Both the position numbers and the translations under genes were made by a program. Positions 1 to 64,000 of a DNA stretch of 64,000 nt are shown in pieces. The DNA comes from Candidatus Woesebacteria bacterium. GTDB taxonomy: Bacteria > Patescibacteriota > Microgenomatia > UBA8517. Within the stretch, counting starts at the first letter, position 1; each line of letters opens with the position of its first letter. The notes beneath the pieces were generated by a model. That model did no database searches. It was not told the origin of the DNA and saw nothing but the letters and a program-made list of their open reading frames with translations. The stretch spans positions 1,444-65,443 of the forward strand of contig JAFGPD010000010.1 in NCBI GenBank assembly GCA_016926185.1, given 5' to 3'.

Positions 1-79
1 ATCGGTACTGTTTTCACGGACTTCACCGCAAAGTACCAAAATTGTTGCGGCAGGGCAATTTTTGAGCATATAATAAACT

Positions 80-712
80 ATGGATGCAACCGAAAATACG
101 TCTGATGCTTCTGAGGATTTCAGTGTTGCCAAAAGCGAAAAAGCAAAAAGCCAGCCGCGTTTCCACGGAAAGTTTTTCAAAGCCGCATCACCATCCGATA
201 AGGGAAAGAAGGCCGATAAGCCCGGATTGGTCGTTAATTTTACTGAGAACAAAGCGAGTCCTACTTTGACCGGCGATGATGCGCCGCTTGTTGATGTTAA
301 GGTAACAAACCCCGTGACCTATCTGAAAAAGTGGTGGAAAAAGATCATCGGTAACGAAGGGATCATGTTGAAATTTTCCCTGAAAATAAAACCTCTCACG
401 GCTTTTCTTCTGGTTGCTTTTGTTGTGTCCGGCGGAATAACAATAAATCTTTTAAATAGACTCCGGGATAAAAGCTCTGTTGCCCAATATATTCCTGCTT
501 TCGGATATGCTGAGCCCGTCGAGCGTGCATTCAGCGGCCGGCTGGAATCGGACGGGAAAGGTAACTATTTCGTTATTACTGCAACTGAAGTGATAAGGGT
601 TCAGAGCAATTTGGATCTTGAGCCATTTATGGGTGAAAATGTTTTGGTTAGCGGTTCATATAGTGATGCTGTTAAAACATTGAGTGTAACCCGGATCAAA
701 AAATTATTATAA
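80..712 (+). CDS. Hypothetical membrane-anchored protein with one central TM segment
   Basis: 210-aa ORF with Lys-rich N-terminus and a hydrophobic stretch LTAFLLVAFVVSGGITINLL; no recognisable catalytic motifs. Confidence 0.4.
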   Translation: MDATENTSDASEDFSVAKSEKAKSQPRFHGKFFKAASPSDKGKKADKPGLVVNFTENKASPTLTGDDAPLVDVKVTNPVTYLKKWWKKIIGNEGIMLKFSLKIKPLTAFLLVAFVVSGGITINLLNRLRDKSSVAQYIPAFGYAEPVERAFSGRLESDGKGNYFVITATEVIRVQSNLDLEPFMGENVLVSGSYSDAVKTLSVTRIKKLL

Positions 713-785
713 ACACCTGCTGAGCGATTGATTAGATTAATTGTCTTCTGAATTATTAATATAATTAGATAATCTTAAAACTGAT

Positions 786-1016
786 ATGGCTAAAGTACAG
801 TTCTCGGGAAAAGCAATAAAGAAAATGGAAGATTCAAATCTTTCTGAGAAGAAAGTGTTGGATGCCTATAAGGGCGGTGATGAGCAAAAGTGGAGTAACG
901 GAAAAGGATTCAATTCAGTAAAGAAGTACCCGGGATATGAAATTGGTGTTGCTTATTTTAAAAATGATGAGGGAACTTCTATTATCACTTCAGTATGGAA
1001 AAGAAAAAGAAGATAA
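786..1016 (+). CDS. DUF4258-like small protein (toxin-like fold), paralogous in motif to the 22532-22822 gene
   Basis: 76 aa; C-terminal ITSVWKRK resembles the IISVWSKK end of the 22532 protein, which carries the HALERMRDRGI hallmark of DUF4258. Confidence 0.4.
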   Translation: MAKVQFSGKAIKKMEDSNLSEKKVLDAYKGGDEQKWSNGKGFNSVKKYPGYEIGVAYFKNDEGTSIITSVWKRKRR

Positions 1017-1017
1017 T

Positions 1018-1046
1018 TTGACCCTATAATATATAAGAGGTAAAAT
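1018..1046 (+). promoter_or_regulatory. Sigma70-like promoter TTGACC-N17-TAAAAT ending 8 nt before the ATG at 1055 (leaderless-type)
   Basis: TTGACC at 1018-1023, 17-nt spacer, TAAAAT at 1041-1046; an 18-mer TTTGACCCTATAATATAT identical to 10737-10754. Confidence 0.45.
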
Positions 1047-1054
1047 ATAAAGCA

Positions 1055-1339
1055 ATGGGAGAAAGATATAACGGTTATCCTTTGCTTTTTACTGAGGATC
1101 CTGAACCAGAGATAGTCGAGCTAAACCAACGAGAGGATGAGGTTCTGTATGAGAGATTTGAAGGGAATGATGTCCTTAGCTGGAAAGTCGAAGGTGTTCA
1201 CCCTGGAAGAAATCCGTTGGTTTTGGGACGTTTTCATGATGAAGAAGGTAGATTTGATGGATATTATCATGTAAAAGTGCTTGATGGTAAACCAAAAGAA
1301 ATATTAGTATCTCCAGATAAAATGACTAAAAGGGAATAA
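1055..1339 (+). CDS. Hypothetical small acidic protein
   Basis: 94-aa ORF directly downstream of the conserved promoter box; no recognisable domain. Confidence 0.4.
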   Translation: MGERYNGYPLLFTEDPEPEIVELNQREDEVLYERFEGNDVLSWKVEGVHPGRNPLVLGRFHDEEGRFDGYYHVKVLDGKPKEILVSPDKMTKRE

Positions 1340-1436
1340 ACTGTAACTTTTTAAATAAATTGCCTTCGGCTTCGCCTTCGTAATTTTTATATCTTTTACT
1401 ACTGTTTTCCATTTGTTTATTTTTTTAAACGCTGTT

Positions 1437-1470
1437 AATATTCTCACATTCTTGAGAAAGTGAGAATATT
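1437..1470. promoter_or_regulatory. Perfect 11-bp inverted repeat (AATATTCTCAC-N12-GTGAGAATATT), candidate ArsR autoregulatory operator
   Basis: Palindrome read directly; ends 16 nt before the ArsR-family gene ATG at 1487. Confidence 0.5.
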
Positions 1471-1486
1471 AGGATAAAGTGAATGT

Positions 1487-1753
1487 ATGAATACCAAACG
1501 ACTTCAAAAGATTGTAAAAGGTTTTTCGAATCATAGAAGAATTCAAATTATGGAACTTTTGGAAACTTATCCTGATTTATCTTTGTCTGACATTGCAAGC
1601 AGAACTAAGATTAATTTAAAAACAGCAGGTGAACACACAAGAAGACTTGATGCATCTGGTTTAATAGAAAAAAATTACAGGGGAAGAGATGTGATACATT
1701 CACTAACAATTTTAGGCAAGAACATTCTTACGTTCTTAAGAAAGTTAGAATGA
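1487..1753 (+). CDS. ArsR/SmtB-family winged-helix transcriptional regulator
   Basis: 88 aa; NHRRIQIMELLETYPDLSLSDIASRT matches the ArsR HTH signature. Confidence 0.7.
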   Translation: MNTKRLQKIVKGFSNHRRIQIMELLETYPDLSLSDIASRTKINLKTAGEHTRRLDASGLIEKNYRGRDVIHSLTILGKNILTFLRKLE

Positions 1754-1786
1754 TTTGGAATCTCTGAATTTGACCCATTTTAAATA

Positions 1787-1815
1787 TTGACGCTTTTTAT
1801 TTCACGCGGTTTAAT
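1787..1815 (+). promoter_or_regulatory. Conserved promoter copy 1 (TTGACG-N17-TTTAAT) abutting the ATG at 1822
   Basis: TATTGACGCTTTTTATTTCACGCGGTTTAAT; near-identical copies at 6154-6184 and 6521-6551. Confidence 0.45.
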
Positions 1816-1821
1816 GGAGAC

Positions 1822-2121
1822 ATGAGTGACACCAATAAATTGTTTCAAAAAATTGTGAATGGCCAGAGTGCCATGAAGCAAGCAATCCTAAAAGAAGTAA
1901 AAAAGGTAGATAGTAAACTGAGTGGCAGGATGGATACTCTTGAACAGAAACTTGGCAAACTTGATAAAAAAATTGATAAAGGATTCAAGGAAGTTAATAA
2001 CCGATTGGATAAGCAGGGAAAATCTTTAGCTTATCTGGAAGATGATGCTCCAACGGTTGAGGAATTTGATAAGCTGGAAGAAAGAGTTACCGAGATTGAG
2101 GATAAAGTGCTTCACGCTTGA
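1822..2121 (+). CDS. Small coiled-coil protein, paralog A (unknown function)
   Basis: 99 aa, heptad-rich and charged, no TM; paralog of 6191-6469 at the DNA level, including a ~57-nt near-identical 3' stretch. Confidence 0.55.
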   Translation: MSDTNKLFQKIVNGQSAMKQAILKEVKKVDSKLSGRMDTLEQKLGKLDKKIDKGFKEVNNRLDKQGKSLAYLEDDAPTVEEFDKLEERVTEIEDKVLHA

Positions 2122-2152
2122 TTTGACATAAATTGCCTTTGCACCCAATTTT

Positions 2153-3601
2153 TTAATGGGTAATTATATCTTTTAACACTTTATTGAGCTTATTTCCATC
2201 CCACAATTCAACATTATTTGAAGATGCCAATTGTCTTGCACTTTTGGTAAATTTAGAGGTTGTGATGACCATAGCTCTGTCACATTTATAATGCTTTGTT
2301 GCTGCAACAGCTTCTTGAATTGCCTTATTGGTAACTGGCTTAGAGTATCTTTTTGCTTGTACCGCGATTTTTTCTCCTCCCTTTTTTATGATCAGATCAG
2401 CACCCTGGTCACCCGAAACAGGTGTTTTTACTACCAAGTGTCCAAGTTTTTTGAATAAATCTTGTAAAAGATCTTCGAATTCAATACCACTCAGATCATT
2501 TATTTTTCTACTAGAAAATTGGTTGGCAGAGGAACTTTTTCCCATTTTTAGTTCATTCTCGAAATTTTCAATCTCTTTTTGTTCTTCTTTTCTTTTTATT
2601 AAATCAATGATCTCTTCTTCCGGCAGGTCTTCGGTAGTAATATCCAGCTCTATAAATAATCGATTTAAAGTATAAGAAAATACCTCGTTGAAGTCCGTTT
2701 CGTACTCTCTGAGTGTTGGTATGGTGTCTTGGGTTTTCATTGCCGATAAACATGCTACAAAAGAAGTAACTACATCGTCTTTGGTAATAACATAACTTTC
2801 TGGTTCGTTAGATTTAGACTGTTTTAAATGAATAAATGTTGCTTCCCTGAGAGATCTGAATAAAGCTTCTTTCTGCGGACCCAGATTTATTGCTCTCAAT
2901 TTCTTGTGTTTATTCAGAAGCAGATCAGTAAGTTCCTCGTAATTTAAGCTGATGTCATTCTTTTCAAATATTGCCAACAGTTTTGGATAATCACTAAATA
3001 TGGTCAGCATCGATTCGAGCATGTCTTTGAATTGGCTATCCGGAGAGTCTACTTCCGGAAAACTCTGTTCTATTTCGATAATTTTATTACTGATAGTCAT
3101 TTTTATATTATCAATATCATTTAACCTTATCGCATTGAGAATAAATGGTGCTTTAGGAATAATGGCAAGTGAGGCAAAGTGTGCATTCCCAACTCTTTCG
3201 ATAAAAGATTTAAGAAAGTCTGTTTCAAGTTTTGCGATCTTCTCTTCCAGTTGTGTTATACGCAGTTTTTTTTCTTGTTCATTCTTTTTTATTTCATTTT
3301 TGATCTTTTCATAATTTTCTAAAGCAGAACTTTCTGAATCTTCTATGGAGATCTCTATACCATATTCACTTAAGAGCCTTTGGTTTAAAAGCGTAAAGGT
3401 GGACAACAGATCTTCTTCGGATGTTTCTTGATCCACTTCATCAATTAGTGTACGTATCAAAGCAAGTGTGATTTCATCCTGGGTTATCTCATAAAGATCA
3501 AGACTGCTTAGCCGGCTTTCTACTTTCGGTTTGACAATGTCTAGTAAATTCTCAAGGTGTTCAAGTGCTTTTTGTATTGCCATATCACGTTGGTTTGACA
3601 T
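2153..3601 (-). CDS. Mrr-like type IV restriction endonuclease catalytic domain fused to a ~350-aa N-terminal domain of unknown function
   Basis: C-terminal GADLIIKKGGEKIAVQAKRYSKP...VITTSKFTKSA...VELWDG matches the Mrr_cat PD-(D/E)xK-like core; N-terminal part is coiled-coil-rich with no recognised domain. Confidence 0.6.
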   Translation of the reverse strand: MSNQRDMAIQKALEHLENLLDIVKPKVESRLSSLDLYEITQDEITLALIRTLIDEVDQETSEEDLLSTFTLLNQRLLSEYGIEISIEDSESSALENYEKIKNEIKKNEQEKKLRITQLEEKIAKLETDFLKSFIERVGNAHFASLAIIPKAPFILNAIRLNDIDNIKMTISNKIIEIEQSFPEVDSPDSQFKDMLESMLTIFSDYPKLLAIFEKNDISLNYEELTDLLLNKHKKLRAINLGPQKEALFRSLREATFIHLKQSKSNEPESYVITKDDVVTSFVACLSAMKTQDTIPTLREYETDFNEVFSYTLNRLFIELDITTEDLPEEEIIDLIKRKEEQKEIENFENELKMGKSSSANQFSSRKINDLSGIEFEDLLQDLFKKLGHLVVKTPVSGDQGADLIIKKGGEKIAVQAKRYSKPVTNKAIQEAVAATKHYKCDRAMVITTSKFTKSARQLASSNNVELWDGNKLNKVLKDIITH

Positions 3602-3691
3602 TGCCTTATTTTAGCAAATAGGAGTAAATAAAAATGGAGAATCTTACGGTATATGATCAAAATAAATATTACTCGAAACCAACCTACACAT

Positions 3692-3720
3692 TTGACCCTA
3701 TAGTGGATAAGGGTATATAA
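3692..3720 (+). promoter_or_regulatory. TTGACC-N16/17-TATATA promoter box upstream of a 17-codon ORF and the GmrSD-like gene
   Basis: CATTTGACCCTATAGTGGATAAGGGTATATAA; same motif family as 1018, 6779, 7556 and 10738. Confidence 0.4.
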
Positions 3721-3825
3721 TTTACCCATATTCATGGCAAAAAAGAACACTTCTGGTAGAGAGAATCTAGAGATATTTGCATAGATTGCAAAAGATGTTA
3801 GAAATATGTGAGAATACAGAAGAAA

Positions 3826-5562
3826 ATGGAAATTATTACAGATAAGAAAAAACTTGTTGATCTGGTAACAGGTGCAAGAAAAGGAAAAGTTGTTTTGCCT
3901 CAATTTCAAAGATCATTTGTCTGGTCTTATGTAGATGTTGTTGATTTATTGGTTTCAATTTTTAATGGTTATTATGTAGGAAGCTTTTTAACTTTGAAGT
4001 GTGACAGTGAGAATGTACCCTTTGACTTTCGTACTATCGAGGGAGTTAATAAACAAAATGAAGATCTTAATCCAGAGGTGATGATACTGGATGGACAACA
4101 AAGGATTACTACACTTCATTATGTATTGTATGCGCCGGAAGAAATTACACTAAAGTACGCGAAATATCCTTATAGATTTTTTCTGAAACTTGATAGTTTG
4201 GTTAATGGTGATTTTGATAATGCAATTTATGGTATTAGATCAGACCAGTCAGAGAAATATATGTCACCCGAGTGGCAGTTCGAGAATAAAACCATTCCAT
4301 TCACAACACTTCAGGACTTTCAATCTTGGGATTCTTGGCTTGATAGTTACCAAGATTGGCTGCGCTCAATAGATGAAGAACAGTACGAAAATTATGTTAC
4401 CGCAGAGAGAGCAGACTGGAAGCAATCAATAAATGTATTTTTCGACATGGTTATACCAATAATCGAGATACCGAAAGTCAAAAGTGATGACGAAGACGGC
4501 GTAGCGGAAGTGTGCGCTATCTTTGAAAAAATTAACACAAAAGGTGTGAAATTATCGGTATTTGATTTGCTTACTGCCCGTCTTTTTAAATACAAAATTG
4601 ACCTGCATAAGTTATGGGAGGAAACACTAGAAACTTATAATTTGATAGATGATTTTTCGGAGGGGGAAAGTAACCCATATGGTATTTTTATTTTGAGAAT
4701 TATAGCGCTCATTAGAGGAGTCGATGTTAAAAGTAAAAATCTGATAAATTTGAAGCCAAATAACTTTGAGAATGATTGGGCGAACGCGTCAAAATATTTA
4801 CACAAAGCACTAAAAAGATTGATATCAACTAACGACGACGGTTTCGGCGTTTTTGATAAAAAATGGATGCCATATCCACCACTTCTCCCTGTATTATCTT
4901 CAGTTTTGTACCTTATCGATAAAAATAATTATAATAATTCCGCCTATAAAGCAATTAAAAAGTGGTATTGGGGATCTGTATTTGGCGAGAGATATCAAAG
5001 CGCTGTTGAAAGCAAGACAACATCGGATTTTAGAGAGATATCTCGCTACCTATCTGGTGAAGAAGTAAGCATTAAACTGTTTACTGAAATAGATGCAAAT
5101 ATAACTCTTAACGAACTATATGAAGTGAAGAGTGTCAACAGGATCAATTCAATTTATAAAGGAGTGATGAACTTATTAGCAATTAACCAAGCAAGAGATT
5201 TCCTGTTGCATGATAGTATTGAATTTCATGAACTTGATGATCACCACATTTTCCCGAAAGCATATTTGGCCAAAATTAAAGATGAGGAAGATCAGGTAAA
5301 GTATAAAGATAATTTGATAAATACAATCGTGAATAAAACCCTGATAAGTTATAGTACAAATAGAAAAATAAGTAAAAAGAAACCATCCGATTATGTAAAG
5401 GATAATAATTTAATTGTTCAGGCTTCTGTTAAAAGTATTTTGAAACGTCACTTTATCAATCAGGAAGCGTACGAGGCTATGTGTATGAATGATTATGAAA
5501 AATTTGTTAATGAGAGGAGTAACGTGTTAGTTAAAAAGATTAAGTCGCTTCTCCAAATTTGA
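3826..5562 (+). CDS. GmrSD-like type IV restriction enzyme (DUF262 ParB-like nuclease N-domain + DUF1524 HNH-like C-domain)
   Basis: LPQFQRSFVW and DGQQRITT (DUF262 signatures) near the N-terminus; HELDDHHIFPKAYL near the C-terminus (DUF1524-like); first in-frame ATG at 3826, although the ORF opens at a GTG at 3808. Confidence 0.75.
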   Translation: MEIITDKKKLVDLVTGARKGKVVLPQFQRSFVWSYVDVVDLLVSIFNGYYVGSFLTLKCDSENVPFDFRTIEGVNKQNEDLNPEVMILDGQQRITTLHYVLYAPEEITLKYAKYPYRFFLKLDSLVNGDFDNAIYGIRSDQSEKYMSPEWQFENKTIPFTTLQDFQSWDSWLDSYQDWLRSIDEEQYENYVTAERADWKQSINVFFDMVIPIIEIPKVKSDDEDGVAEVCAIFEKINTKGVKLSVFDLLTARLFKYKIDLHKLWEETLETYNLIDDFSEGESNPYGIFILRIIALIRGVDVKSKNLINLKPNNFENDWANASKYLHKALKRLISTNDDGFGVFDKKWMPYPPLLPVLSSVLYLIDKNNYNNSAYKAIKKWYWGSVFGERYQSAVESKTTSDFREISRYLSGEEVSIKLFTEIDANITLNELYEVKSVNRINSIYKGVMNLLAINQARDFLLHDSIEFHELDDHHIFPKAYLAKIKDEEDQVKYKDNLINTIVNKTLISYSTNRKISKKKPSDYVKDNNLIVQASVKSILKRHFINQEAYEAMCMNDYEKFVNERSNVLVKKIKSLLQI

Positions 5563-5619
5563 TCCTTTACCTTTTCTTCTATTTAGTTTCTATTTTATGC
5601 ATGCTATTCTTAGCCACCG

Positions 5620-6102
5620 ATGCAGAGAGATTTGATCTACAAGATTGCAAAGAATGAATTTATATTAGGAGACGAGTCTTTGCATGGAGAAGAACACTGG
5701 AGTAGAGTGGAGAAAATTGGTATATATTTGTCTGAGTTGACCGGTGCGGATGTTGATGTGGTAAGGATATTCGCCTACTTACATGATTGTAAAAGAGAAA
5801 ACGAAATGGAGGATCCCGGGCACGGGGAAAGAGCTGCTGAACTAGTCAAGAAATTGTCCGCGGAAGGTGTTTTGCAGCTAGGTGAGAAGAGTCTGTCGGA
5901 ACTTATTTATGCTTGTTATCATCACAATAAAAAGAGTAAATCTTCTGAGAATATAAATATATTGACTTGTTGGGATAGTGACGCCTTAGATTTGTGGAGA
6001 ATTGATATTGTTCCCGACCCTAATTGGCTAAATACGAAAGAAGCCAGAAGCAGAAAATTAATTAGCTTTTCCTATAAATTATTTGAAAAGTATAAAAAGT
6101 AA
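5620..6102 (+). CDS. Small HD-domain phosphohydrolase
   Basis: HGEEHWSRV ... YLHDCKRE ... DPGHGERAAELV gives an H..HD..H..D arrangement. Confidence 0.5.
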   Translation: MQRDLIYKIAKNEFILGDESLHGEEHWSRVEKIGIYLSELTGADVDVVRIFAYLHDCKRENEMEDPGHGERAAELVKKLSAEGVLQLGEKSLSELIYACYHHNKKSKSSENINILTCWDSDALDLWRIDIVPDPNWLNTKEARSRKLISFSYKLFEKYKK

Positions 6103-6155
6103 GACCCTAATAGTAAGTATGATGTGTATTAACATCTGAATTGACTCTTTATATA

Positions 6156-6184
6156 TTGACGCTTTTTATTTCACGCGGTTTAAT
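6156..6184 (+). promoter_or_regulatory. Conserved promoter copy 2 (TTGACG-N17-TTTAAT) 6 nt before the ATG at 6191
   Basis: Near-identical to 1787-1815. Confidence 0.45.
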
Positions 6185-6190
6185 AAGGAT

Positions 6191-6469
6191 ATGGATGATG
6201 TAAAGAAAATGTTTCAAAAAATTGTGAATGGCCAGAGCGCCATGAAACAAGAGATACTTAAAGGAATTAAAAAAGTAGAGGATAAACTAACAAGCAGAAT
6301 AGACGGACTTGAAAAGAAAACTGAAAAAGGATTCAAAGAAGTTAATAGCCGTTTAGATAAACAAGGAAAATCCTTAGCTTATCTGGAGGATGATGCTCCA
6401 ACGGTTGAGGAATTTGATAAGCTGGAAAAAAGAGTTGCCAAGATTGAGCAAAAAGTGCTTCACGCTTGA
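6191..6469 (+). CDS. Small coiled-coil protein, paralog B
   Basis: 92 aa; MFQKIVNGQSAMKQ...LAYLEDDAPTVEEFDKLE...KVLHA shared with paralog A. Confidence 0.55.
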   Translation: MDDVKKMFQKIVNGQSAMKQEILKGIKKVEDKLTSRIDGLEKKTEKGFKEVNSRLDKQGKSLAYLEDDAPTVEEFDKLEKRVAKIEQKVLHA

Positions 6470-6522
6470 TTTAACATAAATTGCCTTCGGTGAAAATGGA
6501 TATAATTTGACCTTTTTAAATA

Positions 6523-6551
6523 TTGACGCTTACTATTTCATGCGGTTTAAT
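6523..6551 (+). promoter_or_regulatory. Conserved promoter copy 3 (TTGACG-N17-TTTAAT) before the ATG at 6558
   Basis: TATTGACGCTTACTATTTCATGCGGTTTAAT, a diverged copy of the 1787 and 6156 element. Confidence 0.4.
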
Positions 6552-6557
6552 AGGGAT

Positions 6558-6767
6558 ATGGCAGATAAATTCCTCACTGAAGAAGATATAGATCTTTTGG
6601 AATCAAGACTAAAAGAAGTTTTTGTGACAAAAGAAGACTTCACGGAATATAAAAGTGAACTCTTTGGTAAGTTGGACGAAATAATCAAAAATACCCGTGA
6701 TACTAATGATGAAGTTGAACTTGTTGAAAATAGAATTACCACAATTGAGACAAAGTTAGCTTCATAA
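6558..6767 (+). CDS. Small coiled-coil protein sharing the promoter of the paralogs but not their sequence
   Basis: 69 aa from the ATG at 6558 (MADKFLTEEDIDLLESRLKE...); the annotated ORF start at 6507 would lie inside the promoter box. Confidence 0.4.
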   Translation: MADKFLTEEDIDLLESRLKEVFVTKEDFTEYKSELFGKLDEIIKNTRDTNDEVELVENRITTIETKLAS

Positions 6768-6778
6768 ATTTTCCCAAT

Positions 6779-6807
6779 TTGACCCCATAATGTGTTGGAT
6801 GTAATAT
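6779..6807 (+). promoter_or_regulatory. TTGACC-N17-TAATAT promoter 7 nt upstream of the ATG at 6815
   Basis: CAATTTGACCCCATAATGTGTTGGATGTAATAT. Confidence 0.4.
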
Positions 6808-6814
6808 TGGGCTG

Positions 6815-7240
6815 ATGAGTACGAAAATAGCACTTCTTATGTCCACTAATGATTGGGAGAAGATGAATATTTATCTTAAGCACTTGTCGAAGAATCAAAG
6901 GGCAGCTTGGAGAAATAATCTTAAATATAGCAAGCGATTTCTTGAAAGTATCGGCTATCCAATCAATTTATATTTCTTTCACAGAAATATAGTTAAATTC
7001 AGAGCAAATTGCGTTGGAATTTTCCAAAAAAAAGACAGAATGTGGCTGGATGGCGAGATACCTGAAGAGTATAAGTCTTCTAAGACTGAGTTTACGACAG
7101 CGGTTTATTTCGATAAACTGAAAAGGGTTAAAGATACACATATAAGTGAGTTTCCAAAGTGGGATGACCCCTCGGAAAGTTTTGAAAGAGGACAGCAGGG
7201 ACTATTAAGAGTTGTAGATCTATTGGATATAGAAAATTGA
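6815..7240 (+). CDS. Hypothetical protein
   Basis: 141-aa ORF with its own promoter box; no recognised domain. Confidence 0.4.
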   Translation: MSTKIALLMSTNDWEKMNIYLKHLSKNQRAAWRNNLKYSKRFLESIGYPINLYFFHRNIVKFRANCVGIFQKKDRMWLDGEIPEEYKSSKTEFTTAVYFDKLKRVKDTHISEFPKWDDPSESFERGQQGLLRVVDLLDIEN

Positions 7241-7241
7241 A

Positions 7242-7529
7242 ATGAAAATCTTTGGTGGTTTATTAATAATATTTGGTTCTGTTTGGACTTTATGGCGATT
7301 GCTGAAACAACCCGAGATGTTTAGGATCACTAGGCAAAACAAAAAAGATAAAGGTAAATTGTCAGGAATCATCACCTATATTTTTTCAGAAACTTTTGGG
7401 TTATGGCCTAGTTTATTGATCATTTATTTTGGATTGAAAATGACAATTCCCGGGATCTTGCCGATTTTTACTAAAGCCGTATATGCACTTATTTTTGCTT
7501 TACTTCTTTTGTTTTTCGGTTTAATATGA
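7242..7529 (+). CDS. Hypothetical small membrane protein (3 predicted TM segments)
   Basis: 95 aa, hydrophobic stretches; starts 1 nt after the upstream stop. Confidence 0.35.
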   Translation: MKIFGGLLIIFGSVWTLWRLLKQPEMFRITRQNKKDKGKLSGIITYIFSETFGLWPSLLIIYFGLKMTIPGILPIFTKAVYALIFALLLLFFGLI

Positions 7530-7555
7530 ACAACTGAATTAACTTTCCTTCCAAT

Positions 7556-7584
7556 TTGACCCCATAGTCTTATCTAAGTATAAT
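7556..7584 (+). promoter_or_regulatory. TTGACC-N17-TATAAT promoter 10 nt upstream of the ATG at 7595
   Basis: CAATTTGACCCCATAGTCTTATCTAAGTATAAT. Confidence 0.45.
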
Positions 7585-7594
7585 ATCCTATATT

Positions 7595-8260
7595 ATGGAA
7601 AGATTGCACGGGGTTGAAGTGCTAAGAAATTATTCTTTCAAAGATACCTCATTACCTTATGAGATAGCTTTGGATAAATTATCTTTAAGAACACAGGCTG
7701 CAGTCGGAAAAAATATTGATGATCTGAGGGCTAAGCAAGATTATAATTCCCATCGAAAGAAAGCTCTTAGAGAATTGGATCAGTTGGAACAAATATTTGA
7801 AATAGATACAATACGCGGCGGTTTCTCTTTTAATGAGGATGAACTTAATGAAGTTTATGAGAGTATGGGTCACTTATCATATTCTGAGATCGTCAGAGGG
7901 TTCGGAGATGATATTCTTCCAAGGTTTTTTGGAGGAGTCTTGTCTGAACGTACGCCGGGAGCCACAATATCGGGATACTTGCTGGATATTACTCAAATTG
8001 TTAACCCGGATGTTGTCTCATACGAAGATAGTATAAGGGAAATGGCGAATTCTCTAAGAGGTACCAAAACTAACCCGTTTATGTTAGGTATCTGTTTTGA
8101 TGATGCAATAAATTTGAGAGGAACAGCCACCTTACCTCATGAATTTTTTATGGATAGTGAAGAAGCGAAAAGATTTGTGCAGGTATATCGCAATTCAATT
8201 AATCCTATGGAAAGAAAAGAATTTAAACAGGGATTAGATTTAAAAATAGTTGCATTGTAA
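7595..8260 (+). CDS. Hypothetical protein
   Basis: 221-aa ORF; no recognised motifs. Confidence 0.45.
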   Translation: MERLHGVEVLRNYSFKDTSLPYEIALDKLSLRTQAAVGKNIDDLRAKQDYNSHRKKALRELDQLEQIFEIDTIRGGFSFNEDELNEVYESMGHLSYSEIVRGFGDDILPRFFGGVLSERTPGATISGYLLDITQIVNPDVVSYEDSIREMANSLRGTKTNPFMLGICFDDAINLRGTATLPHEFFMDSEEAKRFVQVYRNSINPMERKEFKQGLDLKIVAL

Positions 8261-8356
8261 TAAAAAGACTTACACATCCAGATTATTGAAATAAATTGTC
8301 TTCGAGTTCCTGACTTTTTAATTTGACCACTGTATCTAAAGTGTGACAAGATATAG

Positions 8357-10705
8357 ATGTACTTAATGACAGATCTGAAGAATTTTTTCTCTAAATTCAA
8401 AACGAATAAAAAGCTGAAATATATTCTTATTTTCTATTGCGTAATTATTGTTTCCTTCCTCTTTTACAAAGCACTGAACGCCGATTTTAACTTTAATTTA
8501 GGAAAGATCGATGACTGGCAATTCACTCCTGATGTGACTTCTTCACTTTATGATCTTGATATAGGTAAATTTATGCGCAATTTGTCGGTTGTACAGTTTT
8601 TTGTGCTTATTGTTCTTCATTTTCTATATGCTCTTATACCGATAAACATTTTTTATCTGAATTATCGTTTTTTTGGATTTATTGTACGCAGGTTCAGAAA
8701 AGAGCTTAAATTCGGCAGCCGAAAGAATGTTGGCAGATCTATTCTTCTGCTTATTTTGGGAATTTTATCTGCCGGTGCCACAGTTTACTTATCTATACAA
8801 AGCAATTGGATCCTGCCTCCTGTTTTGGGTGCGGCAGTAATAGTATTAGCGTTAACACTTATTTATATAATCGTTTCCTCAATTTTATTGATTGTTAGAA
8901 CACTGAACATAATTTACAGAAAGCTGGCTAATAAATCCCTTTTTGGCATGAAGAGGAAATGGCTGTGGAACTTTAGTAGTGTAGTATCTGTATTGCTAAT
9001 ATTGGTGTGGGTGGGATTAAATATATGGGAAATATTTTTCGGGATTGATCTTTTCAGTGCTACAAATATCACTCCGGTTGGTGGTGGTCTAACGTCGATG
9101 AGCGCACCCTCATTCGGTTCATCTACAGGTACTTTCAATCTATCGCCTGATAGTGCACTCATGCCGTCAGGGGGAGGAGGATTTAGCGGTAGAACCTCTG
9201 ACAATATAGGCTTTTCTACAGGAGGAGCGAAGGATATAAATAACTTCAGGGAAAATATTAAAAATAAATACTTACCGCTTTTTACCGACGTGACTTATGA
9301 GGGACTTTTCTATGATTATTATTTTGATACTGGTCAGCAAGAGGAATGTGCTGAGCTTTTTTGTCCGTCGTATAGTTATGCACAATCTGCCGATCCGCTG
9401 TCAGGAGAGCCGCAATATTTCCTTTCGGTCGGCCTAAATTCCGGCATTAAACAATCTGATTTCCAAAGAAAGAAGCTCAATCTTGTTATTGTGATGGATA
9501 TTTCCGGCTCTATGAGCTCGAGTTTTAATAGATATTACTACGATCGTAAAACTAACGAATATGATGCTGAAGAGGAAAGTAAAAGCAAGATGCAGGTTGC
9601 GAATGAATCGGTTGTTGCGTTGCTTGATCATTTAAATCCTCAGGACAGGTACGGAATGGTATTGTTTGACGGCAGTGCTTATCTGGCTAAACCACTGAGG
9701 CTTTTAGATACAACAGACCTGGAAAGTATAAAGGGTCACATTCTTGAGATATCTCCGCAGGGTTCTACGAACATGGAGGCGGGATATAAACTCGGTACTG
9801 AGGTTATTGAAGAATACTTGGATATAGACCCCGAGGAATATGAGAATAGGATAATCTTTTTGACCGATGCACAGCCCAACACCGGTGTTTTAAGCGAGGA
9901 AGGATTGGTAGGACTATCTCTAAATAATGCAGATAGGGGAATCTATACTACATTTATCGGGATCGGAGTGGATTTTAATACCGAGCTTATTGAAGCAATG
10001 ACAAAGATAAAGGGTGCCAATTACTATTCTATTCACTCTGCTTCTGACTTTAAGTACAGAATGGATGAAGGTTTTGACTATATGGTCACACCTTTGGTTT
10101 TTGATCTTGTTTTAAAGCTTGATAGTCCTGGGTTTACTATTGATAAGGTATATGGATCTCCGGAGGCGAATCTGGCAACTGGGGAGATAATGAGAGTTAA
10201 TACCTTATTCCCATCTGATAGCACATCGGAAGGTGTTAAGGGAGGAATTGTTCTTCTGAAATTATCTAAAAATACTGATTCGGCTGAGGAAGTGAGTTTG
10301 GAGGTTTCATACGAGGATCGATTGGGTCAGCTGCACAATAATGAAAAGAAAGCAAATATAACAGTTATGGACAGCGATTATTATCCCAATACTGGTGTAC
10401 GAAAAGCAATATTGCTGACACGCTATGCAAATCTTTTGAAAAATTGGATACAAGATCAAAGATCAATATCTCAGCAAAACACTACTTATACAGAACCCTG
10501 TGTAAGTTCTGAGAGTGGTATTATTATTCCGGTTGAGAGAGAATTAAGTCGGTGGGAGAGAACTTCAGTTCCTTTAAAGGTAATGCCCGAATACAGGGAC
10601 TTCTTTTTTACATTTAATAATTACTTCGTTCAGGAAATGCAATATTTGCAGGATCAGGATCTTGAACGGGAGGTGCAGGTTTTTGATCTTTTAATTAACA
10701 ATTAA
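8357..10705 (+). CDS. Multi-TM membrane protein with Gly/Ser-rich linker and von Willebrand factor A (vWA) domain
   Basis: Several N-terminal hydrophobic helices; Gly-rich segment containing GTFNLSP; vWA MIDAS-like LNLVIVMDISGSMSS and later FLTDAQPNTG. Confidence 0.6.
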   Translation: MYLMTDLKNFFSKFKTNKKLKYILIFYCVIIVSFLFYKALNADFNFNLGKIDDWQFTPDVTSSLYDLDIGKFMRNLSVVQFFVLIVLHFLYALIPINIFYLNYRFFGFIVRRFRKELKFGSRKNVGRSILLLILGILSAGATVYLSIQSNWILPPVLGAAVIVLALTLIYIIVSSILLIVRTLNIIYRKLANKSLFGMKRKWLWNFSSVVSVLLILVWVGLNIWEIFFGIDLFSATNITPVGGGLTSMSAPSFGSSTGTFNLSPDSALMPSGGGGFSGRTSDNIGFSTGGAKDINNFRENIKNKYLPLFTDVTYEGLFYDYYFDTGQQEECAELFCPSYSYAQSADPLSGEPQYFLSVGLNSGIKQSDFQRKKLNLVIVMDISGSMSSSFNRYYYDRKTNEYDAEEESKSKMQVANESVVALLDHLNPQDRYGMVLFDGSAYLAKPLRLLDTTDLESIKGHILEISPQGSTNMEAGYKLGTEVIEEYLDIDPEEYENRIIFLTDAQPNTGVLSEEGLVGLSLNNADRGIYTTFIGIGVDFNTELIEAMTKIKGANYYSIHSASDFKYRMDEGFDYMVTPLVFDLVLKLDSPGFTIDKVYGSPEANLATGEIMRVNTLFPSDSTSEGVKGGIVLLKLSKNTDSAEEVSLEVSYEDRLGQLHNNEKKANITVMDSDYYPNTGVRKAILLTRYANLLKNWIQDQRSISQQNTTYTEPCVSSESGIIIPVERELSRWERTSVPLKVMPEYRDFFFTFNNYFVQEMQYLQDQDLEREVQVFDLLINN

Positions 10706-10737
10706 AGTGTGACATTGTACTTTTTTGTTCTTCTAGT

Positions 10738-10766
10738 TTGACCCTATAATATATTTGAGTTAAAAT
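10738..10766 (+). promoter_or_regulatory. TTGACC-N17-TAAAAT promoter 7 nt upstream of the ATG at 10774
   Basis: Near-identical to the 1018-1046 box. Confidence 0.45.
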
Positions 10767-10773
10767 ACTTGTA

Positions 10774-11043
10774 ATGGAATGTATAAAATGGCTGAGAGAA
10801 AGATTTTTCAAAGGAATTCGCGAAGTGAATGAGGACTCTGGAGAGAAGGCTTTTGGAAGATTACCTGAGAATATTCAAGCTGATTTGACATCTGCAAACG
10901 TAGAGGACCGTATTAAAGCTGCCAACTGGCTGGCAGAACAGGAACTAACTGGAAAGATCAGTCGTGGCACTGGTTCAGCACAGAGTTTTGCTGCAGACGT
11001 AATAGCACAGAGAGAATTATCTTCAAAAAATACAAAAAGTTGA
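10774..11043 (+). CDS. Hypothetical small protein
   Basis: 89-aa ORF behind the conserved promoter. Confidence 0.4.
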   Translation: MECIKWLRERFFKGIREVNEDSGEKAFGRLPENIQADLTSANVEDRIKAANWLAEQELTGKISRGTGSAQSFAADVIAQRELSSKNTKS

Positions 11044-11295
11044 TAGTTTTACAGATTAATTTCAAGGCCCTGTTTAAAGTTTTTAGACCTTAAGGTTTGG
11101 TAATTACTTTATTTTGTGGTATAATTTCCATGTGACAAGCAGATCGAAGGAATATATCTGCTTAAATAGATTTAACGTTTTGAGTAAATAAGATAAGGAT
11201 ACCCCAAATAGATTTAATTAATTAAAGTATCTTCATCAGCAAATTCATTATAAGTTTCTTCATTTAGGCAGTTATGTTTTTTTGATCTTAAGATC

Positions 11296-12480
11296 ATGTA
11301 TAAAAGACATTATCACAGTAGAAACAACAGAGGAGCAAACAACAAAAGAATTAATAATGCTAGTCAGGTAGTTAGTGCTATACGTGCTATTAAATCTCTT
11401 CCAAAGGAAAGTATAAGTGATGACTCCGATAAATTCATTCCATTGAATGAATTTAAAGACTTTGCAATATCGGACAGATTGAAGTTAAACATACAAAACA
11501 AAAGATATGAACTTCCTACTCCGATCCAGGACAAGGCTATTCCCTCTATTCTTGATGGGCGAGATATTATTGGAATTGCCAATACCGGAACCGGAAAAAC
11601 CGCAGCTTTTCTCATTCCTCTAATTGAAAAGGTTTCAAGAGATCCCAGTCAAAAAGTAATTATTATTTTACCGACAAGAGAGCTCGCGGATCAGACCAGC
11701 GACGAGTTGTATGGATTTACATACGGAACACCGGTAAGCTGGACAGTGTGTGTAGGAGGGAAAAATATGGTAAAGCAAATTAACGACCTGGAAAAAGGAC
11801 CAAATTTTGTAATAGGAACACCGGGAAGACTTCTTGATCTGTCCAAGAAAGGCTTTTTGAATTTAAGAGAATTTGGAAATGTTGTACTCGACGAGGCTGA
11901 CAGAATGGTTGATATGGGCTTTATTCGAGATATTAGATATTTTATTGCCAATCTACCGAAAGACCGTCAGTCTTTGTTTTTCTCTGCAACCATTCCACCA
12001 AAAGTGGGAGAGATCTTGAAAAATTTTGTATCAGATCCGGTGACGATATCTGTTAAAAAAAGTGATGCAATTTCCAATATAGATCACGAGCTGATAAATG
12101 TTAACAATAAAGCAGCCAAGTTCAAAAAACTCAGCGATCTATTAAGAAGAGATGAACTGGAAAAAGTACTGATTTTTGGGCGTACAAAATGGGGTGTGCA
12201 AAAGCTTTCCAATGAACTTTATAAGAAAGGTTTCAATACGGGTGCGATACATGGGAACAAAAACCAATCGCAACGACAAAGAGTACTTGATGATTTTAAG
12301 GCTGGAAGGATCAGGATCATGATCGCAACAGATGTTTTGTCAAGAGGAATAGATGTTGATGACATTAGTCATGTAATTAACTATGACCTCCCGGGTTCGT
12401 ATGAGGATTATATTCACAGGATCGGGCGTACTGGACGGGCGAAAAAAAACGGAGTAGCGCTGACTTTTGTAGAAAATTGA
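11296..12480 (+). CDS. DEAD-box ATP-dependent RNA helicase
   Basis: Q-motif ELPTPIQ, Walker A NTGTGKTAAF, DEAD (VLDEADRM), SAT, HRIGRTGRA. Confidence 0.85.
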   Translation: MYKRHYHSRNNRGANNKRINNASQVVSAIRAIKSLPKESISDDSDKFIPLNEFKDFAISDRLKLNIQNKRYELPTPIQDKAIPSILDGRDIIGIANTGTGKTAAFLIPLIEKVSRDPSQKVIIILPTRELADQTSDELYGFTYGTPVSWTVCVGGKNMVKQINDLEKGPNFVIGTPGRLLDLSKKGFLNLREFGNVVLDEADRMVDMGFIRDIRYFIANLPKDRQSLFFSATIPPKVGEILKNFVSDPVTISVKKSDAISNIDHELINVNNKAAKFKKLSDLLRRDELEKVLIFGRTKWGVQKLSNELYKKGFNTGAIHGNKNQSQRQRVLDDFKAGRIRIMIATDVLSRGIDVDDISHVINYDLPGSYEDYIHRIGRTGRAKKNGVALTFVEN

Positions 12481-12608
12481 ATATTATTGCTTGTTCTTGC
12501 ATGGCGATTTGCTATTATAATGATTTACGCGTATACTTCAGTTTGGTTAATGAAGTATTACGAAAAGCCGAATTCTTCGGGTAAATATAACATATATAAT
12601 TTATAAAA

Positions 12609-13076
12609 ATGAACAATTACAGATCTGACAGAGATAGAGGAAGAAACTTCAGAAGAAACTCCGATGATAGAGGAGGAAGACGTGAAATGTTTGATGCCGT
12701 TTGTGCTAACTGTGGAAACGATTGCAAAATTCCTTTCCAGCCACGAAATGATAAACCTGTATACTGCAGTGATTGTTTTGAAAAAATGGGTGGCGGTGAT
12801 GATAGGAATTCAGGGAGGAGATCCCGACGCGATGACTCACGAAGGACAAGCACGAGCGGATTTAGATCTGGCGGTTTTGATAAGAATGAATTCGAGAAAC
12901 TCAATAAAGGTATAGAAGCGATGAATAAAAAGCTTGACAAGATAATAATATTGCTTTCTCCTGCCGACGTTAAAGAAAAGTCAGAACCGGAAGCTAAAAA
13001 GAAAAAAGAAGCACCAAAAGAAAAAGCTCTAAAAACCAAAAAACCTGCAAAGAAAGAAAAAAAGGAAAGTAAATAA
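12609..13076 (+). CDS. RG-rich / zinc-ribbon / Lys-rich small protein, possibly a detached C-terminal module of the helicase
   Basis: N-terminal RSDRDRGRNFRR...RGGRRE, CxxC-x17-CxxC (CANCGNDCKIPFQPRNDKPVYCSDC), C-terminal KKKKEAPKEKALKTKKPAKKEKKE. Confidence 0.5.
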   Translation: MNNYRSDRDRGRNFRRNSDDRGGRREMFDAVCANCGNDCKIPFQPRNDKPVYCSDCFEKMGGGDDRNSGRRSRRDDSRRTSTSGFRSGGFDKNEFEKLNKGIEAMNKKLDKIIILLSPADVKEKSEPEAKKKKEAPKEKALKTKKPAKKEKKESK

Positions 13077-13452
13077 ATTTTCTTATCTTCATATTTAAAC
13101 TAATTTTTTTTGACCAAAGCTAAAAAGTTGACCGAAAGTTACTTATAAAACTACACGTCCAATAAGAATAATTTAGTCAATTAAATTAGCATTATTTATG
13201 GTAATATTGAATTATCATTAACGAACAAACTACCGAGAAACTAATTGAACAATTTGAAAAAAAGGGAGGTCGGATCAATAGATACTACCTTTCAAGACCT
13301 ATATTGAAAGGCCCGGCTCTTGTATATCTTAAAGGTTGGTACCGCGGCAGCAATCTTCGCGATGCAGTTATCAGAGCCCTGAAAAAAGATTAACTTCCAT
13401 TATATAAAATATTAATTATCTGATCCTGCTCTTTCTAAAGACAATTTGTAGT

Positions 13453-13481
13453 TTGACCGAAGGATAGGGCAAAGGTAAAAT
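13453..13481 (+). promoter_or_regulatory. TTGACC-N17-TAAAAT promoter upstream of a 28-codon uORF and the Cas4-like gene
   Basis: AGTTTGACCGAAGGATAGGGCAAAGGTAAAAT. Confidence 0.4.
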
Positions 13482-13567
13482 AACATGCAGATGTCAAAGC
13501 ATTACCCCCCTTCGTCTTTAGTCATACTAAAGACTACGGAAGGGCAGGCAATCCAAAACATACAATT

Positions 13568-14317
13568 ATGAGCAAATACTATAATCCTAAAAGAGGAAGT
13601 GATTGGAATTACGGAGGCAGGAACTGGAAACTGAGCCGATCAAAGCTTGAACTTTTTCTTGAATGTCCAAAGTGTTTTTATCTTGATAATAAGTTGGGGA
13701 CCAAAAGACCTCCCGGGTATCCCTTTAACTTAAATACAGCTGTTGATACTCTTTTGAAAAAGGAATTCGATATCTTGCGTGCAAAAGGAGAAAAACATCC
13801 TTTGCAGAAAGAATATGGAGTGGATGCAGTTCCTGTTCCACATGAGGATTTGGATGAGTGGCGGGATAATTTTAAAGGTGTCGCAATCACTCACGAAAAA
13901 ACTGGGATGATCGTCACTGGAGCGATCGATGATCTTTGGATCGATTCCAATGACAACTATATCGTTGTAGATTATAAATCGACTTCGACAGACGAACAAA
14001 TTACGGAGCTTACAAAGGACCATCATGAAAGCTATAAAAGGCAGATGGAGATATATCAGTGGCTGCTTCGGCAAAAGGGATATAAAGTCTCTGACAAAGG
14101 ATATTTTGTTTACTGTAATGGGCGCACTGATGTTGAGGCATTTGATGGGAAGATCGAGTTTGATGTTACGTTGATCGAGTATGTTGGAGATGACAGTTGG
14201 GTTGAGAATACCATTATTGCAGCCCATAAATGTTTGGAGTCGGATGATATCCCTAAGTCCGATGAAGACTGTGATTATTGTGCCTATCGTAAAACTGTCG
14301 AGAAATTAGAAAAATAA
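13568..14317 (+). CDS. Cas4/RecB-like PD-(D/E)xK nuclease with a Cys4 cluster (solitary; no cas genes nearby)
   Basis: ECPKCFYL at the N-terminus, IDDLWID...IVVDYKST nuclease core, C-terminal C...CDYCAY, as in Cas4/AddB-type Fe-S nucleases. Confidence 0.6.
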   Translation: MSKYYNPKRGSDWNYGGRNWKLSRSKLELFLECPKCFYLDNKLGTKRPPGYPFNLNTAVDTLLKKEFDILRAKGEKHPLQKEYGVDAVPVPHEDLDEWRDNFKGVAITHEKTGMIVTGAIDDLWIDSNDNYIVVDYKSTSTDEQITELTKDHHESYKRQMEIYQWLLRQKGYKVSDKGYFVYCNGRTDVEAFDGKIEFDVTLIEYVGDDSWVENTIIAAHKCLESDDIPKSDEDCDYCAYRKTVEKLEK

Positions 14318-14372
14318 GATAAATATACACTTCGTTAACAATAAAAGAATAAAATTGAGTTAAAATGATTTA

Positions 14373-15353
14373 ATGACAGAGGAAATAGGTAATGGTGACT
14401 TTGAGGATAAAAAGATTACACGAAGGCAATTTCTAAAGTTGGTTGGTGCTTCTACAGGTGCTGCAATCATGTCAAATTCACTTCTTGGTGAAGTTATAGC
14501 CAGCAAAGAAACCGAACTGAAGAAGATAGAAGATGCCTATTCTGAATATAGCATCTCTTGGAAGGCAAGGCCATGGGTGTGGGCAAATTTAGCTATAGCA
14601 CGTGAGCATATCGATGGAATCCAAATTAAACCAGGTGAAGAGATCTCTTTGAATGATCTTTTAGATTTTGACGAGATGGAAGCGGCATCTCGGGTTAATA
14701 CAGATCCAAGTGAAGGTTACGTTGCTGCACAGATGTCTACAAAAATTGATGGTTGGGGATATGGACTTTGTCTTGCAGCCACTGCTCTATATCGGGCTGC
14801 TTTGGAATCTCCTTTGGAAATTACAGAAAGAGGGACGCATTATGATATTTATCCTAGTTATTTTAAAGATAGGCCAATAGGTACTGATGCGGCTGTCTAC
14901 AAACCGGAGGTTGATGATGATTTACCTGAAACTGATCTGAAATTAAGAAATCCGACTGATAAATTAATAACACTGAAATTTGGTGTCTTTAGTGCTGATG
15001 GAGAAGAAATTGAGGTTCCCGATAGAGAAATATCCGAAATTTGGTATAAAGCTACATACTTGGATCATTTAGTAAAAATATTAAGACGTAGATTGGGTAA
15101 GATGACTGGGGTTAATATGCCTGAACAGTATTTTCCGGAGCATACATTCGGGAATAGGAATATATTGGTCAGGGCAGCTTTTTCGGGTGAAAGTATTGAC
15201 TATAATGTAAACATTAGTGATGTTAGGAAAATCGTATCTTCTGATCCAAACACAGCTTCTCAATACACGTTTGACCGTAAACTGGTTATTAACGAAGGAG
15301 CGGAGACAAAGAATATCAGTGAATTGCATATATCTCAGTATAGAAATACCTGA
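14373..15353 (+). CDS. VanW-like protein with a twin-arginine (Tat) signal peptide
   Basis: TRRQFLKLVGASTGAAIMS near the N-terminus; DGWGYGLCLAATALYRAAL resembles the VanW GGGVCQ..TLY motif. Confidence 0.5.
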   Translation: MTEEIGNGDFEDKKITRRQFLKLVGASTGAAIMSNSLLGEVIASKETELKKIEDAYSEYSISWKARPWVWANLAIAREHIDGIQIKPGEEISLNDLLDFDEMEAASRVNTDPSEGYVAAQMSTKIDGWGYGLCLAATALYRAALESPLEITERGTHYDIYPSYFKDRPIGTDAAVYKPEVDDDLPETDLKLRNPTDKLITLKFGVFSADGEEIEVPDREISEIWYKATYLDHLVKILRRRLGKMTGVNMPEQYFPEHTFGNRNILVRAAFSGESIDYNVNISDVRKIVSSDPNTASQYTFDRKLVINEGAETKNISELHISQYRNT

Positions 15354-15514
15354 TACATTCTATAAATAAAAATAACTCCGTTTTGTAAGATGGCTTAACT
15401 GTAAAAGCAAGAGTGTTGAAAATATCTAACCTGATGATAAAAAACTTGTACTTCTTGATAGAATTCATTAAAAGATATATAGAATCATTACTGAAATTAA
15501 GGAGGTGAGAATTT

Positions 15515-15793
15515 ATGGCAGTGAAAAAAAGTGAGAATAAACCAAATCTCCAGCAGGTAAGTATAAACCTGGACACAACACCGGTTTTGTATACGGATAA
15601 TATCAATCTTAATGTTAACCCGGACGGTGTTGTTTTGGATGTTATGCAACGCTTAGGTCCGACCAACCAGACTCGCATTGTATCAAGAGTTGGTATGAGC
15701 CGTGATCATGCTAAAAAGTTTGTCGAAAAATTAGGAAAACTTCTCCTAAAGTCGGAAGGAAAGCTGGCAACCGGAAAGAGCATATTGAATTAG
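15515..15793 (+). CDS. DUF3467-like small protein
   Basis: 92 aa behind a strong SD (AAGGAGGTGAGAATTT-ATG); pattern NVNPDGVVLDV...MSRDHAKKFVEKL. Confidence 0.4.
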   Translation: MAVKKSENKPNLQQVSINLDTTPVLYTDNINLNVNPDGVVLDVMQRLGPTNQTRIVSRVGMSRDHAKKFVEKLGKLLLKSEGKLATGKSILN

Positions 15794-15796
15794 ATA

Positions 15797-16348
15797 TTAT
15801 TTTGGTGAAGAAATCTCTTTAATATCAAAATTAGACAATTTATTCAAAAATGAATAAAAAGCCAATGAAGGAAGTGAAATTAGCCAGAAAATCACTAGAA
15901 TTATTCTGATCGTATTAGCCCCTTCCGGTGCTTGCGGGAAGAAAGTGCTGACCAAAGCTGCGACCAGAAGGACAGTTATAAGAATGATTCGTAACTTTAA
16001 CTTGTTGAACTTTTGTACGTTTCTAAAAAGTTTTTTTGTCAGAGGTTTTAATATAGAGCTGATAACATATAGAGGTGTAGTGATCCATAAATAAGCTTTT
16101 ATAATATCATTTTCATCAGCTTCAAAAGTATCAGGTATACCAAAAAAATTGAAAATATTTGCAAATCTACTGAAGTCGCCATCTCCTGATAGATTGACAA
16201 CAAAGACAATGATGAATGCGAAGGAGATTAAGATAGATGCTGTCAATATATTAAATGATAAATAACTGATCAAAAGCTGAAATGCCCTAAGAATTACAGG
16301 TGCGAAATGGCTTTGTGAGTAAGTTGGTACTTTTTTGATCGTCGACAT
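15797..16348 (-). CDS. Hypothetical integral membrane protein
   Basis: 183 aa with 4-5 hydrophobic helices; convergent with the upstream gene. Confidence 0.35.
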   Translation of the reverse strand: MSTIKKVPTYSQSHFAPVILRAFQLLISYLSFNILTASILISFAFIIVFVVNLSGDGDFSRFANIFNFFGIPDTFEADENDIIKAYLWITTPLYVISSILKPLTKKLFRNVQKFNKLKLRIILITVLLVAALVSTFFPQAPEGANTIRIILVIFWLISLPSLAFYSFLNKLSNFDIKEISSPK

Positions 16349-16551
16349 AGATGGTTCTAAAATAATTTTATAGGTTTTTTGTGTTTATCAAAAGTCTTAA
16401 GTGCACTGAACGTGATAATAAGTAAATTATTTTACTTTCATAAAAAATAAAAACTTTTGATAGTTAACCTTTCAGATATACATTTGGGATATAATAATTA
16501 CAACAACTCTAACGGTTTGAATGCTGTTATTGGGCTGTTACTATATAAGTC

Positions 16552-17658
16552 ATGAACAATAAAATTAAATGTCCCTTCTGCAATAGATCTTTTGAGCCGA
16601 CTGAGGCCTACAAACACGAGTTGGAGGAAAAACTGCTTCAGGAAACTCAGCAGCAGCACAAAAAAGATATTGAGGTAATTAAGCTGAAAATTGAAAAAGA
16701 AGCCAGTGAAAAAGCACAAAAGGATCTGTCGGCTGAGCGTGAGAGAGGTAAAAAGCTGACCGGTCAGATCGACAAACTGCTTTCTGAGATCAGAAACTTG
16801 AGGCAAAAGGATGAAGAACGGGAAATTGAGATGAAGAAAAAACTTCTCGCAGAAGAAGAAAAAATTAAGGAAGAGCAAAGAAAGAAAAGTGAGGAAGCGC
16901 ACAAGCTGACAGATATGGAAAAGGATAAGAAATTAAATGAAGCTTTGGAGCAGATCGAGACACTGAAAGCGAAAATCCAAAAAGGTTCTCAGCAGACACA
17001 AGGTGAAGTTTTAGAGCTTGAGATCGAGGAAAAATTGAAACAGGAATTCCCCAGCGATCAGATCACGGAAATTAAAAAAGGACAAAGAGGTGCTGACGTG
17101 TCCCAGATTGTTGTTGATAAAAATGGGAAAAAATGCGGAAAGATCTTGTGGGAAAGTAAAAACGCAAAATGGTCGAATAGCTGGATCTCAAAGCTGAAAG
17201 AAGACCAAAGACAGGCAAAAGCGGATGTAGCAATTCTCGTCAGCGTTCATCTTCCGGAAAATGTCGAATATTACAGCCGGATAAAAGGCGTGTGGGTGTG
17301 TTCGTGGAAAGTGTTTCTTCAGCTTGCTTATTCTCTCCGGTTCACGCTTATTTCACTCAACTTTGAAAAACAAACCAAGGTCGGGATCGATCAGAAAATG
17401 CAGATACTTTATGAATACTTGACAGGGAACGAGTTCAAAGGAAGGATCGAGGGGATTGTAGAAAGCTTTTCTTCCCTGCAGGAAGAGATGGAGCGGGAGA
17501 AGCGCTGGTTCTCTACAAAATGGGCAAGACAAGAAAAAGAGATCAGAAAAGTTCTTGATCATACTCACGGGATGTATGGGGACCTGCAGGGAGTTATCGG
17601 GAAATCATTACCAGAAATAAAGACGCTTTCCCTGCCTGAAAGCAGTGACGAAAGTTAA
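16552..17658 (+). CDS. DUF2130-family protein (N-terminal C4 zinc finger, long coiled coil, C-terminal nuclease-like domain)
   Basis: CPFCNRSF...H, heptad-rich middle, QRGADVSQIVVDKNGKKCGKILWESKNAKWSNSWISKLKEDQRQAKADVAILVS. Confidence 0.5.
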   Translation: MNNKIKCPFCNRSFEPTEAYKHELEEKLLQETQQQHKKDIEVIKLKIEKEASEKAQKDLSAERERGKKLTGQIDKLLSEIRNLRQKDEEREIEMKKKLLAEEEKIKEEQRKKSEEAHKLTDMEKDKKLNEALEQIETLKAKIQKGSQQTQGEVLELEIEEKLKQEFPSDQITEIKKGQRGADVSQIVVDKNGKKCGKILWESKNAKWSNSWISKLKEDQRQAKADVAILVSVHLPENVEYYSRIKGVWVCSWKVFLQLAYSLRFTLISLNFEKQTKVGIDQKMQILYEYLTGNEFKGRIEGIVESFSSLQEEMEREKRWFSTKWARQEKEIRKVLDHTHGMYGDLQGVIGKSLPEIKTLSLPESSDES

Positions 17659-17705
17659 TTTGCTTTAATCCAATAGCCAAAAGTGTAAGAGGTAACTTTA
17701 GTATC

Positions 17706-18128
17706 TTATTTTGCCAAAGCAATGATTATTGTGCCGATGGTCATTAGTACCGCTCCGAATGCAACTTGCACGGTTATCCTTTCGCTTAAGATTATACCTG
17801 CAAAGACGATTGTCAGCACCAGACTTAGTTTGTCTATTGGAACAACTTTGCTTGCTTCACCGATCTTTAAGGCATAGAAATAAAAAAGCCAGGAAATTCC
17901 CGTCGCTATTCCTGAGAGGATCAAAAATATCCAAGATCTTTTTCCTATTGAAGAAAGCAGTGGCAGCTTTTTTTGGAATAGAACAATTCCCCAGGTAAAA
18001 ATCAGAATTACCGTGGTTCTTATTGCGGTTGCTAGGTTACTGTCAACATTTTCTATACCGATCTTTGCAAGTATTGCCACCAATGCGGCAAATATTGCTG
18101 AAAGAAAAGCTGCGATGTACCAAGTCAT
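17706..18128 (-). CDS. EamA/DMT-family small membrane transporter (4 TM)
   Basis: 140 aa; single EamA-like repeat ILSGIATGISWLFYFYALKIGEASKVVPIDKLSLVLTIVFAGIILSE. Confidence 0.6.
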   Translation of the reverse strand: MTWYIAAFLSAIFAALVAILAKIGIENVDSNLATAIRTTVILIFTWGIVLFQKKLPLLSSIGKRSWIFLILSGIATGISWLFYFYALKIGEASKVVPIDKLSLVLTIVFAGIILSERITVQVAFGAVLMTIGTIIIALAK

Positions 18129-18166
18129 TAACAGTATTTTAATTTATTTTTATGAAAGATATAAGT

Positions 18167-18766
18167 CTATCTTTTTATTGGGGAGGAAGTTGTTTCATCA
18201 AAACACTCTGGTATAAGATATGTCGAAAAGTCGGGATGATCTTCAAAAAGACTGCACATTATTACACCGTTCCCGTCAGCTACAATTTTTACTTCACCAT
18301 TATCTTTTACTGCAAATACATAACCTCCTCCTGCCGGTGCAGATACTGGGACAACTCCGCCTTCAATGTATTTTCCCAAGTGTTTAAAAATTACGACCTT
18401 CATGTCTGTCAGATCTAATCCCTTTTTAATTAAAGCTTGCTTGATCAGTTCCGAGTCACCTTCGATATCACATTCTCCTCTAAAGTAAGCCCATTCTTCA
18501 CAGGAGTAATCTTTCAGGTTGCACATTCCGAATTGGCTTCCGTCTGACTCTGTAATGATCTCCAGTTCTCCTCCATTTTCTTCACAGTACACTGAAGCAG
18601 GGTTTGCCATTCCTGCAGAAGGTTGATCTTGGTCGGCTTGTCTAGCTATTGGAGTGGGAGTAGGCACGGTTTCCAGTGGCTTTTCATTTGATCTTTTATT
18701 AGCAATTACTAGAAATATCACCAAAAGAGAGGAAAATATCGGGATTATCCAGACTAATTTTTTCAT
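18167..18766 (-). CDS. DUF333-domain secreted/membrane-anchored protein
   Basis: N-terminal TM anchor; MANPASVYCEENGG is the DUF333 hallmark. Confidence 0.5.
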   Translation of the reverse strand: MKKLVWIIPIFSSLLVIFLVIANKRSNEKPLETVPTPTPIARQADQDQPSAGMANPASVYCEENGGELEIITESDGSQFGMCNLKDYSCEEWAYFRGECDIEGDSELIKQALIKKGLDLTDMKVVIFKHLGKYIEGGVVPVSAPAGGGYVFAVKDNGEVKIVADGNGVIMCSLFEDHPDFSTYLIPECFDETTSSPIKR

Positions 18767-18885
18767 ATATGTATTTTATCACTTGTGTAAATATCATGTG
18801 AGTAGTACTGTTTTTGTTTCTTGTGTTAAAAAATTTTAAAAAGGCTTTTAATCTGATGAATGTGTTGTAGTAAAATACATTTGGA

Positions 18886-19284
18886 ATGAGAGCATCAGCA
18901 ATAATTGTCAAAAAAAATAAGATACTTTTGATACATCGTTTTAAAAAGGGAAAAGAATATTGGGTATTTCCCGGAGGAAATATCGAAGAAGGAGAAAAGA
19001 AAATTGAGGCAATAAAGCGTGAGGTATTAGAAGAAACAAGCTTAGCAGTCACAAGCTGCAGATATAGTTTTGATTATAAAGATGAGGATGGTGAGTGCAA
19101 TCCTGTGTTCACTTGTGAAGTTGAGGGTGGTGAGCCAAGATTAGCTGAAGGCGCTCCTGAGGCTGAAGCTGCTACGGACACAAATTGGTATAAACCGGAA
19201 TGGATAGATATAGAAGGATCGCTTAAGCTCAAGATCTATCCAGAGGAGGGAATTAGAGTTATTAGATCTTTGCTTAGGAAATAA
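18886..19284 (+). CDS. Nudix hydrolase
   Basis: Nudix box GGNIEEGEKKIEAIKREVLEETSL. Confidence 0.75.
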   Translation: MRASAIIVKKNKILLIHRFKKGKEYWVFPGGNIEEGEKKIEAIKREVLEETSLAVTSCRYSFDYKDEDGECNPVFTCEVEGGEPRLAEGAPEAEAATDTNWYKPEWIDIEGSLKLKIYPEEGIRVIRSLLRK

Positions 19285-19335
19285 AACTAAATGTTATTTA
19301 TTAATACTTACAATTTAAAAAGGTTTCTGGCAAAT

Positions 19336-20514
19336 TCAGAGGTGTTCGAGTGAAAGCTGTGCTGGTTGGAAGTTTTTATTATAATAAATCGCTTTTTCGA
19401 ATTCCTGCCTTGCAGCCTCAATCCTTCCTTGTTTAAGATATATTTCACCTCTAATTTGGTAAAATTCTGAAAAAGCACGGTTTCCATTGTTTAAAATATT
19501 TTCTATCCTTGGCAAAAGCTCAACATACCTGCCTAGTTTTTGATATGCCAGAAGTGGTTCTATCTGATACCATAAAGTTCTGAATGGAAGTTTGCTTTCC
19601 ACTTTTTCAAAAATTTCTATAGACTTTTGACAATCTCCTATTTCGTAATAGGCAACAGATAGTGAAAATTGTAAATATTTATCCTCGGGATTTTTTACAG
19701 CTTCTTTTTTCAGATATTCTACGGCATTTTGCCAAGCGATCATTTCATCTATATTTTCTCCGATTATTGATCCAACCAGCTTTTCTTGACCGGGTTTAAC
19801 CAAAACCAGATATTCAAATCCGTACGGCTTCCAAAGCTGCAAGAATTCATCGTAATCATATTTTAAACCCTTGCCTTGCAGGGAATCATTTTGTATCAAA
19901 TAACCTCTTTTATCATTGTATCCATAGACAACACGGAAATGGCCAATATCTTCATTGGTTTTGGTCAAGGTCCTTGTAATGACAGGTATGTTATTTGCAA
20001 CAAATTTCTTAACGATCTCAATAGTACCAACAGGTCTATGAAAGGGGATAAAGCCGAAGTCTTTTGATTTTTCAGCTAGTTCTGCAAGGGTTACAGATTT
20101 GTCGTCGTTGTCCCCATTTGGTATTTGATAAGGGCGCAGTTCGTCCCCGAGAGCTTTTTGACTTACATTAATACAATAGAAAGAAAGTGCCATCGATAGT
20201 GATGCGGGACCGCAGTTGTTGAAAGTCTGAAAGCTATGCGAGCCTCCTTTTATCTGATAGCTTTCTGGTATCACCCCATATAAAGGAATGGGTGAAGATG
20301 TGATAGCTGATGATTGAAAATTACTTGATGTGAGATCAACAATTTTTTCAAAATTTGAGTAATTTAATCTAACAATTTGATTGTCTTTATAAACATGGAG
20401 GAAGAATGAAAAAAGCACCAGAATAATAAAAGTCATCCCAATTGTCAGTAATTCTTTTTTGTTTTTCTTATCTTTTGTTTTTAGATTATTAAATTCTCTC
20501 AATATTTCGGCCAT
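19336..20514 (-). CDS. C39-like cysteine peptidase domain protein with C-terminal TPR repeats, N-terminal TM anchor
   Basis: FQTFNNCGPASLSMALSFY (Peptidase_C39_2-like catalytic Cys region); TPR-like helical repeats at the C-terminus. Confidence 0.55.
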   Translation of the reverse strand: MAEILREFNNLKTKDKKNKKELLTIGMTFIILVLFSFFLHVYKDNQIVRLNYSNFEKIVDLTSSNFQSSAITSSPIPLYGVIPESYQIKGGSHSFQTFNNCGPASLSMALSFYCINVSQKALGDELRPYQIPNGDNDDKSVTLAELAEKSKDFGFIPFHRPVGTIEIVKKFVANNIPVITRTLTKTNEDIGHFRVVYGYNDKRGYLIQNDSLQGKGLKYDYDEFLQLWKPYGFEYLVLVKPGQEKLVGSIIGENIDEMIAWQNAVEYLKKEAVKNPEDKYLQFSLSVAYYEIGDCQKSIEIFEKVESKLPFRTLWYQIEPLLAYQKLGRYVELLPRIENILNNGNRAFSEFYQIRGEIYLKQGRIEAARQEFEKAIYYNKNFQPAQLSLEHL

Positions 20515-20557
20515 ATCTATATATTAACATGTATTACCGGTTCGAATAAGAGGATTG

Positions 20558-21313
20558 TTATATTAGTTTTTCGTTTTGGAGATATTCAACTACTCCTTTG
20601 TAGATAGCTTTGGCAGATATTTCAGGGTGGTTGGTAAGGAAGGCCCTGTCGGAGCTGTTAGTGAGAAAACCTGTTTCAATTATCACTGCTGTGGTCATCG
20701 GATGTATCGCATGATCATATCTCCACCAGGAAAATGCGTAATAACCGCGCATATTACGTGTGATATTGGGATCCAGTGATAATCCGGTGTCTGTTTTATA
20801 ATATTTGTCGATTGAGCTGATCAGACTCTCTGCGTTTCCTGTGAGGTCTCTCCAAGGACCAGTGATCTTGTAACCGGATTTTTCTGTATCTTCACTGCCG
20901 TCGGCATGGATAGCTATAAATACATCAGACCAATATTTTTCGGGAACGGTAGCTGGCAGAAGCTCAACGAATATCCCGTCAGCCTTAAGCAAGTTCTCGA
21001 TCTCTCTTGCTATTGTGAGATTAACTTCCCATTCGTCGTAGCCGCCAGCACTTGCTCCGTCACTTGTCCTTAGTTTTTTAAGTTCTTCGGGAAGATCATC
21101 ATTTTTGAAATGACCCACCTGAATAGCAACCTTTGCAGGTAGATCAGGTCGGCTCCAGTCTGAAAGCCAGGACAGAACCCCGCTTGGCACACTTTCCTCA
21201 CTGGTTGAAATAGCGGGGGCTCCCTGTATACTATCTTTCGGAGAAGAAAAATAAGAAATTATTCCTGCAGTGGTCAAAAATAATATAAATAGTACAAAAA
21301 TCACTTTTCTCAT
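20558..21313 (-). CDS. N-acetylmuramoyl-L-alanine amidase (Amidase_3 family), secreted
   Basis: Signal peptide; IQVGH...EWEVNLTIAREIENLLKADG...DVFIAIHADG matches the Amidase_3 layout. Confidence 0.55.
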   Translation of the reverse strand: MRKVIFVLFILFLTTAGIISYFSSPKDSIQGAPAISTSEESVPSGVLSWLSDWSRPDLPAKVAIQVGHFKNDDLPEELKKLRTSDGASAGGYDEWEVNLTIAREIENLLKADGIFVELLPATVPEKYWSDVFIAIHADGSEDTEKSGYKITGPWRDLTGNAESLISSIDKYYKTDTGLSLDPNITRNMRGYYAFSWWRYDHAIHPMTTAVIIETGFLTNSSDRAFLTNHPEISAKAIYKGVVEYLQNEKLI

Positions 21314-21406
21314 AGAAGTTACGATATTAGCACAGTTTTCTTAAGATTACCTGACTGTGTTTTCACGGACTTTTCTTGTTGGGATTATTGTGCAATACTG
21401 AAGAGC

Positions 21407-22531
21407 ATGAAAAATCTTAAAAATGACTTACAAATAAGCAAAGGATCGATCATAATTATGATCTTGGTTGTTGTAGCTTTTTTTGCAACAGCAGGGATCG
21501 CTTATTATTTAATGGCTTATGGTCAAAAAAGTGGGGTTGATAAGTTTGTGAGCAGTAATGTTATCAGAAAAGACACATCTTCTATAAATAGTAATGACAT
21601 TGAAAACTTAACTCCTACCCCAATATCAAAAAGTTTTCCTTTTGAGGAGATGACACTCCCGTCTCTTCGGAGACGTAATTATAAAAGCAGTCTGGGGGAA
21701 TTGCAAAAACTTGCAGATAAAAATAACTTTTCTTCGTATTTGACAAGCTACGATTCTGACGGTCTTAGGATAAATGGCTATCTCACAATACCTCACGGAC
21801 AGATCCCGGAGGGAGGTTGGCCTGCGGTGGTATTCGTACACGGATACATTCCTCCACAAGAGTATGAAACGACAAAAAACTATGTTAGCTATGCTGATGC
21901 TTTGGCTGATTATGGCTTGGTTGTTTTTAAAATTGATCTCAGGGGGCATGGTCAAAGTGAAGGGGAACCGATGGGTGCATACTATTCGGAAAGCTATGTT
22001 GTTGACACCTTAAATGCATACAGAGCTTTGCAAAAAAGCGATTTTGTTAACCCAGACAAAATTGGTCTTTGGGGACATTCAATGGGTGGTAACGTCGTTT
22101 TTCGAAGTAAAGTTGTAATACCAGAAATTCAGAAGGTAGTGATATGGGCTGGAGCTGTGTTTACCTATGAGGATTTTTCTGAGTATAAGATCGAAGATAA
22201 TAGTTACCAGCCACCACCCCAAGAATCGGAGAGAATAAAAAGGAGAGAAGAGCTTTTTGATAATTATGGAGAATTTGATCCTAATAGTGAATTTTGGAAA
22301 CAGATTGTGCCGACAAATTATCTCGAAGATATATCCGGTGATTTTCAAATTCATCACGCGATTGACGATAATATAGTGAGCATTGAATATAGCAGGAATT
22401 TGGAAAAGATATTTGATGCTGACGGGATAGAAAATCAGCTCTATGAATATAGAAGTGGTGGACATAATATCACTAGCAGTAGTTTTGATTTAGCAATGCA
22501 ACGATCTGCAGACTTTTTGACAAGTTATTAA
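21407..22531 (+). CDS. Alpha/beta-hydrolase (S9/dienelactone-hydrolase-like), membrane-anchored
   Basis: N-terminal TM; nucleophile elbow GLWGHSMGG; later D and H candidates. Confidence 0.6.
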   Translation: MKNLKNDLQISKGSIIIMILVVVAFFATAGIAYYLMAYGQKSGVDKFVSSNVIRKDTSSINSNDIENLTPTPISKSFPFEEMTLPSLRRRNYKSSLGELQKLADKNNFSSYLTSYDSDGLRINGYLTIPHGQIPEGGWPAVVFVHGYIPPQEYETTKNYVSYADALADYGLVVFKIDLRGHGQSEGEPMGAYYSESYVVDTLNAYRALQKSDFVNPDKIGLWGHSMGGNVVFRSKVVIPEIQKVVIWAGAVFTYEDFSEYKIEDNSYQPPPQESERIKRREELFDNYGEFDPNSEFWKQIVPTNYLEDISGDFQIHHAIDDNIVSIEYSRNLEKIFDADGIENQLYEYRSGGHNITSSSFDLAMQRSADFLTSY

Positions 22532-22822
22532 ATGAAAAAAGATTACGGGGGAGTAGTGTGGACAGATCATGCACTAGAGAGAATGCGTGACAGGGGAATA
22601 AAACAGGGAGATGCATGGGCAACTTTTAGAAGTCCTCATTCCAGCAAGAATGCTTCAACTAAAGATGCGTATATATATTATAAAACTTTCGGGAGTGAAA
22701 AGATCGAGGTTGTAGCAAAAAAGGATGAGGATAAATGGATAATTATTTCTGTATGGTCTAAAAAACTGGAAAAGCAGAAAAACAAGAGCATTTTTAGTTT
22801 TATAAAAAAACTTTTTAAATGA
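22532..22822 (+). CDS. DUF4258 protein (toxin-like)
   Basis: VVWTDHALERMRDRGIKQGD; start codon abuts the upstream stop (TAAATG). Confidence 0.55.
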   Translation: MKKDYGGVVWTDHALERMRDRGIKQGDAWATFRSPHSSKNASTKDAYIYYKTFGSEKIEVVAKKDEDKWIIISVWSKKLEKQKNKSIFSFIKKLFK

Positions 22823-23190
22823 TCGTAAAAAGATCAATAGATAACTTAGAGTTGAAATTCTCCTTAATAGAAAAAATTCTGACTTTCCATACGGATTTTC
22901 ATATTCATATTAAAAATATTAAGTCTATTAAAGAAGGCAAACTATCCCCATGGAGACGCTTTTTGGGTTTTCGCTGTCCCGGAACCTTTTTGCCTGGAGT
23001 ATTCAAATTGGGAACATATTATACAAAGGAAGGCAGAGAATTTTGGTTTTGGTTAAGGAATAAAAAATATGAATATACAATTGAACTGAAGGATGAAAAG
23101 TATGAACGTTTGATCATTTCAACAAATAAAAAATTGTCACTAAATCTTAAACAGAAAAAGAGACAGTTGGAATACATATTGAATAGCTGA
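22819..23190 (+). CDS. Hypothetical protein, possible bacterial PH-like fold; 4-nt overlap with the DUF4258 gene
   Basis: ATGA overlap; GTYYTKEGREFWFWL...TIELKDEKYERLII. Confidence 0.3.
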   Translation: MIVKRSIDNLELKFSLIEKILTFHTDFHIHIKNIKSIKEGKLSPWRRFLGFRCPGTFLPGVFKLGTYYTKEGREFWFWLRNKKYEYTIELKDEKYERLIISTNKKLSLNLKQKKRQLEYILNS

Positions 23191-23196
23191 AACTTT

Positions 23197-23619
23197 GTGG
23201 TAAATTATTACTGTAAAAAGGAGGTGATCAATTTGAAAGGTTTTGTAGATAATATAGAAAAACTGACATTAAAAAACAATAACTTCAGAAAAGTACTTTT
23301 TACTGGTAAATTCTGCCAGCTTGTGGTCATGAGCTTAAAACCCGGTGAGGAAATTGGAATGGAAGTTCATCCTGATGTAGATCAATTCTTCCGGATCGAT
23401 AGTGGTATGGGAAAAGTGATAATGGGGAGGGAAGAAAAAAGATTGAAGGACGGTTCTGCGATCGTTGTTCCTGCTGGAACAAAACATAATATTGTTAATA
23501 CCAGTAAGACTGATGATCTGAAACTTTATACCGTATATTCGCCACCCAATCATCCAAAAGGTACGGTTCATAAAACTTACGAGGAAGCTGAAGAGTATGA
23601 GAAAAAGCATCACTCATGA
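23197..23619 (+). CDS. Cupin-domain protein
   Basis: GMEVHPDVDQFFRIDSGMGKVIMG...DGSAIVVPAGTKHNIVN (cupin_2 metal-site pattern). Confidence 0.6.
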   Translation: MVNYYCKKEVINLKGFVDNIEKLTLKNNNFRKVLFTGKFCQLVVMSLKPGEEIGMEVHPDVDQFFRIDSGMGKVIMGREEKRLKDGSAIVVPAGTKHNIVNTSKTDDLKLYTVYSPPNHPKGTVHKTYEEAEEYEKKHHS

Positions 23620-23643
23620 TTTGTTTTTGGAAAACAAATCGTA
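23619..23643 (+). terminator. Hairpin GATTTGTTTT-TGG-AAAACAAATC immediately after the cupin gene stop
   Basis: 10-bp perfect inverted repeat read directly. Confidence 0.35.
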
Positions 23644-23817
23644 GGAGTCGTTTTGGCGTGTTATTATTGGGTTGTGATATGACTTAAGGTTATATTTTCA
23701 ATGAGATCTCAAGCTTCGTTTAAGATGTGGTATTCTGTTGAAAAGCCCAATCAAGATCAACAGCAATGTTTGTAATCTTTACTTGACAAAATGTAATGTT
23801 TGTATTACATTTTATAT

Positions 23818-24213
23818 ATGGATCTTACTTCTGAGCAATTTGAAAAGATAAGAAAAATATTAACATTTCTCGAGATAATAGTTGTATTATTGGCAGTGAA
23901 TTTTAACTCTGCTCTTATTGCGATCTTTGGGATCGGTTTCGGGATGTTTATTTTGACTTTTCTTAAAAGCAGCGTGAAGGATAAATTGATTGACGAAAGA
24001 ATAGAAAGTATCGCAAACCGTGCTGCGATGGTGTCTTTCAGGGTGATGCTTCCAATTCTTGGATTGACCTCGGTAGCTCTTTTGGTTAGTGCCGGAAAAG
24101 AGGAATTCTATTTCCTGCATGGATTGGGAGTCATCCTTTCTTATATTACTTGTTTAGGACTTTTTATTTATTTAGTGACTTATTATTACTTTAACAAAAA
24201 ATATGGGGGATGA
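23818..24213 (+). CDS. Small membrane protein (3-4 TM), partner of the downstream XRE regulator
   Basis: First in-frame ATG at 23818 (the ORF opens at a TTG at 23800); TTGACA at 23784-23789 with a 17-nt spacer places this ATG in a leaderless position. Confidence 0.4.
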
Positions 24214-24413
24214 TGATACAAAACAAGATAAAAGTTTACAGAGCAATGAATGAAATGACCCAAGAGGATCTAGCAAAAAAGGTTGGAGTCGTTCGTCAGA
24301 CGATCCATGCGATCGAGAATAACAAATATGTTCCATCACTTTCTTTAGCTTTCAAAATTGCCGGTGAGTTTGGTGTTGATATCAATGAGGTTTTTCAATT
24401 TCAGAAATCATGA
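24210..24413 (+). CDS. XRE-family helix-turn-helix transcriptional regulator
   Basis: [41 protein letters not shown]; ATGA overlap with the upstream membrane protein gene. Confidence 0.7.
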
Positions 24414-24811
24414 AAAAGTTGATCACAAAGTACAGAAACTGGTTTTTTTACTGGGCAGCTGTGGGAGTAGGATTTTTCATACTTTTCTTTTTGGTCACCA
24501 GCAGCTGGATCGGTGTGAGCGTTAAGGAAAAATGTCTTATCGCTACCGCCAGGTATGAAAAAGAGGATTGTGTGTTTGCATTGATGGATCAGCTGCAGGA
24601 TGAGAACACAACATATCGTGAAAAAAATTATGCGATATGGGCATTGGGACAGTTGGGAGATGATAGAGCATTGTCTATTTTGGAAAATATGTATACTGGT
24701 ATAATTCCTGATAGAGAACCGTACGATGACGGCATAAGCCAGTATGAGCTGAAAAAAGCAATCAAGTTAATAGATGACGGTTTCAATGCTACTGCTTTTG
24801 TGTGGAGATGA
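24410..24811 (+). CDS. Membrane-anchored HEAT-repeat-like protein
   Basis: N-terminal TM; [23 protein letters not shown] resembles PBS-lyase HEAT repeats. Confidence 0.4.
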
Positions 24812-25834
24812 TCATATTGGCATTTTAACGGTGAAGATCGATCCTTTTCCAATTTTACTTTCCACCTCGATCTTTCCTTCATGTTTTTCTACTATGATCT
24901 TTGCCAGAGATAGTCCTAAACCGAAACCTTCTGCTTTAATTTTTGATCTTGAAGACTCAACACGATAAAACCTTTCAAATATTTTTTCCAAGTGTTTTTC
25001 TGCAATACCTATCCCTGTGTCCTTTACTATTATTAATAGTACTCTTAAGTTCTTGCTTAGCTTTGATATGATAGATACTTTTCCGCCTTTGGGAGTATAT
25101 TTTATTGCGTTGTCTAAAAGGATCGAGATCAGCTTTGCGATCTTTTCTTCATCTGCCTTGATATATACAAGAGAAAGTTTATTGGCGATTTTTATGTTTT
25201 TTGCTTTGGCTTGTTTTTCGAATTTTTCAACCTCTCTTCTAATAACTTCTTTCGTGTTAACCCTTTGTTTTTTTAAATTAGCTTCCTCAATTCGAGCCAA
25301 TGCAAGCAATTCATTCGTAAGTATCTTCAGATCATCGATATCATCCAGACTTTCCTGAAGAGTTCTTTTTGCCTCTTTTAAGTTAAGCTTTTTGTCTCTT
25401 AAAGAAACCTCAATAGATGTTTTTAGTGCTGTTATTGGAGTTTTAAGTTCATGTGACGCATCAGCTACAAATCTTTTTTGTTCATCCATTGTATGCTCGA
25501 TCGGTTCAAGGGTTTTTCCTGCCAAGTAATGCCCAAGCATTGAAGATAGTACAAAAAGGAAACCATTTGCATAAATAAGAATAAGGAAAATTCTATTTCT
25601 TGCTGATTCAAGATCACTTCTGAAATACTCATGAACAGGACCTTCTATTCTAAAGTATTGAGGAGTTTCTTTAGATAATCTATTCTCAATAGTTATAAGC
25701 CTATTTTTGAATTCTCTTGAAACCTCATTATAAATAAATGCACTAAAAGTGAAACTCATTAACATTATTATCAGTACATACCAAGCAGTGAGTTCGAGTC
25801 TTGCTCTTTTGAACATCTTTTTACCTTTAAACAA
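24812..25834 (-). CDS. Two-component sensor histidine kinase
   Basis: Two TM segments, HisKA ASHELKTPI, HATPase N/G boxes (LLDNAIKYT, DTGIGI, GFGLGLSLAK). Confidence 0.8.
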   Translation of the reverse strand: MFKGKKMFKRARLELTAWYVLIIMLMSFTFSAFIYNEVSREFKNRLITIENRLSKETPQYFRIEGPVHEYFRSDLESARNRIFLILIYANGFLFVLSSMLGHYLAGKTLEPIEHTMDEQKRFVADASHELKTPITALKTSIEVSLRDKKLNLKEAKRTLQESLDDIDDLKILTNELLALARIEEANLKKQRVNTKEVIRREVEKFEKQAKAKNIKIANKLSLVYIKADEEKIAKLISILLDNAIKYTPKGGKVSIISKLSKNLRVLLIIVKDTGIGIAEKHLEKIFERFYRVESSRSKIKAEGFGLGLSLAKIIVEKHEGKIEVESKIGKGSIFTVKMPI

Positions 25835-25855
25835 ATTTACACTTAACTAAGTTTT

Positions 25856-26530
25856 TTACTCTGACACCTTGTAACCGAAACCTCTAACTGTTTCAATGAT
25901 CTTAGACTTACCTTTGAAGGGTTTTTCCAGTTTACCTCTTAAGTATCCGATATATACCTCAACTGTATTGGGAAGTACATCAGAATCGTAGTCCCATACA
26001 TGCTCGATGATTTGATCTTTGGTCACTACTTTTCCTTTGTTTCTCAAAAGATATTCCAAAAGAGATAGTTCAGTTTTACTAAGTTCGATAAGTATTTTCC
26101 CTCTTTTGACCTCGAGATTTTTGGTGTTTAGAGTAAGGTCTTTCGTTTGCAGGACACTGTCAAGGGTTTGCTTTGGTCTTCTTGACAAAGCCCTGACTCG
26201 TGCAAGAAGTTCGGTAAAAGAAAAAGGCTTTGGTAAGTAGTCATCAGCCCCAGAATTCAAACCTTCCACTTTTTCGTTCACAGAATCTCTCGCTGTAAGT
26301 ATCAAAATGGGAGTGTGTATATTTTCGGCTCTTAAGTTCTTGCAAATAGTCAGCCCGTCAATTTTTGGAAGCATCAGATCAAGGATGATGACATCATAAT
26401 TTTCAGTTGATGCAAGGTCATAACCAGACTCGCCATCGAAGGCCACATCAACAGCAAAAGTTTCCTGTTCAAGACCCCGTCTTATAGAGTTGGCGATCTT
26501 ATATTCGTCCTCAACTATGAGAATTCTCAT
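25856..26530 (-). CDS. OmpR-family response regulator
   Basis: Receiver MRILIVEDE...DVIILDLMLP...; winged-helix C-terminus YIGYLRGKLE...VRGFGY. Confidence 0.85.
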   Translation of the reverse strand: MRILIVEDEYKIANSIRRGLEQETFAVDVAFDGESGYDLASTENYDVIILDLMLPKIDGLTICKNLRAENIHTPILILTARDSVNEKVEGLNSGADDYLPKPFSFTELLARVRALSRRPKQTLDSVLQTKDLTLNTKNLEVKRGKILIELSKTELSLLEYLLRNKGKVVTKDQIIEHVWDYDSDVLPNTVEVYIGYLRGKLEKPFKGKSKIIETVRGFGYKVSE

Positions 26531-26713
26531 TTTTGTTTAACAAGCGATTTGTTGTAGCAGATAGTTGGGAAGGATTTAGTGGTGAAATAAGATCTATTGC
26601 TTACAACTTATCTTAAAAATTTGTAAATATAGTATAAACCATTTCTGAGAAAAAACTGAGAGAATTTTATGTAAGAGAAATTGCCTATTTGTATTTTTAA
26701 AAAATTTGTTACA

Positions 26714-27457
26714 ATGTCTAATATGGCAGCCAATAAAAAAACGTCCACGAAAAAGGTAACAAAAAAAACAAGTACTAAAAAAACCAAAACAATTGCTGAT
26801 AATACAAAAAAGTCAGAATCAAAAGGGTATGGGATTAAAAGCAGTGAAAAAAGTGTTTTGAAGAGTAAAAGATACATTGCTTTAGTATTTTTTTTGATTG
26901 TTGCTGGGACACTGTATCTTCTTCGCGGTCAGTATCTTGCAGCCTTAGTAAATGGTACTCCAATAACAAGATTTTCAGTACTGAAGCTTTTGGAGGATCA
27001 GTCCGGACAGCAAATTCTAGACCAGCTTGTAAATGAATCTTTGATAAAACAAGCTGCCAACAAGCAAAATATTGAGATCTTAGAAACTGATATAGATAAA
27101 GAGATCGATAGTATTTCCAAAAATATTGAAAGTCAGGGACAGAACTTGAATGATCTTCTGGCAATGCAGGGAATGACAATGGAGGATTTGAGAGAAAGAA
27201 TTGATACACAGCTTACATTAGAGAGATTACTGGAGGATAGGATTGGTGTAGAAAAACAGGAAGTTGATGATTATATCGAAAAGTATAGCGATTCAATTCC
27301 CGAGGACATGAGTGCAGAAGAGATAGAAGATCTTGCTCGTGAGCAGCTTGTGCAAAAAAAACTTCAAACAGAGATAACGAAGTACTTAGAAGAACTTCAA
27401 TCAGAAGCAAATATAATGTACTTCGGTGCGTATCAGGTAACTGCTGATACCGAGTGA
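26714..27457 (+). CDS. SurA-N/PrsA-like chaperone-domain protein, membrane-anchored
   Basis: First ATG at 26714 (the ORF opens at a TTG at 26681); Lys-rich N-terminus, one TM, then LVNGTPITRFSVLKLLEDQSGQQILDQLVNESLIKQAA, typical of the SurA N-terminal domain. Confidence 0.4.
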   Translation: MSNMAANKKTSTKKVTKKTSTKKTKTIADNTKKSESKGYGIKSSEKSVLKSKRYIALVFFLIVAGTLYLLRGQYLAALVNGTPITRFSVLKLLEDQSGQQILDQLVNESLIKQAANKQNIEILETDIDKEIDSISKNIESQGQNLNDLLAMQGMTMEDLRERIDTQLTLERLLEDRIGVEKQEVDDYIEKYSDSIPEDMSAEEIEDLAREQLVQKKLQTEITKYLEELQSEANIMYFGAYQVTADTE

Positions 27458-27458
27458 T

Positions 27459-28385
27459 CTAGCTTGATTTGTCTACATCCGGAGTTTCCAGTTCAATTTG
27501 AATATTGGTGGCAGTAGGTACTTCATTTTGTATCGCATTTTCGATCTTGTCGATCAGTTGTTCGATCTCGTCAGTGCTTAACTCATTTGATAAATGAACC
27601 TCGATATTCACTAGTAACCTGTTAGTTCCGATACGAAGTGTTCTTAGGTCCAATACTTTTTTTACATCAGGGAAATTTTCTGTGACCTTGATTATTTTTT
27701 CCTCCACTTTAGCTGATGCAGACTGACCCACCAAAAGATCCCTTGCACCCTCAATGATAAAAAGCGCCAGGATCGCCAGTGTGATCCCTATTGTCATTGC
27801 ACCCAGTCCATCAAAACGATAATTGCCGGTCAATGAATAAAAAACTAAAGAGATGAGTCCAAGAATTGAAGCGATAGTGCCCATCATGTCGATGACCAGC
27901 GTTGTTTTGGTCTCAATAAAGGCAGAATGCACAATGACACCCCATATATTTTTAAGAGAATTTTTTCCTAAAAGACGCCTCATTGAAAGTGACATTGAGT
28001 AGCCATTAGTTATTGATGCTATGATAAGTGCGATTATGGCAAGGGAAATATTTTCTATTGGTTTAGGATCGAGAAATCTTTTTAGACCAAAGTAAAACGA
28101 TGCACCTGCTGTGATCGTAAAGGTTGCCAGAGCCGATAAAAATGTCCAAAAGTATAACTCTCTGCCGTACCCGAAAGGATGATTTTTATCAGAAGGGATA
28201 TTGGACCTTTTTATACCAATTAAAAGAAAACCAGCCGCTAAAAGATCAGCAGCTCCTTCTAGAGCCTGAGATAGCATAACGACACTTCCTGATATAAAAG
28301 CTAGTAATATGTTTATGGCAACATCAGAAAAGCTGACTATAACAGAAGTCCGGACTGCCTTTTTTGCTGTGATCTTTTTGTCCAC
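27459..28385 (-). CDS. Cation diffusion facilitator (CDF) family metal efflux transporter
   Basis: GTG start; six TM segments; HPFGYGRELYFW motif; cytoplasmic C-terminal domain. Confidence 0.75.
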   Translation of the reverse strand: MDKKITAKKAVRTSVIVSFSDVAINILLAFISGSVVMLSQALEGAADLLAAGFLLIGIKRSNIPSDKNHPFGYGRELYFWTFLSALATFTITAGASFYFGLKRFLDPKPIENISLAIIALIIASITNGYSMSLSMRRLLGKNSLKNIWGVIVHSAFIETKTTLVIDMMGTIASILGLISLVFYSLTGNYRFDGLGAMTIGITLAILALFIIEGARDLLVGQSASAKVEEKIIKVTENFPDVKKVLDLRTLRIGTNRLLVNIEVHLSNELSTDEIEQLIDKIENAIQNEVPTATNIQIELETPDVDKSS

Positions 28386-28616
28386 TATTTAATCATACAA
28401 TATGTTGTATTATATTTTGAATTATACACATGTCATTTCATAAATTTCTTATCATTGCGAGCGATGTGCAGTGATCTGGAAGATCTTTTCTTTAGGCAGT
28501 CGAAGGATTACTTCGTCGTGGACTCCTCTCGATGATCCCGATTAGATTGTTGCAACGTCCAATGGAGCACTTAGGAGAGGATGTTGGATGTAATCCAAAA
28601 AAGAATTTGAAGAGGA

Positions 28617-31600
28617 TTATTTCTTTCTTCTTTTATTTTTAAAGTGGATTAGTATAAAGACTAGTACACCGCCACCGAGTAGTACAACATTTGCAATTAC
28701 GAAAAGTGCTAATCCTGAAAAAGTCGGGGTAGAAGTTGTCCCCAGACTGCCTGAAGGTGATAGGTTAAATGTGCCAGCACTATCGAAATCACTAACTGGT
28801 GCCGACTTTTCTGCGATCCCAAGAGAGCCAAACATTTGAATACCACCACCTGATAGGGGGTTAGACATAATCCCTTCAGGAGTCAGATTAATGGTTTGTC
28901 CTTGTCCTCTAGTTTCGGCTCTGGGTGTTGTCTCATCCCTATATCTGTCTAAATTCTCAGACAGGCTTTCTAAGGTATTAAGCTGGAATTCATTTACTAG
29001 TGCGATCAAAGATGAGTGTGGACCCACAATTGAATTGTTTTTGGAAAAATCGTTGAAGTTGTCTAAAAAGGCTACCTGAGTATTAAGGTTAGCTTTGGTT
29101 GTTGAATACAAGCCTTTTAGGAATTTACTAGCAAATAAATATGACACTAAGTCGCCAGTACTGGTTGTTTTGATTTCGTTCCAGCCGGCCAAGTTATACA
29201 TGTTTGGAGAACCAGAGTCAGTATAGTAGCTGAAATATTCACCCGAAGCCACTAGCTTTTTACCATCAACCTCTACCTTTTCAGCATCAATTATTGCGCT
29301 ATTTAAAGCAGCTGTGAAATTGTCAAACGAAGAACCTCCGCTTTGCAGAATGTCTGTAGTAATGTTTGTAGTATAGGGAGGAATGGTCTCGCCGTGTACT
29401 ACATAAAGCGAGACATCTTTGTTTAGCCTTGTTGTATTATTGGAGGCGGGCTGTTGCGAGTCGGTTATAAGTATTACAAAATCATAATCACTTTTCTCCA
29501 GCTTGTTATAGGAATTTATCCAATTACCTATCCCAAAGTAGTTGATACTAAGATCTTTATCTAAATTATCTTTTTCAAGCTTTTTAGGTTCAGATATTAG
29601 GTCATTGAATTTAACCAGGTAAACGTCGTTATCTTCAATTAGTTGACTGTTGTGGAGCATATCAACTGCTTTTTCAATTTGTTTATTCTCCTTATTTGCA
29701 TAGGATACATCTGCTGCTATTGCGATCTTCAGACCGCTTGCAATATCTGTTAAGGAAAGTTCATTTTTATTATCACACTCGACGTTTTTACCAGAACTTG
29801 CGATCTTTGTATTGGGTACAAGATAAGCGCTGTATGAAGCAAAATTGTTTTGTAGCTGAATGTCATTTTGGAGACTGCACAGTTTTTTACCAAGTTCTTC
29901 ATAATTATTGTCCTGAATGTAATTATCTTCGACCAAAGCAACCTTTCCATCAACTCTTACTTCTTCCAAAACTTCTTTTGTCTTGATATTTTCCTCTTTT
30001 GTATATACCGGAAGGGGGTAGCCATCAGGTTCGACGGGCGTGATATATGTAAATTTAATTCTTTGATTTCTGCCGTTGAGTATCGTACGATTGTTTTTCG
30101 AAGGCACAGGATAAACTCGCAGTCTGTATTGTGTTGGTCCGGTTTGCTCCAGAAGTGCCGGATCACGTCTTCTGACGATCTGTCTTTCATAAGTTTCCTG
30201 AGCGGCACCCTTTGGCGCTATTACACCGGTGAATTCAAGATTGGGACCCAGCAGTAACTCCGTAACAACAGCGTCCTCAGGAAGAGAGAATTCATATATT
30301 ACTTCCTGATCACTGAAGGCCGAGTTAGTATATACCTCGTCAATACTGACTTTTACTATCAATCCTTCGTTTGAGGTTTCTACATTAATATCCCTTGAGA
30401 AAAGCTCGACGTTTTTTGCCGAACTGACATTTCTTGCGGTTTTGTAAGTTTCGCCAAAAAGATAATTATAAGCATTTCGGGCTTCGTAATTTCGGTCAAG
30501 ACTTCCCTGATAAACAAAAGGATAAGCCAAAGTTGTGAATGAATCGTGAATTATTTCAGCACCCAATCCTTCTATCCCGAAAACCTCTTCGTATGCATCT
30601 TTGATGAAATCATCATCTTTGGCCATTAAGTATCTGCGTCTGACGTTTGTTAGATTATCGAAGGCTCTTTTGATCTGATCTTCTTTATCAAGAAGCCCCA
30701 TCGCTATCTCTTCTTTTTCCTCAAAGGTTTCTGCCTCATGTAGATCTTCCAACAGGTTGATATATCTGTCGGCACTGGGCTGATAGGAAACACCGAATAC
30801 TAGTGCAAACCAGACGAAGGCAAATATATAAAGATATTTTTTGACATTTACCGCCCCGATCTTTTCCGAAACCTCTTTGGCTGATCTTTTAAATATCTTT
30901 GCAAGAGAGTAGGTCAGAAGATATGGAGCTGAGGTTAACGCTAGTGCAAGAGCTATCCCCATCCCTCCAAAAGTTATTGCGATCAAGATACCAAAAGGGT
31001 TAAATCTTCGATATGAAGAAACTGTCGCTTCAACAATGTCATATGAGATGTATTCATAAACTATTTTTGAAAGTGTTCCTAGGACAAGGGGAGTGAAGTA
31101 GGTGAATAACAAAGTTATATAAAAAGAAGTAAGAAATAGAGATTCTCTCAGAAAAAGCACGATATAGTTATATTTCTCTGATTTGAATGTGATCTTCATC
31201 AGATTGATTAAAAACACAGGTATAGCAAAGATAAACATCAGCAGAAGAAACCAGACAAAGGGACTGGGGGTAGAGAAAACGTTTGCACATACTATAGAGA
31301 TAAATACAAGCGGGACTTCGAAAAGCAAAAAAAGTTTGGCAAGTTTTTCCGGTGTTATCTTCTCTTTGTACTTAATGACGATAAATGAAGTGACAAAGGG
31401 AGTAAATCCTGCGATAAGCAAAAATGCCAATCTTGCCAGACCGATATTTTTGACAGTTTCGATGATGTTTCCGTCCGTAACTGCGCTGAAATTTATATTG
31501 GTAATAAAACTAAAGATTATTAAAAGAAAAATTGCATTGTATCCCCAAAATACTAGGTTCACGATGAACTTTCCCGCTTCGCTTGGAAGCTTGAGCTCAT

Positions 31601-32000
31601 CTTCTTTCACTGAGTATTTAGGTTTTTTCTTATCTCTTTTATCTAAGTAGTCGAGGAGTTCATAGTCGATTTTTGGACTTTTTTTATTATCAATCTCCGG
31701 TTTTCTATCAGAAGAATCTTTAAGTTTTTCGATTAGAACTTCACGAGCGATCTTTTCGGCGATCGGGGAGAATGTGTCGGGGGTTACTTCATTCTTATCT
31801 CTCATTAATCGGATCTCTCCGCTTTTTGCATCCACAACTACGTCCACGGTTTTGGTTTCGGCTGGATAGAGTTTGTGATACTCACTTAGGACTTTGTCGT
31901 GGATCTCTGAGACTATTGTGGAGTATGAAACACCCTTTTGTGTTACAAGATCTGCTAAATTTGCAAACTCGCTTTTTTCCATAGAACTTTGACTATACAT
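28617..32000 (-). CDS. Giant (1127 aa) polytopic membrane protein with a large extracytoplasmic domain and a C-terminal Gly-rich motif + TM + basic tail
   Basis: About 10 hydrophobic helices in the N-terminal third; C-terminus ...GTFNLSPSGSLGTTSTPTFSGLALFVIANVVLLGGGVLVFILIHFKNKRRKK. Confidence 0.5.
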   Translation of the reverse strand: MYSQSSMEKSEFANLADLVTQKGVSYSTIVSEIHDKVLSEYHKLYPAETKTVDVVVDAKSGEIRLMRDKNEVTPDTFSPIAEKIAREVLIEKLKDSSDRKPEIDNKKSPKIDYELLDYLDKRDKKKPKYSVKEDELKLPSEAGKFIVNLVFWGYNAIFLLIIFSFITNINFSAVTDGNIIETVKNIGLARLAFLLIAGFTPFVTSFIVIKYKEKITPEKLAKLFLLFEVPLVFISIVCANVFSTPSPFVWFLLLMFIFAIPVFLINLMKITFKSEKYNYIVLFLRESLFLTSFYITLLFTYFTPLVLGTLSKIVYEYISYDIVEATVSSYRRFNPFGILIAITFGGMGIALALALTSAPYLLTYSLAKIFKRSAKEVSEKIGAVNVKKYLYIFAFVWFALVFGVSYQPSADRYINLLEDLHEAETFEEKEEIAMGLLDKEDQIKRAFDNLTNVRRRYLMAKDDDFIKDAYEEVFGIEGLGAEIIHDSFTTLAYPFVYQGSLDRNYEARNAYNYLFGETYKTARNVSSAKNVELFSRDINVETSNEGLIVKVSIDEVYTNSAFSDQEVIYEFSLPEDAVVTELLLGPNLEFTGVIAPKGAAQETYERQIVRRRDPALLEQTGPTQYRLRVYPVPSKNNRTILNGRNQRIKFTYITPVEPDGYPLPVYTKEENIKTKEVLEEVRVDGKVALVEDNYIQDNNYEELGKKLCSLQNDIQLQNNFASYSAYLVPNTKIASSGKNVECDNKNELSLTDIASGLKIAIAADVSYANKENKQIEKAVDMLHNSQLIEDNDVYLVKFNDLISEPKKLEKDNLDKDLSINYFGIGNWINSYNKLEKSDYDFVILITDSQQPASNNTTRLNKDVSLYVVHGETIPPYTTNITTDILQSGGSSFDNFTAALNSAIIDAEKVEVDGKKLVASGEYFSYYTDSGSPNMYNLAGWNEIKTTSTGDLVSYLFASKFLKGLYSTTKANLNTQVAFLDNFNDFSKNNSIVGPHSSLIALVNEFQLNTLESLSENLDRYRDETTPRAETRGQGQTINLTPEGIMSNPLSGGGIQMFGSLGIAEKSAPVSDFDSAGTFNLSPSGSLGTTSTPTFSGLALFVIANVVLLGGGVLVFILIHFKNKRRKK

Positions 32001-32260
32001 ACACTTTATATCTCCTGAAAGCTCTTTTCAACAACAACTTATAATCTGATATTAGTCGTTAAATGAAAGAAAGGCTTAGTGAAATTGAAAAAGAGCTGGG
32101 AGAAAATTTATTTGTAAAATGGCCAACGAAGGCGGTTATTATTTTGGTAGTTCTGGGATTTTCTATTGGACTGATAAGAGAAACTATAAAAACGGCTTCA
32201 GTTGTATAAATTAACATTAAAAATATTTCATTCTTTGTAGTATAATAGTAATACAAAGAC

Positions 32261-32779
32261 ATGACCTCAAAGACGGGGACAGTGTTCATTAGCCCGCCAG
32301 ATGAGGATGATCTGCAGGAAAAAGAAGAATTAGAAGGCTCGGATGGCGGTGAGCTTGATAATCTTGCTCGTAAAGCAAGGTGGATTATTTTTGAGTGTTC
32401 TTCGAAATCATCATTTCTTTCCGCTTCAAAGGACAGGTTAACAATTTGTCCTAATAGAGTTACTATCACTAAAAAGAGTCTTTTTACTATGGATGAATAC
32501 CCTATGCCTATTGAAAATGTCACTAGTGCCAGGGTTTACTCTCATTTCAGGAATGCTTCACTTATTATTGAGACATTTGGTGTTCCAACGCCCGATCCTG
32601 TAAAAAATCTGGATGTCAATGACGCCAGGCTTGCAAGGCGATATATTCAAGCACTGGTCCAATGCAAGAAAAATAACATAGACCTTACACATTTAAGTTT
32701 AGAAGAGCTGAAAAATAAACTTAAAAGAATTGGAATGGTCCAATACAGTACAGAGGAGAAAGATTATCACAAGATATAA
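32261..32779 (+). CDS. Hypothetical protein, possible bacterial PH (bPH_2-like) domain
   Basis: VTITKKSLFTMDEYPMPIENVTSARVYSHFRNASLIIETFG. Confidence 0.35.
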   Translation: MTSKTGTVFISPPDEDDLQEKEELEGSDGGELDNLARKARWIIFECSSKSSFLSASKDRLTICPNRVTITKKSLFTMDEYPMPIENVTSARVYSHFRNASLIIETFGVPTPDPVKNLDVNDARLARRYIQALVQCKKNNIDLTHLSLEELKNKLKRIGMVQYSTEEKDYHKI

Positions 32780-32836
32780 CTTCGCAACGCTTTATAGTTG
32801 AATATATTCCTGTGTAGTTTTGTATAATTATTACAA

Positions 32837-33121
32837 ATGCGCAAAAAAACACAAAAGGACCAAAAAGCTTCTTCAAAAGAAGATATATTAGATAAGATAA
32901 AAAAAACCCAGGAAAGATTAATAGTATCACTTGCAGCTGCATGGGAAACGGCACCCGACGATCCCAAGATCCGGGAAAAGTTAATGAAAGCTTCAGAAAA
33001 GGCCGTAAAATTGAGAGAAAGCATCTATAAAGATGTTTTAAAAGAGGAACCTCCAGATGTTAGGGAATCTTATACAAATTTGAGAGAGAAGCTTGAGAAA
33101 GAAATAAAGGATAGAAAATAA
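32837..33121 (+). CDS. Hypothetical small charged helical protein
   Basis: 94 aa, Lys/Glu-rich. Confidence 0.35.
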   Translation: MRKKTQKDQKASSKEDILDKIKKTQERLIVSLAAAWETAPDDPKIREKLMKASEKAVKLRESIYKDVLKEEPPDVRESYTNLREKLEKEIKDRK

Positions 33122-33631
33122 ATGGAAAATAGAATAGTTGTGGTAAACGATAAGATGCAAAAAGACTACAAATACGTTCTCAGTGAGCCTATTGGGAAGA
33201 ATTTTGATCCGGAATTTAAGCCGCAATTATCTCCTAAGCAGATGTTAAAACTAGGTGTGTTTGGCGGAAAGTATTTGAATGATTGCAAAGACGAATTCCC
33301 TAAAGATTGGTACAAGGATGCGAAAATGTCTCCGGAAAGAAAAGATGTCTCTAAAAATCATTTTGGTGTTGATGCCAGTCAGCCCCTTTCTTTTTGGATC
33401 AATAAAGGCTGGATATATCCCGAAGACCCGCGAGGCTGGTTTCAATGGTACTGCCGCTATTATATGGGCAGAAGGCTTCCCAAAGAAGATAAAAGACAAA
33501 TTGGCAGATGGAAAGCGATGGTCAGGCATATTGCGCAGATAAGAAAAAATTGTAAACCTAAAGACCTTAACTGCAGGAAAAGACAGCGGCAGGCTCTTTT
33601 GCATTGGGCATATGACAGCAGAAAGATATAG
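33122..33631 (+). CDS. Hypothetical protein (Trp/Tyr/Arg-rich, basic C-terminus)
   Basis: 169 aa; GWIYPEDPRGWFQWYCRYYMGRR; start codon abuts the upstream stop. Confidence 0.35.
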   Translation: MENRIVVVNDKMQKDYKYVLSEPIGKNFDPEFKPQLSPKQMLKLGVFGGKYLNDCKDEFPKDWYKDAKMSPERKDVSKNHFGVDASQPLSFWINKGWIYPEDPRGWFQWYCRYYMGRRLPKEDKRQIGRWKAMVRHIAQIRKNCKPKDLNCRKRQRQALLHWAYDSRKI

Positions 33632-33658
33632 TCAAAACGGCTAGATCATAATTTAGAT

Positions 33659-34846
33659 ATGGGAAAGAAAATAGCACTTTTTTTGGTAGTAATAACAGTA
33701 TTGGCATATGTTTTATATTTTTTCAGAGAGGATATTGAAAGAGTATTCTTCAAGCCGACTGATACAGATATTGAAATTGGAGTTACAAGAAAAGAACTTG
33801 ATCAAAAAACTACTTCTATAACTCCAAACAAACAAAGCGCGGATGATAAAAAAGAGGATGTGAAAGTTATTGCAACAGGTTTAAGAATTCCCTGGGAGAT
33901 TGCGTTCATAGATGAAAATACGATGTTGGTTACAGAAAGGACTGGAGATCTATTAAAAATAAACACAAGCGGTGATATTTCCCTTGTGGGAAATATTGAT
34001 GGTGTGGAAGATATTGGTGAAGGAGGACTTTTGGGTTTGGCCCTTCATCCAAAATTTGCAATCAACGGATGGATTTATCTCTATGTCACGGCAAGAAGCG
34101 GTAATGAATTGATCAATAGAATTGAGAGGTATAAATTTGATGGAAGTATCCTGTCAGAGAAAAAGATAATAATTGATAATTTACCTGGCGCAAGATATCA
34201 CGATGGCGGGAGAATTAAATTCGGTCCGGATGGATATCTTTATATGACAGTTGGTGATGCTGAGAATGAAAAGAAAGCTCAGGATAGAAACTTATTATAT
34301 GGCAAAATATTACGGATCACTGATGAAGGACAAGTTCCCGAAGGTAACCCTTTCGGAAATGAAGTATACTCCCTGGGTCATAGAAATCCTCAGGGACTTG
34401 CGTGGGACAACAGAGGCAGGTTGTGGTCGACTGAACATGGACCTTCTGGAGTAAATTCAGGTTATGATGAACTTAACCTGATCTATAAGGGTCTGAATTA
34501 TGGCTGGCCAAATATTATAGGTGATACTTGGGAACCGGATCTGGAAATTCCAATAATTCAATCAGGAGCAAGTGATACTTGGGCACCCGCAGGGTCAGTT
34601 TACTGGGGCGGTTCGATATTTTTTGCAGGCCTTAGAGGTGAAAGCTTGTATGAAGTAAATATCGCTGATATTAAAAATCCCAAGATCAAGTCACATTTTC
34701 ATAAAGAGTTTGGCAGACTGAGAGCATTGGCTATTGGTCCGGATGGATATTTTTATGTTTCTACAAGTAACACCGATGGTCGCGGAGATGCTGAACCTGA
34801 AGATGACAAGATAATTAGAATTAATCCCACTGTTTTCAGAAGGTGA
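33659..34846 (+). CDS. PQQ-dependent soluble glucose/sorbosone dehydrogenase-like beta-propeller protein (YliI family)
   Basis: Signal/TM anchor; GLALHPKF...YLYVT; HDGGRIKFGPDGYLYMTVGD; GHRNPQGLAWD. Confidence 0.7.
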   Translation: MGKKIALFLVVITVLAYVLYFFREDIERVFFKPTDTDIEIGVTRKELDQKTTSITPNKQSADDKKEDVKVIATGLRIPWEIAFIDENTMLVTERTGDLLKINTSGDISLVGNIDGVEDIGEGGLLGLALHPKFAINGWIYLYVTARSGNELINRIERYKFDGSILSEKKIIIDNLPGARYHDGGRIKFGPDGYLYMTVGDAENEKKAQDRNLLYGKILRITDEGQVPEGNPFGNEVYSLGHRNPQGLAWDNRGRLWSTEHGPSGVNSGYDELNLIYKGLNYGWPNIIGDTWEPDLEIPIIQSGASDTWAPAGSVYWGGSIFFAGLRGESLYEVNIADIKNPKIKSHFHKEFGRLRALAIGPDGYFYVSTSNTDGRGDAEPEDDKIIRINPTVFRR

Positions 34847-34860
34847 AAGATCTGTGAGAT

Positions 34861-36498
34861 TTAAGAATACAGAAACTTATCATAATTTTCCAACATCTTT
34901 TTAGCACTGAAATTACTGGAAAGCTCAATTGATCTTTTCATTCTTTCTATCCATTTCAGTGGAAGGCCTGCCTCATTTCTTTCGTAATACTGCGGAATTA
35001 TCTCATTTTCCAAAAGATCGTAAAAATCTTCTGCGACATTTTCTGGGTCTATGTTCCAGCCTATTCCTTTCCAATCTACTTCATATGTCCAGCCATCCAA
35101 TACCGTGCAATTCAGCACACCATTGCTGATGGCTTTCATACCACTTGTGCCGCATGCTTCAAGATTGCCTTTTGGGGTATTAAGCCAAACATCAGAACCG
35201 GAAGTTAAGTGATTGGCCAAAGATATATTGTAATTGGGTACAAATATTGCATAACCGTTAAGTTCAGTTCCAAAGAGTTTAATGATATCTTCAATTAAGT
35301 ATTTTGCATTTGGATCGGCACTGTGGCTATTTCCGGCAAAAAGGATTTGCACCTCTTTGCTTGGCTTGGCGATGATATTTTTCAATCTCTTAATATCTTT
35401 AAAAATTGCTTTGGGTTGCTTGTATTCGGCCAGTCTTCTTGCCCAGGAGATCACAAGCCTTTTTGGATCATACCCAAAACCAGTTCTGTCTACCACCGTT
35501 TCCATTAGTTCCTCCTTTTTCTTTTGATGAAGTGCCCAAAGCTCCTCATTGGATATATTGGGATCTCTGAAGTCACTGTCTTGCCATCTTGGAAGATAAA
35601 CACCATTTGTTATAGCTGTCCAATTATATTCAGGGTATTTCTTTCTGGCATATTCACCATGCACTTGGGATACCGCTGATCGTTTGTTAGATATGTTCAG
35701 TGCAAAATGTGTTATTGAGAATTTATCTTTTCCAACGAGACCCGGTTTGATAATTTCATCAACTTCAACACCTAATTCTGTTGCAAATGGCTTACCCCAA
35801 AAACGCACAGCATCAGCAGAGTAGGTAGGGTTTCCAGCCTCGACTAGAGTGTGGTTGGTATATACGATTTTCTCTTTTGCCTTTTCCCATGCTTTGCTGA
35901 AACTTAAGTCTTCATCCTGCATAAAACCTTTTGTTATTTCCCAGATGGCAAATATTGGTCTTCCCTCATTGAAATGATATTTTCGGGGTGTTACATTAAG
36001 TATTCTTAAAAGACACGCACCTCCTACACCGAGAATTATCTCTTGTCTTATCTGACTGGCTTCGTCACCCTGATAAAGTGCATCCATATCATGTACCCAT
36101 TCGGATGGATTGTCGTCAAGATCGGTAGACAGGAAAAATTGAATAGCTGTATCTGAAAGCCTTAAATGATAAGCCTTGACGATCACTTCTTTGGAAGGTG
36201 TTGGTAAAGTGAATTTGAGCAGTTTTCCATTTACCGTAGTTTGTCTTAAAAATGATGTGTCATGATCGAATTCAGAATCTTTCCTTCTTTCCTTCCCTTC
36301 ATGATTTATTTGTTGAATAAATTGTTTACCTCCATACAAAAGTCCAATACCGATCATCGGAAAATGGTTTGTTCCCGCTGCATTTATCAGATCTCCTGCA
36401 AGGATCCCAAGTCCACCGGCGTATGTAGGAAGGTCGTTGTCGATGGCGAATTCTGAGCAAAGGTAGGCAACAGGATTTTTGATGCTGGACAGTTTCAT
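34861..36498 (-). CDS. Alpha-glucan (glycogen/maltodextrin) phosphorylase, GT35 family
   Basis: AGGLGILAGD near the N-terminus; TNHT; PLP-lysine region ACGTSGMKAISNG. Confidence 0.8.
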   Translation of the reverse strand: MKLSSIKNPVAYLCSEFAIDNDLPTYAGGLGILAGDLINAAGTNHFPMIGIGLLYGGKQFIQQINHEGKERRKDSEFDHDTSFLRQTTVNGKLLKFTLPTPSKEVIVKAYHLRLSDTAIQFFLSTDLDDNPSEWVHDMDALYQGDEASQIRQEIILGVGGACLLRILNVTPRKYHFNEGRPIFAIWEITKGFMQDEDLSFSKAWEKAKEKIVYTNHTLVEAGNPTYSADAVRFWGKPFATELGVEVDEIIKPGLVGKDKFSITHFALNISNKRSAVSQVHGEYARKKYPEYNWTAITNGVYLPRWQDSDFRDPNISNEELWALHQKKKEELMETVVDRTGFGYDPKRLVISWARRLAEYKQPKAIFKDIKRLKNIIAKPSKEVQILFAGNSHSADPNAKYLIEDIIKLFGTELNGYAIFVPNYNISLANHLTSGSDVWLNTPKGNLEACGTSGMKAISNGVLNCTVLDGWTYEVDWKGIGWNIDPENVAEDFYDLLENEIIPQYYERNEAGLPLKWIERMKRSIELSSNFSAKKMLENYDKFLYS

Positions 36499-36552
36499 AC
36501 TATTTATAGATTATCATTAATCATTATTCGACACTAGTTTTATGATGATAAG

Positions 36553-37161
36553 CTAAAATAGTCCTTCCTGTTTGATCTCTATCTCATTTTCAGGATAGGA
36601 GAAATCTACATCAAATCTTCTTACTGTATTCCATTTATCTTTGAACATCAGGTGACTATTTTTAAACCCGAAATCATAAACTTGCTTGGTGATGTCTACA
36701 TCGGACTCACAATATCTTTTTAATTTGTCCAAACTTTCTTTGTCACCTTTTTTCCAATACAACACTGCATTTATACCAACATCTATCTTTTCAGTATCAA
36801 GAGTTTCCTTTGCAATTGAATCAAGACTGATCCTTTTCCCTAGAGAAGCTTTTACTTGGTCCATAATATCAAAATGTTTCAGTCTTTCAAAGGGGAACGG
36901 AGAGTATGGCTGAAGAGCCGGAATGTCAAAGTGAAAAGTGTTAAATCCGATTATTCTGTCAGCATTTTGAAAATACTCCCACATTTTGGGAAAATCATTT
37001 TCCCAGAAGCTTAACATTTTACCTGAAATTTCGTTCAAACTATCATCCAGTGACCTGTTATATAGTGAAATCACGGATACCCCCAGATCACCTGGGTTAT
37101 CTCCTTCTATTTCACTGAATAGTTTTTTGGTTTCAACGTCGAAAATAACTTCGTTTATCAT
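36553..37161 (-). CDS. DEDD-type 3'-5' exonuclease-like protein
   Basis: Candidate exo motifs FDVET (I), FNTFHFDIP (II), YCESDVD (III). Confidence 0.45.
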   Translation of the reverse strand: MINEVIFDVETKKLFSEIEGDNPGDLGVSVISLYNRSLDDSLNEISGKMLSFWENDFPKMWEYFQNADRIIGFNTFHFDIPALQPYSPFPFERLKHFDIMDQVKASLGKRISLDSIAKETLDTEKIDVGINAVLYWKKGDKESLDKLKRYCESDVDITKQVYDFGFKNSHLMFKDKWNTVRRFDVDFSYPENEIEIKQEGLF

Positions 37162-37260
37162 CAGGTTTACAGTATATCAGTCAGTTTTAATTTGAAAAAG
37201 TATTCAAGTAAACGGTTTGACGGATTTTGTAATAAAATATAAACTGAAAAACGCAATTAT

Positions 37261-38139
37261 ATGAATAAGAAATTGATAGCATTTTTAGTAGCGATCGCAG
37301 TTTTTATCTGTACTGGCACAATTTCTGTTAAAGCAGTTAAACCTGATAACCCTGGTAACTCTATGGATAATCCTTCAGTTGTTAATTCACAAAAACCTGT
37401 TAGAGATGATAATGAACAACAGCAGGGTAAAAGCAGTTTTGCTCACATAAAAACCCAAAACAATAAGTTGTATGTGATAACTGATAATAATGATGATACT
37501 GACACAGCAACCGATGAAGGTCAGGTTGAAGATGAATATGAAGTGGATGAGGATAATGGTTACAAAATAAGGGCACACGAGAATGCCTCACTCGTTATTA
37601 GAAATAAACTTGCAGCGCAAACTAATTTTCCGCTTAAGGTTAATCTAGATACAAATGAGCTGATAGTAACAACTCCAAAAGGAGAAAAGACTGTGACGAT
37701 CTTACCCGATAAGGCGGTTTTTAACATGCTTGCCGCAAATGTTTTGGACCAGTTAGGAGGGAAAGGCGGGCTGCAATGGATGGCTGATCAGATCACCCCA
37801 ACCTCGACACCTTCTGCCGACCTAAATCCAACATCTACTCCTTCAGGCATTATTACACCCAGTCCCTCGTCCTCTTCATCTGCTATTATCACTGATATTC
37901 CTGGTGAGACAGAGCAAGAAGAAGTTGTGGGAGTCGGGGAAGAATCACCTATTAAACTTGCTTTAGATAAGGATGGAAATCTTGTTTACGAGATAGATGG
38001 AATTAAAACAGAGAAGTTTTTGGGTATCTTCAAGGTAAAACTCAATAAAGTTGTGATAGTATCTGCTGAGACTGGTGAATTGATAAAAGTAAAACAGAAT
38101 CTTGCAAACAAAATATTAGATCTTCTATCTGTGGATTAA
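37261..38139 (+). CDS. Secreted hypothetical protein with Ser/Thr/Pro-rich linker
   Basis: Signal peptide MNKKLIAFLVAIAVFICTGTISVKA; PTSTPSADLNPTSTPSGIITPSPSSSSS. Confidence 0.4.
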   Translation: MNKKLIAFLVAIAVFICTGTISVKAVKPDNPGNSMDNPSVVNSQKPVRDDNEQQQGKSSFAHIKTQNNKLYVITDNNDDTDTATDEGQVEDEYEVDEDNGYKIRAHENASLVIRNKLAAQTNFPLKVNLDTNELIVTTPKGEKTVTILPDKAVFNMLAANVLDQLGGKGGLQWMADQITPTSTPSADLNPTSTPSGIITPSPSSSSSAIITDIPGETEQEEVVGVGEESPIKLALDKDGNLVYEIDGIKTEKFLGIFKVKLNKVVIVSAETGELIKVKQNLANKILDLLSVD

Positions 38140-38217
38140 GTAGAAACTAACTATTTATAAAGCTTTTTGATATAATTTCCAAGCTCTTTTAACCTAAAGA
38201 GTAAAATATATTAAATC

Positions 38218-39012
38218 ATGGTGAAAAAGTATAAAACAGGCGAAATAAAAATTACTATTCCTACTAACAAGAATGAACTATTAGAAAAGGTGCTTCGAAG
38301 TATCAATGGCAATATTGAGGTGAAAACTTTGTGGAATGTCATCAATGTCAATGCGATGGATAGGCTCGGGATGAGTGATCATGGACATGTACACTTTCAG
38401 ATAGTCGCCAACATCGCTCTTAAATTCGCACGAACACTGCATAAAGATAAAGTGAAGATGAGCTTGGAAAAGGATTATGGATTAAGTTATGATCATTCTG
38501 AGATTGTAATATTTCTTGCAAGTCTGCTTCATGATCTGGGTATGACAATTGATCGTAAAGGTCACGAAGGATTCTCACTTTTTCTTGCAAATAACATTCT
38601 TAGAGAAATGCTTGCTTTTATGAACAAAGAGGAACAAGTGATCATTACTTCTGAAGTTCTGCATGCGATAATTTCTCACAGGTCTGATGGTAAGCCATTA
38701 ACTGTCGAAGCAGGAATAGTAAGAGTTGCTGACGCTTTAGATATGAGTGAAGGCCGAACCAGGGTTTCTTATGAGAAAGGAATAATTGATATTTACAATA
38801 TTTCAGCAACAGCAATAGACAAAGTAGAGATAAAAGAGGGAAAGGATAAACCCATAAGTATCTTGATCACAATGAATAATTCTTCTGGGATCTTTCAAGT
38901 GGATGAACTATTGAAAAAGAAATTAAAAGGTTCGGGGATAGAAGATTTTGTAAGCATCAAGGCTGTGATCAAAGGTGACGAAAAAAGCCTTGTCAAAGAA
39001 TTTGAGTTTTGA
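38218..39012 (+). CDS. HD-domain phosphohydrolase
   Basis: MSDHGHVHFQ...LLHDLGMTIDRKGHEGFS...RVADALD. Confidence 0.5.
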   Translation: MVKKYKTGEIKITIPTNKNELLEKVLRSINGNIEVKTLWNVINVNAMDRLGMSDHGHVHFQIVANIALKFARTLHKDKVKMSLEKDYGLSYDHSEIVIFLASLLHDLGMTIDRKGHEGFSLFLANNILREMLAFMNKEEQVIITSEVLHAIISHRSDGKPLTVEAGIVRVADALDMSEGRTRVSYEKGIIDIYNISATAIDKVEIKEGKDKPISILITMNNSSGIFQVDELLKKKLKGSGIEDFVSIKAVIKGDEKSLVKEFEF

Positions 39013-39411
39013 TCCAGATTTTCTTCAATAGGGTGTAACTTAGATTGTCGCACATTTTCAATTGTTTTTACAGATTTTCTTTTCTTCCAAAATGGTATTT
39101 AGTTAAGTTGATGAGCAGTTTTATAGAAAGAGCATCAATAGTGTATCCTCCAGGAAATGAAAAAGATGAGTCATCAAGTTGCTGCAAAACTCCGGAACAA
39201 ATACTCGCTGAATCTTTAGGGGTGAGAACTAACAATCTCTGGTCAAACGGCGTTTCTCATCAATCGGGGCAATCAAAAGAAAGAAGAAGCATACACAATT
39301 TGCCTGATAATGTAAGAGTTGAGCATTTTATAAATAAAAGTAGCAGGTTCAGCCATTCGGATCCTGTGGAAGATCATGATAGAAGAAGAAAAATGAGAAG
39401 AGGTCATTGAA

Positions 39412-40626
39412 CTACTTGCTCACAAAAAGTATTACGTTTGGAAGGTTTCGCCCGGGACCAACTTTATATCCACCTGACCACAATGCTGTTGATCCACCAT
39501 CATCAAGATTCATCGCATTCTCAAACCCAAGCGCTTTCATTACTCTGGCGCTTTCTGCAACTGTTGCCGAGTGAACAACACCAATATATACGCTACTTCC
39601 TTTGTTGGCGACGAAACTTCTTCCGCCTTTACTTCCCTTTTTTGGATCATCGTCTCCACCAAAACGAACTTCACCATTCATGAGAAGTAGAGGATAATTC
39701 ATAAGCACTCCATTTGGTGAAGTATCCCGTCCCCATTCGGAGCCGCTTGCAACAAAGCGTACATACCCATCACCAAAGATTACCACTGGATTACCACTAT
39801 AGACATTATTGTCGGAATTAAAATAAGTCTTTTTATGGTTCATTGCCAGAAGATCAAAAGAATTGGTCTTTCCCTGACAGGAAGGATAAGTTGCAGGACA
39901 GAAATAACTTCCGTTAATACCTGCGTATGCTCCATTTCTGCTGATATATTCAGAAAGAGGTAGTACGGGACAATCATTGCCGCAGTTGCTGTCAGCTGCA
40001 GTGTCCACTATCACTTTTGTTGATGAAATATCAGCTGCAACCATGCTTACCAAAAATTGTCCCGCTTCGGGAGTATTTACGTATTGCCTTGAATAACCTG
40101 ATCCCGGAGGAGCGTTACTTTCGGGAGCAGTGACTTTCGGAGCCTGAGCTTCAGCGATCTTTTGAAGTTCACCGGAAATTTTCTTATCCAGTTCTGCTAA
40201 AGTAGCCTCTGCTGTTGCGTATTCTAAACTTGATAGCTCAGACAAAGCTCTTGCATATAATTCATCCAGTTCGGATAGATCATCATCAGTTTTTTCTTTA
40301 AGCTTAAGCAGTTCCTCATAGGAAGATACTGCCTTTTGGTAGGTATCTTCAACGTTACTCACTGTTTCATTAAGCTTTTCATTTATCTTTACCTGATCGA
40401 TATTTTTAAAATCTTCATATTCTTTACTTACTTTATCCAGTTCGGCTGCTTTTTCTTCTACTGCAGATTGAGTATCTGCTGCAGCTTGTTTTAGAGTTGA
40501 ATTTTGGTTTGCCAGATACGTAGTGATCGTCAATGAAGCGGATATAATAACTATTCCAACAATGCCAATAAAAGTACTTTTACCTTTGAATAATTTTTTG
40601 ATTTTATTTACTTTAATTTTTGACAT
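39412..40626 (-). CDS. Membrane-anchored coiled-coil protein with C-terminal phosphodiester glycosidase (NAGPA-like) domain
   Basis: TM anchor, coiled coil, C-terminal ALGFENAMNLDDGGSTALWSGG characteristic of this family. Confidence 0.55.
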   Translation of the reverse strand: MSKIKVNKIKKLFKGKSTFIGIVGIVIISASLTITTYLANQNSTLKQAAADTQSAVEEKAAELDKVSKEYEDFKNIDQVKINEKLNETVSNVEDTYQKAVSSYEELLKLKEKTDDDLSELDELYARALSELSSLEYATAEATLAELDKKISGELQKIAEAQAPKVTAPESNAPPGSGYSRQYVNTPEAGQFLVSMVAADISSTKVIVDTAADSNCGNDCPVLPLSEYISRNGAYAGINGSYFCPATYPSCQGKTNSFDLLAMNHKKTYFNSDNNVYSGNPVVIFGDGYVRFVASGSEWGRDTSPNGVLMNYPLLLMNGEVRFGGDDDPKKGSKGGRSFVANKGSSVYIGVVHSATVAESARVMKALGFENAMNLDDGGSTALWSGGYKVGPGRNLPNVILFVSK

Positions 40627-40697
40627 AATTTAGTTTACACTTTTTATAGATAATATTAATAATTTAATTATTAAAGTCTTCACAATATAATTGATGT

Positions 40698-41555
40698 ATG
40701 GTTATTAAAATTGCCCCCTGGAAGGGTAGGACAAATATGACGATTGAGAAAAGGTATAAAGATGATACCGGATCGTGGAACACCGTTAATGAAAAAGCCG
40801 AAAGCTTAAAAAAGTTCATAAGGAAAACATTGCTTACAATATTTCTGTTGTCTCTTGTTACTTTTGTTTTCCTTGTGTCATTCAACCCCCCTTTGCCCCA
40901 AAAGGATGTAATATTAGATAAGATAATTCATCAGGAACCCTATCAAAATAAGGAAATTATCGAGCAGCAGATAATTACAAAGGGTGATTATAGATATAAA
41001 GTAATACCGCAATATTCCTACGAGCTTTATGGTCTTGTTGTTTCGCAGTACAATAGCGAAAATTTTTTAGACGTTAGACACAAGAAAGACCCTGCCCAGA
41101 TCAAGGACTTGTGTGTTGTGTGGGGGGACAATATTGTAAGTGGTATTTATAAGGACATTGAGTACAAAAGTGGAGAATTCACTTGCTATGCGAAACCAAA
41201 AGAAGGTGTTGATTGGAGCGCATTTTCTATGCAAAATTTGTCCAATAATCATTTAGTTCCCGCTGATGATGAAATTGCAGACAAAATCAGAAAAGCCAAT
41301 ATTGCTGATCAGGTCTACATAAAGGGTTATTTATCAAGTTACGAGATCTATGATATTAATGGTGATCTCATTTCAAGCAGGGGAACCAGTATCAAAAGAG
41401 AGGATAGTGGTAATGGTGCTTGTGAAACAATTTTTGTTACCGATTTTGAAATTTTAAAAGGAAAAAACTACCTATATAGATATGTTCGTGACATTTCCGG
41501 AATTACAGCGGTGTTTTCATTTTTAGCCTTAGCTGTGGTTATATTGTTTCTATAA
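40698..41555 (+). CDS. Hypothetical membrane protein (TM near each terminus)
   Basis: 285 aa; alternative ATG at 40737. Confidence 0.4.
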   Translation: MVIKIAPWKGRTNMTIEKRYKDDTGSWNTVNEKAESLKKFIRKTLLTIFLLSLVTFVFLVSFNPPLPQKDVILDKIIHQEPYQNKEIIEQQIITKGDYRYKVIPQYSYELYGLVVSQYNSENFLDVRHKKDPAQIKDLCVVWGDNIVSGIYKDIEYKSGEFTCYAKPKEGVDWSAFSMQNLSNNHLVPADDEIADKIRKANIADQVYIKGYLSSYEIYDINGDLISSRGTSIKREDSGNGACETIFVTDFEILKGKNYLYRYVRDISGITAVFSFLALAVVILFL

Positions 41556-41597
41556 AATCTTTGTTATTGAGGTTGTATGTTAATATATGTGTGACAA

Positions 41598-41939
41598 ATG
41601 CAAATAAATATAAATCCAAAGGATCTCAAAATAAGTGAGAAACAGGAGTTATTTATATTTAGAAAGTTCAAAAGCCTGACAAAGATCTTGAAAAGGTTTG
41701 ATCCTGACGAAAAAACTGTTGATATACGTGTGGTAGAAGGTTCAAGATGGGGATACAAAATTAGTTTTTCAATGTGGCTTCCAAGGAAAAAACATATTTT
41801 TGCCAAAGTTAAGGGAAAGAACTTCGAAGATGCCGTTAATGAGCTCAAACAAATTGTGATAAGACAGGTCAGACAGTATAAAGAGGAGCTGACCAGGAAA
41901 GAGGTGGAAAAAGAAAAGCTTCTGGATAGTCTCAAGTAA
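41598..41939 (+). CDS. hpf: Ribosome hibernation promoting factor / RaiA (S30EA family)
   Basis: MQININPKDLKISEKQELFIFRKFKSLTKIL...VDIRVVE...FAKVKGKNFEDAVNELKQ follows the HPF layout. Confidence 0.55.
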   Translation: MQININPKDLKISEKQELFIFRKFKSLTKILKRFDPDEKTVDIRVVEGSRWGYKISFSMWLPRKKHIFAKVKGKNFEDAVNELKQIVIRQVRQYKEELTRKEVEKEKLLDSLK

Positions 41940-41943
41940 AAAT

Positions 41944-42624
41944 ATGAAAAATAAGGGAAGGATATTATTCACCGGTTTTGTTACACATGATGTTATGCGA
42001 TTTATTGTAGAAAAACCGGAAGGCTTTGAGTTCACACCTGGACAGGCTACAGAGGTTGCTATTGCCAAGGATGGTTGGGAAGACAAAAAGCGTCCTTTCA
42101 CATTTACTTCACTTGCTGATGATGAAGTATTGGAGTTTATTATTAAGGGTTATCCCGTTAAAGATAATCCGGAACATAGCGGAATGACTGAAAAACTTCA
42201 CACTTTGAAACCCGGCGATGAGCTTTTATTTGATGATCCGTGGGGCACTATTGAATACAAAGGTCCGGGTGTTTTTATCGCAGGGGGTGCCGGAATAACT
42301 CCTTTTATAGCGATCATAAGAGATCTTAAAGTAAAAAATAAACTTAAAGGAAACAAACTATTTTTTTCAAACAAAACAGCAAAAGATATCATCTTAGAAA
42401 AGGAATTAAGGGAAGCGTTTGGTGATGAGCTTTTGCTTACATTAACAAGAGAGAAGTTACCCGGTTATTCAAATGGCAGGATCAATAAGAACTTCTTGGG
42501 GAAATATGTCAAAAGATATGATCAGAATTTCTATGTCTGTGGTCCAAAGAAAATGGTTGAGGATATCAAAAAGATCTTAGATAGTTTAGGAGCAAGCTCC
42601 GATTCTTTGGTTTTTGAAGAGTGA
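41944..42624 (+). CDS. FAD/NAD(P)-binding oxidoreductase (ferredoxin-reductase-type module)
   Basis: RPFTFTS (FAD RxYS-like), GGAGITPF (NAD(P) GGxGxxP), C-terminal YVCGP. Confidence 0.6.
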   Translation: MKNKGRILFTGFVTHDVMRFIVEKPEGFEFTPGQATEVAIAKDGWEDKKRPFTFTSLADDEVLEFIIKGYPVKDNPEHSGMTEKLHTLKPGDELLFDDPWGTIEYKGPGVFIAGGAGITPFIAIIRDLKVKNKLKGNKLFFSNKTAKDIILEKELREAFGDELLLTLTREKLPGYSNGRINKNFLGKYVKRYDQNFYVCGPKKMVEDIKKILDSLGASSDSLVFEE

Positions 42625-42650
42625 TTGACCTTTATTAGAATTAAACGAAT

Positions 42651-43025
42651 ATGGATCAATTAACAAATAAGCATACTTGCCAAGCTATGGTTGTTGCCTG
42701 TATTGATTTCCGTTTTCAAAAATACTTGCGAAAATTTGAGGACGAAAATATTCATGGTGGATATGACTTATTGACCTTTGCGGGTGGTGTCAAGCAACTA
42801 GATCAGGTTTTGGAAGAAATAGATATTTCAAAAAGACTTCATGAAATTCACGAACTTTATCTGGTCAATCATGAGAATTGCGGGGCATATGGGGAGGAGA
42901 GTACCTACGAAAATCATAAAAGAGATCTAGAGAAAGCATATAACGCAGTCAAGGAAAAATATCCGGATATCAACATTCACAAGTATTATCTTCATTTGGA
43001 TGGTCAGTTTGAAAAGATCGATTAA
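42651..43025 (+). CDS. Hypothetical protein with a beta-carbonic-anhydrase-like CxDxR ... HxxCG arrangement (weak)
   Basis: VVACIDFRF and VNHENCGAYG; short (124 aa), so the assignment is tentative. Confidence 0.3.
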   Translation: MDQLTNKHTCQAMVVACIDFRFQKYLRKFEDENIHGGYDLLTFAGGVKQLDQVLEEIDISKRLHEIHELYLVNHENCGAYGEESTYENHKRDLEKAYNAVKEKYPDINIHKYYLHLDGQFEKID

Positions 43026-43052
43026 ACTGCTTGTGTTAATAAATTTTTAGTT

Positions 43053-43448
43053 ATGAATGATTTGAAAAATAAAAGTGAAGATTATTGGAAAGATAAGTTA
43101 ACCGACGAAGAATATAAGATACTTCGGGAAAAGGGTACTGAAAAGCCTTTTACTGGTGAGTTTTTGGACAACAAAGCCGATGGAACTTATGTTTGCAAAG
43201 CCTGTGGCAATCCGTTGTTTAATTCGGAAACAAAATTCAAGTCGGGAAGCGGTTGGCCGAGTTTCTATGACGTCGTTGATAAAGGAAATGTTGAGCTGAA
43301 AGAAGATAATTCCTTGGGAATGAAGAGAACGGAAGTGGTATGTGGTAACTGCGGTTCACACCTGGGACATCTATTTGAGGATGGTCCAGAGCCGACGAGG
43401 AAAAGGTATTGTATAAATTCAGCTTCATTGGAATTTACTATTAGGTGA
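43053..43448 (+). CDS. msrB: Peptide-methionine (R)-S-oxide reductase MsrB
   Basis: CKACGNPLF...SGWPSF...[21 protein letters not shown]...RYCINS. Confidence 0.85.
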
Positions 43449-43598
43449 TTTCATCCTTTTTTCAGCTAATTTGAATAATAAAAAAATCGTGTTTTACTCT
43501 ATCACTAATTATTTTTTTTGTCTCTCTTCATCTTGTATGGTTAAAAAGGAGAAAAACAAAAATAGACTTATAGTATTTTACTATATATAATAGATTAT

Positions 43599-44786
43599 AT
43601 GAAAGTGGAATTAAACTCAAACAGAACAATGGTAGGCATTCCTTTTTATGATGCAGAAGGGGAAGAAGTTCTGGAGGCATGTTTATCAGATGTTGATCGA
43701 GCATTAAACAATTTAGGTGTAGACGCACAAATTGTAGTAGGTATAAATGGTCCAATGACATGTCGTGGTTATGAACCATTATCACAGAGTATAAATAGAT
43801 CAAAATATAATGCCTCTGTTAGGTTTATAAAAACGTTGCCGGGTCAGGTAGCTGCATTAAATCAACTAGCTTGTCATGGCGTAGATATGCAATGCGAGCG
43901 AATTTTTTTAACAGATGCTGATATTTCAAGATTGCCTGATTCTTTGGGTGCGATGTGGACAGAAGGTTCAAAACCTTTAGTTGGAGCAAGGTATTCAGCT
44001 TACCCAATTGAATTGATGATGGATGCTGGAATAGAAATAAGCGACGAGGAGGCAGGGCTTATTGAAATTTTTGAAGCGGATAAACACCCTTCGGTAAGGC
44101 GGTACGTTTCTGATTTAAGACCGAAAAATAGAGTTAAGGGTAGTCTTATGTTGGTTGATATAAATTATGCACAGTCAATGCATGGTGATCAAAAAGTAAC
44201 TCCAGATAGTCGAATGAACTTTAATATTGGACAGACTGATAGGCAAATAGTTGATCGTGCTGGATTTATGCATTATCCACGTACCAGTTTGACCGATCAC
44301 ATTCAAGCGAGGGTTAGACACTTCAGAGCCGCTTCTGCTGAAGGTCGATTAGATATACAATACAGAAAGGAGTTATTTCCGAGCCCCTGCCAGGTAGAAT
44401 CAATTGCTGAACAAATTATTTTTGATGATCCTACTGCTCTAAAGGAGGTTTCGAACTTGTTGTTAAGGTCTGCTCTCAGACAAGAGGTAGCAGGTATATG
44501 TCGAGATATAGCGGATGATAGCTTTACAGAATGGTGGGGACAGCGTTTTAGTAATGAAGAGACTGACTTGAATACACTGGTGCATTCATTTCAGGAGGCT
44601 CAGTGTAGAATTTGTAGATTGTTGAGAAATGTTAATTGGCATGATCTAGATTCTGCTGCATCTAATGGACATGGTACAACACAATCTAGTAAATCTAGGA
44701 TACCAATAAATCTAGAACCATATATGAAAAATATTAATTATCGAAGAATGATTTTTTCCTACCTAGGAGTTGAAGAAGATAAATGA
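43599..44786 (+). CDS. Hypothetical protein, possible GT-A-like fold; compositionally atypical
   Basis: MVGIPFYDAEGEEVLEACLSDVD...TDADI; visibly higher GC and more Arg/Ala, fewer Lys, than neighbours. Confidence 0.35.
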   Translation: MKVELNSNRTMVGIPFYDAEGEEVLEACLSDVDRALNNLGVDAQIVVGINGPMTCRGYEPLSQSINRSKYNASVRFIKTLPGQVAALNQLACHGVDMQCERIFLTDADISRLPDSLGAMWTEGSKPLVGARYSAYPIELMMDAGIEISDEEAGLIEIFEADKHPSVRRYVSDLRPKNRVKGSLMLVDINYAQSMHGDQKVTPDSRMNFNIGQTDRQIVDRAGFMHYPRTSLTDHIQARVRHFRAASAEGRLDIQYRKELFPSPCQVESIAEQIIFDDPTALKEVSNLLLRSALRQEVAGICRDIADDSFTEWWGQRFSNEETDLNTLVHSFQEAQCRICRLLRNVNWHDLDSAASNGHGTTQSSKSRIPINLEPYMKNINYRRMIFSYLGVEEDK

Positions 44787-44794
44787 TATAACAT

Positions 44795-45502
44795 ATGTTT
44801 TTATTGATTAATAAACCAAAAGGGATTACTTCGCATGATGTGGTGAATAGAATTAGGAGATTGGTAAACACCTACCCTGCTACGCCAAGGCTTCGTAGGG
44901 CAAGGATTGGGCATGCGGGGACATTGGATCCGAATGCTACGGGACTTTTAATAGTCGGTATCGGAAGAGAGTCTACGAAGAAGTTGGGAATGTTAGCAAA
45001 AGATACGACAAAGACATATATTGCAGAGATCGTTTTGGGGGAAGAGAGAGAGACGGATGATGTAGAGGGAAATATTCGAAATACTAAATACGAAATACTA
45101 AATACTAAACAAATTACAAATTCCAAAATTCAAACAGTATTAAAACAATTCATCGGACAGCAGAAGCAGTTGCCACCGGAGTATTCTGCGATAAAGATAA
45201 AAGGCAAAAAAGCATATGAGCTGGCAAGAAAGGGAAAAGATGTGAAGCTTGAAGCAAGAAAAATAGTGATTCATTCCATTAAACTTCTAGGATACATTTA
45301 TCCAAAGCTGGAAATTGAATGTGAAGTTTCCTCAGGAACATATCTTCGGGCACTGGCCAGAGATATTGGAAGAAAGCTGGGTACAGGTGCATATTTGAAA
45401 AACCTCAAAAGAACTGCAATAGGAAAGTATGAACTTAAAGATGCGATCAAGTTAGACAAAATAACTTTGGAGAATTTGAAAAGCTTCAGTTTTGAGATTT
45501 AA
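44795..45502 (+). CDS. truB: tRNA pseudouridine(55) synthase
   Basis: GHAGTLDPNATGLLIVGIG catalytic-Asp motif. Confidence 0.85.
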   Translation: MFLLINKPKGITSHDVVNRIRRLVNTYPATPRLRRARIGHAGTLDPNATGLLIVGIGRESTKKLGMLAKDTTKTYIAEIVLGEERETDDVEGNIRNTKYEILNTKQITNSKIQTVLKQFIGQQKQLPPEYSAIKIKGKKAYELARKGKDVKLEARKIVIHSIKLLGYIYPKLEIECEVSSGTYLRALARDIGRKLGTGAYLKNLKRTAIGKYELKDAIKLDKITLENLKSFSFEI

Positions 45503-45655
45503 ATTTCTGTCATTTGTCATTCGAATAAGTTATTTTGAATATGGGATTTTCTAATTTATTTTTGTTGAGCAAAGAAGTTTTTATATTATGACGCTGTTAT
45601 GCTACTTATGCTATTGCCAGTGACTGTGCCAGAGCCTGAAAGATAAAATTGTCAT

Positions 45656-45681
45656 TGTTCCGTTGTCTAGACAACGGAACA
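45656..45681. terminator. Strong 12-bp perfect hairpin TGTTCCGTTGTC-TAGA-GACAACGGAACA
   Basis: Read directly; followed by an AT-rich tract; about 150 nt after the truB stop. Confidence 0.4.
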
Positions 45682-45842
45682 GTTAATTTGTAAGACTTTT
45701 GTAGTACTTTTTTAAGACTTTAGACTCAGATGCAGATATTCATATATTAAGATGTTCGGATGTCCAATTTCAACATGGTTTATTAAATGTCGGTATGATG
45801 TATGAACGGAAATCTTATGAGCTTAACTTGTGTATACTATAA

Positions 45843-46616
45843 ATGTTTATGAATGCCTTAAATTATATTTTATTAGGAGTTGTTCAGGGATTGACGGAAT
45901 TTCTTCCTGTTTCTTCATCAGGACATTTGGTAATATTTCAGAGCATTTTACCCGGAGTTAACGAGCCGGGAATTATTCTCGAGGCATTTTTGCACGCTGG
46001 GACTTTACTTTCAGTTATTTATTTTTTTCGAAAGACATTTTTTAGGAAAAATATTAAATATTGGATATTGATCTGTATTTCTACTATTCCTGCAGTCTTG
46101 GTTGGGCTTTTCTTAAACGATCACGCTGAAAAGCTTTTCACTAATATCAGGGTCGTTGGTGTTGCACTTTTAATTACTGGTTTTATTAACTTCGCGACAG
46201 GCAAGATCAGATCAAAGATAAGGGAATCAGTGGCTTTTGAAAAATTTAACATGAAAGATATTTCAAATTCTTTAATAATTGGAGTTTTTCAGGCTGTTGC
46301 AATAGTCCCCGGAATATCACGTTCAGGTTCGACAATATTTGCCGGAAGAAAGCTGGGCTTAAGCAAAAATGATGCGGCGCAATTTTCTTTTTTAATGTCT
46401 ATTCCCGCAATACTTGGTGCGAACGCTTTCGAATTTGTGACCAGCAATAAAATTAATAGTGACTTTAACTATTTATATCTTATTGGATTTATATTTTCTT
46501 TTTTGTCAGGAGTGATCGCGATAAAGATCGTAATTAGATTTTTAGAAACGGCAAAATACGAATACTTTTCCTTTTATGTTTTTATTGTAGGAGTATTGGT
46601 GTTAATTATATCTTGA
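45843..46616 (+). CDS. uppP: Undecaprenyl-diphosphatase
   Basis: VSSSGHLV... and GISRSGSTIFAG signature, 7-8 TM. Confidence 0.8.
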   Translation: MFMNALNYILLGVVQGLTEFLPVSSSGHLVIFQSILPGVNEPGIILEAFLHAGTLLSVIYFFRKTFFRKNIKYWILICISTIPAVLVGLFLNDHAEKLFTNIRVVGVALLITGFINFATGKIRSKIRESVAFEKFNMKDISNSLIIGVFQAVAIVPGISRSGSTIFAGRKLGLSKNDAAQFSFLMSIPAILGANAFEFVTSNKINSDFNYLYLIGFIFSFLSGVIAIKIVIRFLETAKYEYFSFYVFIVGVLVLIIS

Positions 46617-46979
46617 AGCAAACTCCAAAAACTTCGGAATAAATAAAAACAAACCGATAATAACAGACATCATTGCTGCCAGAAGGACCATTGCAGCTGA
46701 GACATCTTTGGCAACTTTTGCCTCAGGACGAATTTCTGGACTAACAAGATTTACTAGTGCTTCAAGCATCGTATTGAGTAGCTCTAAAATTAGGACAAAA
46801 AATATTGTAAATGCCAAAAGTGCAAATTCAGAAAAATCCAGTTGAAGAAGAATTGCCATAATTAGCACTATGGTTGTGATAGTTAAATGAATACGAAAGT
46901 TCGGCTCTCTTGTAATGGCAGTCTTCAATCCCGTAAAAGCATACTTGAAACTTTTTATAGTTGAATGTTTTTTCAACAT
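46602..46979 (-). CDS. dgkA: Diacylglycerol/undecaprenol kinase (prokaryotic DAGK family)
   Basis: 125 aa, 3 TM; SFKYAFTGLKTAITRE...ELLNTMLEALVN; 15-nt convergent overlap with uppP. Confidence 0.65.
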   Translation of the reverse strand: MLKKHSTIKSFKYAFTGLKTAITREPNFRIHLTITTIVLIMAILLQLDFSEFALLAFTIFFVLILELLNTMLEALVNLVSPEIRPEAKVAKDVSAAMVLLAAMMSVIIGLFLFIPKFLEFASRYN

Positions 46980-47008
46980 TTTACGTCTTTCTTATTTAAC
47001 CAGATTAT

Positions 47009-47776
47009 TTGCTTGGAGTCTATTATATTAAGAATATGGACTTTTTCCGAAAGTCTGCATATTATGTAAATAGGGCAATGTGGAAAAAAAATCAGTTTTT
47101 AATTTTGTTGACAGTGGTTTTTGTTTTGCTGGCCAGTTTTGTAGTATTCGAACCGGGACAAAATAAAATTACAAAAGATCACTCCAACAGTCAACAAGTA
47201 CAAATGGGTTGTGTTTATCAGGATCTCTCAGGTGCGATCGACTATTCTCAGACAGTTGCGATTTTTAACGGTAAGCGAATTGATATACCCAGATATGCTT
47301 ACCTTGATAGTGTTGACAATAAGGTTTTAGGATTGGCCACAGAGGAGAGGTGGATCGAGGTTGATCTGTCTGACCAGAAGTTATACGCATGGGAAGGAGA
47401 TAGGCTTTTCATGGAAAGTCTGATCTCCTCAGGACTTCCCTGGTGGCCGACGCCGACAGGCGAGTTCAGGGTTTGGATAAAGCTGAGAGCAACAAGGATG
47501 GAGGGTGGGAGTGGTGCATATTATTACAATTTACCGAATGTCCCCCATACGATGTATTTTGCTAACGATGAAATACCTAGCTGGAGAGGTTTTGGGATAC
47601 ATGGAGCGTATTGGCACAATGAATTTGGCACTCCCCGCAGTCATGGCTGTGTCAACCTGCCTTTAGATGCTGCTGAAATGCTTTATTATTGGGCTACTCC
47701 AATTTTGCCTGAAGGTAAAACCTCAGTACGCTCAACCCTTGAAAATCCGGGTATAAGGGTGATCATCCATGAATAA
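47009..47776 (+). CDS. L,D-transpeptidase (YkuD family)
   Basis: TM anchor; catalytic HNEFGTPRSHGCVNLP. Confidence 0.75.
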   Translation: MLGVYYIKNMDFFRKSAYYVNRAMWKKNQFLILLTVVFVLLASFVVFEPGQNKITKDHSNSQQVQMGCVYQDLSGAIDYSQTVAIFNGKRIDIPRYAYLDSVDNKVLGLATEERWIEVDLSDQKLYAWEGDRLFMESLISSGLPWWPTPTGEFRVWIKLRATRMEGGSGAYYYNLPNVPHTMYFANDEIPSWRGFGIHGAYWHNEFGTPRSHGCVNLPLDAAEMLYYWATPILPEGKTSVRSTLENPGIRVIIHE

Positions 47777-47786
47777 CCTTTAGATT

Positions 47787-48260
47787 ATGGAACTTTTTAT
47801 AGCTTTCATTGCAAGTATACTATTGTGGCTGATGTTTGTTGGATTAGTGCTTTTATGGATAATTGATGGAAGGATAAAAAAAGAACAGGCACTTCACGCC
47901 TTTTTCTCGTCAACAACAGCTTGGACAGTGTCTCAAATGATAAAACAAATTTTTCCCAGACCGCGTCCGTATCAATTGAATGGCCATCAGCTTTTAACAG
48001 TAACACTTAATCATTATGATGGGTCCTTTCCTTCTACTCATGCGGCTTTGGCTTTTTCAATCGCTTTTGCGGTATATCTGCATTCTAAAAAACTTGGGAC
48101 CTTTTTTATGATTTGTGCATTTTTAGTGGCTTTAGGAAGGGTGTTAAGTAATGTTCATTATGCTGTGGATGTGGTGGGGGGTGGGATAGTAGGAGCAACA
48201 ACTGCATATTTTTTAGACAAACTTCATTTAGACAAGCTGATAGGCAAAAAGGGGAAATAG
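47787..48260 (+). CDS. PAP2-family phosphatase (undecaprenyl-PP/phosphatidylglycerophosphate phosphatase-like)
   Basis: KQIFPRPRPY, PSTHAA, SNVHYAVDVVGG = the three PAP2 motifs. Confidence 0.7.
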   Translation: MELFIAFIASILLWLMFVGLVLLWIIDGRIKKEQALHAFFSSTTAWTVSQMIKQIFPRPRPYQLNGHQLLTVTLNHYDGSFPSTHAALAFSIAFAVYLHSKKLGTFFMICAFLVALGRVLSNVHYAVDVVGGGIVGATTAYFLDKLHLDKLIGKKGK

Positions 48261-48316
48261 ATGTTTTCTACTTGACAATTAGCACTATAAACTTTAGACT
48301 GCTAAGAGTGTAGATT

Positions 48317-50758
48317 ATGCAAGAGATCGATAAAATTTATAATAATATTCCAGTTGTAGCTATCCGTGGCTCTGTCGTGTTTCCTCATACAGATACGATA
48401 TTGTCGTTCGGAAGGAAAAAAAGTGTCGCGGCTGTTAACAAATCCTTTCAAACAGATAAGGTGATCTCTATTTTCACTCAAAAAGACCCAAGAACTCAGG
48501 ATCCAAAAGCCGGTGACCTGTATTCCGTTGGTACAATTGCGACAATAACGCAAATGATGTCTACGGACAATGAGCTTCATGCTGTTGTACGAGGACAAGA
48601 AAGAATTAAACTTTCAAAAATCACATCCATATCTCCTTATTTGGAAGCTGAGGTGGAAAAAATCCAGGAGGATAAGACAGACGATCCAAAAGTCCAGGCA
48701 TTAGCCAAAAAGTTAGCATCACTTTTCAAAAAATCTATAAATTTGGGCAAACAAGCCGAAATAATGACCGTTATGAGATTGGTGTCGGGAAAAGTTGACC
48801 CGAATGAGCTTGCTGATCAGATAGCTTCAATTTTGGACATTACCACAAATGAAAAACAAGAGATACTGGAGACATTTTCTATTAAATCAAGGATCCAGAA
48901 AGTGATGAAATTATTAGCCCGTGAAGTGAATATATTGGATATTGAAAGGACGATCACCTCAAAAACCCAAAAGAGATTTGAGGATCAGATGAGAAAAGCG
49001 ATGCTTCGCGAGAAAAAAAGAACAATTGAAGAGGAGTTGGGTGAGGAAGATGAGGATGGTTCAGATGAGATCATTAGTTACAGAAAAAAGATAACAAAGT
49101 CCAAAATGCCTAAAGATGTCAAAAAGAAGGCAAAAAAGGAACTTAATAAGCTCTCAAAACTAAATCTACATAGTCCCGAGGTGGGATATATCAGAAATTA
49201 TCTTGATTGGATTACTGATATGCCTTGGGGTAAGTTAAGCACAAGTGATGTGGAGATCAAAAAAGCGAAAAAGATTCTAAACGATGACCATCATGGTCTG
49301 AAAAAAACCAAGGAAAGGATACTTGAGTATCTTGCTGTTATGAAAGTAAAGAAGAACAATGGAAAATCAGCAAAGAAAAATAAAAAAGAAAACATCCATA
49401 ATGTGCTGGATTCACAGCCGACAATTTTGTGTTTTATCGGTCCTCCGGGGGTTGGCAAAACATCTATAGGGAAATCTATAGCACGCGCTCTTGGCAGAAA
49501 GTTTGTAAGAATATCCCTGGGAGGAGTGAGGGATGAAGCAGAAATAAGAGGCCACAGAAGAACTTATGTCGGTGCGCTTCCGGGAAGAATTATTCAGGGA
49601 ATAAAAGATGCAGGGACAAGTAACCCCGTTTTTATGCTTGATGAGGTGGATAAGCTAGGTACTGACTTTCGCGGTGATCCAAGTTCGGCTTTGCTGGAGG
49701 CACTTGATCCCGAACAAAATAAAGAGTTCTCTGACCACTACTTGGAAGTTGCTTATGATCTTTCAAAAGTGATGTTTATCTGCACAGGAAATGTATTGGA
49801 TGATATTCCTCCTGCACTGAAAGACAGGATGGAAGTGATAACTTTTCCGGGTTACACTCAAGAAGAAAAATTCGGTATAGCAAAAGATTTCCTCTGGCCT
49901 AAGCAGCTTAGACTTCATGGACTTGATAATAAAAAGATCAAGATCAATAAAACCGCGCTTGATGAGGTGATCAACCGTTATACAAGAGAGGCGGGGGTTA
50001 GGGATCTAGAGAGGAATTTAGCAACAATTTGCAGAAAGATCGCCAGAAAGATCGCAGAAGGTAAAAAGTTTAATAAAACTATCACGAAGACAAGCCTTAA
50101 AAAATACTTAGGCCCGCAAAAATTCACTTCTCTAATAGCCGAGACAAAAGATGATGTGGGTATGTCTACAGGATTGGGTGTTACTGCAGCCGGGGGAGAA
50201 ATAATGTTCATTGAGGTTGCTCTTATGCCTGGGAAAGGAAAACTTACCCTGACAGGTAAACTGGGAGATGTTATGCAGGAGTCGGCAAAAGCAGCTTTTA
50301 CATGGACAAAGTCCCACTGGGATATGTTAGGTTTGAATGAGCGCTTTTCAAAAAACATAGATGTTCACATTCATGTACCTGAGGGTGCTGTGCCGAAAGA
50401 CGGTCCATCTGCAGGAATTGCCTTATCAACAGCATTGGTATCCGCACTGACCGGTATTCCGGTCAAACGTACTGTTGCCATGACAGGTGAGGTTACTCTA
50501 AGAGGAAGAGTTCTTGAGATAGGCGGGGTGAAAGAGAAGGTCATTGCTGCTCATAGGGCAGGCATTAAGACAATTGTTTTGCCAAAGGATAATGAAAAAG
50601 ATCTTGAAGATATCCCAAGTTCAACAAAGGAAGATATTGAATTTGTTTTTGCGAAACAGCTTGAGGATGTTTTATCTGTTTCCCTTAAAAAATGGCCAAT
50701 AACTGATAAGAATAAAAAACACTTTGATACTCGTCCCTCATTTCTTGCAACAAATTAG
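48317..50758 (+). CDS. lon: ATP-dependent Lon protease (LonA)
   Basis: LON N-domain, Walker A GPPGVGKTS, sensor region, catalytic PKDGPSAGIA ... K. Confidence 0.9.
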   Translation: MQEIDKIYNNIPVVAIRGSVVFPHTDTILSFGRKKSVAAVNKSFQTDKVISIFTQKDPRTQDPKAGDLYSVGTIATITQMMSTDNELHAVVRGQERIKLSKITSISPYLEAEVEKIQEDKTDDPKVQALAKKLASLFKKSINLGKQAEIMTVMRLVSGKVDPNELADQIASILDITTNEKQEILETFSIKSRIQKVMKLLAREVNILDIERTITSKTQKRFEDQMRKAMLREKKRTIEEELGEEDEDGSDEIISYRKKITKSKMPKDVKKKAKKELNKLSKLNLHSPEVGYIRNYLDWITDMPWGKLSTSDVEIKKAKKILNDDHHGLKKTKERILEYLAVMKVKKNNGKSAKKNKKENIHNVLDSQPTILCFIGPPGVGKTSIGKSIARALGRKFVRISLGGVRDEAEIRGHRRTYVGALPGRIIQGIKDAGTSNPVFMLDEVDKLGTDFRGDPSSALLEALDPEQNKEFSDHYLEVAYDLSKVMFICTGNVLDDIPPALKDRMEVITFPGYTQEEKFGIAKDFLWPKQLRLHGLDNKKIKINKTALDEVINRYTREAGVRDLERNLATICRKIARKIAEGKKFNKTITKTSLKKYLGPQKFTSLIAETKDDVGMSTGLGVTAAGGEIMFIEVALMPGKGKLTLTGKLGDVMQESAKAAFTWTKSHWDMLGLNERFSKNIDVHIHVPEGAVPKDGPSAGIALSTALVSALTGIPVKRTVAMTGEVTLRGRVLEIGGVKEKVIAAHRAGIKTIVLPKDNEKDLEDIPSSTKEDIEFVFAKQLEDVLSVSLKKWPITDKNKKHFDTRPSFLATN

Positions 50759-50972
50759 TATTTCTTCTTACGAATTATTTTACTCATTCGTTGGATATAC
50801 AAGATTTTTAACTTTTTCTGCCAATAACTATGAAAAAGCCATCAGTGATCAGATGGATTAGATTCGGAAAATTAATTCCACATGGATTTTAAGTATTAAA
50901 AATATTCCTAAAATATGGTAAAATACAAACACTTCCCGGGAAAAAAGTGGCTTTCTCCGGAAAAAGGAATAT

Positions 50973-51479
50973 ATGAGTTGTATTGGAAATATCAAGCAAG
51001 GGACTGTAATTATTGAGCGCGGAAAAGTATATAAGGTGTATAAGGTCAAAGAAGAGCAATATAACGGTGAACCTCAAGATGTGATGTACTACAAACCATA
51101 TTTTGATGATCCCACACAAAATGGACTCATCTGCTCAATTCCTGTGAATAGCATAAGAGAAGCAAACATCAGGGTCCCATCTACAAAAAAAGAGATCAAA
51201 GAAGTACTAAGTGACCTGAAAAAGCAGGTGCGACTGAGAAATATTCTCGATGCAAAAGATGCAAAGACGGCAGTTAATGAAAATGATATTGGTGAAACTG
51301 TATCAGTCATAAGGAAATTTTGGGCGGAAAAGAAAAAAAGGGATACCGGAAATCTTCCAAAATCAAAAAAGGATATTCTGGAATCTGCGATTGAGCAAGT
51401 TGCGCAGGAGATCGCGTATGTCAGTAACACTTCTTTAGAGAAAGCTTACGAGAAGGTGAATCATGCGCTAGATAATTAA
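50973..51479 (+). CDS. CarD/CdnL-like RNA-polymerase-interacting domain protein (tentative)
   Basis: N-terminal IKQGTVIIERGKVYKVYKV...IPVNSIREANIRVPST resembles the CarD_CdnL_TRCF domain. Confidence 0.4.
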   Translation: MSCIGNIKQGTVIIERGKVYKVYKVKEEQYNGEPQDVMYYKPYFDDPTQNGLICSIPVNSIREANIRVPSTKKEIKEVLSDLKKQVRLRNILDAKDAKTAVNENDIGETVSVIRKFWAEKKKRDTGNLPKSKKDILESAIEQVAQEIAYVSNTSLEKAYEKVNHALDN

Positions 51480-51598
51480 ATTCTTCGATCAAAAAGTGAT
51501 ATTGCTGTTTTTCTGAGACACAACCTCAATTCTTTGAACAAAAAGCTTGATATTATGTTGTGCAATACTCTAGCTTTTGTTAAGATTAAATTGCTTCG

Positions 51599-54500
51599 AT
51601 GGATGACAAAAGTAGAGACAACAATAACCACAGTGATGTGAACGATAATTTTGAATATAATCCTTCTGGATCTGTCGCGAGCGAAAACACCTCATCCGGA
51701 TTTTTCAAAAAAGCTTTTTTTGAAGGTAAGAACGAAATTTCAAAACTACTAATGCTTTTCAAAAATCTGAAAAACAAAAAATATCTGGTTGTATTATTAG
51801 TATTAATTCTATTTATTGGTTTAGTAGCATTAAAAAACCGACCTTCGAAGAAATCAATACAGGTACGGCAGGAAGAACAGGAAGAGATCACTTCAGAAGA
51901 TGATGGGTTTGAGAAAGTAGTTATCCCTGAACGCGAACAACCATTCTTCAAACTTGAAACGAAAGAAGTTAGGAGATTTGGAATATTGCCTGCAGAAGAT
52001 TTTGTGCTAAAGACCATTGAGCCCGTGACAGCTTCGTATATTAGATCAGTGATCGAAGATCCGGAAAATTTTAGTATTGAAGAAACTGGTGACAAAGAAA
52101 TTACGATAAAGAACCGGAACGCTCTTGATCTGGATGAGCCGATATCTATAGTATTAAACACTCAAGGTCAGCAATTGGGTGGCTATACTTTTGACCGTAA
52201 TTATAGTTGGGCTTTTCAGGCGCAGGGTAAATTTGCAGTAGCATCAACTGTTCCAGGAAACGAAAAAACGCAGGTGCCTGTGAATACAGGAATAGAAATA
52301 ACGTTTAATCAGGATGATTTTAAAGATCCTGTCAGATTAATTCAAATTGAACCTGAAATCCAATTCAGATCTCAGATCATTGATGAGACCTTTGTTGTTA
52401 TTCCCGATAAACCTTTAGATCACGAAACTGTATACACTGTCAGATTAAAAAGTGGTTTGAGACTCAATTCAAGAGACGACCAAATAAGCGAGGATTATGA
52501 ATTTTCTTTTCAGACTGAGGAAAAGAAAGAGCTTTCAAAACCCAAACCCTGGATCTCCATCCATAATAATTTTGTCCAGTCTTCTCCAACGGAGCCTTTT
52601 ATCACTAGGGTAAGTACAGCGAATTGGAATAATGATATTAAAGTAAATATAAAGGTTTATCAGTTTGGGAATGCTTCGGAGTTTGTAAGCTCAAGGGAGG
52701 AATACGATGAAGCAGTTCGCGATTGGCAGGTATATTACCCGAATAGGTATAAATTTTCGGAAGGACTGGGAGAGGTATTAAATGAAGATGTCAGCGTGCA
52801 GGAGGAAGAACAAATTCAATATATCCAATTGTCCAAAAATCTTGACCCTGGATACTATCTGATGGAATTTAGGGTAGAGGGAGAACTAGTATCTAATCAA
52901 GTATGGTATCAATCCTCAGAAATAGCAGGTTTCATTTCTTTGGGAAGAGATGATATTATCGTTTGGGCTAATAATTTAGCTTCAAAGTCAGCTATCAACG
53001 GAGCGCTTGTCAGGAGTATATCAACCGGAGGAACTTGGATCACAAATGCTGACGGTGTTGCCAAGTTTCCATCAGCGCTAGAATATTTCGATGAAGATAA
53101 CGATTACTTTGAGATATCTGATGCAGCAGGTAATTCTGTGGTCTTGCCGGTCGAGTCGCAAAAAGGAAACACCGGTCCGGGTGAGACTTCCGCTGATGAT
53201 TTCTGGTCTTATCTTTACACAGAAAAAATATATTATCTAAGTAACGACACTGTAAATATCTGGGGTGTGATCAAGGATAGAGATACAGGTGTTGTGCCCA
53301 ATGCAAGATTGGTTTTGTTTCATTCAGAAGAAATATATTCCGAGCCCCTAAGTCCATCAAGTGATGGTTCTTTTATCACCAAATTTCCGCTCAATGATGC
53401 TCCGGAGGGTTGGTATCAGCTTCAATTGAAAGTAGGAGATACTACAGTCGAGCAGTTAAGCTTCACGGTCAGACAGTATGTAAAACCTGACATGAAGATC
53501 GAAATAAGCTCCGACAAAAAAGCGATCTTTACAGATGAAGAGGTCAAATTTGAGGTAAAAACATCATTTTTCGATGAAACTCCCGGTGCAAATATCGACC
53601 TTAATGTCCATGAATACCAATCAGGTAAAAAGACAACCTCGAAAACCGATGATAATGGTGTTATTGAATACACTTACAGACCCAGCTATAAACAAGGATA
53701 CTATTACCCGAGGTATGAAGGTATTTCAGCGATACCCGGGATCACTCAGGAAAGTATTGTTGAGGGCAGTGGCAGTGTTAGAGTTTTTGGTCCGAAGATC
53801 ATGATGACAACCGACAGGGATCAAGAATCTGATAAGGCTTCGTTCACTGCGACCTTTAATAAAGTTGATCTGACAGGTATCAACAGCGGAACAACCAATG
53901 ATCCCAAGGGAGATCCTGTCGGTGGTAAAGATATTAATGTATTGATTGAAGAACACTGGACAGAAAGAGTGGAAACAGGATTTACTTATAGTTTCATTGA
54001 GAAATTAACTTACAAAACCTACAAATATGAAAGAAAAACTGAAGAGAAAGAAAATTTAACCCTTACCACCGACAGCTTTGGTGAAATATCTCATAACTTT
54101 GATATGACAATTGGCCGCTCTTATACTGTAGAGATTTCTGTGAATGACGAAGACGGCAAAAAAGTTGAAAGAACTTTGTACTTCTATGCATCCAAGTGGG
54201 TCGGAAGTTACGGGTATTATGGTAGTAGCAGCGAGGACACAAACGTTTATATTGATCTGGCTTTTGGCAGAGATACAAATGTCTATTCAGTTGGGGAGGA
54301 TGTATATGTCAAATTGACCCAGCAGGGAGATGATTATAAAAAATTAGATGATGATAAGTTTCTTTTTACTAAATCTCAAAGGGGCAGACAAGATGCTTTT
54401 GTTGAGGATGTCCCGCAGTTTTCTTTCCAATTTTCGCAAAGTGATGTTCCTAACACTTTTGTGAGCGCGGTAGTTTTTAATGGAAGGATCTACAAACGTG

Positions 54501-56809
54501 CTGAAGGATATTGTCAAACAAATTGGGTATGCGGAGGAGGATGGGGATATTACCATTATTACTATAGCCATAATACCTTCAAGGGTATTTATATAACACA
54601 TAAAAAAGAGGATAGTGAACTTGATATAGAAATTAAAACAACAAAAGCAAAATACGAACCGGGTGAGCGAGTTGATATTCAGGCTATTGTCACCAAGGAT
54701 GGTAATCCTGCCGGGGGAGCTAGTGTGAATCTTGCTATGGTCGATGCCGCACTAGCAGCCATTGGCGGTGTACGTGAACCCAGTGTTTTAGCAAGCGTTC
54801 ATGAGGCGATACCTCACCAGATATACTACGTTTATACCACTCATGAGCCAATAATTCCTGATACTCCGGGAGCAGAAAAAGGCGGTGGTGGCGGTGATAG
54901 GGATAATTTCAAAGACACAGCAGCATTTTATCAGGCACAAACTGATGGTGAGGGAGTGGCTAATTTTAGCTTTGAACTTCCTGACAATATCACGACATGG
55001 ATAGTTTATATGCAGGCAATTAATGGCAATCTGCAAGCCGGTCAGTCTGAAAGCAGCATTATCGTGACAAAGGATTTCTTTGTAACGTCAAAGTTTCCGA
55101 AAAATATCTTAGTGGGCGATAGTGCTTTTATTAGTGCAAATAGCTTTGGTGTGGCACTTAATGAAAATAGCACTATCGATTACTCAGTATTATTTAACGA
55201 CGGAGGAAGTGAAATAGATAGTCAGCAGGCTCAAGAAAAAGCATTTGTAGAGAAAGATTTTAGAATACCAGAACTTGAAGAAGGAACTTATGATGTTATT
55301 GTCAGAGGTAAATACTCTGATATGAATGACGGTGTTCGCTTACCTCTGGAGGTGGTTAATTCAAGAATAAGACAAGAATATTCGGTAAAACACAATGTGG
55401 ATGAGGGCGGTGAACTAAGTGATCTAATTACAGACGATCATCTTGAGGACGAACCAATAATGTTGGTGGTATCAGATGAGGGGAAGGGAAAGTTTTTCTA
55501 CACCCTTAGGGATTATTGTTATAGAGGTTGGAGCAATAGGTTAGAGAAAAGAATTGTTTCAAAGAGATCAGATACTTTACTGCGTGACAAATTTGACTAT
55601 GAGGAATGCCGTATGATCGAACCGTTTTTCTCGGAATTTCAGGGTGCAGATGGCGGTTTGTCTCAAGTTGTCTGGGGAGGAAGTGTACTTGACACATCTC
55701 TTTGGGCAGTAATAGTTGCACCAGACGAATTTGACCAGGATAAATTGGTTAAATATTTTGATGATGTTTACGAAAACAGTCAAGGTGACAGACTGCACAA
55801 GATAAGGGCTGGATGGGCTTTATCGCTTTTGGGAGAAAGTAAATTAAGGGAGCTGAAAGCAATGATTCCTGCTGCTATTTCATTTGATGAAAAAGTATAT
55901 CTTGGGATCGCACTTGCACAGCTTGGTGATAGGGAGGTTGCTAGAGGTCTTTTTCTTGATATTCTTGCTGATTATGCATATGAGCTTCATCCATACATAA
56001 GAATTGATTCAACACAAGACAGGGGCGCCAGTTATGAAGATTTCGTTGTTGAGACAAGTAAGGCCCTTTTGCTTGGTGAACTTGTGGATGATAAATATAA
56101 CGATCGTATGTATGAATACATCGATAATTACAGAGGAACCTTGCAAAATTATTTGATAGATCTGAGTGACATTGAGTATATTGATAACGCAATTGCGACA
56201 CTACCGGATAGTGACACACAGTATAGTTTGACCACGACTGCAGGCACAATTTCAGAAACACTCGACAAGGGAAAGAGTGAGTGGTATGAGCTTACTTCTA
56301 ATGATATTGATCAATTTGAATTTTCTTTGGAAACCGGAAAAGCTGATCTATTGGCAAAGTATCTTATTGATATAGATGTATTAAAAACTAAGAGTCAAGA
56401 CAAACGGCTTTCGATCAAACGTACTATAACTGAGGCCAAAAATGACGATGGCGTGATAAGACCGGGAGATATTGTCAAAATAACTTTAGAGCTGACACTT
56501 GATCTTGATAATGCGCCGAAATGTTCGTATCAAATAAAAGATTCGCTTCCTTCCGGTTTGACATATTTAAGCAGTCCTGGCAGTTTTGGTTTTAAAGATG
56601 CCTATTATGCAAGGGAAACTACCGGAAATACGATTGTGTTTAACACTTATAGCTCAAAATGGATATTCAAAGAAGGCAAGCAAGTTATAAATTATTATGC
56701 GAAAGCTTCGGCTGTTGGAGAATACAGAGCAGAACCGGCAGTCTTCCAATCGCTCAAGGAACTCACGGTCTTTTCGATGACAGATGAGGGAACTGTAGTG
56801 GTAGAATAG
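51599..56809 (+). CDS. Alpha-2-macroglobulin-family giant surface protein (1736 aa), membrane-anchored, apparently thioester-less
   Basis: N-terminal TM; LPDNITTWIVYMQAINGNLQAGQSESSIIVTKDFFVTSKFPKNILVGDSAF aligns by eye with the A2M-domain PDTITEW...FFV region; no CxEQ found (FQGADGGLSQ where GCGEQ would be expected). Confidence 0.55.
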   Translation: MDDKSRDNNNHSDVNDNFEYNPSGSVASENTSSGFFKKAFFEGKNEISKLLMLFKNLKNKKYLVVLLVLILFIGLVALKNRPSKKSIQVRQEEQEEITSEDDGFEKVVIPEREQPFFKLETKEVRRFGILPAEDFVLKTIEPVTASYIRSVIEDPENFSIEETGDKEITIKNRNALDLDEPISIVLNTQGQQLGGYTFDRNYSWAFQAQGKFAVASTVPGNEKTQVPVNTGIEITFNQDDFKDPVRLIQIEPEIQFRSQIIDETFVVIPDKPLDHETVYTVRLKSGLRLNSRDDQISEDYEFSFQTEEKKELSKPKPWISIHNNFVQSSPTEPFITRVSTANWNNDIKVNIKVYQFGNASEFVSSREEYDEAVRDWQVYYPNRYKFSEGLGEVLNEDVSVQEEEQIQYIQLSKNLDPGYYLMEFRVEGELVSNQVWYQSSEIAGFISLGRDDIIVWANNLASKSAINGALVRSISTGGTWITNADGVAKFPSALEYFDEDNDYFEISDAAGNSVVLPVESQKGNTGPGETSADDFWSYLYTEKIYYLSNDTVNIWGVIKDRDTGVVPNARLVLFHSEEIYSEPLSPSSDGSFITKFPLNDAPEGWYQLQLKVGDTTVEQLSFTVRQYVKPDMKIEISSDKKAIFTDEEVKFEVKTSFFDETPGANIDLNVHEYQSGKKTTSKTDDNGVIEYTYRPSYKQGYYYPRYEGISAIPGITQESIVEGSGSVRVFGPKIMMTTDRDQESDKASFTATFNKVDLTGINSGTTNDPKGDPVGGKDINVLIEEHWTERVETGFTYSFIEKLTYKTYKYERKTEEKENLTLTTDSFGEISHNFDMTIGRSYTVEISVNDEDGKKVERTLYFYASKWVGSYGYYGSSSEDTNVYIDLAFGRDTNVYSVGEDVYVKLTQQGDDYKKLDDDKFLFTKSQRGRQDAFVEDVPQFSFQFSQSDVPNTFVSAVVFNGRIYKRAEGYCQTNWVCGGGWGYYHYYYSHNTFKGIYITHKKEDSELDIEIKTTKAKYEPGERVDIQAIVTKDGNPAGGASVNLAMVDAALAAIGGVREPSVLASVHEAIPHQIYYVYTTHEPIIPDTPGAEKGGGGGDRDNFKDTAAFYQAQTDGEGVANFSFELPDNITTWIVYMQAINGNLQAGQSESSIIVTKDFFVTSKFPKNILVGDSAFISANSFGVALNENSTIDYSVLFNDGGSEIDSQQAQEKAFVEKDFRIPELEEGTYDVIVRGKYSDMNDGVRLPLEVVNSRIRQEYSVKHNVDEGGELSDLITDDHLEDEPIMLVVSDEGKGKFFYTLRDYCYRGWSNRLEKRIVSKRSDTLLRDKFDYEECRMIEPFFSEFQGADGGLSQVVWGGSVLDTSLWAVIVAPDEFDQDKLVKYFDDVYENSQGDRLHKIRAGWALSLLGESKLRELKAMIPAAISFDEKVYLGIALAQLGDREVARGLFLDILADYAYELHPYIRIDSTQDRGASYEDFVVETSKALLLGELVDDKYNDRMYEYIDNYRGTLQNYLIDLSDIEYIDNAIATLPDSDTQYSLTTTAGTISETLDKGKSEWYELTSNDIDQFEFSLETGKADLLAKYLIDIDVLKTKSQDKRLSIKRTITEAKNDDGVIRPGDIVKITLELTLDLDNAPKCSYQIKDSLPSGLTYLSSPGSFGFKDAYYARETTGNTIVFNTYSSKWIFKEGKQVINYYAKASAVGEYRAEPAVFQSLKELTVFSMTDEGTVVVE

Positions 56810-56816
56810 CTACAAA

Positions 56817-57623
56817 ATGAGTTTAATAAATTCCAAATTTAAGATAATAGTGTCAATATTGCTGATAATAATTATTTTAGTTGGATTATTTTACAAACAA
56901 AGAAAGGAACAAAAAGTATTAGGTGAATCGGATGATGAACATTTAGATATTCGTGGATTGGTAATACCTCACCATGACCTTGCTTTTGATCTAATAATTA
57001 GAGCTATTGAAAGTTCAAAGAAAGATACAGGTTACAGAAAAATTGTGATCATCGGACCCAATCATTACTATCCCAACAGCCCCTTTATAACAACCGGAGA
57101 TAGTTTGAGAGATTATTCAATAGACGAAGATTATGTTACGAAATTAGTCAGTTATGATCACGTTCATTTTGATAATGAAATGTTAGGAAATGAACATAGT
57201 ATCGGGATACCGATAGAGTACTTGGGCAAAGCATATCCCGAAGCAGATTTCATACCGATCATTGTTTCGCATTATTATAATGAGGAGTCAATGGACAAAT
57301 TTGCAGAAAAACTATCTGAAGACTTTTCATCTGAAACTCTTTTTGTAATGGCAGTGGATTTTTCCCACAATGTAGGTTTTGAAGAGGCGATGAGAAATAA
57401 CGATGATTCTATTTCTGCAATTGAAAGGTTTGATTATAATACTATCATTAATTTTGACGACAGATATATGGACTCACCTCTCTCAACAATACTGTTTTTA
57501 AATATTATGGAAAAATTGGGAGCAAAGAATTGGCAAACATATGACTCTTCACACGCAAGTTTGCTTAAGGGAATACCCAACCTTCAAGGGACAAGTTACG
57601 TGACAGGGGTTTTCTCGAAATAA
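56817..57623 (+). CDS. MEMO1-family (AmmeMemoRadiSam-B-like) protein, membrane-anchored
   Basis: VIPHHDLAF, IIGPNHYY, NEHSIGIPIEYL match the Memo PHAGY / GPSH / EHS blocks. Confidence 0.55.
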   Translation: MSLINSKFKIIVSILLIIIILVGLFYKQRKEQKVLGESDDEHLDIRGLVIPHHDLAFDLIIRAIESSKKDTGYRKIVIIGPNHYYPNSPFITTGDSLRDYSIDEDYVTKLVSYDHVHFDNEMLGNEHSIGIPIEYLGKAYPEADFIPIIVSHYYNEESMDKFAEKLSEDFSSETLFVMAVDFSHNVGFEEAMRNNDDSISAIERFDYNTIINFDDRYMDSPLSTILFLNIMEKLGAKNWQTYDSSHASLLKGIPNLQGTSYVTGVFSK

Positions 57624-57725
57624 TATACTTTATGTGGTGTTACAATAGATATCTAAAAGCGGTTACGCTAGTTTTCGAAAAAAAGTGAGGAGAAGTTTTT
57701 AATAAATTATTTAAATAACAGTAAA

Positions 57726-58688
57726 ATGGCACAAAGAAGGTACAGACATAGAAAAAGACATCTTCAGGAGAGAGAAAAAAGAAGAGCTGAGAGCGCTTTG
57801 CACCGCAGGGAAAGATTGGGTCAAAGAATGAAAAGGCAACTAGTTCGTGCTCAGGAGAATGAAATTACCGAATATCATATTTATAAAAAACTAGCCGATA
57901 TTGTCAAAGATGAGAATATCGAAAATAGTAAGGTCTTAGAAAAAATTGCAGAGGAGGAAAAGAAACATTCCGAATTTTGGAAAGGGTACACCGAAGAGGA
58001 TCCAAAGCCGAAAAGATTTAAAATATTTTTCCATAATATTTTAGCAAGACTTTTTGGACTTACATTTTCGGTAAAGTTGATGGAGCAGGGTGAAGAGCTT
58101 GCCCAGGTGAATTATTCTGAAATAGCCAAAGAGATTCCTGAGGCAGAAAAGATTGAAAAAGAGGAGGGTGAACACGAGAAAAAATTGCTGGGACTTTTGG
58201 ATGAAGAGAGATTGAAGTATGTCGGATCAATGGTGTTGGGAGTAAATGATGCATTAGTCGAGCTGACTGGAGCGCTTGCTGGTCTTACATTGGCATTCCA
58301 AAATACAAGATTAATTGCTCTAACAGGACTCATTACAGGGATCGCAGCATCTCTGTCAATGGGAGCATCGGAATATCTTTCGGTAAAGGCTGAAGATAAA
58401 GAAAAAGAGCCTGTAAAAGCATCCATATATACGGGAGGTATGTATGTTGTTACGGTGATGATCTTGATCTTTCCTTATTTTATTTTTACGAACATTTATT
58501 ATTCACTTGCCCTTACCCTTTTTAATGCAATATTTATAATTTTGCTTTTTACTTTTTATATTTCGGTTGCCCAGGACCTGCCTTTCAAAAAGCGATTCTT
58601 TGAGATGGCAGGGATTTCTCTTGGAGTTTCTGCTCTAACTTTTGGTATTGGTTATATTGTAAGAAATACTTTTGGTATTGATATGTAG
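57726..58688 (+). CDS. VIT1/CCC1-family iron transporter with N-terminal ferritin-like (erythrin) domain
   Basis: ENEITEYHIYKKLA...EEEKKHSEFW (ferritin-like); membrane part GSMVLGVNDALVELTGALAGLT...GASEYLSVKAE typical of VIT1. Confidence 0.65.
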   Translation: MAQRRYRHRKRHLQEREKRRAESALHRRERLGQRMKRQLVRAQENEITEYHIYKKLADIVKDENIENSKVLEKIAEEEKKHSEFWKGYTEEDPKPKRFKIFFHNILARLFGLTFSVKLMEQGEELAQVNYSEIAKEIPEAEKIEKEEGEHEKKLLGLLDEERLKYVGSMVLGVNDALVELTGALAGLTLAFQNTRLIALTGLITGIAASLSMGASEYLSVKAEDKEKEPVKASIYTGGMYVVTVMILIFPYFIFTNIYYSLALTLFNAIFIILLFTFYISVAQDLPFKKRFFEMAGISLGVSALTFGIGYIVRNTFGIDM

Positions 58689-58886
58689 TTCAATTTTCTT
58701 TGCCAAATTATTCTGACAAGTCATTCTAGTAGCAATTTTTAAACGACTTTTGCAGCAACTCTTTTTGTACTATAATTTTTGTGGCTATAATCTCATGATA
58801 TTCGTTTTTAGAGTATCTTAGATATAATATTTTGATAGGATTATTATTGTACATTTTTATTTTAAATTTTTAGGAGGTGAAAAAAC

Positions 58887-59156
58887 ATGAAAGTACTTAA
58901 ATTTGGAGCAGTTTGGTGTCCGGGTTGTCTTGTAATGAAGCCTCGTTGGAAAGAGATCGAGGAAGAAAACCCGTGGCTCAAAACGGAATATTACGATTTT
59001 GATGAGAATAAAGAAATGGTAGATAGATATCATATTGATAAAAATCTGCCAACCTTTGTTTTTTTGGACAAAAATGAAGAGGAGTTTCTTAGGTTGCAAG
59101 GCGAACACTCAAAAAAAGAGCTTGTAAAAATAATTAATGATAATAAAGATAAATGA
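58887..59156 (+). CDS. Thioredoxin-like protein
   Basis: AVWCPGC active-site motif; strong SD AGGAGGTG upstream. Confidence 0.6.
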   Translation: MKVLKFGAVWCPGCLVMKPRWKEIEEENPWLKTEYYDFDENKEMVDRYHIDKNLPTFVFLDKNEEEFLRLQGEHSKKELVKIINDNKDK

Positions 59157-60463
59157 GTATTTTTAAAAAGATAAGTACAATAATAGTGGCGGTTTTTCTT
59201 ATACTGATAGTTATTAAGCCAACAAATGCACAGGAAAAACACGTGAATGTGTATTTGTTTTGGGGAGATGGCTGTCCGCATTGTGCAAAAGAGAAGGAAT
59301 TTCTTCAAGCACTGGATGAAAGTAATCCAGAGGTAAATGTTTACTATTTTGAGATTTACTATAGCAGCGAAAATAGAAAGTATTTACAAGAAGTACAAAA
59401 AACTCTAGGAACAGATTCTAATGGCGTTCCTTATTCGGTAGTAGGAGATCAGTCCTTCGTTGGTTTTAGTCCAACAATAACCACAGAAGAAATTAAGAAC
59501 AGGATTATTTATTGCTATCAAAATGATTGCCCGGATTCTGTGGCTAGTATAGTAGGTATAGTTCCAAGGGTGGATGAACCTGTACCAACAAAAATCCCGG
59601 AAGATGATAATGGTGAGAATGATCATGATGGTTCAATTGATCTCTCTCAAAAGCAAGACGACCAAAATGAAGCTGATACAGGATCAGATGCTGATGACAA
59701 AGAAAATATAATTCCTGAAAAAATCGTTTTTCCCGTCATTGGAGAAATTCAGACCAAAAACCTTTCGCTTCCCGTTTTTACAATTGTCTTGGGTGTTTTG
59801 GATGGCTTTAATCCTTGCGCAATGTGGACACTTCTTTTCTTGATAAGTCTTCTGTTGGGTATGGAAAATAAAAGGAGAAGGTGGATATTAGGAACTGCTT
59901 TTATTATTGCTTCTGCTTTTGTCTATTTTTTGTTTATGGCCGCTTGGCTAAATCTTATTATTTTCGTTGGTTTCGTTGTTTGGGTCAGGATACTAATAGG
60001 ACTAGTGGCAATTGGTGGAGGAGGGTATAACCTAAGAGAATATTTCACCAATAAAGAAGCTGCCTGTAAAGTGACTGGATCTGAAAAAAGACAGAAAGTT
60101 TTTGAAAAACTTAAAAATATTACTCATCAGAAAAAGTTTATAATTGCCTTGGGTGGAATAATTTTACTTGCTTTTGCAGTTAATCTGGTTGAACTTATTT
60201 GTTCGGCTGGACTTCCTGTTGTGTTCACCCAAGTTTTAGCTTTGAGTGAACTTAGTAGAGTTACTTATTATGGATATATGCTTATGTATATCTTTTTCTT
60301 TATGATAGATGATCTTTTTGTTTTCTTTACAGCAATGATTACCTTGGAAATGACAGGAATAAGTACAAAATATAGCAGAGTTTCTAATCTTGTTGGGGGA
60401 GTACTAATGCTTACTATTGGTCTACTTCTTATCTTCAAGCCGGAAGTATTGATGTTTGGGTAA
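59153..60463 (+). CDS. Fusion of an exported thioredoxin-like domain and a CcdA/DsbD-type transmembrane thiol-disulfide transporter
   Basis: Signal/TM then WGDGCPHCAKE (CxxC); C-terminal 6-TM region with GFNPCAMWTL and ELICSAGLPVVF, matching the two conserved Cys of CcdA; ATGA overlap with the upstream trx gene. Confidence 0.55.
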   Translation: MSIFKKISTIIVAVFLILIVIKPTNAQEKHVNVYLFWGDGCPHCAKEKEFLQALDESNPEVNVYYFEIYYSSENRKYLQEVQKTLGTDSNGVPYSVVGDQSFVGFSPTITTEEIKNRIIYCYQNDCPDSVASIVGIVPRVDEPVPTKIPEDDNGENDHDGSIDLSQKQDDQNEADTGSDADDKENIIPEKIVFPVIGEIQTKNLSLPVFTIVLGVLDGFNPCAMWTLLFLISLLLGMENKRRRWILGTAFIIASAFVYFLFMAAWLNLIIFVGFVVWVRILIGLVAIGGGGYNLREYFTNKEAACKVTGSEKRQKVFEKLKNITHQKKFIIALGGIILLAFAVNLVELICSAGLPVVFTQVLALSELSRVTYYGYMLMYIFFFMIDDLFVFFTAMITLEMTGISTKYSRVSNLVGGVLMLTIGLLLIFKPEVLMFG

Positions 60464-60475
60464 AACTTAGAGAAG

Positions 60476-60500
60476 ATATTGCACTCCCGGAGTGCAATAT
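60476..60500. terminator. Bidirectional hairpin ATATTGCACTCC-c-GGAGTGCAATAT between convergent genes
   Basis: 12-nt perfect inverted repeat read directly. Confidence 0.45.
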
Positions 60501-60510
60501 TGTGGAATAC

Positions 60511-60897
60511 TCATTTATAATCAGGAGGGCAAGATGTCTTTTTATGGACGAGTTTTACTAAACGTTTTAATAATTCCATATCAAACTCTTCCACTGAGCG
60601 GACTTTGATATGTCTCATTGTTTTTCCGCTGCCTTCGAAATTTCTTATCTCTTCTTCAGACAATCCAGTAATTGCAAAGCCAATATGAATTCTCTCTTTC
60701 ATTGCAGCAATATAGAATTTCCCTCCATCGTATACAGGCACACCCCATCTGAATTCCTCTTTGCAGTTTGGAATAGTGTTCAATATTAATTCTCTTGATC
60801 TTTTGAGAAGTGTTTTTTTAATACTATCTTGTTTTTCAATATATACTTCAACCTTTTTGATCACGGGTAATAGTAAGGTGTATTTAATGATTATCAA
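60511..60897 (-). CDS. Hypothetical protein, possibly DUF1801/YdhG-like
   Basis: EFRWGVPVYDGGKFYIAAMKERIHIGF. Confidence 0.3.
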   Translation of the reverse strand: MIIIKYTLLLPVIKKVEVYIEKQDSIKKTLLKRSRELILNTIPNCKEEFRWGVPVYDGGKFYIAAMKERIHIGFAITGLSEEEIRNFEGSGKTMRHIKVRSVEEFDMELLKRLVKLVHKKTSCPPDYK

Positions 60898-60945
60898 TAC
60901 TAAAGTACAAAGATTTTATGTCTAAAGTAATTTAGTACTTTACAG

Positions 60946-61212
60946 TTAAAATTCTTCAGGGTCAGGGACAGAAACGTCTATTTTTCCAACGTTGTTAAGT
61001 AGTTTTTCTTGTTCAGAGTGGGTTTCTACTACGAAATTTCCAGTGGACCATCCGCGATGCCAATTACCATCGGGGGTTTTTACATCAGAACGTTTACTAT
61101 CCCTCCAAAAAATCATTTCAGTACCATCACTTGAACTGACGGCACGTATAATACCAAGTCTATCCCATTCTTTTTGTTGTGGATATTGCTCTTTACTTTC
61201 TACTCCTGCCAT
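60946..61212 (-). CDS. Hypothetical small protein
   Basis: 88-aa ORF, Trp-rich; no recognised motif. Confidence 0.3.
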   Translation of the reverse strand: MAGVESKEQYPQQKEWDRLGIIRAVSSSDGTEMIFWRDSKRSDVKTPDGNWHRGWSTGNFVVETHSEQEKLLNNVGKIDVSVPDPEEF

Positions 61213-61332
61213 TTTTCAGTTAATAAAAATGACCCCACCACATATAAATGTATCGTATTTTTTCGTGAAATATCAAGGGTTAATTATGAAAAATGCACAA
61301 GGACTGTTTATTTTGAGGTTTTGAAAAAATGG

Positions 61333-61797
61333 TTATAAGTATTGCTTTAATTTATTTGCGAATTTCATCCTGTCTTTAGGGTTGGACAGAATCTTATCTT
61401 TTGGCTGCAGGGATTCGAATTTGTCACCTTCGTATCTTGGAAAAACGTGAAGATGATAGTGGAACGCGTGCTGCTGACTTGCAGGTTCATTATTTTGTCT
61501 TATTGTGATTCCGTCGCATTTATAAGCATTTTTCATTGCGATTGAGATCTTTTTGGCAACTAGAAATATTCTTTGGCCAACATTATTAGGTAATTCGTAA
61601 ATATTTTCGTAGTGTTTATTCGGAACAATAATGACATGACCTTCACAAGTTGGGATCCAGAAAGAGTTTATATATGCGGTTACTACATCGTCTTTGTAAA
61701 CCTCATCAGTTAGCTTAAGGAGTGTATCTTTTCTTTCAACTCCAGAAAGACCAATGCAAATCGGGCACTTATAGTTTTTGGGCGCATGTCTAATCAT
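61333..61797 (-). CDS. HIT-family (histidine triad) nucleotide hydrolase/transferase
   Basis: HVIIVPNKHY...QHAFHYHLHVFPR (HxHxHxx triad); N-terminal CPICIG. Confidence 0.65.
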   Translation of the reverse strand: MIRHAPKNYKCPICIGLSGVERKDTLLKLTDEVYKDDVVTAYINSFWIPTCEGHVIIVPNKHYENIYELPNNVGQRIFLVAKKISIAMKNAYKCDGITIRQNNEPASQQHAFHYHLHVFPRYEGDKFESLQPKDKILSNPKDRMKFANKLKQYL

Positions 61798-61799
61798 GC

Positions 61800-62405
61800 T
61801 TGTATTATATAATACGAATGTATATGAAAATACTTTTTGTAAGACATGGGGAAAGTGTGGATGATATTGAAGATCGCTATGGTGGTTGGGCGGATTTTGA
61901 TTTGACAGAAAATGGGAAAAGGCAAGTTACTGAAACAGCTGATAAGATCTCTTCTTTAGATGAAAGGTTTGAAATTATCCTTTCCTCACCGTTGAAAAGA
62001 GCTGTTCAGGCAGCGGAGATAATTTCTAATAAACTCGATATTAAAGTGGAGATTTTTGAATATCTCAAGGAAAGGAATTTAAACGGTATCTTGACCGGGT
62101 TGATCAAAAGTGAAGCAAAGAAAAAATATCCTGATCAAGTAAGAAAGCATGAAAATTATGAATATGTAGATGCCAGTGAGAGGGCTGAAGATATGAATAG
62201 CAGAGTAAGAAACGCAATTGACATATTGTTAAAAAAGAAACTGAACTCATTAATAGCAGTGACTCATGGACTGTTTTTGACAGCTTTCTTTAAAGAAATG
62301 ATGAACATCAATATTTCTAAAGTTAGTGATGGAGGGTATGTGTTGGTTGAAGAGAAATACGGCAAATTTGATATTATCAAGGAAGACGGGATTGTATATG
62401 AATAA
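61800..62405 (+). CDS. Histidine phosphatase (phosphoglycerate-mutase-like) family protein
   Basis: ILFVRHGES RHG motif; later AVTHG. Confidence 0.65.
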   Translation: MYYIIRMYMKILFVRHGESVDDIEDRYGGWADFDLTENGKRQVTETADKISSLDERFEIILSSPLKRAVQAAEIISNKLDIKVEIFEYLKERNLNGILTGLIKSEAKKKYPDQVRKHENYEYVDASERAEDMNSRVRNAIDILLKKKLNSLIAVTHGLFLTAFFKEMMNINISKVSDGGYVLVEEKYGKFDIIKEDGIVYE

Positions 62406-62988
62406 TATTAAGGCAGTTATACTTGATGCTGATGGAGTTGTGATAAAAGATCATGAGTATTTTAGTGTTCGTTACAAAAGGGATTTTGGTAAATCACTGA
62501 AAGATGAAGTAATAACAAACTTTTTCAAAAATGAATATAAGAAAACTGCTGTAGGTAAAGCAGACTTAAAAGAGCTTTTGGAGAAAAGGTTGGACGAGTG
62601 GGGTTGGAAGGGAACAGTTGATGAACTTTTGAAATATTGGTTTGAGGGTGAGCGTGATGTCAATAAGAAGGTCTTAGAAATTGCTAAGAATTTGAGAGAA
62701 AAAGGTGTAAAAATAGGTCTTGCTTCGGATAATGAGAGATACCGCGCAGAATATTTGTTTGATGAGGTAGGATTGGAATACTATTTTGATTACATGTTCT
62801 TTTCTTGTTTTTTAGGTTTCACAAAATCAGATCCAAAGTTTTTCGAATACGTTATCAATAAGCTGAAATTCAAACCTCAGCAAATAATTTACTTTGATGA
62901 TGATCAGGAAAATGTCGATGTTGCAAAAGGTGTTGGTATTGACGCAAGACTTTATGAATCAGTATCTCAGCTGAGTGAATTATTGTGA
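62399..62988 (+). CDS. HAD-superfamily hydrolase
   Basis: Motif I VILDADGVV; ATG at 62399 overlaps the upstream stop (ATGAATAA); the longer ORF from 62326 is an artefact of the overlap. Confidence 0.65.
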
Positions 62989-63040
62989 TCAGGAAGTAGT
63001 TATATATTGATATGTAAGCCGGAATAAGTATTTACTAATA

Positions 63041-63280
63041 TTATTGATTTCTCCTATGATGTTCCGCTCGATCGGCAATATCGTCAGCTCTTTCTTCATG
63101 CATTTGACTTCTTGGAATATATTTACCTGAGGGAGTTTGAATGAGAGTATCCGGAACACCTTCTTTTGTTGTTCCGGGTGCAGTTTCACCTCTGGAATTT
63201 TCGATAAATGTCACTTGTTTGACACTGCCTCCACCGCCTTTTTCTGGTGCGTAATTAATATGTTTTTCAATATTCACCAT
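63041..63280 (-). CDS. Hypothetical small protein (Gly-rich, acidic/basic C-terminus)
   Basis: 79-aa ORF; no recognised motif. Confidence 0.3.
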   Translation of the reverse strand: MVNIEKHINYAPEKGGGGSVKQVTFIENSRGETAPGTTKEGVPDTLIQTPSGKYIPRSQMHEERADDIADRAEHHRRNQ

Positions 63281-63495
63281 GATAGATATGAAATGTTTCT
63301 TTTCGTATTATGAATATTATACTAATAATAAGTGAATTTTAGTAGGAAGTAATGATAGTCAAGGAAGTATTTAAGGTTTATTCAATCTTTTAGAAGATTC
63401 TAATCTTTTAAGGTCAGGGATTTGAGTTTACAACCAGGAATGGTAGCAGTGAACAAACTTTTCTTTCAAAATCAAGGATTTTAATCCTCGGTTGT

Positions 63496-63921
63496 TTATT
63501 TACGATCTTTAAATAAACCTATTCGATCATCTCGGTTGGTTGTAAACCAGCCTTCTTGTGGTAGATCAATTTCTTCTTTGGTTGTTCCCAAAGGGTACTT
63601 ACATAAGTCACAATAATAGGTTTTACCAAGATCTTCCCAAATTTGATCGTCATCTGTTCTTTCTGATAAAGATCTATATTGTCTTTCTTCTCTAGGTTTC
63701 AGGCCAACCCAACCACCACACTCTTTACAACGACATGCGGCTGAATGAGGCACATCCTTTCCGTTCTGATATCCTAACGCCAGTTCCAATGGTCCATTTC
63801 TGACTTGCCATTCTAATTCTGGATCTAAATTTTCATACAAAATACCGGAATTTCTTGCTTCGTTTCGTCGAAAATCCAATTGGCTCTTTGGAAATACAGG
63901 TCTATGTTCAATTTTGTTCAC
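63496..63921 (-). CDS. Hypothetical Cys-containing protein
   Basis: 141 aa; CRCKECGGW and CDLCKYP suggest a zinc-binding module. Confidence 0.35.
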   Translation of the reverse strand: MNKIEHRPVFPKSQLDFRRNEARNSGILYENLDPELEWQVRNGPLELALGYQNGKDVPHSAACRCKECGGWVGLKPREERQYRSLSERTDDDQIWEDLGKTYYCDLCKYPLGTTKEEIDLPQEGWFTTNRDDRIGLFKDRK

Positions 63922-64000
63922 TAGATGAATATTTGCTAATTTTATCAGTATTATTAGGCATTTTTAAAAAGAAATAGGATGATATTAAATATTTTTCAAA

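Follow-up and report, generated by a model that had tools for sequence, protein, structure and literature searches.

Two large membrane proteins encoded within a 64,000-nucleotide stretch of a Candidatus Woesebacteria contig, which was analysed as a whole and is hereafter called the window, contain the same heptapeptide, GTFNLSP, in one of them close to a C-terminal helix that is followed by a basic tail. This arrangement raises the question of whether the peptide is part of a sorting signal, as was proposed in a preliminary description that regarded it as a possible processing or attachment site shared by the organism's large surface proteins. Members of the CPR have a lifestyle of attachment to other cells, yet the means by which they expose large adhesin-like proteins have, to our knowledge, received little study. 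The coordinates of the two proteins, a 782-residue vWA protein and an 1127-residue protein referred to as the giant, and of the elements discussed below are compiled in Table 1.

Table 1. Features of the two membrane proteins and of the heptapeptide common to both, in coordinates of the window.
Feature	Position	Strand	Description
782-aa membrane vWA protein	8357..10705	+	ORF; 5 predicted N-terminal TM helices
Gly/Ser/Pro-rich variable linker of vWA protein	9038..9196	+	residues 228-280, from TM5 to the conserved NIGFSTGGAKDINNFRENI block
GTFNLSP, copy 1	9128-9148	+	residues 258-264 of the 782-aa vWA ORF; six-frame search
1127-aa giant	28617..32000	-	CPR-type relative of the TIGR02921 'PEP-CTERM integral membrane protein' family
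NusA-N-terminal-domain-like module, predicted cytoplasmic	31761..31961	-	about residues 14-80 of the giant; Pfam NusA_N, E=1.1e-5
7 predicted TM helices	30789..31568	-	residues 145-404 of the giant; hydropathy, positive-inside rule; AlphaFold2 helices with pLDDT mostly 70-90
VIT domain	30081..30392	-	residues 537-640 of the giant; Pfam VIT, 1.1e-14
Disordered Gly/Ser/Thr-rich stalk	28716..28925	-	residues 1026-1095 of the giant; pLDDT 22-36, no secondary structure
GTFNLSP, copy 2	28755-28775	-	residues 1076-1082 of the 1127-aa ORF; six-frame search
C-terminal TM helix LALFVIANVVLLGGGVLVFILI	28647..28712	-	about residues 1097-1118 of the giant; hydropathy 2.76
Polybasic cytoplasmic tail HFKNKRRKK	28620..28646	-	6 Lys/Arg in 9 residues; stop codon at 28617-28619

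A six-frame translation of the window contains exactly two copies of GTFNLSP and no others, both located, as described before, in Gly/Ser-rich segments, which hydropathy and the positive-inside rule predict to be extracytoplasmic juxtamembrane linkers. In the vWA protein, the peptide is internal, after the N-terminal helices as described before, and found 31 residues past TM5; since this copy follows a helix instead of preceding one, it cannot be a C-terminal sorting signal. In the giant, the order of motif, helix and basic cluster (...GTFNLSP-SGSLGTTSTPTFSG-LALFVIANVVLLGGGVLVFILIHF-KNKRRKK) stands as it had been described, but the helix does not follow immediately: a spacer of 14 residues intervenes, or about 17 residues by the topology prediction, and the motif is not located at the membrane interface. 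The two copies agree at 16 of 21 bases, with five of the seven codons differing at their third positions, all synonymously. With these five differences, neither duplicated DNA nor gene conversion of recent date can account for the pair.

The 782-residue protein is a membrane-anchored vWA protein that is unrelated to the giant. Its five transmembrane helices are followed by the variable Gly/Ser linker, an ITIH/YfbK-like vWA domain and a C-terminal domain. Residues 375-563 match the Pfam models VWA_2 (9.3e-11, 42.7 bits, cut-off 27) and VWA (4.1e-8, 34.1 bits, cut-off 23.8), the D-x-S-x-S motif of the MIDAS appears as DISGS within LVIVMDISGSMSS, and the best matches of the domain among PDB sequences are the vWA domains of ITIH4 and ITIH1 (1e-7 to 1e-6). 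More than 2800 homologues are found in CPR bacteria and DPANN archaea, and the linker encompassing residues 228-280 is different in each of them. No orthologue of the vWA protein was found within the loci of giant homologues, where it was looked for as a same-genome pair.

For the giant, 12 close homologues and 427 clusters at E<=1e-30 were found. It matches the NCBIfam model TIGR02921 with 172.7 bits, below the cut-off of 200, at E=1.1e-50 and over profile positions 9-879 of 922. An AlphaFold2 model, calculated from a shallow alignment of 12 sequences, has a mean pLDDT of 74. The N-terminal module preceding the membrane domain resembles the N-terminal domain of NusA, both in a profile comparison with the PDB entries 1k0r and 2mt4 (E=6e-7) and in a Foldseek superposition on 2mt4 (TM-score 0.51); it is confined to the CPR-type branch, and PEP-type relatives align only from about profile position 115. 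Behind the seven helices, an ITIH-like ectodomain of 695 residues, which includes the VIT domain, finds its best structural match in ITIH1 (6fpy; Foldseek E=1e-12, about 620 columns), and the VIT region also matches the models TIGR03788, TIGR04477 and TIGR04286 with E-values of 3e-9 to 5e-7. The subsequent stalk contains INLTPEG (residues 1037-1043) and GTFNLSP.

The relationship to TIGR02921 offers an explanation for the C-terminus of the giant. Exactly where the giant has its last helix and basic tail, a canonical PEP-CTERM is present in homologues of Cyanobacteria, Chloroflexota, an alphaproteobacterium, Owenweeksia and a Magasanikbacteria bin. True TIGR02921 members at 60 loci end in a PEP-CTERM; those that were scanned score 408-1106 bits and reach profile position 920-921 in five of six cases and 910 in the remaining one (L052), and one member (L053) matches the PEP-CTERM model TIGR02595 with a score of 22.7 (cut-off 16). 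A gene for exosortase O (TIGR04489, 305-358 bits, cut-off 250) adjoins the homologue in 13 non-cyanobacterial loci of the PEP type; such a dedicated gene is present in Chloroflexota, in an alphaproteobacterium and in a Magasanikbacteria bin. CPR relatives of the giant obtain TIGR02921 scores such as 160 (L003) and 233.9 (L009). The alignment of the giant itself stops at position 879 of 922, ahead of the PEP-CTERM part of the model, its sequence does not contain a PEP motif, and none is present in some 70 representatives of CPR-type clusters or at 20 CPR loci. Between a conserved PYSSLIALV block and the last helix, the median distance is 89 residues in homologues without PEP and 45 in those with a PEP-CTERM. 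The preliminary impression that helix and basic tail resemble a sorting signal is thus borne out by homology (E=1.1e-50) and by the PEP-CTERM at the same position in relatives. Our literature searches on TIGR02921, exosortase in Patescibacteria and PEP-CTERM in CPR bacteria returned nothing relevant.

We consider it probable, at about 0.6, that the tail of the giant is a relic of a PEP-CTERM signal which now acts as an uncleaved second membrane anchor, and that GTFNLSP has no role in sorting. The sequences show the homology, the positional equivalence to PEP-CTERM, the adjacency of exosortase O in relatives, the lack of PEP and of a nearby enzyme in the giant's locus and the poor conservation of the heptapeptide, whereas that the tail remains uncleaved and serves as an anchor is what we infer. 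Within the TIGR02921 family, the giant represents a branch from Candidatus Woesebacteria (CPR, Microgenomates-type), with its NusA-N-like head predicted to reside in the cytoplasm, seven helices crossing the membrane and the ITIH-like ectodomain with its VIT and vWA-like regions exposed to the outside. A disordered stalk of about 70 Gly/Ser/Thr-rich residues leads to the last helix, and the Lys/Arg cluster is predicted to keep the C-terminus cytoplasmic. Helix and cluster would be the remnant of the PEP-CTERM, in whose place relatives outside the clade read ...VPEP-helix-RK. All through the Microgenomates-type clade, the PEP signature is missing, the linker preceding the helix has twice the length and no exosortase was found nearby; cleavage of the tail by an exosortase would have ended, leaving the helix as a permanent second anchor, and the flexible stalk may allow the ectodomain to reach through the wall. 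The ectodomain of the vWA protein hangs from an equally variable Gly/Ser linker. Three observations speak against this reading: an Asn and a G-x-G are fairly well conserved in the last helix, although an anchor with a purely passive role would not strictly require them, the linker pair of the window is still a statistical outlier, and VIT/vWA proteins are recurrently dedicated substrates of sorting enzymes.

The tail itself has the general form of the tripartite C-terminal sorting signals known as LPXTG, PEP-CTERM and GlyGly-CTERM (PMC1569441, PMC3237569), with a C-terminal helix that is followed by a basic cluster and the stop codon. Tails of the CPR type have a last helix with the pattern L-F-I-x-x-N-x-x-L-x-G-x-G, in which Phe is found in 48 of 69, Asn in 43 of 68 and Gly in 53 of 69 sequences, and every one of them has kept the Lys/Arg cluster. 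Directly ahead of the helix, no conserved signature is found in the 69 tails, where columns display a weak preference for Ser and Gly. When 10 tails were compared to the curated sorting-domain models of NCBIfam at E<=10, none reached its cut-off; the best scores were 12.7 bits for LPXTG_anchor (cut-off 15.9) and 9.1 for Loki-CTERM (19.9), and the models for PEP-CTERM (TIGR02595) and GlyGly-CTERM (TIGR03501) did not match at all. An HMM of the tail run on 475 ORFs from 23 CPR loci retrieved the giants with 22-41 bits and the next match with 9 bits, and no other protein of the window carries a tail of this type.

The search for a processing enzyme agrees with the earlier remark that none is apparent in the window: its 64 kb and 22 related loci yielded neither a sortase nor an exosortase or rhomboid. 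The HMM of exosortase O, applied to 460 kb of six-frame translation from the window and the 22 CPR loci, found no member of this family (best score 8.2 bits, E=0.2). Pfam families of exosortases, sortases and rhomboids did not match any of 30 window ORFs scanned individually and did not appear among the 25 of 38 families listed for 43 flanking membrane ORFs. In 23 CPR loci, the giant has no conserved neighbour and no candidate enzyme was found, and other proteins with its tail, which the preliminary description proposed to look for together with a co-occurring enzyme, did not turn up in the window or the 22 related loci. As separate observations, a single Rce1/CPBP gene is located at one of these loci (L018), and a C39-like peptidase with TPR repeats is encoded at 19336-20514 of the window, at least 8 kb from both genes and not as a conserved neighbour.

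These results also bear on the strongest competing explanation, which we regard as unlikely. It holds that the CPR-type tail is a new working sorting signal that has replaced the PEP-CTERM, composed of the Gly/Ser-rich approach, the L-F-I-x-x-N-x-x-L-x-G-x-G helix and the Lys/Arg cluster, and cut by an unlinked membrane enzyme, such as a divergent archaeosortase or a protease of the rhomboid or CPBP type, with the ectodomain being either released or attached. Relatives have a genuine sorting signal where the tail is found, its intramembrane Asn and G-x-G are conserved, and the AlphaFold2 model shows no confident packing of the last helix against the seven-helix bundle (pLDDT 30-48 vs 70-90). 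VIT/vWA proteins are recurrent sorting substrates, and the ITIH heavy chains of eukaryotes, which provide the best structural match, are cleaved at their C-terminus and then linked to a glycan by an ester bond. Against this explanation count the lack of a conserved signature at the membrane interface, the scores below cut-off for all known sorting-domain models, the restriction of the tail to a single family among 475 CPR ORFs and the absence of a conserved neighbour and of a candidate enzyme in 23 loci. Dedicated systems with one target normally keep the gene of the enzyme adjacent to that of the target, as is the case for exosortase O. A version for the Microgenomates-type CPR bacteria, in which the PEP-CTERM has not decayed but given way to a new signal class (long Gly/Ser stalk, patterned helix and Lys/Arg tail) that is processed by an unlinked intramembrane enzyme, appears rather unlikely. 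If it were true, the ITIH-like ectodomain would be set free or joined covalently to the envelope, in analogy to the attachment of ITIH heavy chains to a glycan, and the stalk elements shared with the vWA protein would mark a common handling of surface proteins in the organism.

We thus return to the heptapeptide, to which the relic-anchor reading assigns no function in sorting. GTFNLSP is not present in the other homologues of the giant that were examined, among which 11 are close and some 70 represent clusters of the CPR type, nor in any of the vWA homologues examined, with the protein of 79% identity (P0014) reading AIDLAPP in its place. The proposal of a recognition motif is not sustained, as the peptide is missing from homologues, is separated by 14 residues from the helix and lies in a stretch with a pLDDT of 22-36. 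As far as our searches extend, the proposal of a shared processing site fails by the refuting condition given in the preliminary description itself, which was confinement of the motif to the two proteins with no enzyme as a candidate. Elsewhere in the database, the peptide was encountered in one fragment of 47 residues from a different sample, which shows cupredoxin-like sequence features and contains GTFNLSP inside an 11-mer that is identical to the vWA protein. A database search with a profile of the two-sequence module, whose single hit is this fragment, retrieved only two candidates and missed the window's own two proteins, and it is thus silent on other carriers.

The likeness between the two linkers extends beyond the heptapeptide into a block of the form SAP...GTFNLSP...FSG with 17 identities in 36 positions (29.3 bits, E=0.001 in a BLASTP comparison of this single pair). 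Given the composition of the two linkers, the probability of an exact match of at least seven residues is 2.5e-4 and that of a Smith-Waterman score of at least 63 is 5e-4. With this score, the window pair ranks at the top of 407 forward and 407 reversed cross-family pairs, whose reversed maximum is 58. A probability of about 5e-4 and the top rank among 814 controls make pure coincidence an uncomfortable explanation. The significance is nevertheless borderline, since the pair was noticed post hoc, and in 42% of shuffles an exact 7-mer is common to some pair among the 70 proteins of the window.

From these numbers, it might be proposed that the block of about 36 residues is a lineage-specific functional element of both stalks, either a glycosylation site, a site at which a common partner in the wall or host docks, or the target of a shedding protease, which was kept by selection or acquired in an old exchange. 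We consider this improbable. The low probabilities, the rank above all reversed controls, the preservation of the same peptide despite five synonymous codon differences and the extracytoplasmic juxtamembrane location of both copies argue in its favour; the post hoc choice, the missing motif in the closest vWA homologue and the recurrence of the heptapeptide in the cupredoxin-like fragment argue against it. In general, the linkers of the two families show no directional similarity, with scores of 31.0 in forward and 31.2 in reversed comparisons (p=0.72). A family-wide linker motif, for which N-[IL]-[ST]-P-x-G, SPxGxFxPLSN and GGGxxPLxAPxxG had been candidates, was erased by this control and is accounted for by composition and runs of Gly; likenesses between giant and vWA linkers that were apparent by eye (P0006/P0017 and P0005/P0048) come from different samples, and by shuffling alone 17% of linker pairs had reached p<=0.05, an apparent enrichment that preceded the reversed control. 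All four N-[IL]-[ST]-P elements of the two window linkers are N-x-S/T sequons. As a common linker element, N-glycosylation sequons were rejected, being neither conserved nor enriched in homologues, where their density amounts to 0.0097 per residue in linkers vs 0.0107 in ectodomains. The presence of GTFNLSP in both proteins is real, yet the peptide does not qualify as a sorting motif under conservation. Most likely, the two proteins have it in common by chance, helped by the similar composition of their fast-evolving stalks; at most, it would go back to convergence or to an exchange that took place long ago within the lineage.

Finally, that the C-terminal helix is an eighth structural helix packed into the N-terminal membrane domain, and never was or no longer is a detachable signal, would agree with its conserved Asn and Gly residues and with the polytopic nature of the giant but is very improbable in light of its low pLDDT compared to the bundle, in a model from a shallow alignment of 12 sequences, of the PEP-CTERM containing the equivalent helix in relatives and of the exosortase O gene adjoining these in 13 loci.

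According to this analysis, an entire CPR clade inherited a dedicated exosortase substrate and subsequently lost both the PEP motif and the neighbouring exosortase, and the same clade lengthened the stalk and gained a cytoplasmic NusA-like head. It provides a clean natural example of the fate of a sorting signal after adjacency to its enzyme is lost, where the signal may either degenerate into a simple anchor or be adopted by a different system. A concrete tail profile is now at hand for phylogenetic profiling, and the heptapeptide is not a generalisable processing site.

Among known systems, GlyGly-CTERM proteins and their rhombosortase resemble the giant in the Gly-rich approach to a C-terminal helix that is followed by a basic cluster (PMC3237569). 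Unlike these proteins, which contain a signal peptide and no other transmembrane helices (PMC3237569), the giant has seven further helices, is not matched by TIGR03501 and has no rhomboid in the window or its flanks. A weak likeness in the VIT domain relates the giant to the VIT protein of the XrtN system (TIGR04477), to MSEP-CTERM (TIGR04286) and to the marine proteobacterial sortase target (TIGR03788), which by their family descriptions are large VIT/vWA surface proteins with a tripartite C-terminal signal; the giant, however, scores 28-36 bits compared to cut-offs of 150-552 and is devoid of their signature motifs and partner enzymes. ITIH1 is nearest to the giant's ectodomain in structure, and ITIH4 and ITIH1 are the nearest PDB sequences to the 782-residue vWA protein, although ITIH proteins are secreted eukaryotic proteins without membrane domains. 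The closest system is that of TIGR02921 and exosortase O (XrtO, TIGR04489), from which the giant differs by the lack of a PEP motif, a score below cut-off (172.7 vs 200), a linker of about twice the length, the extra cytoplasmic NusA-N-like domain and the absence of an adjacent exosortase O. Its homology to this family is clear (E=1e-50), beginning at the first transmembrane helix and extending through the whole ectodomain, and it has kept the order of multi-helix membrane block, VIT domain, vWA-like region, linker, C-terminal helix and basic cluster.

Residues 1-144 of the 1127-residue protein (hereafter the giant) are placed in the cytoplasm by hydropathy and the positive-inside rule, followed by 7 helices, a 695-residue outside segment, one final helix and a basic tail that is again cytoplasmic. 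In an AlphaFold2 model (mean pLDDT 74), the membrane bundle (70-90) and the ectodomain (80-94) are confident, residues 1026-1095 are without structure (22-36) and the last helix is modelled at low confidence (30-48). The protein contains a VIT domain (1.1e-14), and the fold best matched by its ectodomain region is that of inter-alpha-inhibitor heavy chain 1 (Foldseek, E=1e-12). It matches the NCBIfam family TIGR02921 ('PEP-CTERM integral membrane protein') with E=1.1e-50 and 172.7 bits, below the cut-off of 200. This alignment runs from position 9 to 879 of the 922-position profile and therefore leaves out the PEP-CTERM part at its end. Its N-terminus matches Pfam NusA_N (E=1.1e-5), PDB entries 1k0r/2mt4 in a profile comparison (E=6e-7) and 2mt4 in Foldseek (TM-score 0.51). 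The cytoplasmic head of the giant and of its Microgenomates-type homologues (CPR-type) thus corresponds by homology to the N-terminal domain through which NusA binds RNA polymerase, an odd fusion partner for a 7-TM surface protein. This head is missing from the PEP-CTERM-type relatives.

In a scan limited to one genome per species, 80 loci were returned; once each homologue is translated to its stop codon, they fall cleanly into two groups by their C-terminus. PEP-type proteins, found in Cyanobacteria, Chloroflexota, an alphaproteobacterium, Owenweeksia and a Magasanikbacteria bin, end in a canonical PEP-CTERM (...DRFxREVExGxDxLTxPxNPLNxxSVPEP-helix-(K/R)n). The six scanned against NCBIfam are true TIGR02921 members (408-1106 bits), with alignments ending at profile position 920-921 in five and at 910 in L052; in L053, TIGR02595 (PEP_CTERM) passes its cut-off of 16 with 22.7 bits. 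CPR-type proteins, from Woese-, Gottesman-, Ames-, Shapirobacteria and others plus bins titled 'Gammaproteobacteria', are without PEP; a long linker of low complexity leads to their helix and Lys/Arg tail. When cluster representatives were searched exhaustively (427 clusters at E<=1e-30), the split recurred: about 70 full-length CPR-type proteins combine the NusA-like head with the absence of PEP, and representatives matching only from about profile position 115 end in VPEP(E/H)EW. The median distance from the conserved PYSSLIALV block to the last helix is 89 residues in non-PEP and 45 in PEP proteins. Giants with NusA-like head and non-PEP tail also appear in records titled 'uncultured Gammaproteobacteria' or 'Pseudomonadales' (L004, L006, L010, L012, L015, L017, L018, L021), titles that probably reflect taxonomic mislabelling.

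Neighbour clustering of the PEP-type loci revealed a protein of about 506 residues adjoining the homologue in 13 loci, all non-cyanobacterial and including a bin labelled Candidatus Magasanikbacteria (L020, L025, L028, L045, L058, L059, L063, L069, L071, L072, L074, L080, L081). This neighbour is exosortase O (TIGR04489, 305-358 bits in the five scanned, cut-off 250), and the motifs that PMC1569441 describes for exosortases are present in its sequence: Cys (DIPCSGLKS), N-x-x-R and H-x-x-x-G. In cyanobacterial PEP-type loci, exosortase O is not adjacent. Judged from this adjacency, the TIGR02921 protein of the 13 loci and its exosortase have the look of a dedicated one-enzyme, one-substrate pair. 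An HMM of the 13 enzymes found no exosortase O in the 460 kb six-frame translation of the window and 22 CPR-type loci (best 8.2 bits, E=0.2), and no conserved neighbour of the giants emerged in 23 CPR loci, where the best family occurs in 5. Neither exosortase, rhomboid nor sortase is among 25 listed of the 38 Pfam families found in 43 polytopic membrane ORFs flanking CPR giants, nor among 30 window ORFs scanned individually, and a sortase TLxTC-like motif is absent from all window ORFs. The HMM, the 30-ORF scan and the motif search thus bear out the preliminary description, which had seen no sorting enzyme in the window. C39 peptidases cleave after Gly-Gly; the window's C39-type gene is separated from each of the two genes for Gly-rich proteins by at least 8 kb, and its place near a giant is not conserved.

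The giant's tail might instead contain a new sorting signal handled by an unlinked enzyme, and the residues conserved within the helix (Leu 43/69, Phe 48/69, Ile 41/69, Asn 43/68, Gly 34/69 and Gly 53/69, then Lys/Arg) would fit such a signal. We regard this as unlikely, since the pre-helix columns of 69 aligned CPR-type tails show only a weak Ser/Gly preference, none of 10 tails reaches a sorting-domain cut-off (NCBIfam, E<=10; best matches LPXTG anchor, 12.7 bits vs 15.9, and Loki-CTERM, 9.1 vs 19.9) and a tail HMM run on 475 CPR ORFs matches giants only (22-41 bits; next match 9 bits).

The other Gly-rich protein contains a vWA domain (Pfam VWA_2, 9.3e-11), which among solved structures is nearest to those of ITIH4 and ITIH1, and is predicted from hydropathy and the positive-inside rule to have a cytoplasmic N-terminus, 5 helices and an outside part from residue 228 onward. 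Its family, very large and spread over CPR bacteria and DPANN archaea, shares about 60% identity across the C-terminal two thirds and has a hypervariable Gly/Ser/Ala-rich linker between the last N-terminal helix and a conserved NIGFSTGGAKDINNFRENI block; a conserved K(I/V)DDWQ(Y/F) element stands ahead of the linker. That CPR bacteria and many archaea of the DPANN group (Woesearchaeota, Nanohaloarchaeota, Altiarchaeota, Aenigmarchaeota, Micrarchaeota, Diapherotrites) have ectodomains about 60% identical (homologues P0013-P0132) suggests that ultra-small symbionts share this part across domains.

The heptapeptide GTFNLSP, described as common to both proteins, was confirmed by a six-frame search as exactly two copies in the window. 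Both are extracytoplasmic and near the membrane according to the predicted topologies. BLASTP of one protein against the other yields one local alignment of note (17/36 identities, 29.3 bits, with E=0.001 for this one comparison), running from G(L/I)...SAP through GTFNLSP to FSG. The giant ends in GTFNLSP-SGSLGTTSTPTFSG-LALFVIANVVLLGGGVLVFILIHF-KNKRRKK, so the motif lies 14 residues from the helix, and not immediately before it as had been stated. In P0014, the nearest vWA homologue (79% identity), its position reads ...SNPSFGAIDLAPPTKFGG...

Between shuffled linkers, a shared exact run of at least 7 has P=2.5e-4 and a Smith-Waterman score of at least 63 has P=5e-4, and the window pair tops 407 giant-by-vWA linker pairs and exceeds 407/407 reversed controls (maximum 58), all of which counts for more than chance. 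Against this, the motif was spotted post hoc, and some pair among about 70 window proteins has an exact 7-mer in common in 42% of shuffles. Only one further database protein carrying GTFNLSP was returned, a fragment of 47 aa (P0276, L085 208-351) that comes from another sample. It has the 11-mer GSSTGTFNLSP identical to the vWA linker, so the peptide appears in other contexts too; the fragment looks cupredoxin-like from a C...PGH...GM pattern, assigned by eye rather than by family or fold search. The sharing is either chance or a lineage-specific event, and it appears quite improbable that the shared block has a real function specific to this organism. A DNA repeat or recent gene conversion is ruled out by five third-position differences, all synonymous, among the 7 motif codons. 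Linker elements seemingly shared across organisms, seen by eye and apparently enriched on shuffling, were rejected: giant-by-vWA means are equal forward and reversed (31.0 vs 31.2, Wilcoxon p=0.72), and within the giant family forward scores clearly exceed reversed ones (52.7 vs 37.6). What the two families' linkers have in common is therefore composition and glycine runs and no shared motif. N-x-S/T sequons are not enriched in linkers (0.0097 per residue vs 0.0107 in ectodomains).

Elsewhere in the window, two small ORFs about 4 kb apart, with long identical peptide runs (e.g. FQKIVNGQSAMKQ) and a common ...AYLEDDAPTVEEFDKLE... end, are by their sequences a local gene duplication.

Window positions of the genes and elements discussed
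Feature	Position	Strand	Description
Small ORF	1822-2121	+	99 aa
Small ORF	6191-6469	+	92 aa
vWA protein	8357-10705	+	782 residues
GTFNLSP in vWA protein	9128-9148	+	
Membrane ORF	15797-16348	-	183 aa; no Pfam family; 4 predicted helices
C39-type peptidase	19336-20514	-	membrane-anchored papain-like domain fused to TPR repeats
Giant	28617-32000	-	1127 residues
GTFNLSP in giant	28755-28775	-	
NusA_N-like domain of giant	31761-31961	-	N-terminal; residues about 8-96
Membrane ORF	40698-41555	+	285 aa; no Pfam family; helices at N-terminus and extreme C-terminus, without basic tail
Alpha-2-macroglobulin-like protein	51599-56809	+	1736 aa; A2M, MG2, bait region, bMG3, bMG10 domains; one N-terminal helix; followed by Memo-like gene

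As likeliest mechanism (probability about 0.6), we propose that the Microgenomates-type protein would have lost exosortase processing and may have retained the former signal helix, now a second anchor in the membrane behind a stalk that is long and flexible. The tripartite sorting-signal layout previously ascribed to the giant is right in an evolutionary sense: its helix and basic tail descend from the PEP-CTERM signal that relatives keep, in 13 loci with exosortase O next door, but GTFNLSP, which is unconserved, lies in a disordered stalk and recurs in another stalk of similar composition, is not the signal. Among PEP-CTERM proteins, a three-member integral membrane family was described as the exception (Haft et al., 2006; PMC1569441); we identify it with TIGR02921 from the name of the NCBIfam model rather than from the paper.

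Follow-up and report, generated by a model that had tools for sequence, protein, structure and literature searches.

A stand-alone RecB-type nuclease with paired cysteines in Candidatus Woesebacteria, and the short reading frame that overlaps its start codon

Is the gene that follows a short upstream open reading frame (uORF) in a Candidatus Woesebacteria genome a solitary Cas4 with a part in defence, and do the uORF and its hairpin regulate it? The stretch of DNA analysed here, which we call the window, spans 64 kb of this member of the Patescibacteria (CPR), with a G+C content of 36.6%. An original prediction made from the letters of the window had proposed a Cas4-like nuclease in a phage or defence context, translationally coupled to the uORF and under regulated expression. 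Direct reading of the sequence bore out the two ORFs and the ATGA in which the stop codon of the first overlaps the start codon of the second (Table 1). The explanation that we consider probable as a whole, though by no means secure, differs in function: a housekeeping nuclease with a 2+2 cysteine arrangement would be preceded by a uORF private to this genome, which would be translated in the leaderless manner and followed by re-initiation at AUG 13568.

Table 1. Coordinates of the nuclease gene, its motifs and its leader in the window
Feature	Position	Strand	Details
-35 hexamer TTGACC	13453-13458	+	with the -10 hexamer, 10/12 match, 17-nt spacer
-10 hexamer TAAAAT	13476-13481	+	3 nt from its end to ATG 13485, 9 nt to ATG 13491
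Short uORF MQMSKHYPPSSLVILKTTEGQAIQNIQL	13485-13571	+	28 codons from ATG 13485, 26 from in-frame ATG 13491; no Pfam match
Stem-loop inside the uORF	13505-13548	+	dG -23.9 kcal/mol, z = -3.07, 0/200 dinucleotide shuffles as stable
Palindrome core TCTTTAGT-cat-ACTAAAGA	13515-13533	+	inverted repeat, 8+8 perfect, 3-nt spacer
ATGA overlap of uORF TGA (13569-13571) with nuclease ATG (13568-13570)	13568-13571	+	read from the sequence
Nuclease ORF	13568-14317	+	249 aa, RecB-type PD-(D/E)XK; Patescibacteria-wide family
N-terminal CxxC, CPKC (C33, C36)	13664-13675	+	half of the predicted Cys4 metal site; invariant in the 47-sequence alignment, 81/85 in the extended family
Catalytic core D122 (IDDLW) and D135-x-K137 (VVDYK)	13931-13978	+	invariant; 81-84/85 in the extended family
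QxxxY motif, Q159...Y163	14042-14056	+	typical of the RecB family; from family alignments
C-terminal CxxC, CDYC (C235, C238)	14270-14281	+	no third Cys 5-6 residues on

Family, active site and cysteine pattern of the nuclease

The nuclease gene is intact and belongs to the RecB-type PD-(D/E)XK nucleases, within the RecB-like branch of PF12705 (PDDEXK_1), which was its top Pfam match (4.9e-14, 53.3 bits, cut-off 22). The sequence is identical to a protein from Candidatus Woesebacteria bacterium recorded as 'PD-(D/E)XK nuclease family protein'. A homologue search returned at least 8000 significant matches, of which the best 120 share 64-78% identity with the query, are nearly always about 249 aa long and, where an organism is named, belong to lineages of Patescibacteria (Magasanikbacteria and Parcubacteria among them). 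In a library clustered at 50% identity, the number of matching clusters was 267 at E <= 1e-30 and rose to 1077 at E <= 1e-10. The family is large and strongly conserved across Patescibacteria. Nine residues (D122, D135, K137, Q159, Y163, C33, C36, C235 and C238) were invariant in an alignment of 47 sequences and were conserved at more than 90% in 84 more distant representatives; D135 and K137 are those of the PD-(D/E)xK core that the original prediction had picked out in IVVDYKST, and that assignment stands.

The structural model of the nuclease is confident (pLDDT 90.1), and its structural matches are RecB-family proteins with a RecB-like fold. The predicted fold is about equidistant from Cas4, Dna2, MGME1 and RecE. 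Among solved structures, phmmer detected no relatives, and the family profile gave only spurious or marginal matches. By analogy with other members of the fold, the predicted activity is most likely that of a metal-dependent exonuclease acting on DNA ends or flaps. Fusion partners within the family (DUF2779, TIR with GYF, NUDIX and HD) were considered as a clue to function and set aside as too heterogeneous.

The ligands of canonical Cas4 and AddB are one N-terminal and three C-terminal cysteines (PMC3466216). In its alignments the present family carries a family-wide variant with two cysteines at either end: this 2+2 arrangement was found in 71 of the 84 representatives, and a C-terminal CxxCx4-6C in none (0/84). 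Position 244, where a third C-terminal ligand would sit, is V, R or A, and positions 241-245 are never Cys in the family alignments. Among the cysteines that the original prediction had listed, the CPKC and CDYC pairs are conserved, whereas C222, given there as the 'C...' ahead of CDYC, is not; C183 likewise varies across the family. In the model the conserved cysteines lie at the junction of the N-terminal helices and where the last helix begins, and we infer that they form a predicted Cys4 site holding the N-terminal and C-terminal helices together in the way of Cas4, AddB, Dna2 and DUF3799. By the same analogy the metal could be either Fe-S or Zn, and Zn is a genuine alternative; the related structure 3L0A holds Zn at the equivalent cysteine site (PMC3466216). 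The literature that we searched on these nucleases contained no description of the 2+2 arrangement, which offers a simple marker for the clade and poses the question of Fe-S versus Zn.

Relation to Cas4 and genomic surroundings

We compared the nuclease with Cas4 in four respects and found agreement in one, the RecB-type active site (D, D/ExK, QxxxY) together with the RecB-like fold. It departs from Cas4 in the other three, namely the curated score threshold, the cysteine pattern and linkage to cas genes or CRISPR. The NCBIfam Cas4 equivalog model TIGR00372 scored 38.4 bits against a cut-off of 65, and PF01930 (Cas_Cas4) was marginal at 24.4 bits against a cut-off of 22.7, with the match confined to residues 126-242. 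The PADLOC Cas4 models matched at 1e-11 to 1e-6, and the top PHROG was a family without assigned function. Relative to CRISPR-associated Cas4 (TIGR00372/PF01930; SSO0001 4IC1, Pcal_0546 4R5Q and type I-C 8D3L), the nuclease is about 40 residues longer at 14-21% identity, one cysteine ligand is shifted from the C-terminal CxxCx5C to the N-terminal CxxC, and a cas1/cas2/CRISPR neighbourhood is lacking. On the curated threshold, the cysteine pattern and the linkage, the nuclease does not qualify as a Cas4.

Likeness in sequence to the 'iron-staple' domains of AddB, AdnAB, Dna2 and Exo5 and to the Zn-binding DUF3799 exonuclease 3L0A is confined to the catalytic motifs. The nuclease differs from this group in being a single-domain protein whose helicase partner is neither fused nor steadily adjacent, and in its 2+2 spacing. 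It probably works, by analogy, like the Cys4-stapled RecB group formed by Cas4, AddB, Dna2, Exo5 and DUF3799. A search of the literature for the RecBCD/AddAB content of Patescibacteria returned nothing specific.

Solo Cas4-like genes are over-represented in CPR genomes without CRISPR, have evolved mainly vertically under ordinary purifying selection, and have been given defence as one possible role (Hudaiberdiev et al. 2017, PMC5704561). The nuclease belongs to this documented class of stand-alone Cas4-like CPR genes. Like those genes, which include PF12705 members, it is a stand-alone RecB-type enzyme with four conserved cysteines and lies outside CRISPR-cas loci, in small genomes mostly without CRISPR. 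It differs in that the published solo-Cas4 set was defined by PF01930/COG1468, whereas the nuclease fits PF12705 far better (53 versus 24 bits) and has its cysteines in 2+2 order.

The neighbours of the nuclease in the window encode a VWA protein, a DEAD-box helicase, a treble-clef zinc-finger protein, VanW, DUF2130 and EamA. Scans of the 64 kb for tandem or CRISPR-like arrays, tRNAs and Rfam families came back empty, and the ORFs scanned showed no Cas1 or Cas2 domains, in agreement with the original prediction, which had reported neither cas1/cas2 nor CRISPR repeats. Among the 98 genes flanking the nuclease in about 50 related loci, no cas family recurred. Across 57 related loci, no neighbour family was present in more than seven. 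The 98 immediately flanking ORFs comprised UDG (7), ATP-cone/Mrr_cat (5), NUDIX (4), GreA/B (3) and MgsA/RarA (2), with all others at two or fewer, so that even the top family, UDG at 7/98, represents weak enrichment. One sub-clade retains the order MnmA, ATP-cone protein, nuclease and UDG. The original prediction had set a housekeeping RecB paralogue with conserved synteny as its own counter-case; conservation of the family was found, but not conservation of synteny.

Given the UDG, ATP-cone/Mrr_cat, NUDIX and MgsA/RarA neighbours and the NUDIX fusion, the evidence leans towards DNA maintenance, and within it slightly towards repair or nucleotide sanitation. We infer that the nuclease is a chromosomal housekeeping enzyme of DNA maintenance and not a part of adaptation or defence. 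The competing explanation, in which it is a solo Cas4 of an uncharacterised defence pathway, acting with Mrr/GmrSD or serving in trans a CRISPR adaptation module encoded at another place in the genome, strikes us as very improbable. It can point to the window's restriction genes Mrr_cat (2153-3601) and GmrSD (3808-5562), 8-11 kb upstream, to one relative (L057) whose gene comes immediately behind type I R-M and Shedu genes, to the Mrr_cat genes at 5 of the 98 flanks, to one TIR-fused family member, and to the possibility raised in PMC5704561. However, five unrelated genes stand between the restriction genes of the window and the nuclease, and the neighbours are mostly housekeeping genes. CRISPR arrays and recurrent cas1/cas2 were found neither in the window nor in the 57 loci, and the NCBIfam score and the 2+2 cysteines, in place of 1+3 (PMC3466216), likewise count against a Cas4. 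Conservation is, moreover, very high and length constant from lineage to lineage, unlike what is seen in arms-race genes. The phage or defence context of the original prediction thus gives way to a lineage-wide, strongly conserved gene among heterogeneous and mostly housekeeping neighbours (UDG, ATP-cone/Mrr_cat and NUDIX). If our main reading is right, the family, failing the tests for Cas4, acts like a core DNA-maintenance gene of Patescibacteria, and the JGI label on its relatives, 'CRISPR/Cas system-associated exonuclease Cas4', is likely a mis-annotation.

Three further observations concern the surroundings. A plasmid homologue (Flagellatimonas, 46% identity) lies mostly among hypothetical proteins. 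A coding-like frame at 13211-13390 had no Pfam match; counterparts in related loci and homologues among 5.8 billion proteins were likewise absent. Internal repeats in the spacer at 13050-13700 were short and at chance level only.

Predicted promoter and leaderless-type gene starts

The promoter upstream of the uORF was evaluated against the rest of the window. The pattern TTGACC-N17/18-TA[AT]AAT has five exact sites in the window against 0.1 expected, all of them intergenic and on the + strand. Each has an ATG 3-12 nt further on, and three of these five ATGs open ORFs of 89-221 aa (starts 1055, 7595 and 10774). The promoter at 13453-13481 is very probably real by these sequence measures, and the predicted transcription start is at about 13487-13490.

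The same layout recurs at gene starts in general. Of the 56 starts in the window, 20 have a -10 box (>=5/6 matches) at a distance of 3-12 nt upstream, compared with 6.7% of controls (odds ratio 7.7, p = 7e-10), and a close -10 box precedes 16 of 52 orthologue nuclease starts, compared with 5.9% of controls. Shine-Dalgarno (SD)-like motifs precede 3-4 of the 56 starts; in the count with controls the figure was 3 of 56, and 11.5% of control ATGs had such a motif. About a third to half of the 56 genes have neither an SD nor a close -10 box. With SD motifs not enriched and -10 boxes near start codons, the genome appears to be of the leaderless type. A literature search on leaderless translation in Patescibacteria found nothing specific. 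That leaderless-type starts dominate in a CPR genome without SD enrichment matters for gene calling in such organisms and sets the terms for asking how genes that do have a 5' UTR are still translated.

At gene starts in the window the gap between -10 box and ATG is 4-11 nt, with a mode of 6; a gap of 9 occurs in four genes and a gap of 3 in none. Of the two in-frame ATGs of the uORF, 13491 is the likelier start, in a leaderless or near-leaderless fashion, and it is laid out as the window's leaderless-type gene starts are. The leaderless start that the original prediction had allowed for at this ATG is upheld, with a consensus promoter ending 9 nt before it. The nuclease ATG at 13568 has neither an SD nor a properly spaced -10 box. 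A TACAAT at 13561-13566 was considered as a promoter for a leaderless start there and rejected: it ends 1 nt before the ATG, outside the 4-11 nt range, and has no -35 hexamer.

Probable translation, conservation and possible origin of the upstream reading frame

Because AUG 13491 stands 9 nt behind a strong promoter, like the gene starts of a leaderless genome, the uORF is probably translated. Under our preferred explanation, transcription would start at about 13487-13490, and ribosomes would enter at AUG 13491, the 5'-proximal one, for a translation of 26 codons. This passage would melt the hairpin; upon termination at UGA 13569-13571, some ribosomes would re-initiate at the overlapping AUG 13568. 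The uORF may in this way hand ribosomes to the nuclease start. Coupling may also be unnecessary, since SD-less internal initiation is required for many genes and AUG 13568 is unstructured. The arrangement resembles known AUGA coupling systems, in which the upstream stop likewise overlaps the downstream start and the downstream gene lacks an SD, and leaderless mRNAs, in which the 5'-proximal AUG likewise stands directly behind a -10 box. It differs from AUGA coupling in that the upstream cistron is not a gene but an unconserved ORF of 26-28 codons without a homologue. Moreover, an SD is missing from nearly all genes of this genome, so the SD-less nuclease is no specific argument for coupling.

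We then compared the leader with related loci. The uORF, the leader sequence, the promoter position and the hairpin had no counterpart in 56 related loci, and among 50 GTDB loci the window alone has a short ORF whose stop falls at the start of the nuclease. The closest loci (L052/53, L055, L056 and L057 at 73-74% protein identity, and L002 at 71%) had no uORF, no similar leader sequence and no stable upstream fold; in L055 and L056 the ATGA is present, but the frame has no start codon. The uORF thus appears to be private to the Woesebacteria genome of the window. Selection on it cannot be shown, because it occurs in none of the 56 related loci, none of which is closer than 74% protein identity. 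The original prediction had itself named lack of uORF conservation as evidence against it, and on this count it did not hold up. We regard the uORF as a lineage-private by-product that would have come with a promoter 77 nt upstream of the nuclease gene, and not as a conserved regulatory leader peptide. As a feature private to one metagenome-assembled genome, its practical importance is modest.

The beginning of the uORF resembles that of the nuclease. Read from 13491, it starts MSKHYPP, where the family has MSKYYNP, and a match to S-K-[YF]-Y-N-P at four or more positions follows just two of the window's 1,925 ATGs, 13568 (6/6) and 13491 (4/6); this test was chosen after the match had been noticed. 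In many orthologues the promoter stands immediately before MSKYYNP. We tentatively suggest, as an idea that falls short of probable, that the uORF start is a relic of the nuclease's ancestral leaderless start. The likeness is limited to the first 7 codons, and a decayed tandem copy of the first 26 codons was rejected as the source: the local DNA alignment score was reached by 196 of 2000 shuffles, and the global score by 466 of 3000 shuffles and by 523 of 1919 other ATG-started 77-mers. In addition, nhmmer profiles of orthologue 5' ends missed the uORF, and a 27-nt PWM placed it at rank 73 of about 128,000 positions.

By itself, the uORF is within chance expectation, as frames of at least 20 codons end at an ATGA, GTGA or TTGA start in 10 of the 27 such genes in the window; the promoter just ahead of it is not. 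A serious alternative, though in our judgement rather unlikely, is that the uORF arose by chance within an unremarkable 5' UTR some 80 nt long (mRNA from ~13488), with AUG 13568 initiating independently and without an SD and the hairpin either stabilising the 5' end or serving no function. The frequency of such frames and the absence of the uORF from the 56 loci fit this account, as do the rarity of SDs, the share of genes with neither an SD nor a close -10 box, which must still be translated, and the A-rich, unpaired surroundings of AUG 13568. However, an AUG with a strong -10 box 9 nt ahead of it is laid out like a real gene start and would be hard for ribosomes to skip, and two coincidences would be needed, the precise ATGA overlap and a start reading MSK.Y.P.

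The hairpin announced in the original prediction is present and significantly stable (Table 1), and we asked what it implies for regulation. In one account, the uORF and hairpin form a regulatory leader, such as an attenuator or leader-peptide switch responding for example to DNA damage or translation stress, or the palindrome is a repressor operator. The stability of the hairpin, the perfect palindrome at roughly +25 to +45 of the predicted transcript and the overlap of stop and start codons are in keeping with it. We nevertheless give this account hardly any credence. The element is found in no relative, and no alternative pairing that sequesters AUG 13568 was found in the leader folds; the AUG is unpaired in an A-rich stretch in both the MFE and centroid folds. 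The absence of a U-tract after the stem shows that it is not an intrinsic terminator, and the peptide has no run of rare codons or sensing feature. A palindrome serving as operator or regulon site (e.g., an SOS box) was rejected: it has one exact copy in the 64 kb, its relaxed pattern occurs 10 times against 8 expected by chance, and it is absent upstream of orthologues. A known RNA element in the leader was likewise rejected, with no Rfam match at gathering thresholds in the window and none at E <= 1 in 13050-13650. Of the original proposal that the coupled uORF and hairpin point to regulated expression, the coupling and leaderless start thus gain mechanistic support, whereas regulation does not (uORF in 0/56 loci).

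Returning to translational hand-over, a stronger version of our preferred explanation would have the nuclease gene parted by 77 nt from its leaderless promoter in a genome that has mostly abandoned SD initiation. It would make the 26-codon ORF a leaderless 'ferry', its start a relic, with no task but to move 70S ribosomes through the hairpin to the AUGA, and the nuclease the founding member of a 2+2-cysteine clade and a core DNA-end-processing enzyme of Patescibacteria. We consider this version, taken as a whole, improbable. Were it true, leaderless genomes in which a gene gains a 5' UTR would have a general way out in such an ORF. Elsewhere in the window, a 16-codon ORF between a promoter at 3692 and the GmrSD gene is a second candidate 'ferry'.

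Gene starts and a recurrent promoter motif

Leaderless-type gene starts appear to predominate in this genome, as judged from the genes of the window. A -10 box lies 4-11 nt upstream of 20 of the 56 gene starts, compared with 6.7% of control ATGs, and SD-like motifs were detected at 3-4 of the 56, without enrichment over control ATGs. Starts of this type bear on gene calling in CPR genomes.

We also found an extended promoter motif, TTGACCC[TC]ATA[AG]T...TA[AT]AAT, that recurs upstream of several genes between 1 and 11 kb, a region containing Mrr_cat and GmrSD restriction genes, a VWA protein and small ORFs. This motif may represent a shared regulatory element or an extended -35 element. The promoter of the uORF, the short ORF whose stop overlaps the nuclease start, contains TTGACC and lacks the extension.

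The two restriction-type genes are divergently oriented and located 8-11 kb upstream of the nuclease gene. The layout seen at the uORF, in which a short ORF separates a strong promoter from a gene, has a second example at window positions 3692-3830: a copy of the extended motif precedes a 16-codon ORF (MAKKNTSGRENLEIFA), after which the GmrSD-type gene begins with GTG.

Features of the window and of related loci carrying members of the nuclease family (window positions unless a locus is named)
Feature	Position	Strand	Remark
Long protein, Mrr_cat domain at C-terminus	2153-3601	-	Restriction-type defence gene
GmrSD_N (DUF262) enzyme	3808-5562	+	Restriction-type defence gene
16-codon ORF	3734 (ATG) to 3784 (end of stop)		Upstream of GmrSD-type gene
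Extended promoter motif copies	1018-1046, 3692-3721, 7556-7584, 10738-10766; also about 6776-6790		
Leaderless-type starts (examples)	80, 6815, 7595, 14373, 16552, 40698		
60-codon open frame	13211-13390	+	Ends in TEKLIEQFEKKGGRINRYYLSRPILKGPALVYLKGWYRGSNLRDAVIRALKKD*
36-nt direct repeat and copy	12996-13061		Within zinc-finger gene
Treble-clef zinc-finger protein	12609-13076		Just upstream of spacer
MltG-like-MnmA-ATP-cone/Mrr_cat-nuclease-UDG order	About 3100-5500 in each locus		L010, L015, L016, L036, L044, L050

Synteny and members of the nuclease family

The sole recurrent synteny found for the nuclease family was a tightly packed gene order kept in one Patescibacteria sub-clade, comprising an MltG-like gene, MnmA, an ATP-cone/Mrr_cat-like protein, the nuclease and a family-4-type UDG. 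In the related locus L001, the orthologue from Magasanikbacteria, 70% identical, has the sequence ATA TCA CAA TAC TAG AAC... at 4001-4030: ATA stands where the start codon should be, and codon 5 is an in-frame TAG. Either this gene is a pseudogene or starts later, or the sequence contains an error. The upstream region of this orthologue shares the 12-mer CAGGCAATCCAA with the leader in the window. A further member of 334 aa (L058; NZ_CP092105.1, 136246-137250), which aligns to 91% of the query at 46% identity, comes from a gammaproteobacterium, Flagellatimonas centrodinii. Its gene sits on a 147-kb plasmid, surrounded by hypothetical genes and with a large helicase-related gene nearby. The nuclease family is therefore not restricted to Patescibacteria.

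Sequences upstream of the nuclease leader

The protein-like 60-codon open frame has no ATG, GTG or TTG start before 13304. A 7-codon ORF (MVILNYH*) begins with ATG at 13199, one frame off, and a 1-nt shift could link the two. Comparison with Pfam, with the related loci and with 5.8 billion proteins gave no domain match, counterpart or homologue, respectively, for this frame, which could represent an orphan gene or a frameshifted pseudogene or have arisen by chance. Further upstream, the treble-clef zinc-finger protein has its C-terminal tail encoded by a lysine-rich direct repeat of 36 nt (AAAAAGAAAAAAGAAGCACCAAAAGAAAAA) together with a copy at 73% identity.

Follow-up and report, generated by a model that had tools for sequence, protein, structure and literature searches.

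Bacterial alpha-2-macroglobulins (A2Ms) have been described as two classes, both from Gram-negative hosts: one carries a thioester and is paired with PBP1c, and the other lacks the thioester and is encoded in the mag operon (PMC5764988). The type II protein MagD, although thioester-less, still traps protease non-covalently (PMC5764988). Type I proteins (ECAM/YfhM and Sa-A2M) have a CxEQ cysteine, a lipobox anchor and a variable bait. Type II proteins (MagD, YfaS) belong to a six-gene mag/yfa operon with DUF2138, DUF1175, DUF2300 and DUF2135 partners; MagD itself is periplasmic, is made with a signal peptide and comes from diderms. A different family, Memo, is represented by MEMO1, Pfam Memo (PF01875) and TIGR04336. 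What Memo-family proteins do biochemically is a long-standing question in bacteria and animals alike.

Here we describe a locus in which these two families meet. The window (the whole 64-kb stretch of DNA that we analysed) comes from Candidatus Woesebacteria bacterium and encodes, both on the + strand, a membrane-anchored, thioester-less A2M-like protein of 1736 residues (51599..56809) and an anchored Memo-like protein of 268 residues (56817..57623). The locus represents a third, widespread class of bacterial macroglobulin, found in monoderm and CPR hosts, that has a transmembrane anchor, an invariant arginine and a different dedicated partner. Together, the conserved pair and a Glu-x-Gly-Gly loop that tracks with it point to an undescribed cell-surface system.

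A macroglobulin that has lost its thioester

The giant protein keeps the full A2M architecture: MG, bait-region, A2M, TED and C-terminal MG domains. It passes the Pfam gathering thresholds for A2M, MG2, A2M_BRD and Big_5. Profile-profile comparison (hhalign) aligns its family with canonical bacterial A2Ms over 1217 columns (probability 100%, E = 4.6e-81). Foldseek matches its AF2 model to the Salmonella A2M (4U48) at E = 1e-50, the best structural matches being 4U48, 5A42, 4ZIQ and 4RTD. Domain mapping by these three methods places the protein in the A2M superfamily, at a level of similarity that chance does not explain. The model is closer to protease-activated ECAM (TMq 0.55-0.56) than to native ECAM (0.31), a preference that may be a modelling artefact.

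The N-terminal tail (residues 1-61; 51599..51781) is of low complexity and is predicted to be cytoplasmic from the basic KNLKNKK just before the anchor; a Pfam search of residues 1-80 at E <= 1 found no anti-sigma domain. The hydrophobic membrane anchor YLVVLLVLILFIGLVAL follows (residues 62-78; 51782..51832); its counterpart in relatives is likewise a single hydrophobic segment at the N-terminus. On the predicted extracytoplasmic side, a Big_5 Ig-like domain (residues 212-306; 52232..52516; PF13205, 37.3 bits) precedes an MG2 macroglobulin domain (residues 538-624; 53210..53470; PF01835, 33.5 bits) that aligns with the MG domains of ECAM and Sa-A2M. Evidence for an MG series comes from this above-threshold MG2 match, a sub-threshold bMG3 match, alignment to the YfhM MG profile and beta-sandwiches in the AF2 model. 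The A2M bait-region domain (residues 891-1052; 54269..54754; PF07703, 29.1 bits) contains a Cys/Gly/Tyr-rich insert at residues 968-993, which appears as an insertion in hhalign and has low pLDDT.

The MG7-like A2M domain (residues 1112-1180; 54932..55138; PF00207, 44.3 bits) holds the two motifs from which a first-pass annotation of this DNA had recognized an A2M signature: LPDNITTWIV (residues 1127-1136, with LPDNITTW at 1127-1134) and SSIIVTKDFFV (1152-1162). That annotation had also spotted the N-terminal anchor, and our results bear out both observations. Next comes an all-helical, TED-like domain without a thioester (about residues 1296-1534; 55484..56200), defined by helices of the AF2 model (model residues 760-998) and by an hhalign match of about residues 1290-1535 to the canonical TED that includes its QxxDGG motif; Pfam TED gives no match in the protein. 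The C-terminal beta domain (about residues 1540-1736; 56216..56806) is equivalent to bacterial MG10, as judged by a profile match to YfhM 1415-1599, a sub-threshold Pfam bMG10 match and beta strands in the AF2 model.

The thioester is gone. A motif search finds C.EQ nowhere in the 1736 residues, and in the hhalign columns the cysteine of GCxEQ falls opposite R1314, within S-N-R-L-E-K (residues 1312-1317; 55532..55549). All 30 aligned homologues have arginine in the cysteine column, and about 100 family ORFs show [GS]xR[LVIF][ED][QKR] at this site. The first-pass annotation was right that CxEQ is missing, yet it had put FQGADGGLSQ (residues 1347-1356) in the thioester position; FQGADGG instead lies opposite a downstream TED motif, YQHxDGGWGWW, in the profile-profile alignment. 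Because an invariant arginine replaces the thioester cysteine, any trapping by this protein would have to be non-covalent, as in MagD.

How does the family compare with the two described classes? Type I proteins provide its best structural and profile matches and have the same multi-domain architecture and fold. Like them, the A2M-like protein would be tethered to the cytoplasmic membrane with its bulk outside, and its gene lies next to that of an envelope-facing enzyme. The differences are substantial: arginine rather than the CxEQ cysteine, an N-terminal transmembrane helix (residues 62-78) rather than a lipobox, an extra Big_5 domain, a short and conserved bait-position loop rather than a variable bait, and a Memo-like partner rather than PBP1c. 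The hosts differ too, being monoderm or CPR, whereas those of type I are Gram-negative according to the literature (PMC5764988).

MagD, which traps without a thioester and relies on partners from its operon, is the best mechanistic precedent, and type II proteins also lack CxEQ (checked for C.EQ in E. coli YfaS). Nevertheless, E. coli YfaS, the sole type II representative in this comparison, scores only 130.7 bits against the family HMM, compared with 1100-2100 bits for members and 288.6 bits for YfaS against the canonical A2M HMM. BLASTP with E. coli YfaA, YfaT, YfaQ and YfaP found no match at E <= 1e-3 in any ORF of the window or of 160 related loci, which leaves the family without the DUF2138, DUF1175, DUF2300 and DUF2135 partners. 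The protein is also anchored by a transmembrane helix, unlike periplasmic MagD. The initial suggestion that it resembles the known thioester-less subfamily therefore does not hold. The family is neither type I nor type II.

An anchored Memo-like partner

The downstream gene product matches Pfam Memo at 56.8 bits (cut-off 27) and TIGR04336 at 62.6 bits (cut-off 26). Its AF2 model (pLDDT 90.5) retrieves MEMO1 structures first in Foldseek (3BCZ, 7KQ8 and 7L5C, TM ~0.69) and class III extradiol dioxygenases after them. Many host lineages of the pair are strict anaerobes, so that dioxygenase chemistry is disfavoured for this protein.

The metal site of MEMO1 is formed by His-His plus Asp/His, and its third ligand is C244. 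The Memo-like protein carries PHHDLAF (residues 51-57), GPNHYY (80-85) and EHSIGIPIEYL (126-136), and its PH, GPxH, EHS and DFxH motifs align with their MEMO1 counterparts. From the alignment, the putative metal and active-site residues are H52, H53, N82-H83, E126-H127, D181, H184 and D219-S220 (56967..57479); these do not vary in the homologue alignment, and each is kept in 83-87 of the 87 paired partners. D219 probably takes the place of C244, to judge from motif order, C244 lying outside the profile alignment.

In fold and motifs, then, the protein is like MEMO1 and TIGR04336 proteins; in its setting it is not. It has an N-terminal hydrophobic signal-anchor, FKIIVSILLIIIILVGLFY (residues 8-26; 56838..56894), modelled by AF2 as a helix spanning residues 3-32, and a predicted extracytoplasmic location. 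Of 87 paired Memo partners, at least 67 have a comparable hydrophobic stretch on the N-terminal side of the PHH motif. The original description of the neighbour as a MEMO1-family protein with its own anchor is thus well founded. Members of this group are coupled in the genome either to an A2M-like protein or to a protein ending in EWGG, and some are fused to PGA_cap, a capsule-synthesis-type domain.

NCBI names the protein AmmeMemoRadiSam system protein B because its TIGR04336 score is above the cut-off. The name is a misnomer. As first noted, the partners of that system, AMMECR1 and a radical-SAM enzyme, are not detected in the window (Pfam within about 10 kb, motif scan beyond): across the 64 kb, CxxxCxxC occurs in no ORF of at least 200 residues, and RGC[IV]G does not occur. 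Among about 120 Memo loci, only 2 have an ORF with an AMMECR1-like motif.

The two genes are tightly coupled. The TAG of the A2M-like gene ends at 56809 and the Memo ATG begins at 56817, which leaves a 7-nt spacer (56810..56816; not 8 nt, as once counted) with no terminator-like site in it. Of 87 paired loci elsewhere, 86 have a Memo frame that either overlaps the A2M stop codon or opens no more than 20 nt from it. Pfam annotation of the neighbours identifies the envelope genes BacA, DAGK, YkuD and PAP2 near the pair and detects no pbpC-like gene (no PBP-type transglycosylase or transpeptidase); a GT51 motif is likewise absent from the neighbours in a motif scan run with no positive control.

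The pairing had at first seemed unusual. On the contrary, it is conserved in at least three phyla: Patescibacteria, Chloroflexota and Bacillota. Among 66 testable genome loci seeded with the A2M-like protein, 39 have a Memo gene immediately 3' of the A2M-like gene on the same strand; among 66 testable metagenome loci seeded with Memo, 41 have an A2M-like gene immediately 5' of Memo. The pair is also present in Tepidanaerobacter sp. GT38 (an isolate genome), a Symbiobacterium MAG and a complete Dehalobacter genome, which offer starting organisms for experiment. No other neighbour family is broadly conserved across the loci. Far from being unlinked in relatives, Memo follows as a rule in the subfamily whose A2M-like proteins have an E-x-GG loop.

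The bait-position loop and its co-variation with Memo

Between the bait-region and A2M domains lies the loop HEPIIPDTPGAEKGGGGGDRDNF (residues 1082-1104; 54842..54910), which contains the motif A-E-K-G-G. It is predicted to be disordered, with pLDDT < 50 at model residues 541-566 (protein residues 1077-1102). The baits of broad-spectrum A2Ms are hypervariable. This loop, by contrast, is short and conserved, which makes it uncertain that the A2M-like protein itself functions as a trap.

The loop co-varies with Memo. Among A2M-seeded loci only, [AGS]E.G[GE] is present in the loop of 40/40 Memo-positive proteins and 1/27 Memo-negative ones (Fisher p = 1e-17, uncorrected for phylogeny and for a pattern set only after the data had been seen). 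When the loop columns are left out and a crude UPGMA tree is made from the rest, Memo adjacency and the loop motif each change state on it about 6-7 times. One protein (L034) has the motif and no adjacent Memo, and the loop of Memo-less Chloroflexota proteins, GEGGDTxGGGG, is only subtly different from the Memo-linked one. Three canonical, CxEQ-bearing A2Ms have [AS]E-x-GG followed by a HINT domain, and a Memo gene follows these too. Memo therefore goes with the loop and not with the loss of the thioester.

HINT domains are absent from the window protein. In CPR relatives, they are inserted exactly at the bait-position loop, which suggests that cleavage there may be part of maturation. Each begins with Cys and closes with HN, which is followed by Q, E, D or A; this pattern resembles that of BIL-type modules, which cleave, and not that of inteins, which splice. 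In the complement C3 family, a dedicated protease cuts a site topologically equivalent to the bait region and so generates the two-chain mature form. The linker processed in C3, C4 and C5 is the equivalent of the bait-position loop, where the CPR relatives carry HINT; unlike those proteins, the A2M-like protein has no furin-type site.

A second protein family shows a related motif. Where an anchored Memo (often PGA_cap-fused) lacks an A2M neighbour, it adjoins an uncharacterized protein of about 600 residues in 22 loci. The example at L143 has an N-terminal hydrophobic segment. Wherever the C-terminus is on the contig (21/22), this protein ends in an invariant ...GF[TA]xxE-W-G-G-xxxx. So short a motif as E-x-GG could be conserved in a second partner family by coincidence.

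Readings of the pair

Our best explanation, to which we give an even chance, is a co-transcribed extracytoplasmic module: the Memo-like enzyme would act directly on the loop that a macroglobulin without a thioester carries at its bait position. The macroglobulin would be tethered to the cytoplasmic membrane by its N-terminal helix. Alongside it, a metalloenzyme of Memo fold, likewise tethered to the membrane and with its His/His/Asp/His site intact, would bind, cleave or modify the disordered [AGS]-E-x-G-G loop, and this would prime or control a conformational switch of the macroglobulin at the cell surface. Memo is retained even in relatives with a self-cleaving type of HINT at the loop, which rules out the simple view of Memo as the enzyme that cleaves it. 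We know of no Memo/LigB-fold protein that is a protease or ligase on peptides. The co-varying E-x-GG loop gives the Memo family a concrete, testable substrate hypothesis.

A wider version of this idea is possible, though we lean against it: anchored Memo proteins might constitute a hitherto unrecognized class of extracytoplasmic protein-maturation enzymes that recognize E-x-G-G in a partner encoded next door, whether a macroglobulin loop or an EWGGxxxx tail. At that element they might cleave, modify or ligate the partner, and in some lineages a HINT domain might work with them by generating a reactive Gly-Gly end. If true, Memo would gain a defined biochemical substrate for the first time, and the third class of bacterial macroglobulin would be one regulated by a dedicated enzyme and not by a thioester.

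The two proteins may instead be merely co-regulated envelope proteins, a non-covalent trap and a Memo protein with a separate envelope task, neither acting directly on the other, much as A2M and PBP1c combine defence and repair. Bacterial A2Ms do pair with cell-wall enzymes (PBP1c; the mag operon) that do not have them as substrates (PMC5764988), and both the PGA_cap fusions of some Memo partners and the envelope genes BacA, DAGK, YkuD and PAP2 in the window fit this picture. We rate it as unlikely, since it leaves unexplained why Memo tracks the loop motif through some 6-7 independent co-transitions and why the alternative Memo neighbour has an E-x-GG motif as well.

Some loci raise the prospect of a sensor. 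An ECF sigma gene lies directly upstream of the A2M-like gene, or overlaps it, in 13 of 84 loci (Bacillota, Chloroflexota and CPR). The A2M-like proteins at these loci have longer cytoplasmic N-termini, and the one at L053 has a genuine zf-HC2 anti-sigma zinc finger (28.2 bits). The macroglobulin-like protein could accordingly be a transmembrane anti-sigma sensor of proteolytic or envelope damage for the ECF sigma factor, with Memo as an accessory. As a general account this is improbable: the other 71 of 84 family members have no sigma neighbour, and the L053 N-terminus is the only one to match a known anti-sigma domain. In the window itself, no ORF matches a sigma HMM from the sigma-linked loci, and the 61-residue tail bears no anti-sigma signature. 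The anti-sigma fusions downstream of ECF sigma genes and the HINT domains exactly at the bait position suggest that bacteria have put the macroglobulin fold to a second use, as a regulated switch on the cell surface.

The protein could also be an Ig-like/MG surface adhesin by which an ultra-small episymbiont attaches to its host, its A2M likeness being scaffolding only. The Big_5 domain and the NCBI name agree with such a role, and very large surface proteins of Patescibacteria have often been proposed as adhesins (PMC13059738). We consider it highly improbable, given that the complete A2M architecture is kept, including the TED and bait-region domain. Moreover, the same pair occurs in Bacillota and Chloroflexota genomes, among them the Tepidanaerobacter isolate and the complete Dehalobacter genome. 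This three-phylum spread makes a role specific to small-genome or episymbiotic organisms unlikely, such as that of the adhesin which the first-pass annotation suggested beside a surface protease trap.

Least credible is that the locus is simply an ordinary type II (MagD/YfaS) A2M, or a canonical AmmeMemoRadiSam system with its remaining genes at another site: the missing CxEQ, the TIGR04336 score and the NCBI name would fit, but YfaS scores 131 bits where members exceed 1100, its operon partners are unmatched in 160 loci, AMMECR1-like and radical-SAM-like ORFs are absent from the window and the former rare at Memo loci, and the N-terminal anchor of the Memo-like protein is out of place in a radical-SAM system, which would be cytoplasmic.

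The database names of both proteins flag a systematic misannotation: alongside 'AmmeMemoRadiSam system protein B', the giant macroglobulin is called only 'Ig-like domain-containing protein'.

A conserved pair of tightly coupled genes

The large A2M-like protein (alpha-2-macroglobulin-like; 1736 aa) is encoded at 51599–56809 on the forward strand, and the small Memo-like protein (268 aa) at 56817–57623 on the same strand. The TAG stop of the first gene has its last base at 56809 and the second gene opens with the ATG at 56817, so that the spacer is 7 nt and not the 8 nt of the first-pass annotation; a scan of this intergenic spacer found no terminator-like site. The contig belongs to a Candidatus Woesebacteria MAG; in NCBI the large protein is annotated as "Ig-like domain-containing protein" and the small one as "AmmeMemoRadiSam system protein B".

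Both the pairing and its tight spacing are conserved. Two sets of 80 loci were retrieved, one from genomes with the A2M-like family as seed and one from metagenomes with the Memo family as seed, and all six-frame ORFs were scanned with HMMs of the two families. A Memo ORF lies directly downstream, on the same strand, in 39 of the 66 A2M-seeded loci with at least 700 nt of downstream sequence, and an A2M-like gene lies directly upstream in 41/66 Memo-seeded loci with at least 400 nt upstream. The Memo gene is thus linked in relatives, the opposite of the outcome that had been named beforehand as speaking against the pairing. Of 87 pairs, 86 have a Memo frame that starts 20 nt or less from the A2M stop or overlaps it. 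Moreover, when neighbouring ORFs were clustered all-against-all, only the A2M-like and Memo families were broadly common (125 and 122 loci); the next-largest clusters covered 22, 15 and 12 loci. A literature search found no description of the A2M-like family or of the A2M–Memo pairing; one patescibacterial paper cites the Salmonella A2M structure only while listing adhesion-type domains (PMC13059738).

Paired loci occur in CPR bacteria (Woese-, Uhr-, Collier-, Magasanik-, Peri- and Peregrinibacteria), in Chloroflexota (Dehalococcoidia, Chloroflexia and Limnocylindria), and in Peptococcaceae, Syntrophomonadales, Tepidanaerobacter sp. GT38, Symbiobacterium and Ca. Dehalobacter alkaniphilus. Many of these host lineages are anaerobes. 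Several MAG contigs carry taxon labels that look at odds with their content (loci L001, L004, L032, L078, L080, L011, L010, L066 and L074): the first five are labelled uncultured Gammaproteobacteria and L011 a Mycobacterium leprae MAG, and proteins 38–40% identical to the Woesebacteria protein were found on Gammaproteobacteria-labelled contigs. These contigs may be mis-binned, so taxon counts need caution.

Upstream of the pair, 45843–48260 encodes BacA (undecaprenyl-diphosphatase), DAGK_prokar, a YkuD L,D-transpeptidase and PAP2; a Lon gene and a 168-aa unknown ORF stand between this envelope-lipid and cell-wall run and the A2M-like gene, and the neighbourhood is not kept in other loci. Downstream, 57726–60463 encodes a rubrerythrin-like/VIT1 fusion that weakly resembles the iron exporter MbfA, then a small thioredoxin and a protein of 436 aa whose N-terminal domain is thioredoxin-like and whose C-terminus is a multi-pass membrane region. 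These genes could form an extracytoplasmic redox/metal set beside a metalloenzyme gene; their arrangement, too, is not kept elsewhere.

A macroglobulin with arginine in place of the thioester cysteine

The large protein is A2M-related, as the first-pass annotation had proposed, and it keeps all macroglobulin domains. Pfam places four domains above threshold: Big_5 (residues 212–306), the macroglobulin domain MG2 (538–624), the bait-region domain A2M_BRD (891–1052) and A2M (1112–1180). bMG3 and bMG10 are sub-threshold, the Pfam model of the thioester domain (TED) has no match in the protein, and neither does any NCBIfam model. As a single sequence it gave only marginal matches in the PDB, with E values from about 1e-3 to 0.02. 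A family profile built from 30 homologues reached E. coli YfhM/ECAM and Salmonella A2M, matching their MG, bait-region/A2M and C-terminal MG10 regions and leaving the TED unaligned; we therefore ran a profile–profile alignment. Against eight canonical TED-containing bacterial A2Ms, hhalign returned a probability of 100% and E = 4.6e-81 over 1217 columns.

The predicted fold agrees. An AlphaFold2 model of residues 537–1736 (mean pLDDT 85, pTM 0.70) comprises beta-sandwich domains, an all-helical domain at about residues 1296–1534 and a C-terminal beta domain, and its best Foldseek matches are Salmonella A2M (4U48, E = 1e-50) and ECAM. Globally the model superposes best on protease-activated ECAM (4ZIQ and 4RTD, TMq 0.55–0.56), against TMq 0.31 on native forms (4U48 and 5A42). 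The better fit to activated forms could be a modelling artefact, or could hint at a compact resting state in the thioester-less protein.

No C.EQ motif occurs anywhere in the sequence. The earlier claim that the thioester is absent thus stands; the position assigned to it, FQGADGGLSQ (residues 1347–1356), does not, for hhalign pairs that segment with the downstream TED motif YQHxDGGWGWW. The canonical ...YPYGCxEQTM... instead pairs with ...GWSNRLEKRI..., which places R1314 at the Cys position, E1316 at Glu and K1317 at Gln (SNRLEK). Arginine stands at the thioester-Cys position in 30/30 aligned homologues, and across about 100 family ORFs the site has the consensus [GS]-x-R-[LVIF]-[ED]-[QKR], often R-x-E-Q. 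The thioester has given way to a conserved arginine and has not simply decayed.

The N-terminal anchor was also correctly recognized: residues 62–78 form a hydrophobic helix preceded by basic residues, and we infer a single-pass, N-in, C-out topology. Inside the bait-region domain, 54500–54577 (residues 968–993) encodes a Cys/Gly/Tyr-rich insert, AEGYCQTNWVCGGGWGYYHYYYSHNT, modelled with low confidence. Close CPR relatives have variant forms of it (two Cys, C-x5-C), and it is absent from the Bacillota and Chloroflexota members.

Two classes of bacterial A2M have been distinguished, both described as Gram-negative: type I has CXEQ and adjoins PBP1c, and type II (MagD/YfaS) lacks CXEQ, sits in a six-gene operon and, in MagD, still traps protease non-covalently (PMC5764988; PMC3735191). 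Unlike type I, the A2M-like family lacks a thioester, a lipobox and a pbpC-like neighbour; pairing with pbpC was rejected because a motif scan of the neighbours (run without a positive control) found none and no other neighbour cluster is conserved. Membership of the known thioester-less subfamily, to which the protein had been likened earlier, did not survive comparison with E. coli yfaS and its operon, and was rejected on context and clade: YfaS scores 131 bits against the A2M-like family HMM and 289 bits against the canonical A2M HMM, and YfaA, YfaT, YfaQ and YfaP have no match among the ORFs of the 160 loci. We regard the pair as a third class of macroglobulin system in bacteria, one in which the partner is Memo-like.

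The Memo-like partner and the bait-position loop

The small protein has a Memo fold and a putative metal-site signature that looks intact. Its score is 56.8 bits for Pfam Memo and 62.6 bits for TIGR04336, and its AlphaFold2 model (mean pLDDT 90.5, from a 26-sequence alignment) best matches human MEMO1 (3BCZ, 7KQ8 and 7L5C, TM about 0.69), with class III extradiol dioxygenases ranking next. PHH (H52, H53), GPNH (H83), EHS (H127), DFSH (D181, H184), DSP (D219) and TSY are invariant in that alignment, and the family motifs are kept in 83–87 of 87 A2M-linked partners. The first four line up with their MEMO1 counterparts; DSP and TSY are not among these.

In Memo relatives whose N-terminus is complete, a short basic stretch comes first and a hydrophobic segment next, bearing out the anchor proposed earlier. 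Signal anchors and signal peptides have this architecture, so that the catalytic domain most likely lies outside the membrane. The anchored subfamily is a large group, with 989 clusters (50% identity) at E ≤ 1e-30 in an exhaustive profile search. The AmmeMemoRadiSam label fails on this predicted location. Its usual partners are missing here, as had been noted: the window holds no ORF resembling AMMECR1 or a radical-SAM enzyme, nor do most of the loci, and we rejected the canonical reading on context and on the N-terminal anchor.

What, then, does the Memo gene accompany? We compared the loop from the invariant H1082 to R1101/F1104, which lies between the bait-region and A2M domains, the topological bait position. 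In the window this loop (HEPIIPDTPGAEKGGGGGDRDNF; loop peptide PDTPGAEKGGGGGDRDNF) is the largest disordered segment of the AlphaFold2 model. All Memo-linked relatives have either a short loop of about 25–33 aa with the motif [AGS]-E-x-G-[GE], or the same loop with an inserted HINT domain. Memo-less Clostridia relatives have long, variable, low-complexity loops of 42–67 aa, and Memo-less Chloroflexota relatives a distinct GEGGDTxGGGG loop; in Chloroflexota the sequence difference between Memo-linked and Memo-less loops is subtle. In the unbiased A2M-seeded set, motif and Memo co-vary, at 40/0 against 1/26 (Fisher p = 1e-17, with a loop regex written after the data were seen). On a UPGMA tree built from non-loop columns, a crude basis for counting transitions, Memo adjacency changes seven times and the motif six times, and the two states disagree in one leaf (L034). 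That the two proteins are merely co-regulated seems unlikely to us beside this co-variation of Memo with a specific loop motif.

The association tracks the loop, not loss of the thioester. Three Memo-seeded loci encode canonical A2Ms with DYPYGC[MTV]EQ (L114, 4579–9714; L119, 2–3874; L127, 3880–8994). At the bait position all three have [AS]E-x-GG and then a HINT domain, and a Memo gene comes directly after each; L114 and L127, the two with a complete N-terminus, also have an N-terminal hydrophobic segment. The Memo link is therefore not tied to thioester loss, and we rejected Memo as a substitute for the lost thioester.

The most economical inference is that the Memo-like enzyme works on or with the bait-position loop. 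Memo action would prime or regulate a cell-surface trap or switch that, as in MagD, is conformational and non-covalent, and Memo-less relatives with long variable loops would then be conventional broad-bait traps. Peptide processing is not known for any enzyme of the Memo/LigB fold, and we regard it as about evenly balanced whether the pair is a module in which the enzyme acts directly on the macroglobulin loop. For Memo-family proteins, the pair provides a concrete hypothesis on their substrate that can be tested.

HINT insertions, sigma-factor links and a second Memo neighbour

In several CPR relatives a HINT module of about 135 aa is inserted exactly after AE-x-GG in the bait-position loop (about residues 1020–1180 in homologues P0015, P0016, P0019, P0020, P0028 and P0030). 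The insert matches PT-HINT, Vint and Hom_end_hint, starts with Cys and ends with VHN. It is followed by Q, E, D or A, not by a nucleophile; the module therefore looks like a self-cleaving BIL-type domain rather than a splicing intein. Its sequence suggests autoproteolytic cleavage via a Gly-Cys thioester, at the site where proteases cut classical A2Ms. Memo is kept downstream in all nine A2M-like loci with HINT in the loop (L058, L063, L076, L078, L079, L107, L108, L112 and L115), which weakens the idea of Memo as a simple loop-cleaving protease; it would not merely be the cleaving enzyme.

In 13 of 84 loci (L015, L022, L027, L032, L037, L049, L053, L068, L080, L107, L108, L112 and L128) the gene immediately before the A2M-like gene, or overlapping it, encodes an ECF-type sigma-70 factor, and the linked A2M-like proteins have a longer cytoplasmic N-terminus of 70–110 aa. 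Joined to an anti-sigma factor, a macroglobulin ectodomain would make a signalling device that senses proteases or damage. Among nine such N-termini, only that of L053 matches the zf-HC2 anti-sigma zinc finger, and several others have a C[HN]D...L motif in common. Anti-sigma is therefore a minority trait of the family and does not explain the window. The window has no ECF sigma gene of this type, and the A2M-like N-terminus there bears no anti-sigma signature. For this locus, a sensor/anti-sigma device, an adhesin and an already-known system are all less probable still than mere co-regulation.

Anchored Memo proteins without an A2M neighbour are usually fusions of about 600 aa, of Memo with PGA_cap (CapA-like). 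In 22 loci, Memo without A2M adjoins another protein of 550–900 aa that has no Pfam match (L105, L120, L125, L126, L129, L132, L133, L137, L139, L142–L144, L147–L150, L152 and L157–L160 among them); the L143 copy starts with a hydrophobic segment near its N-terminus. The contig includes the C-terminus of 21 copies, and all of these end in ...GF[TA]xxE-W-G-G-xxxx, with EWGG beginning 6–10 residues before the end (tail ...GFTVVEWGGALHR). This second E-x-GG-bearing neighbour of Memo is suggestive and could be coincidence. In two CPR loci, L037 and L079, a Memo–PGA_cap fusion follows the A2M-like gene.
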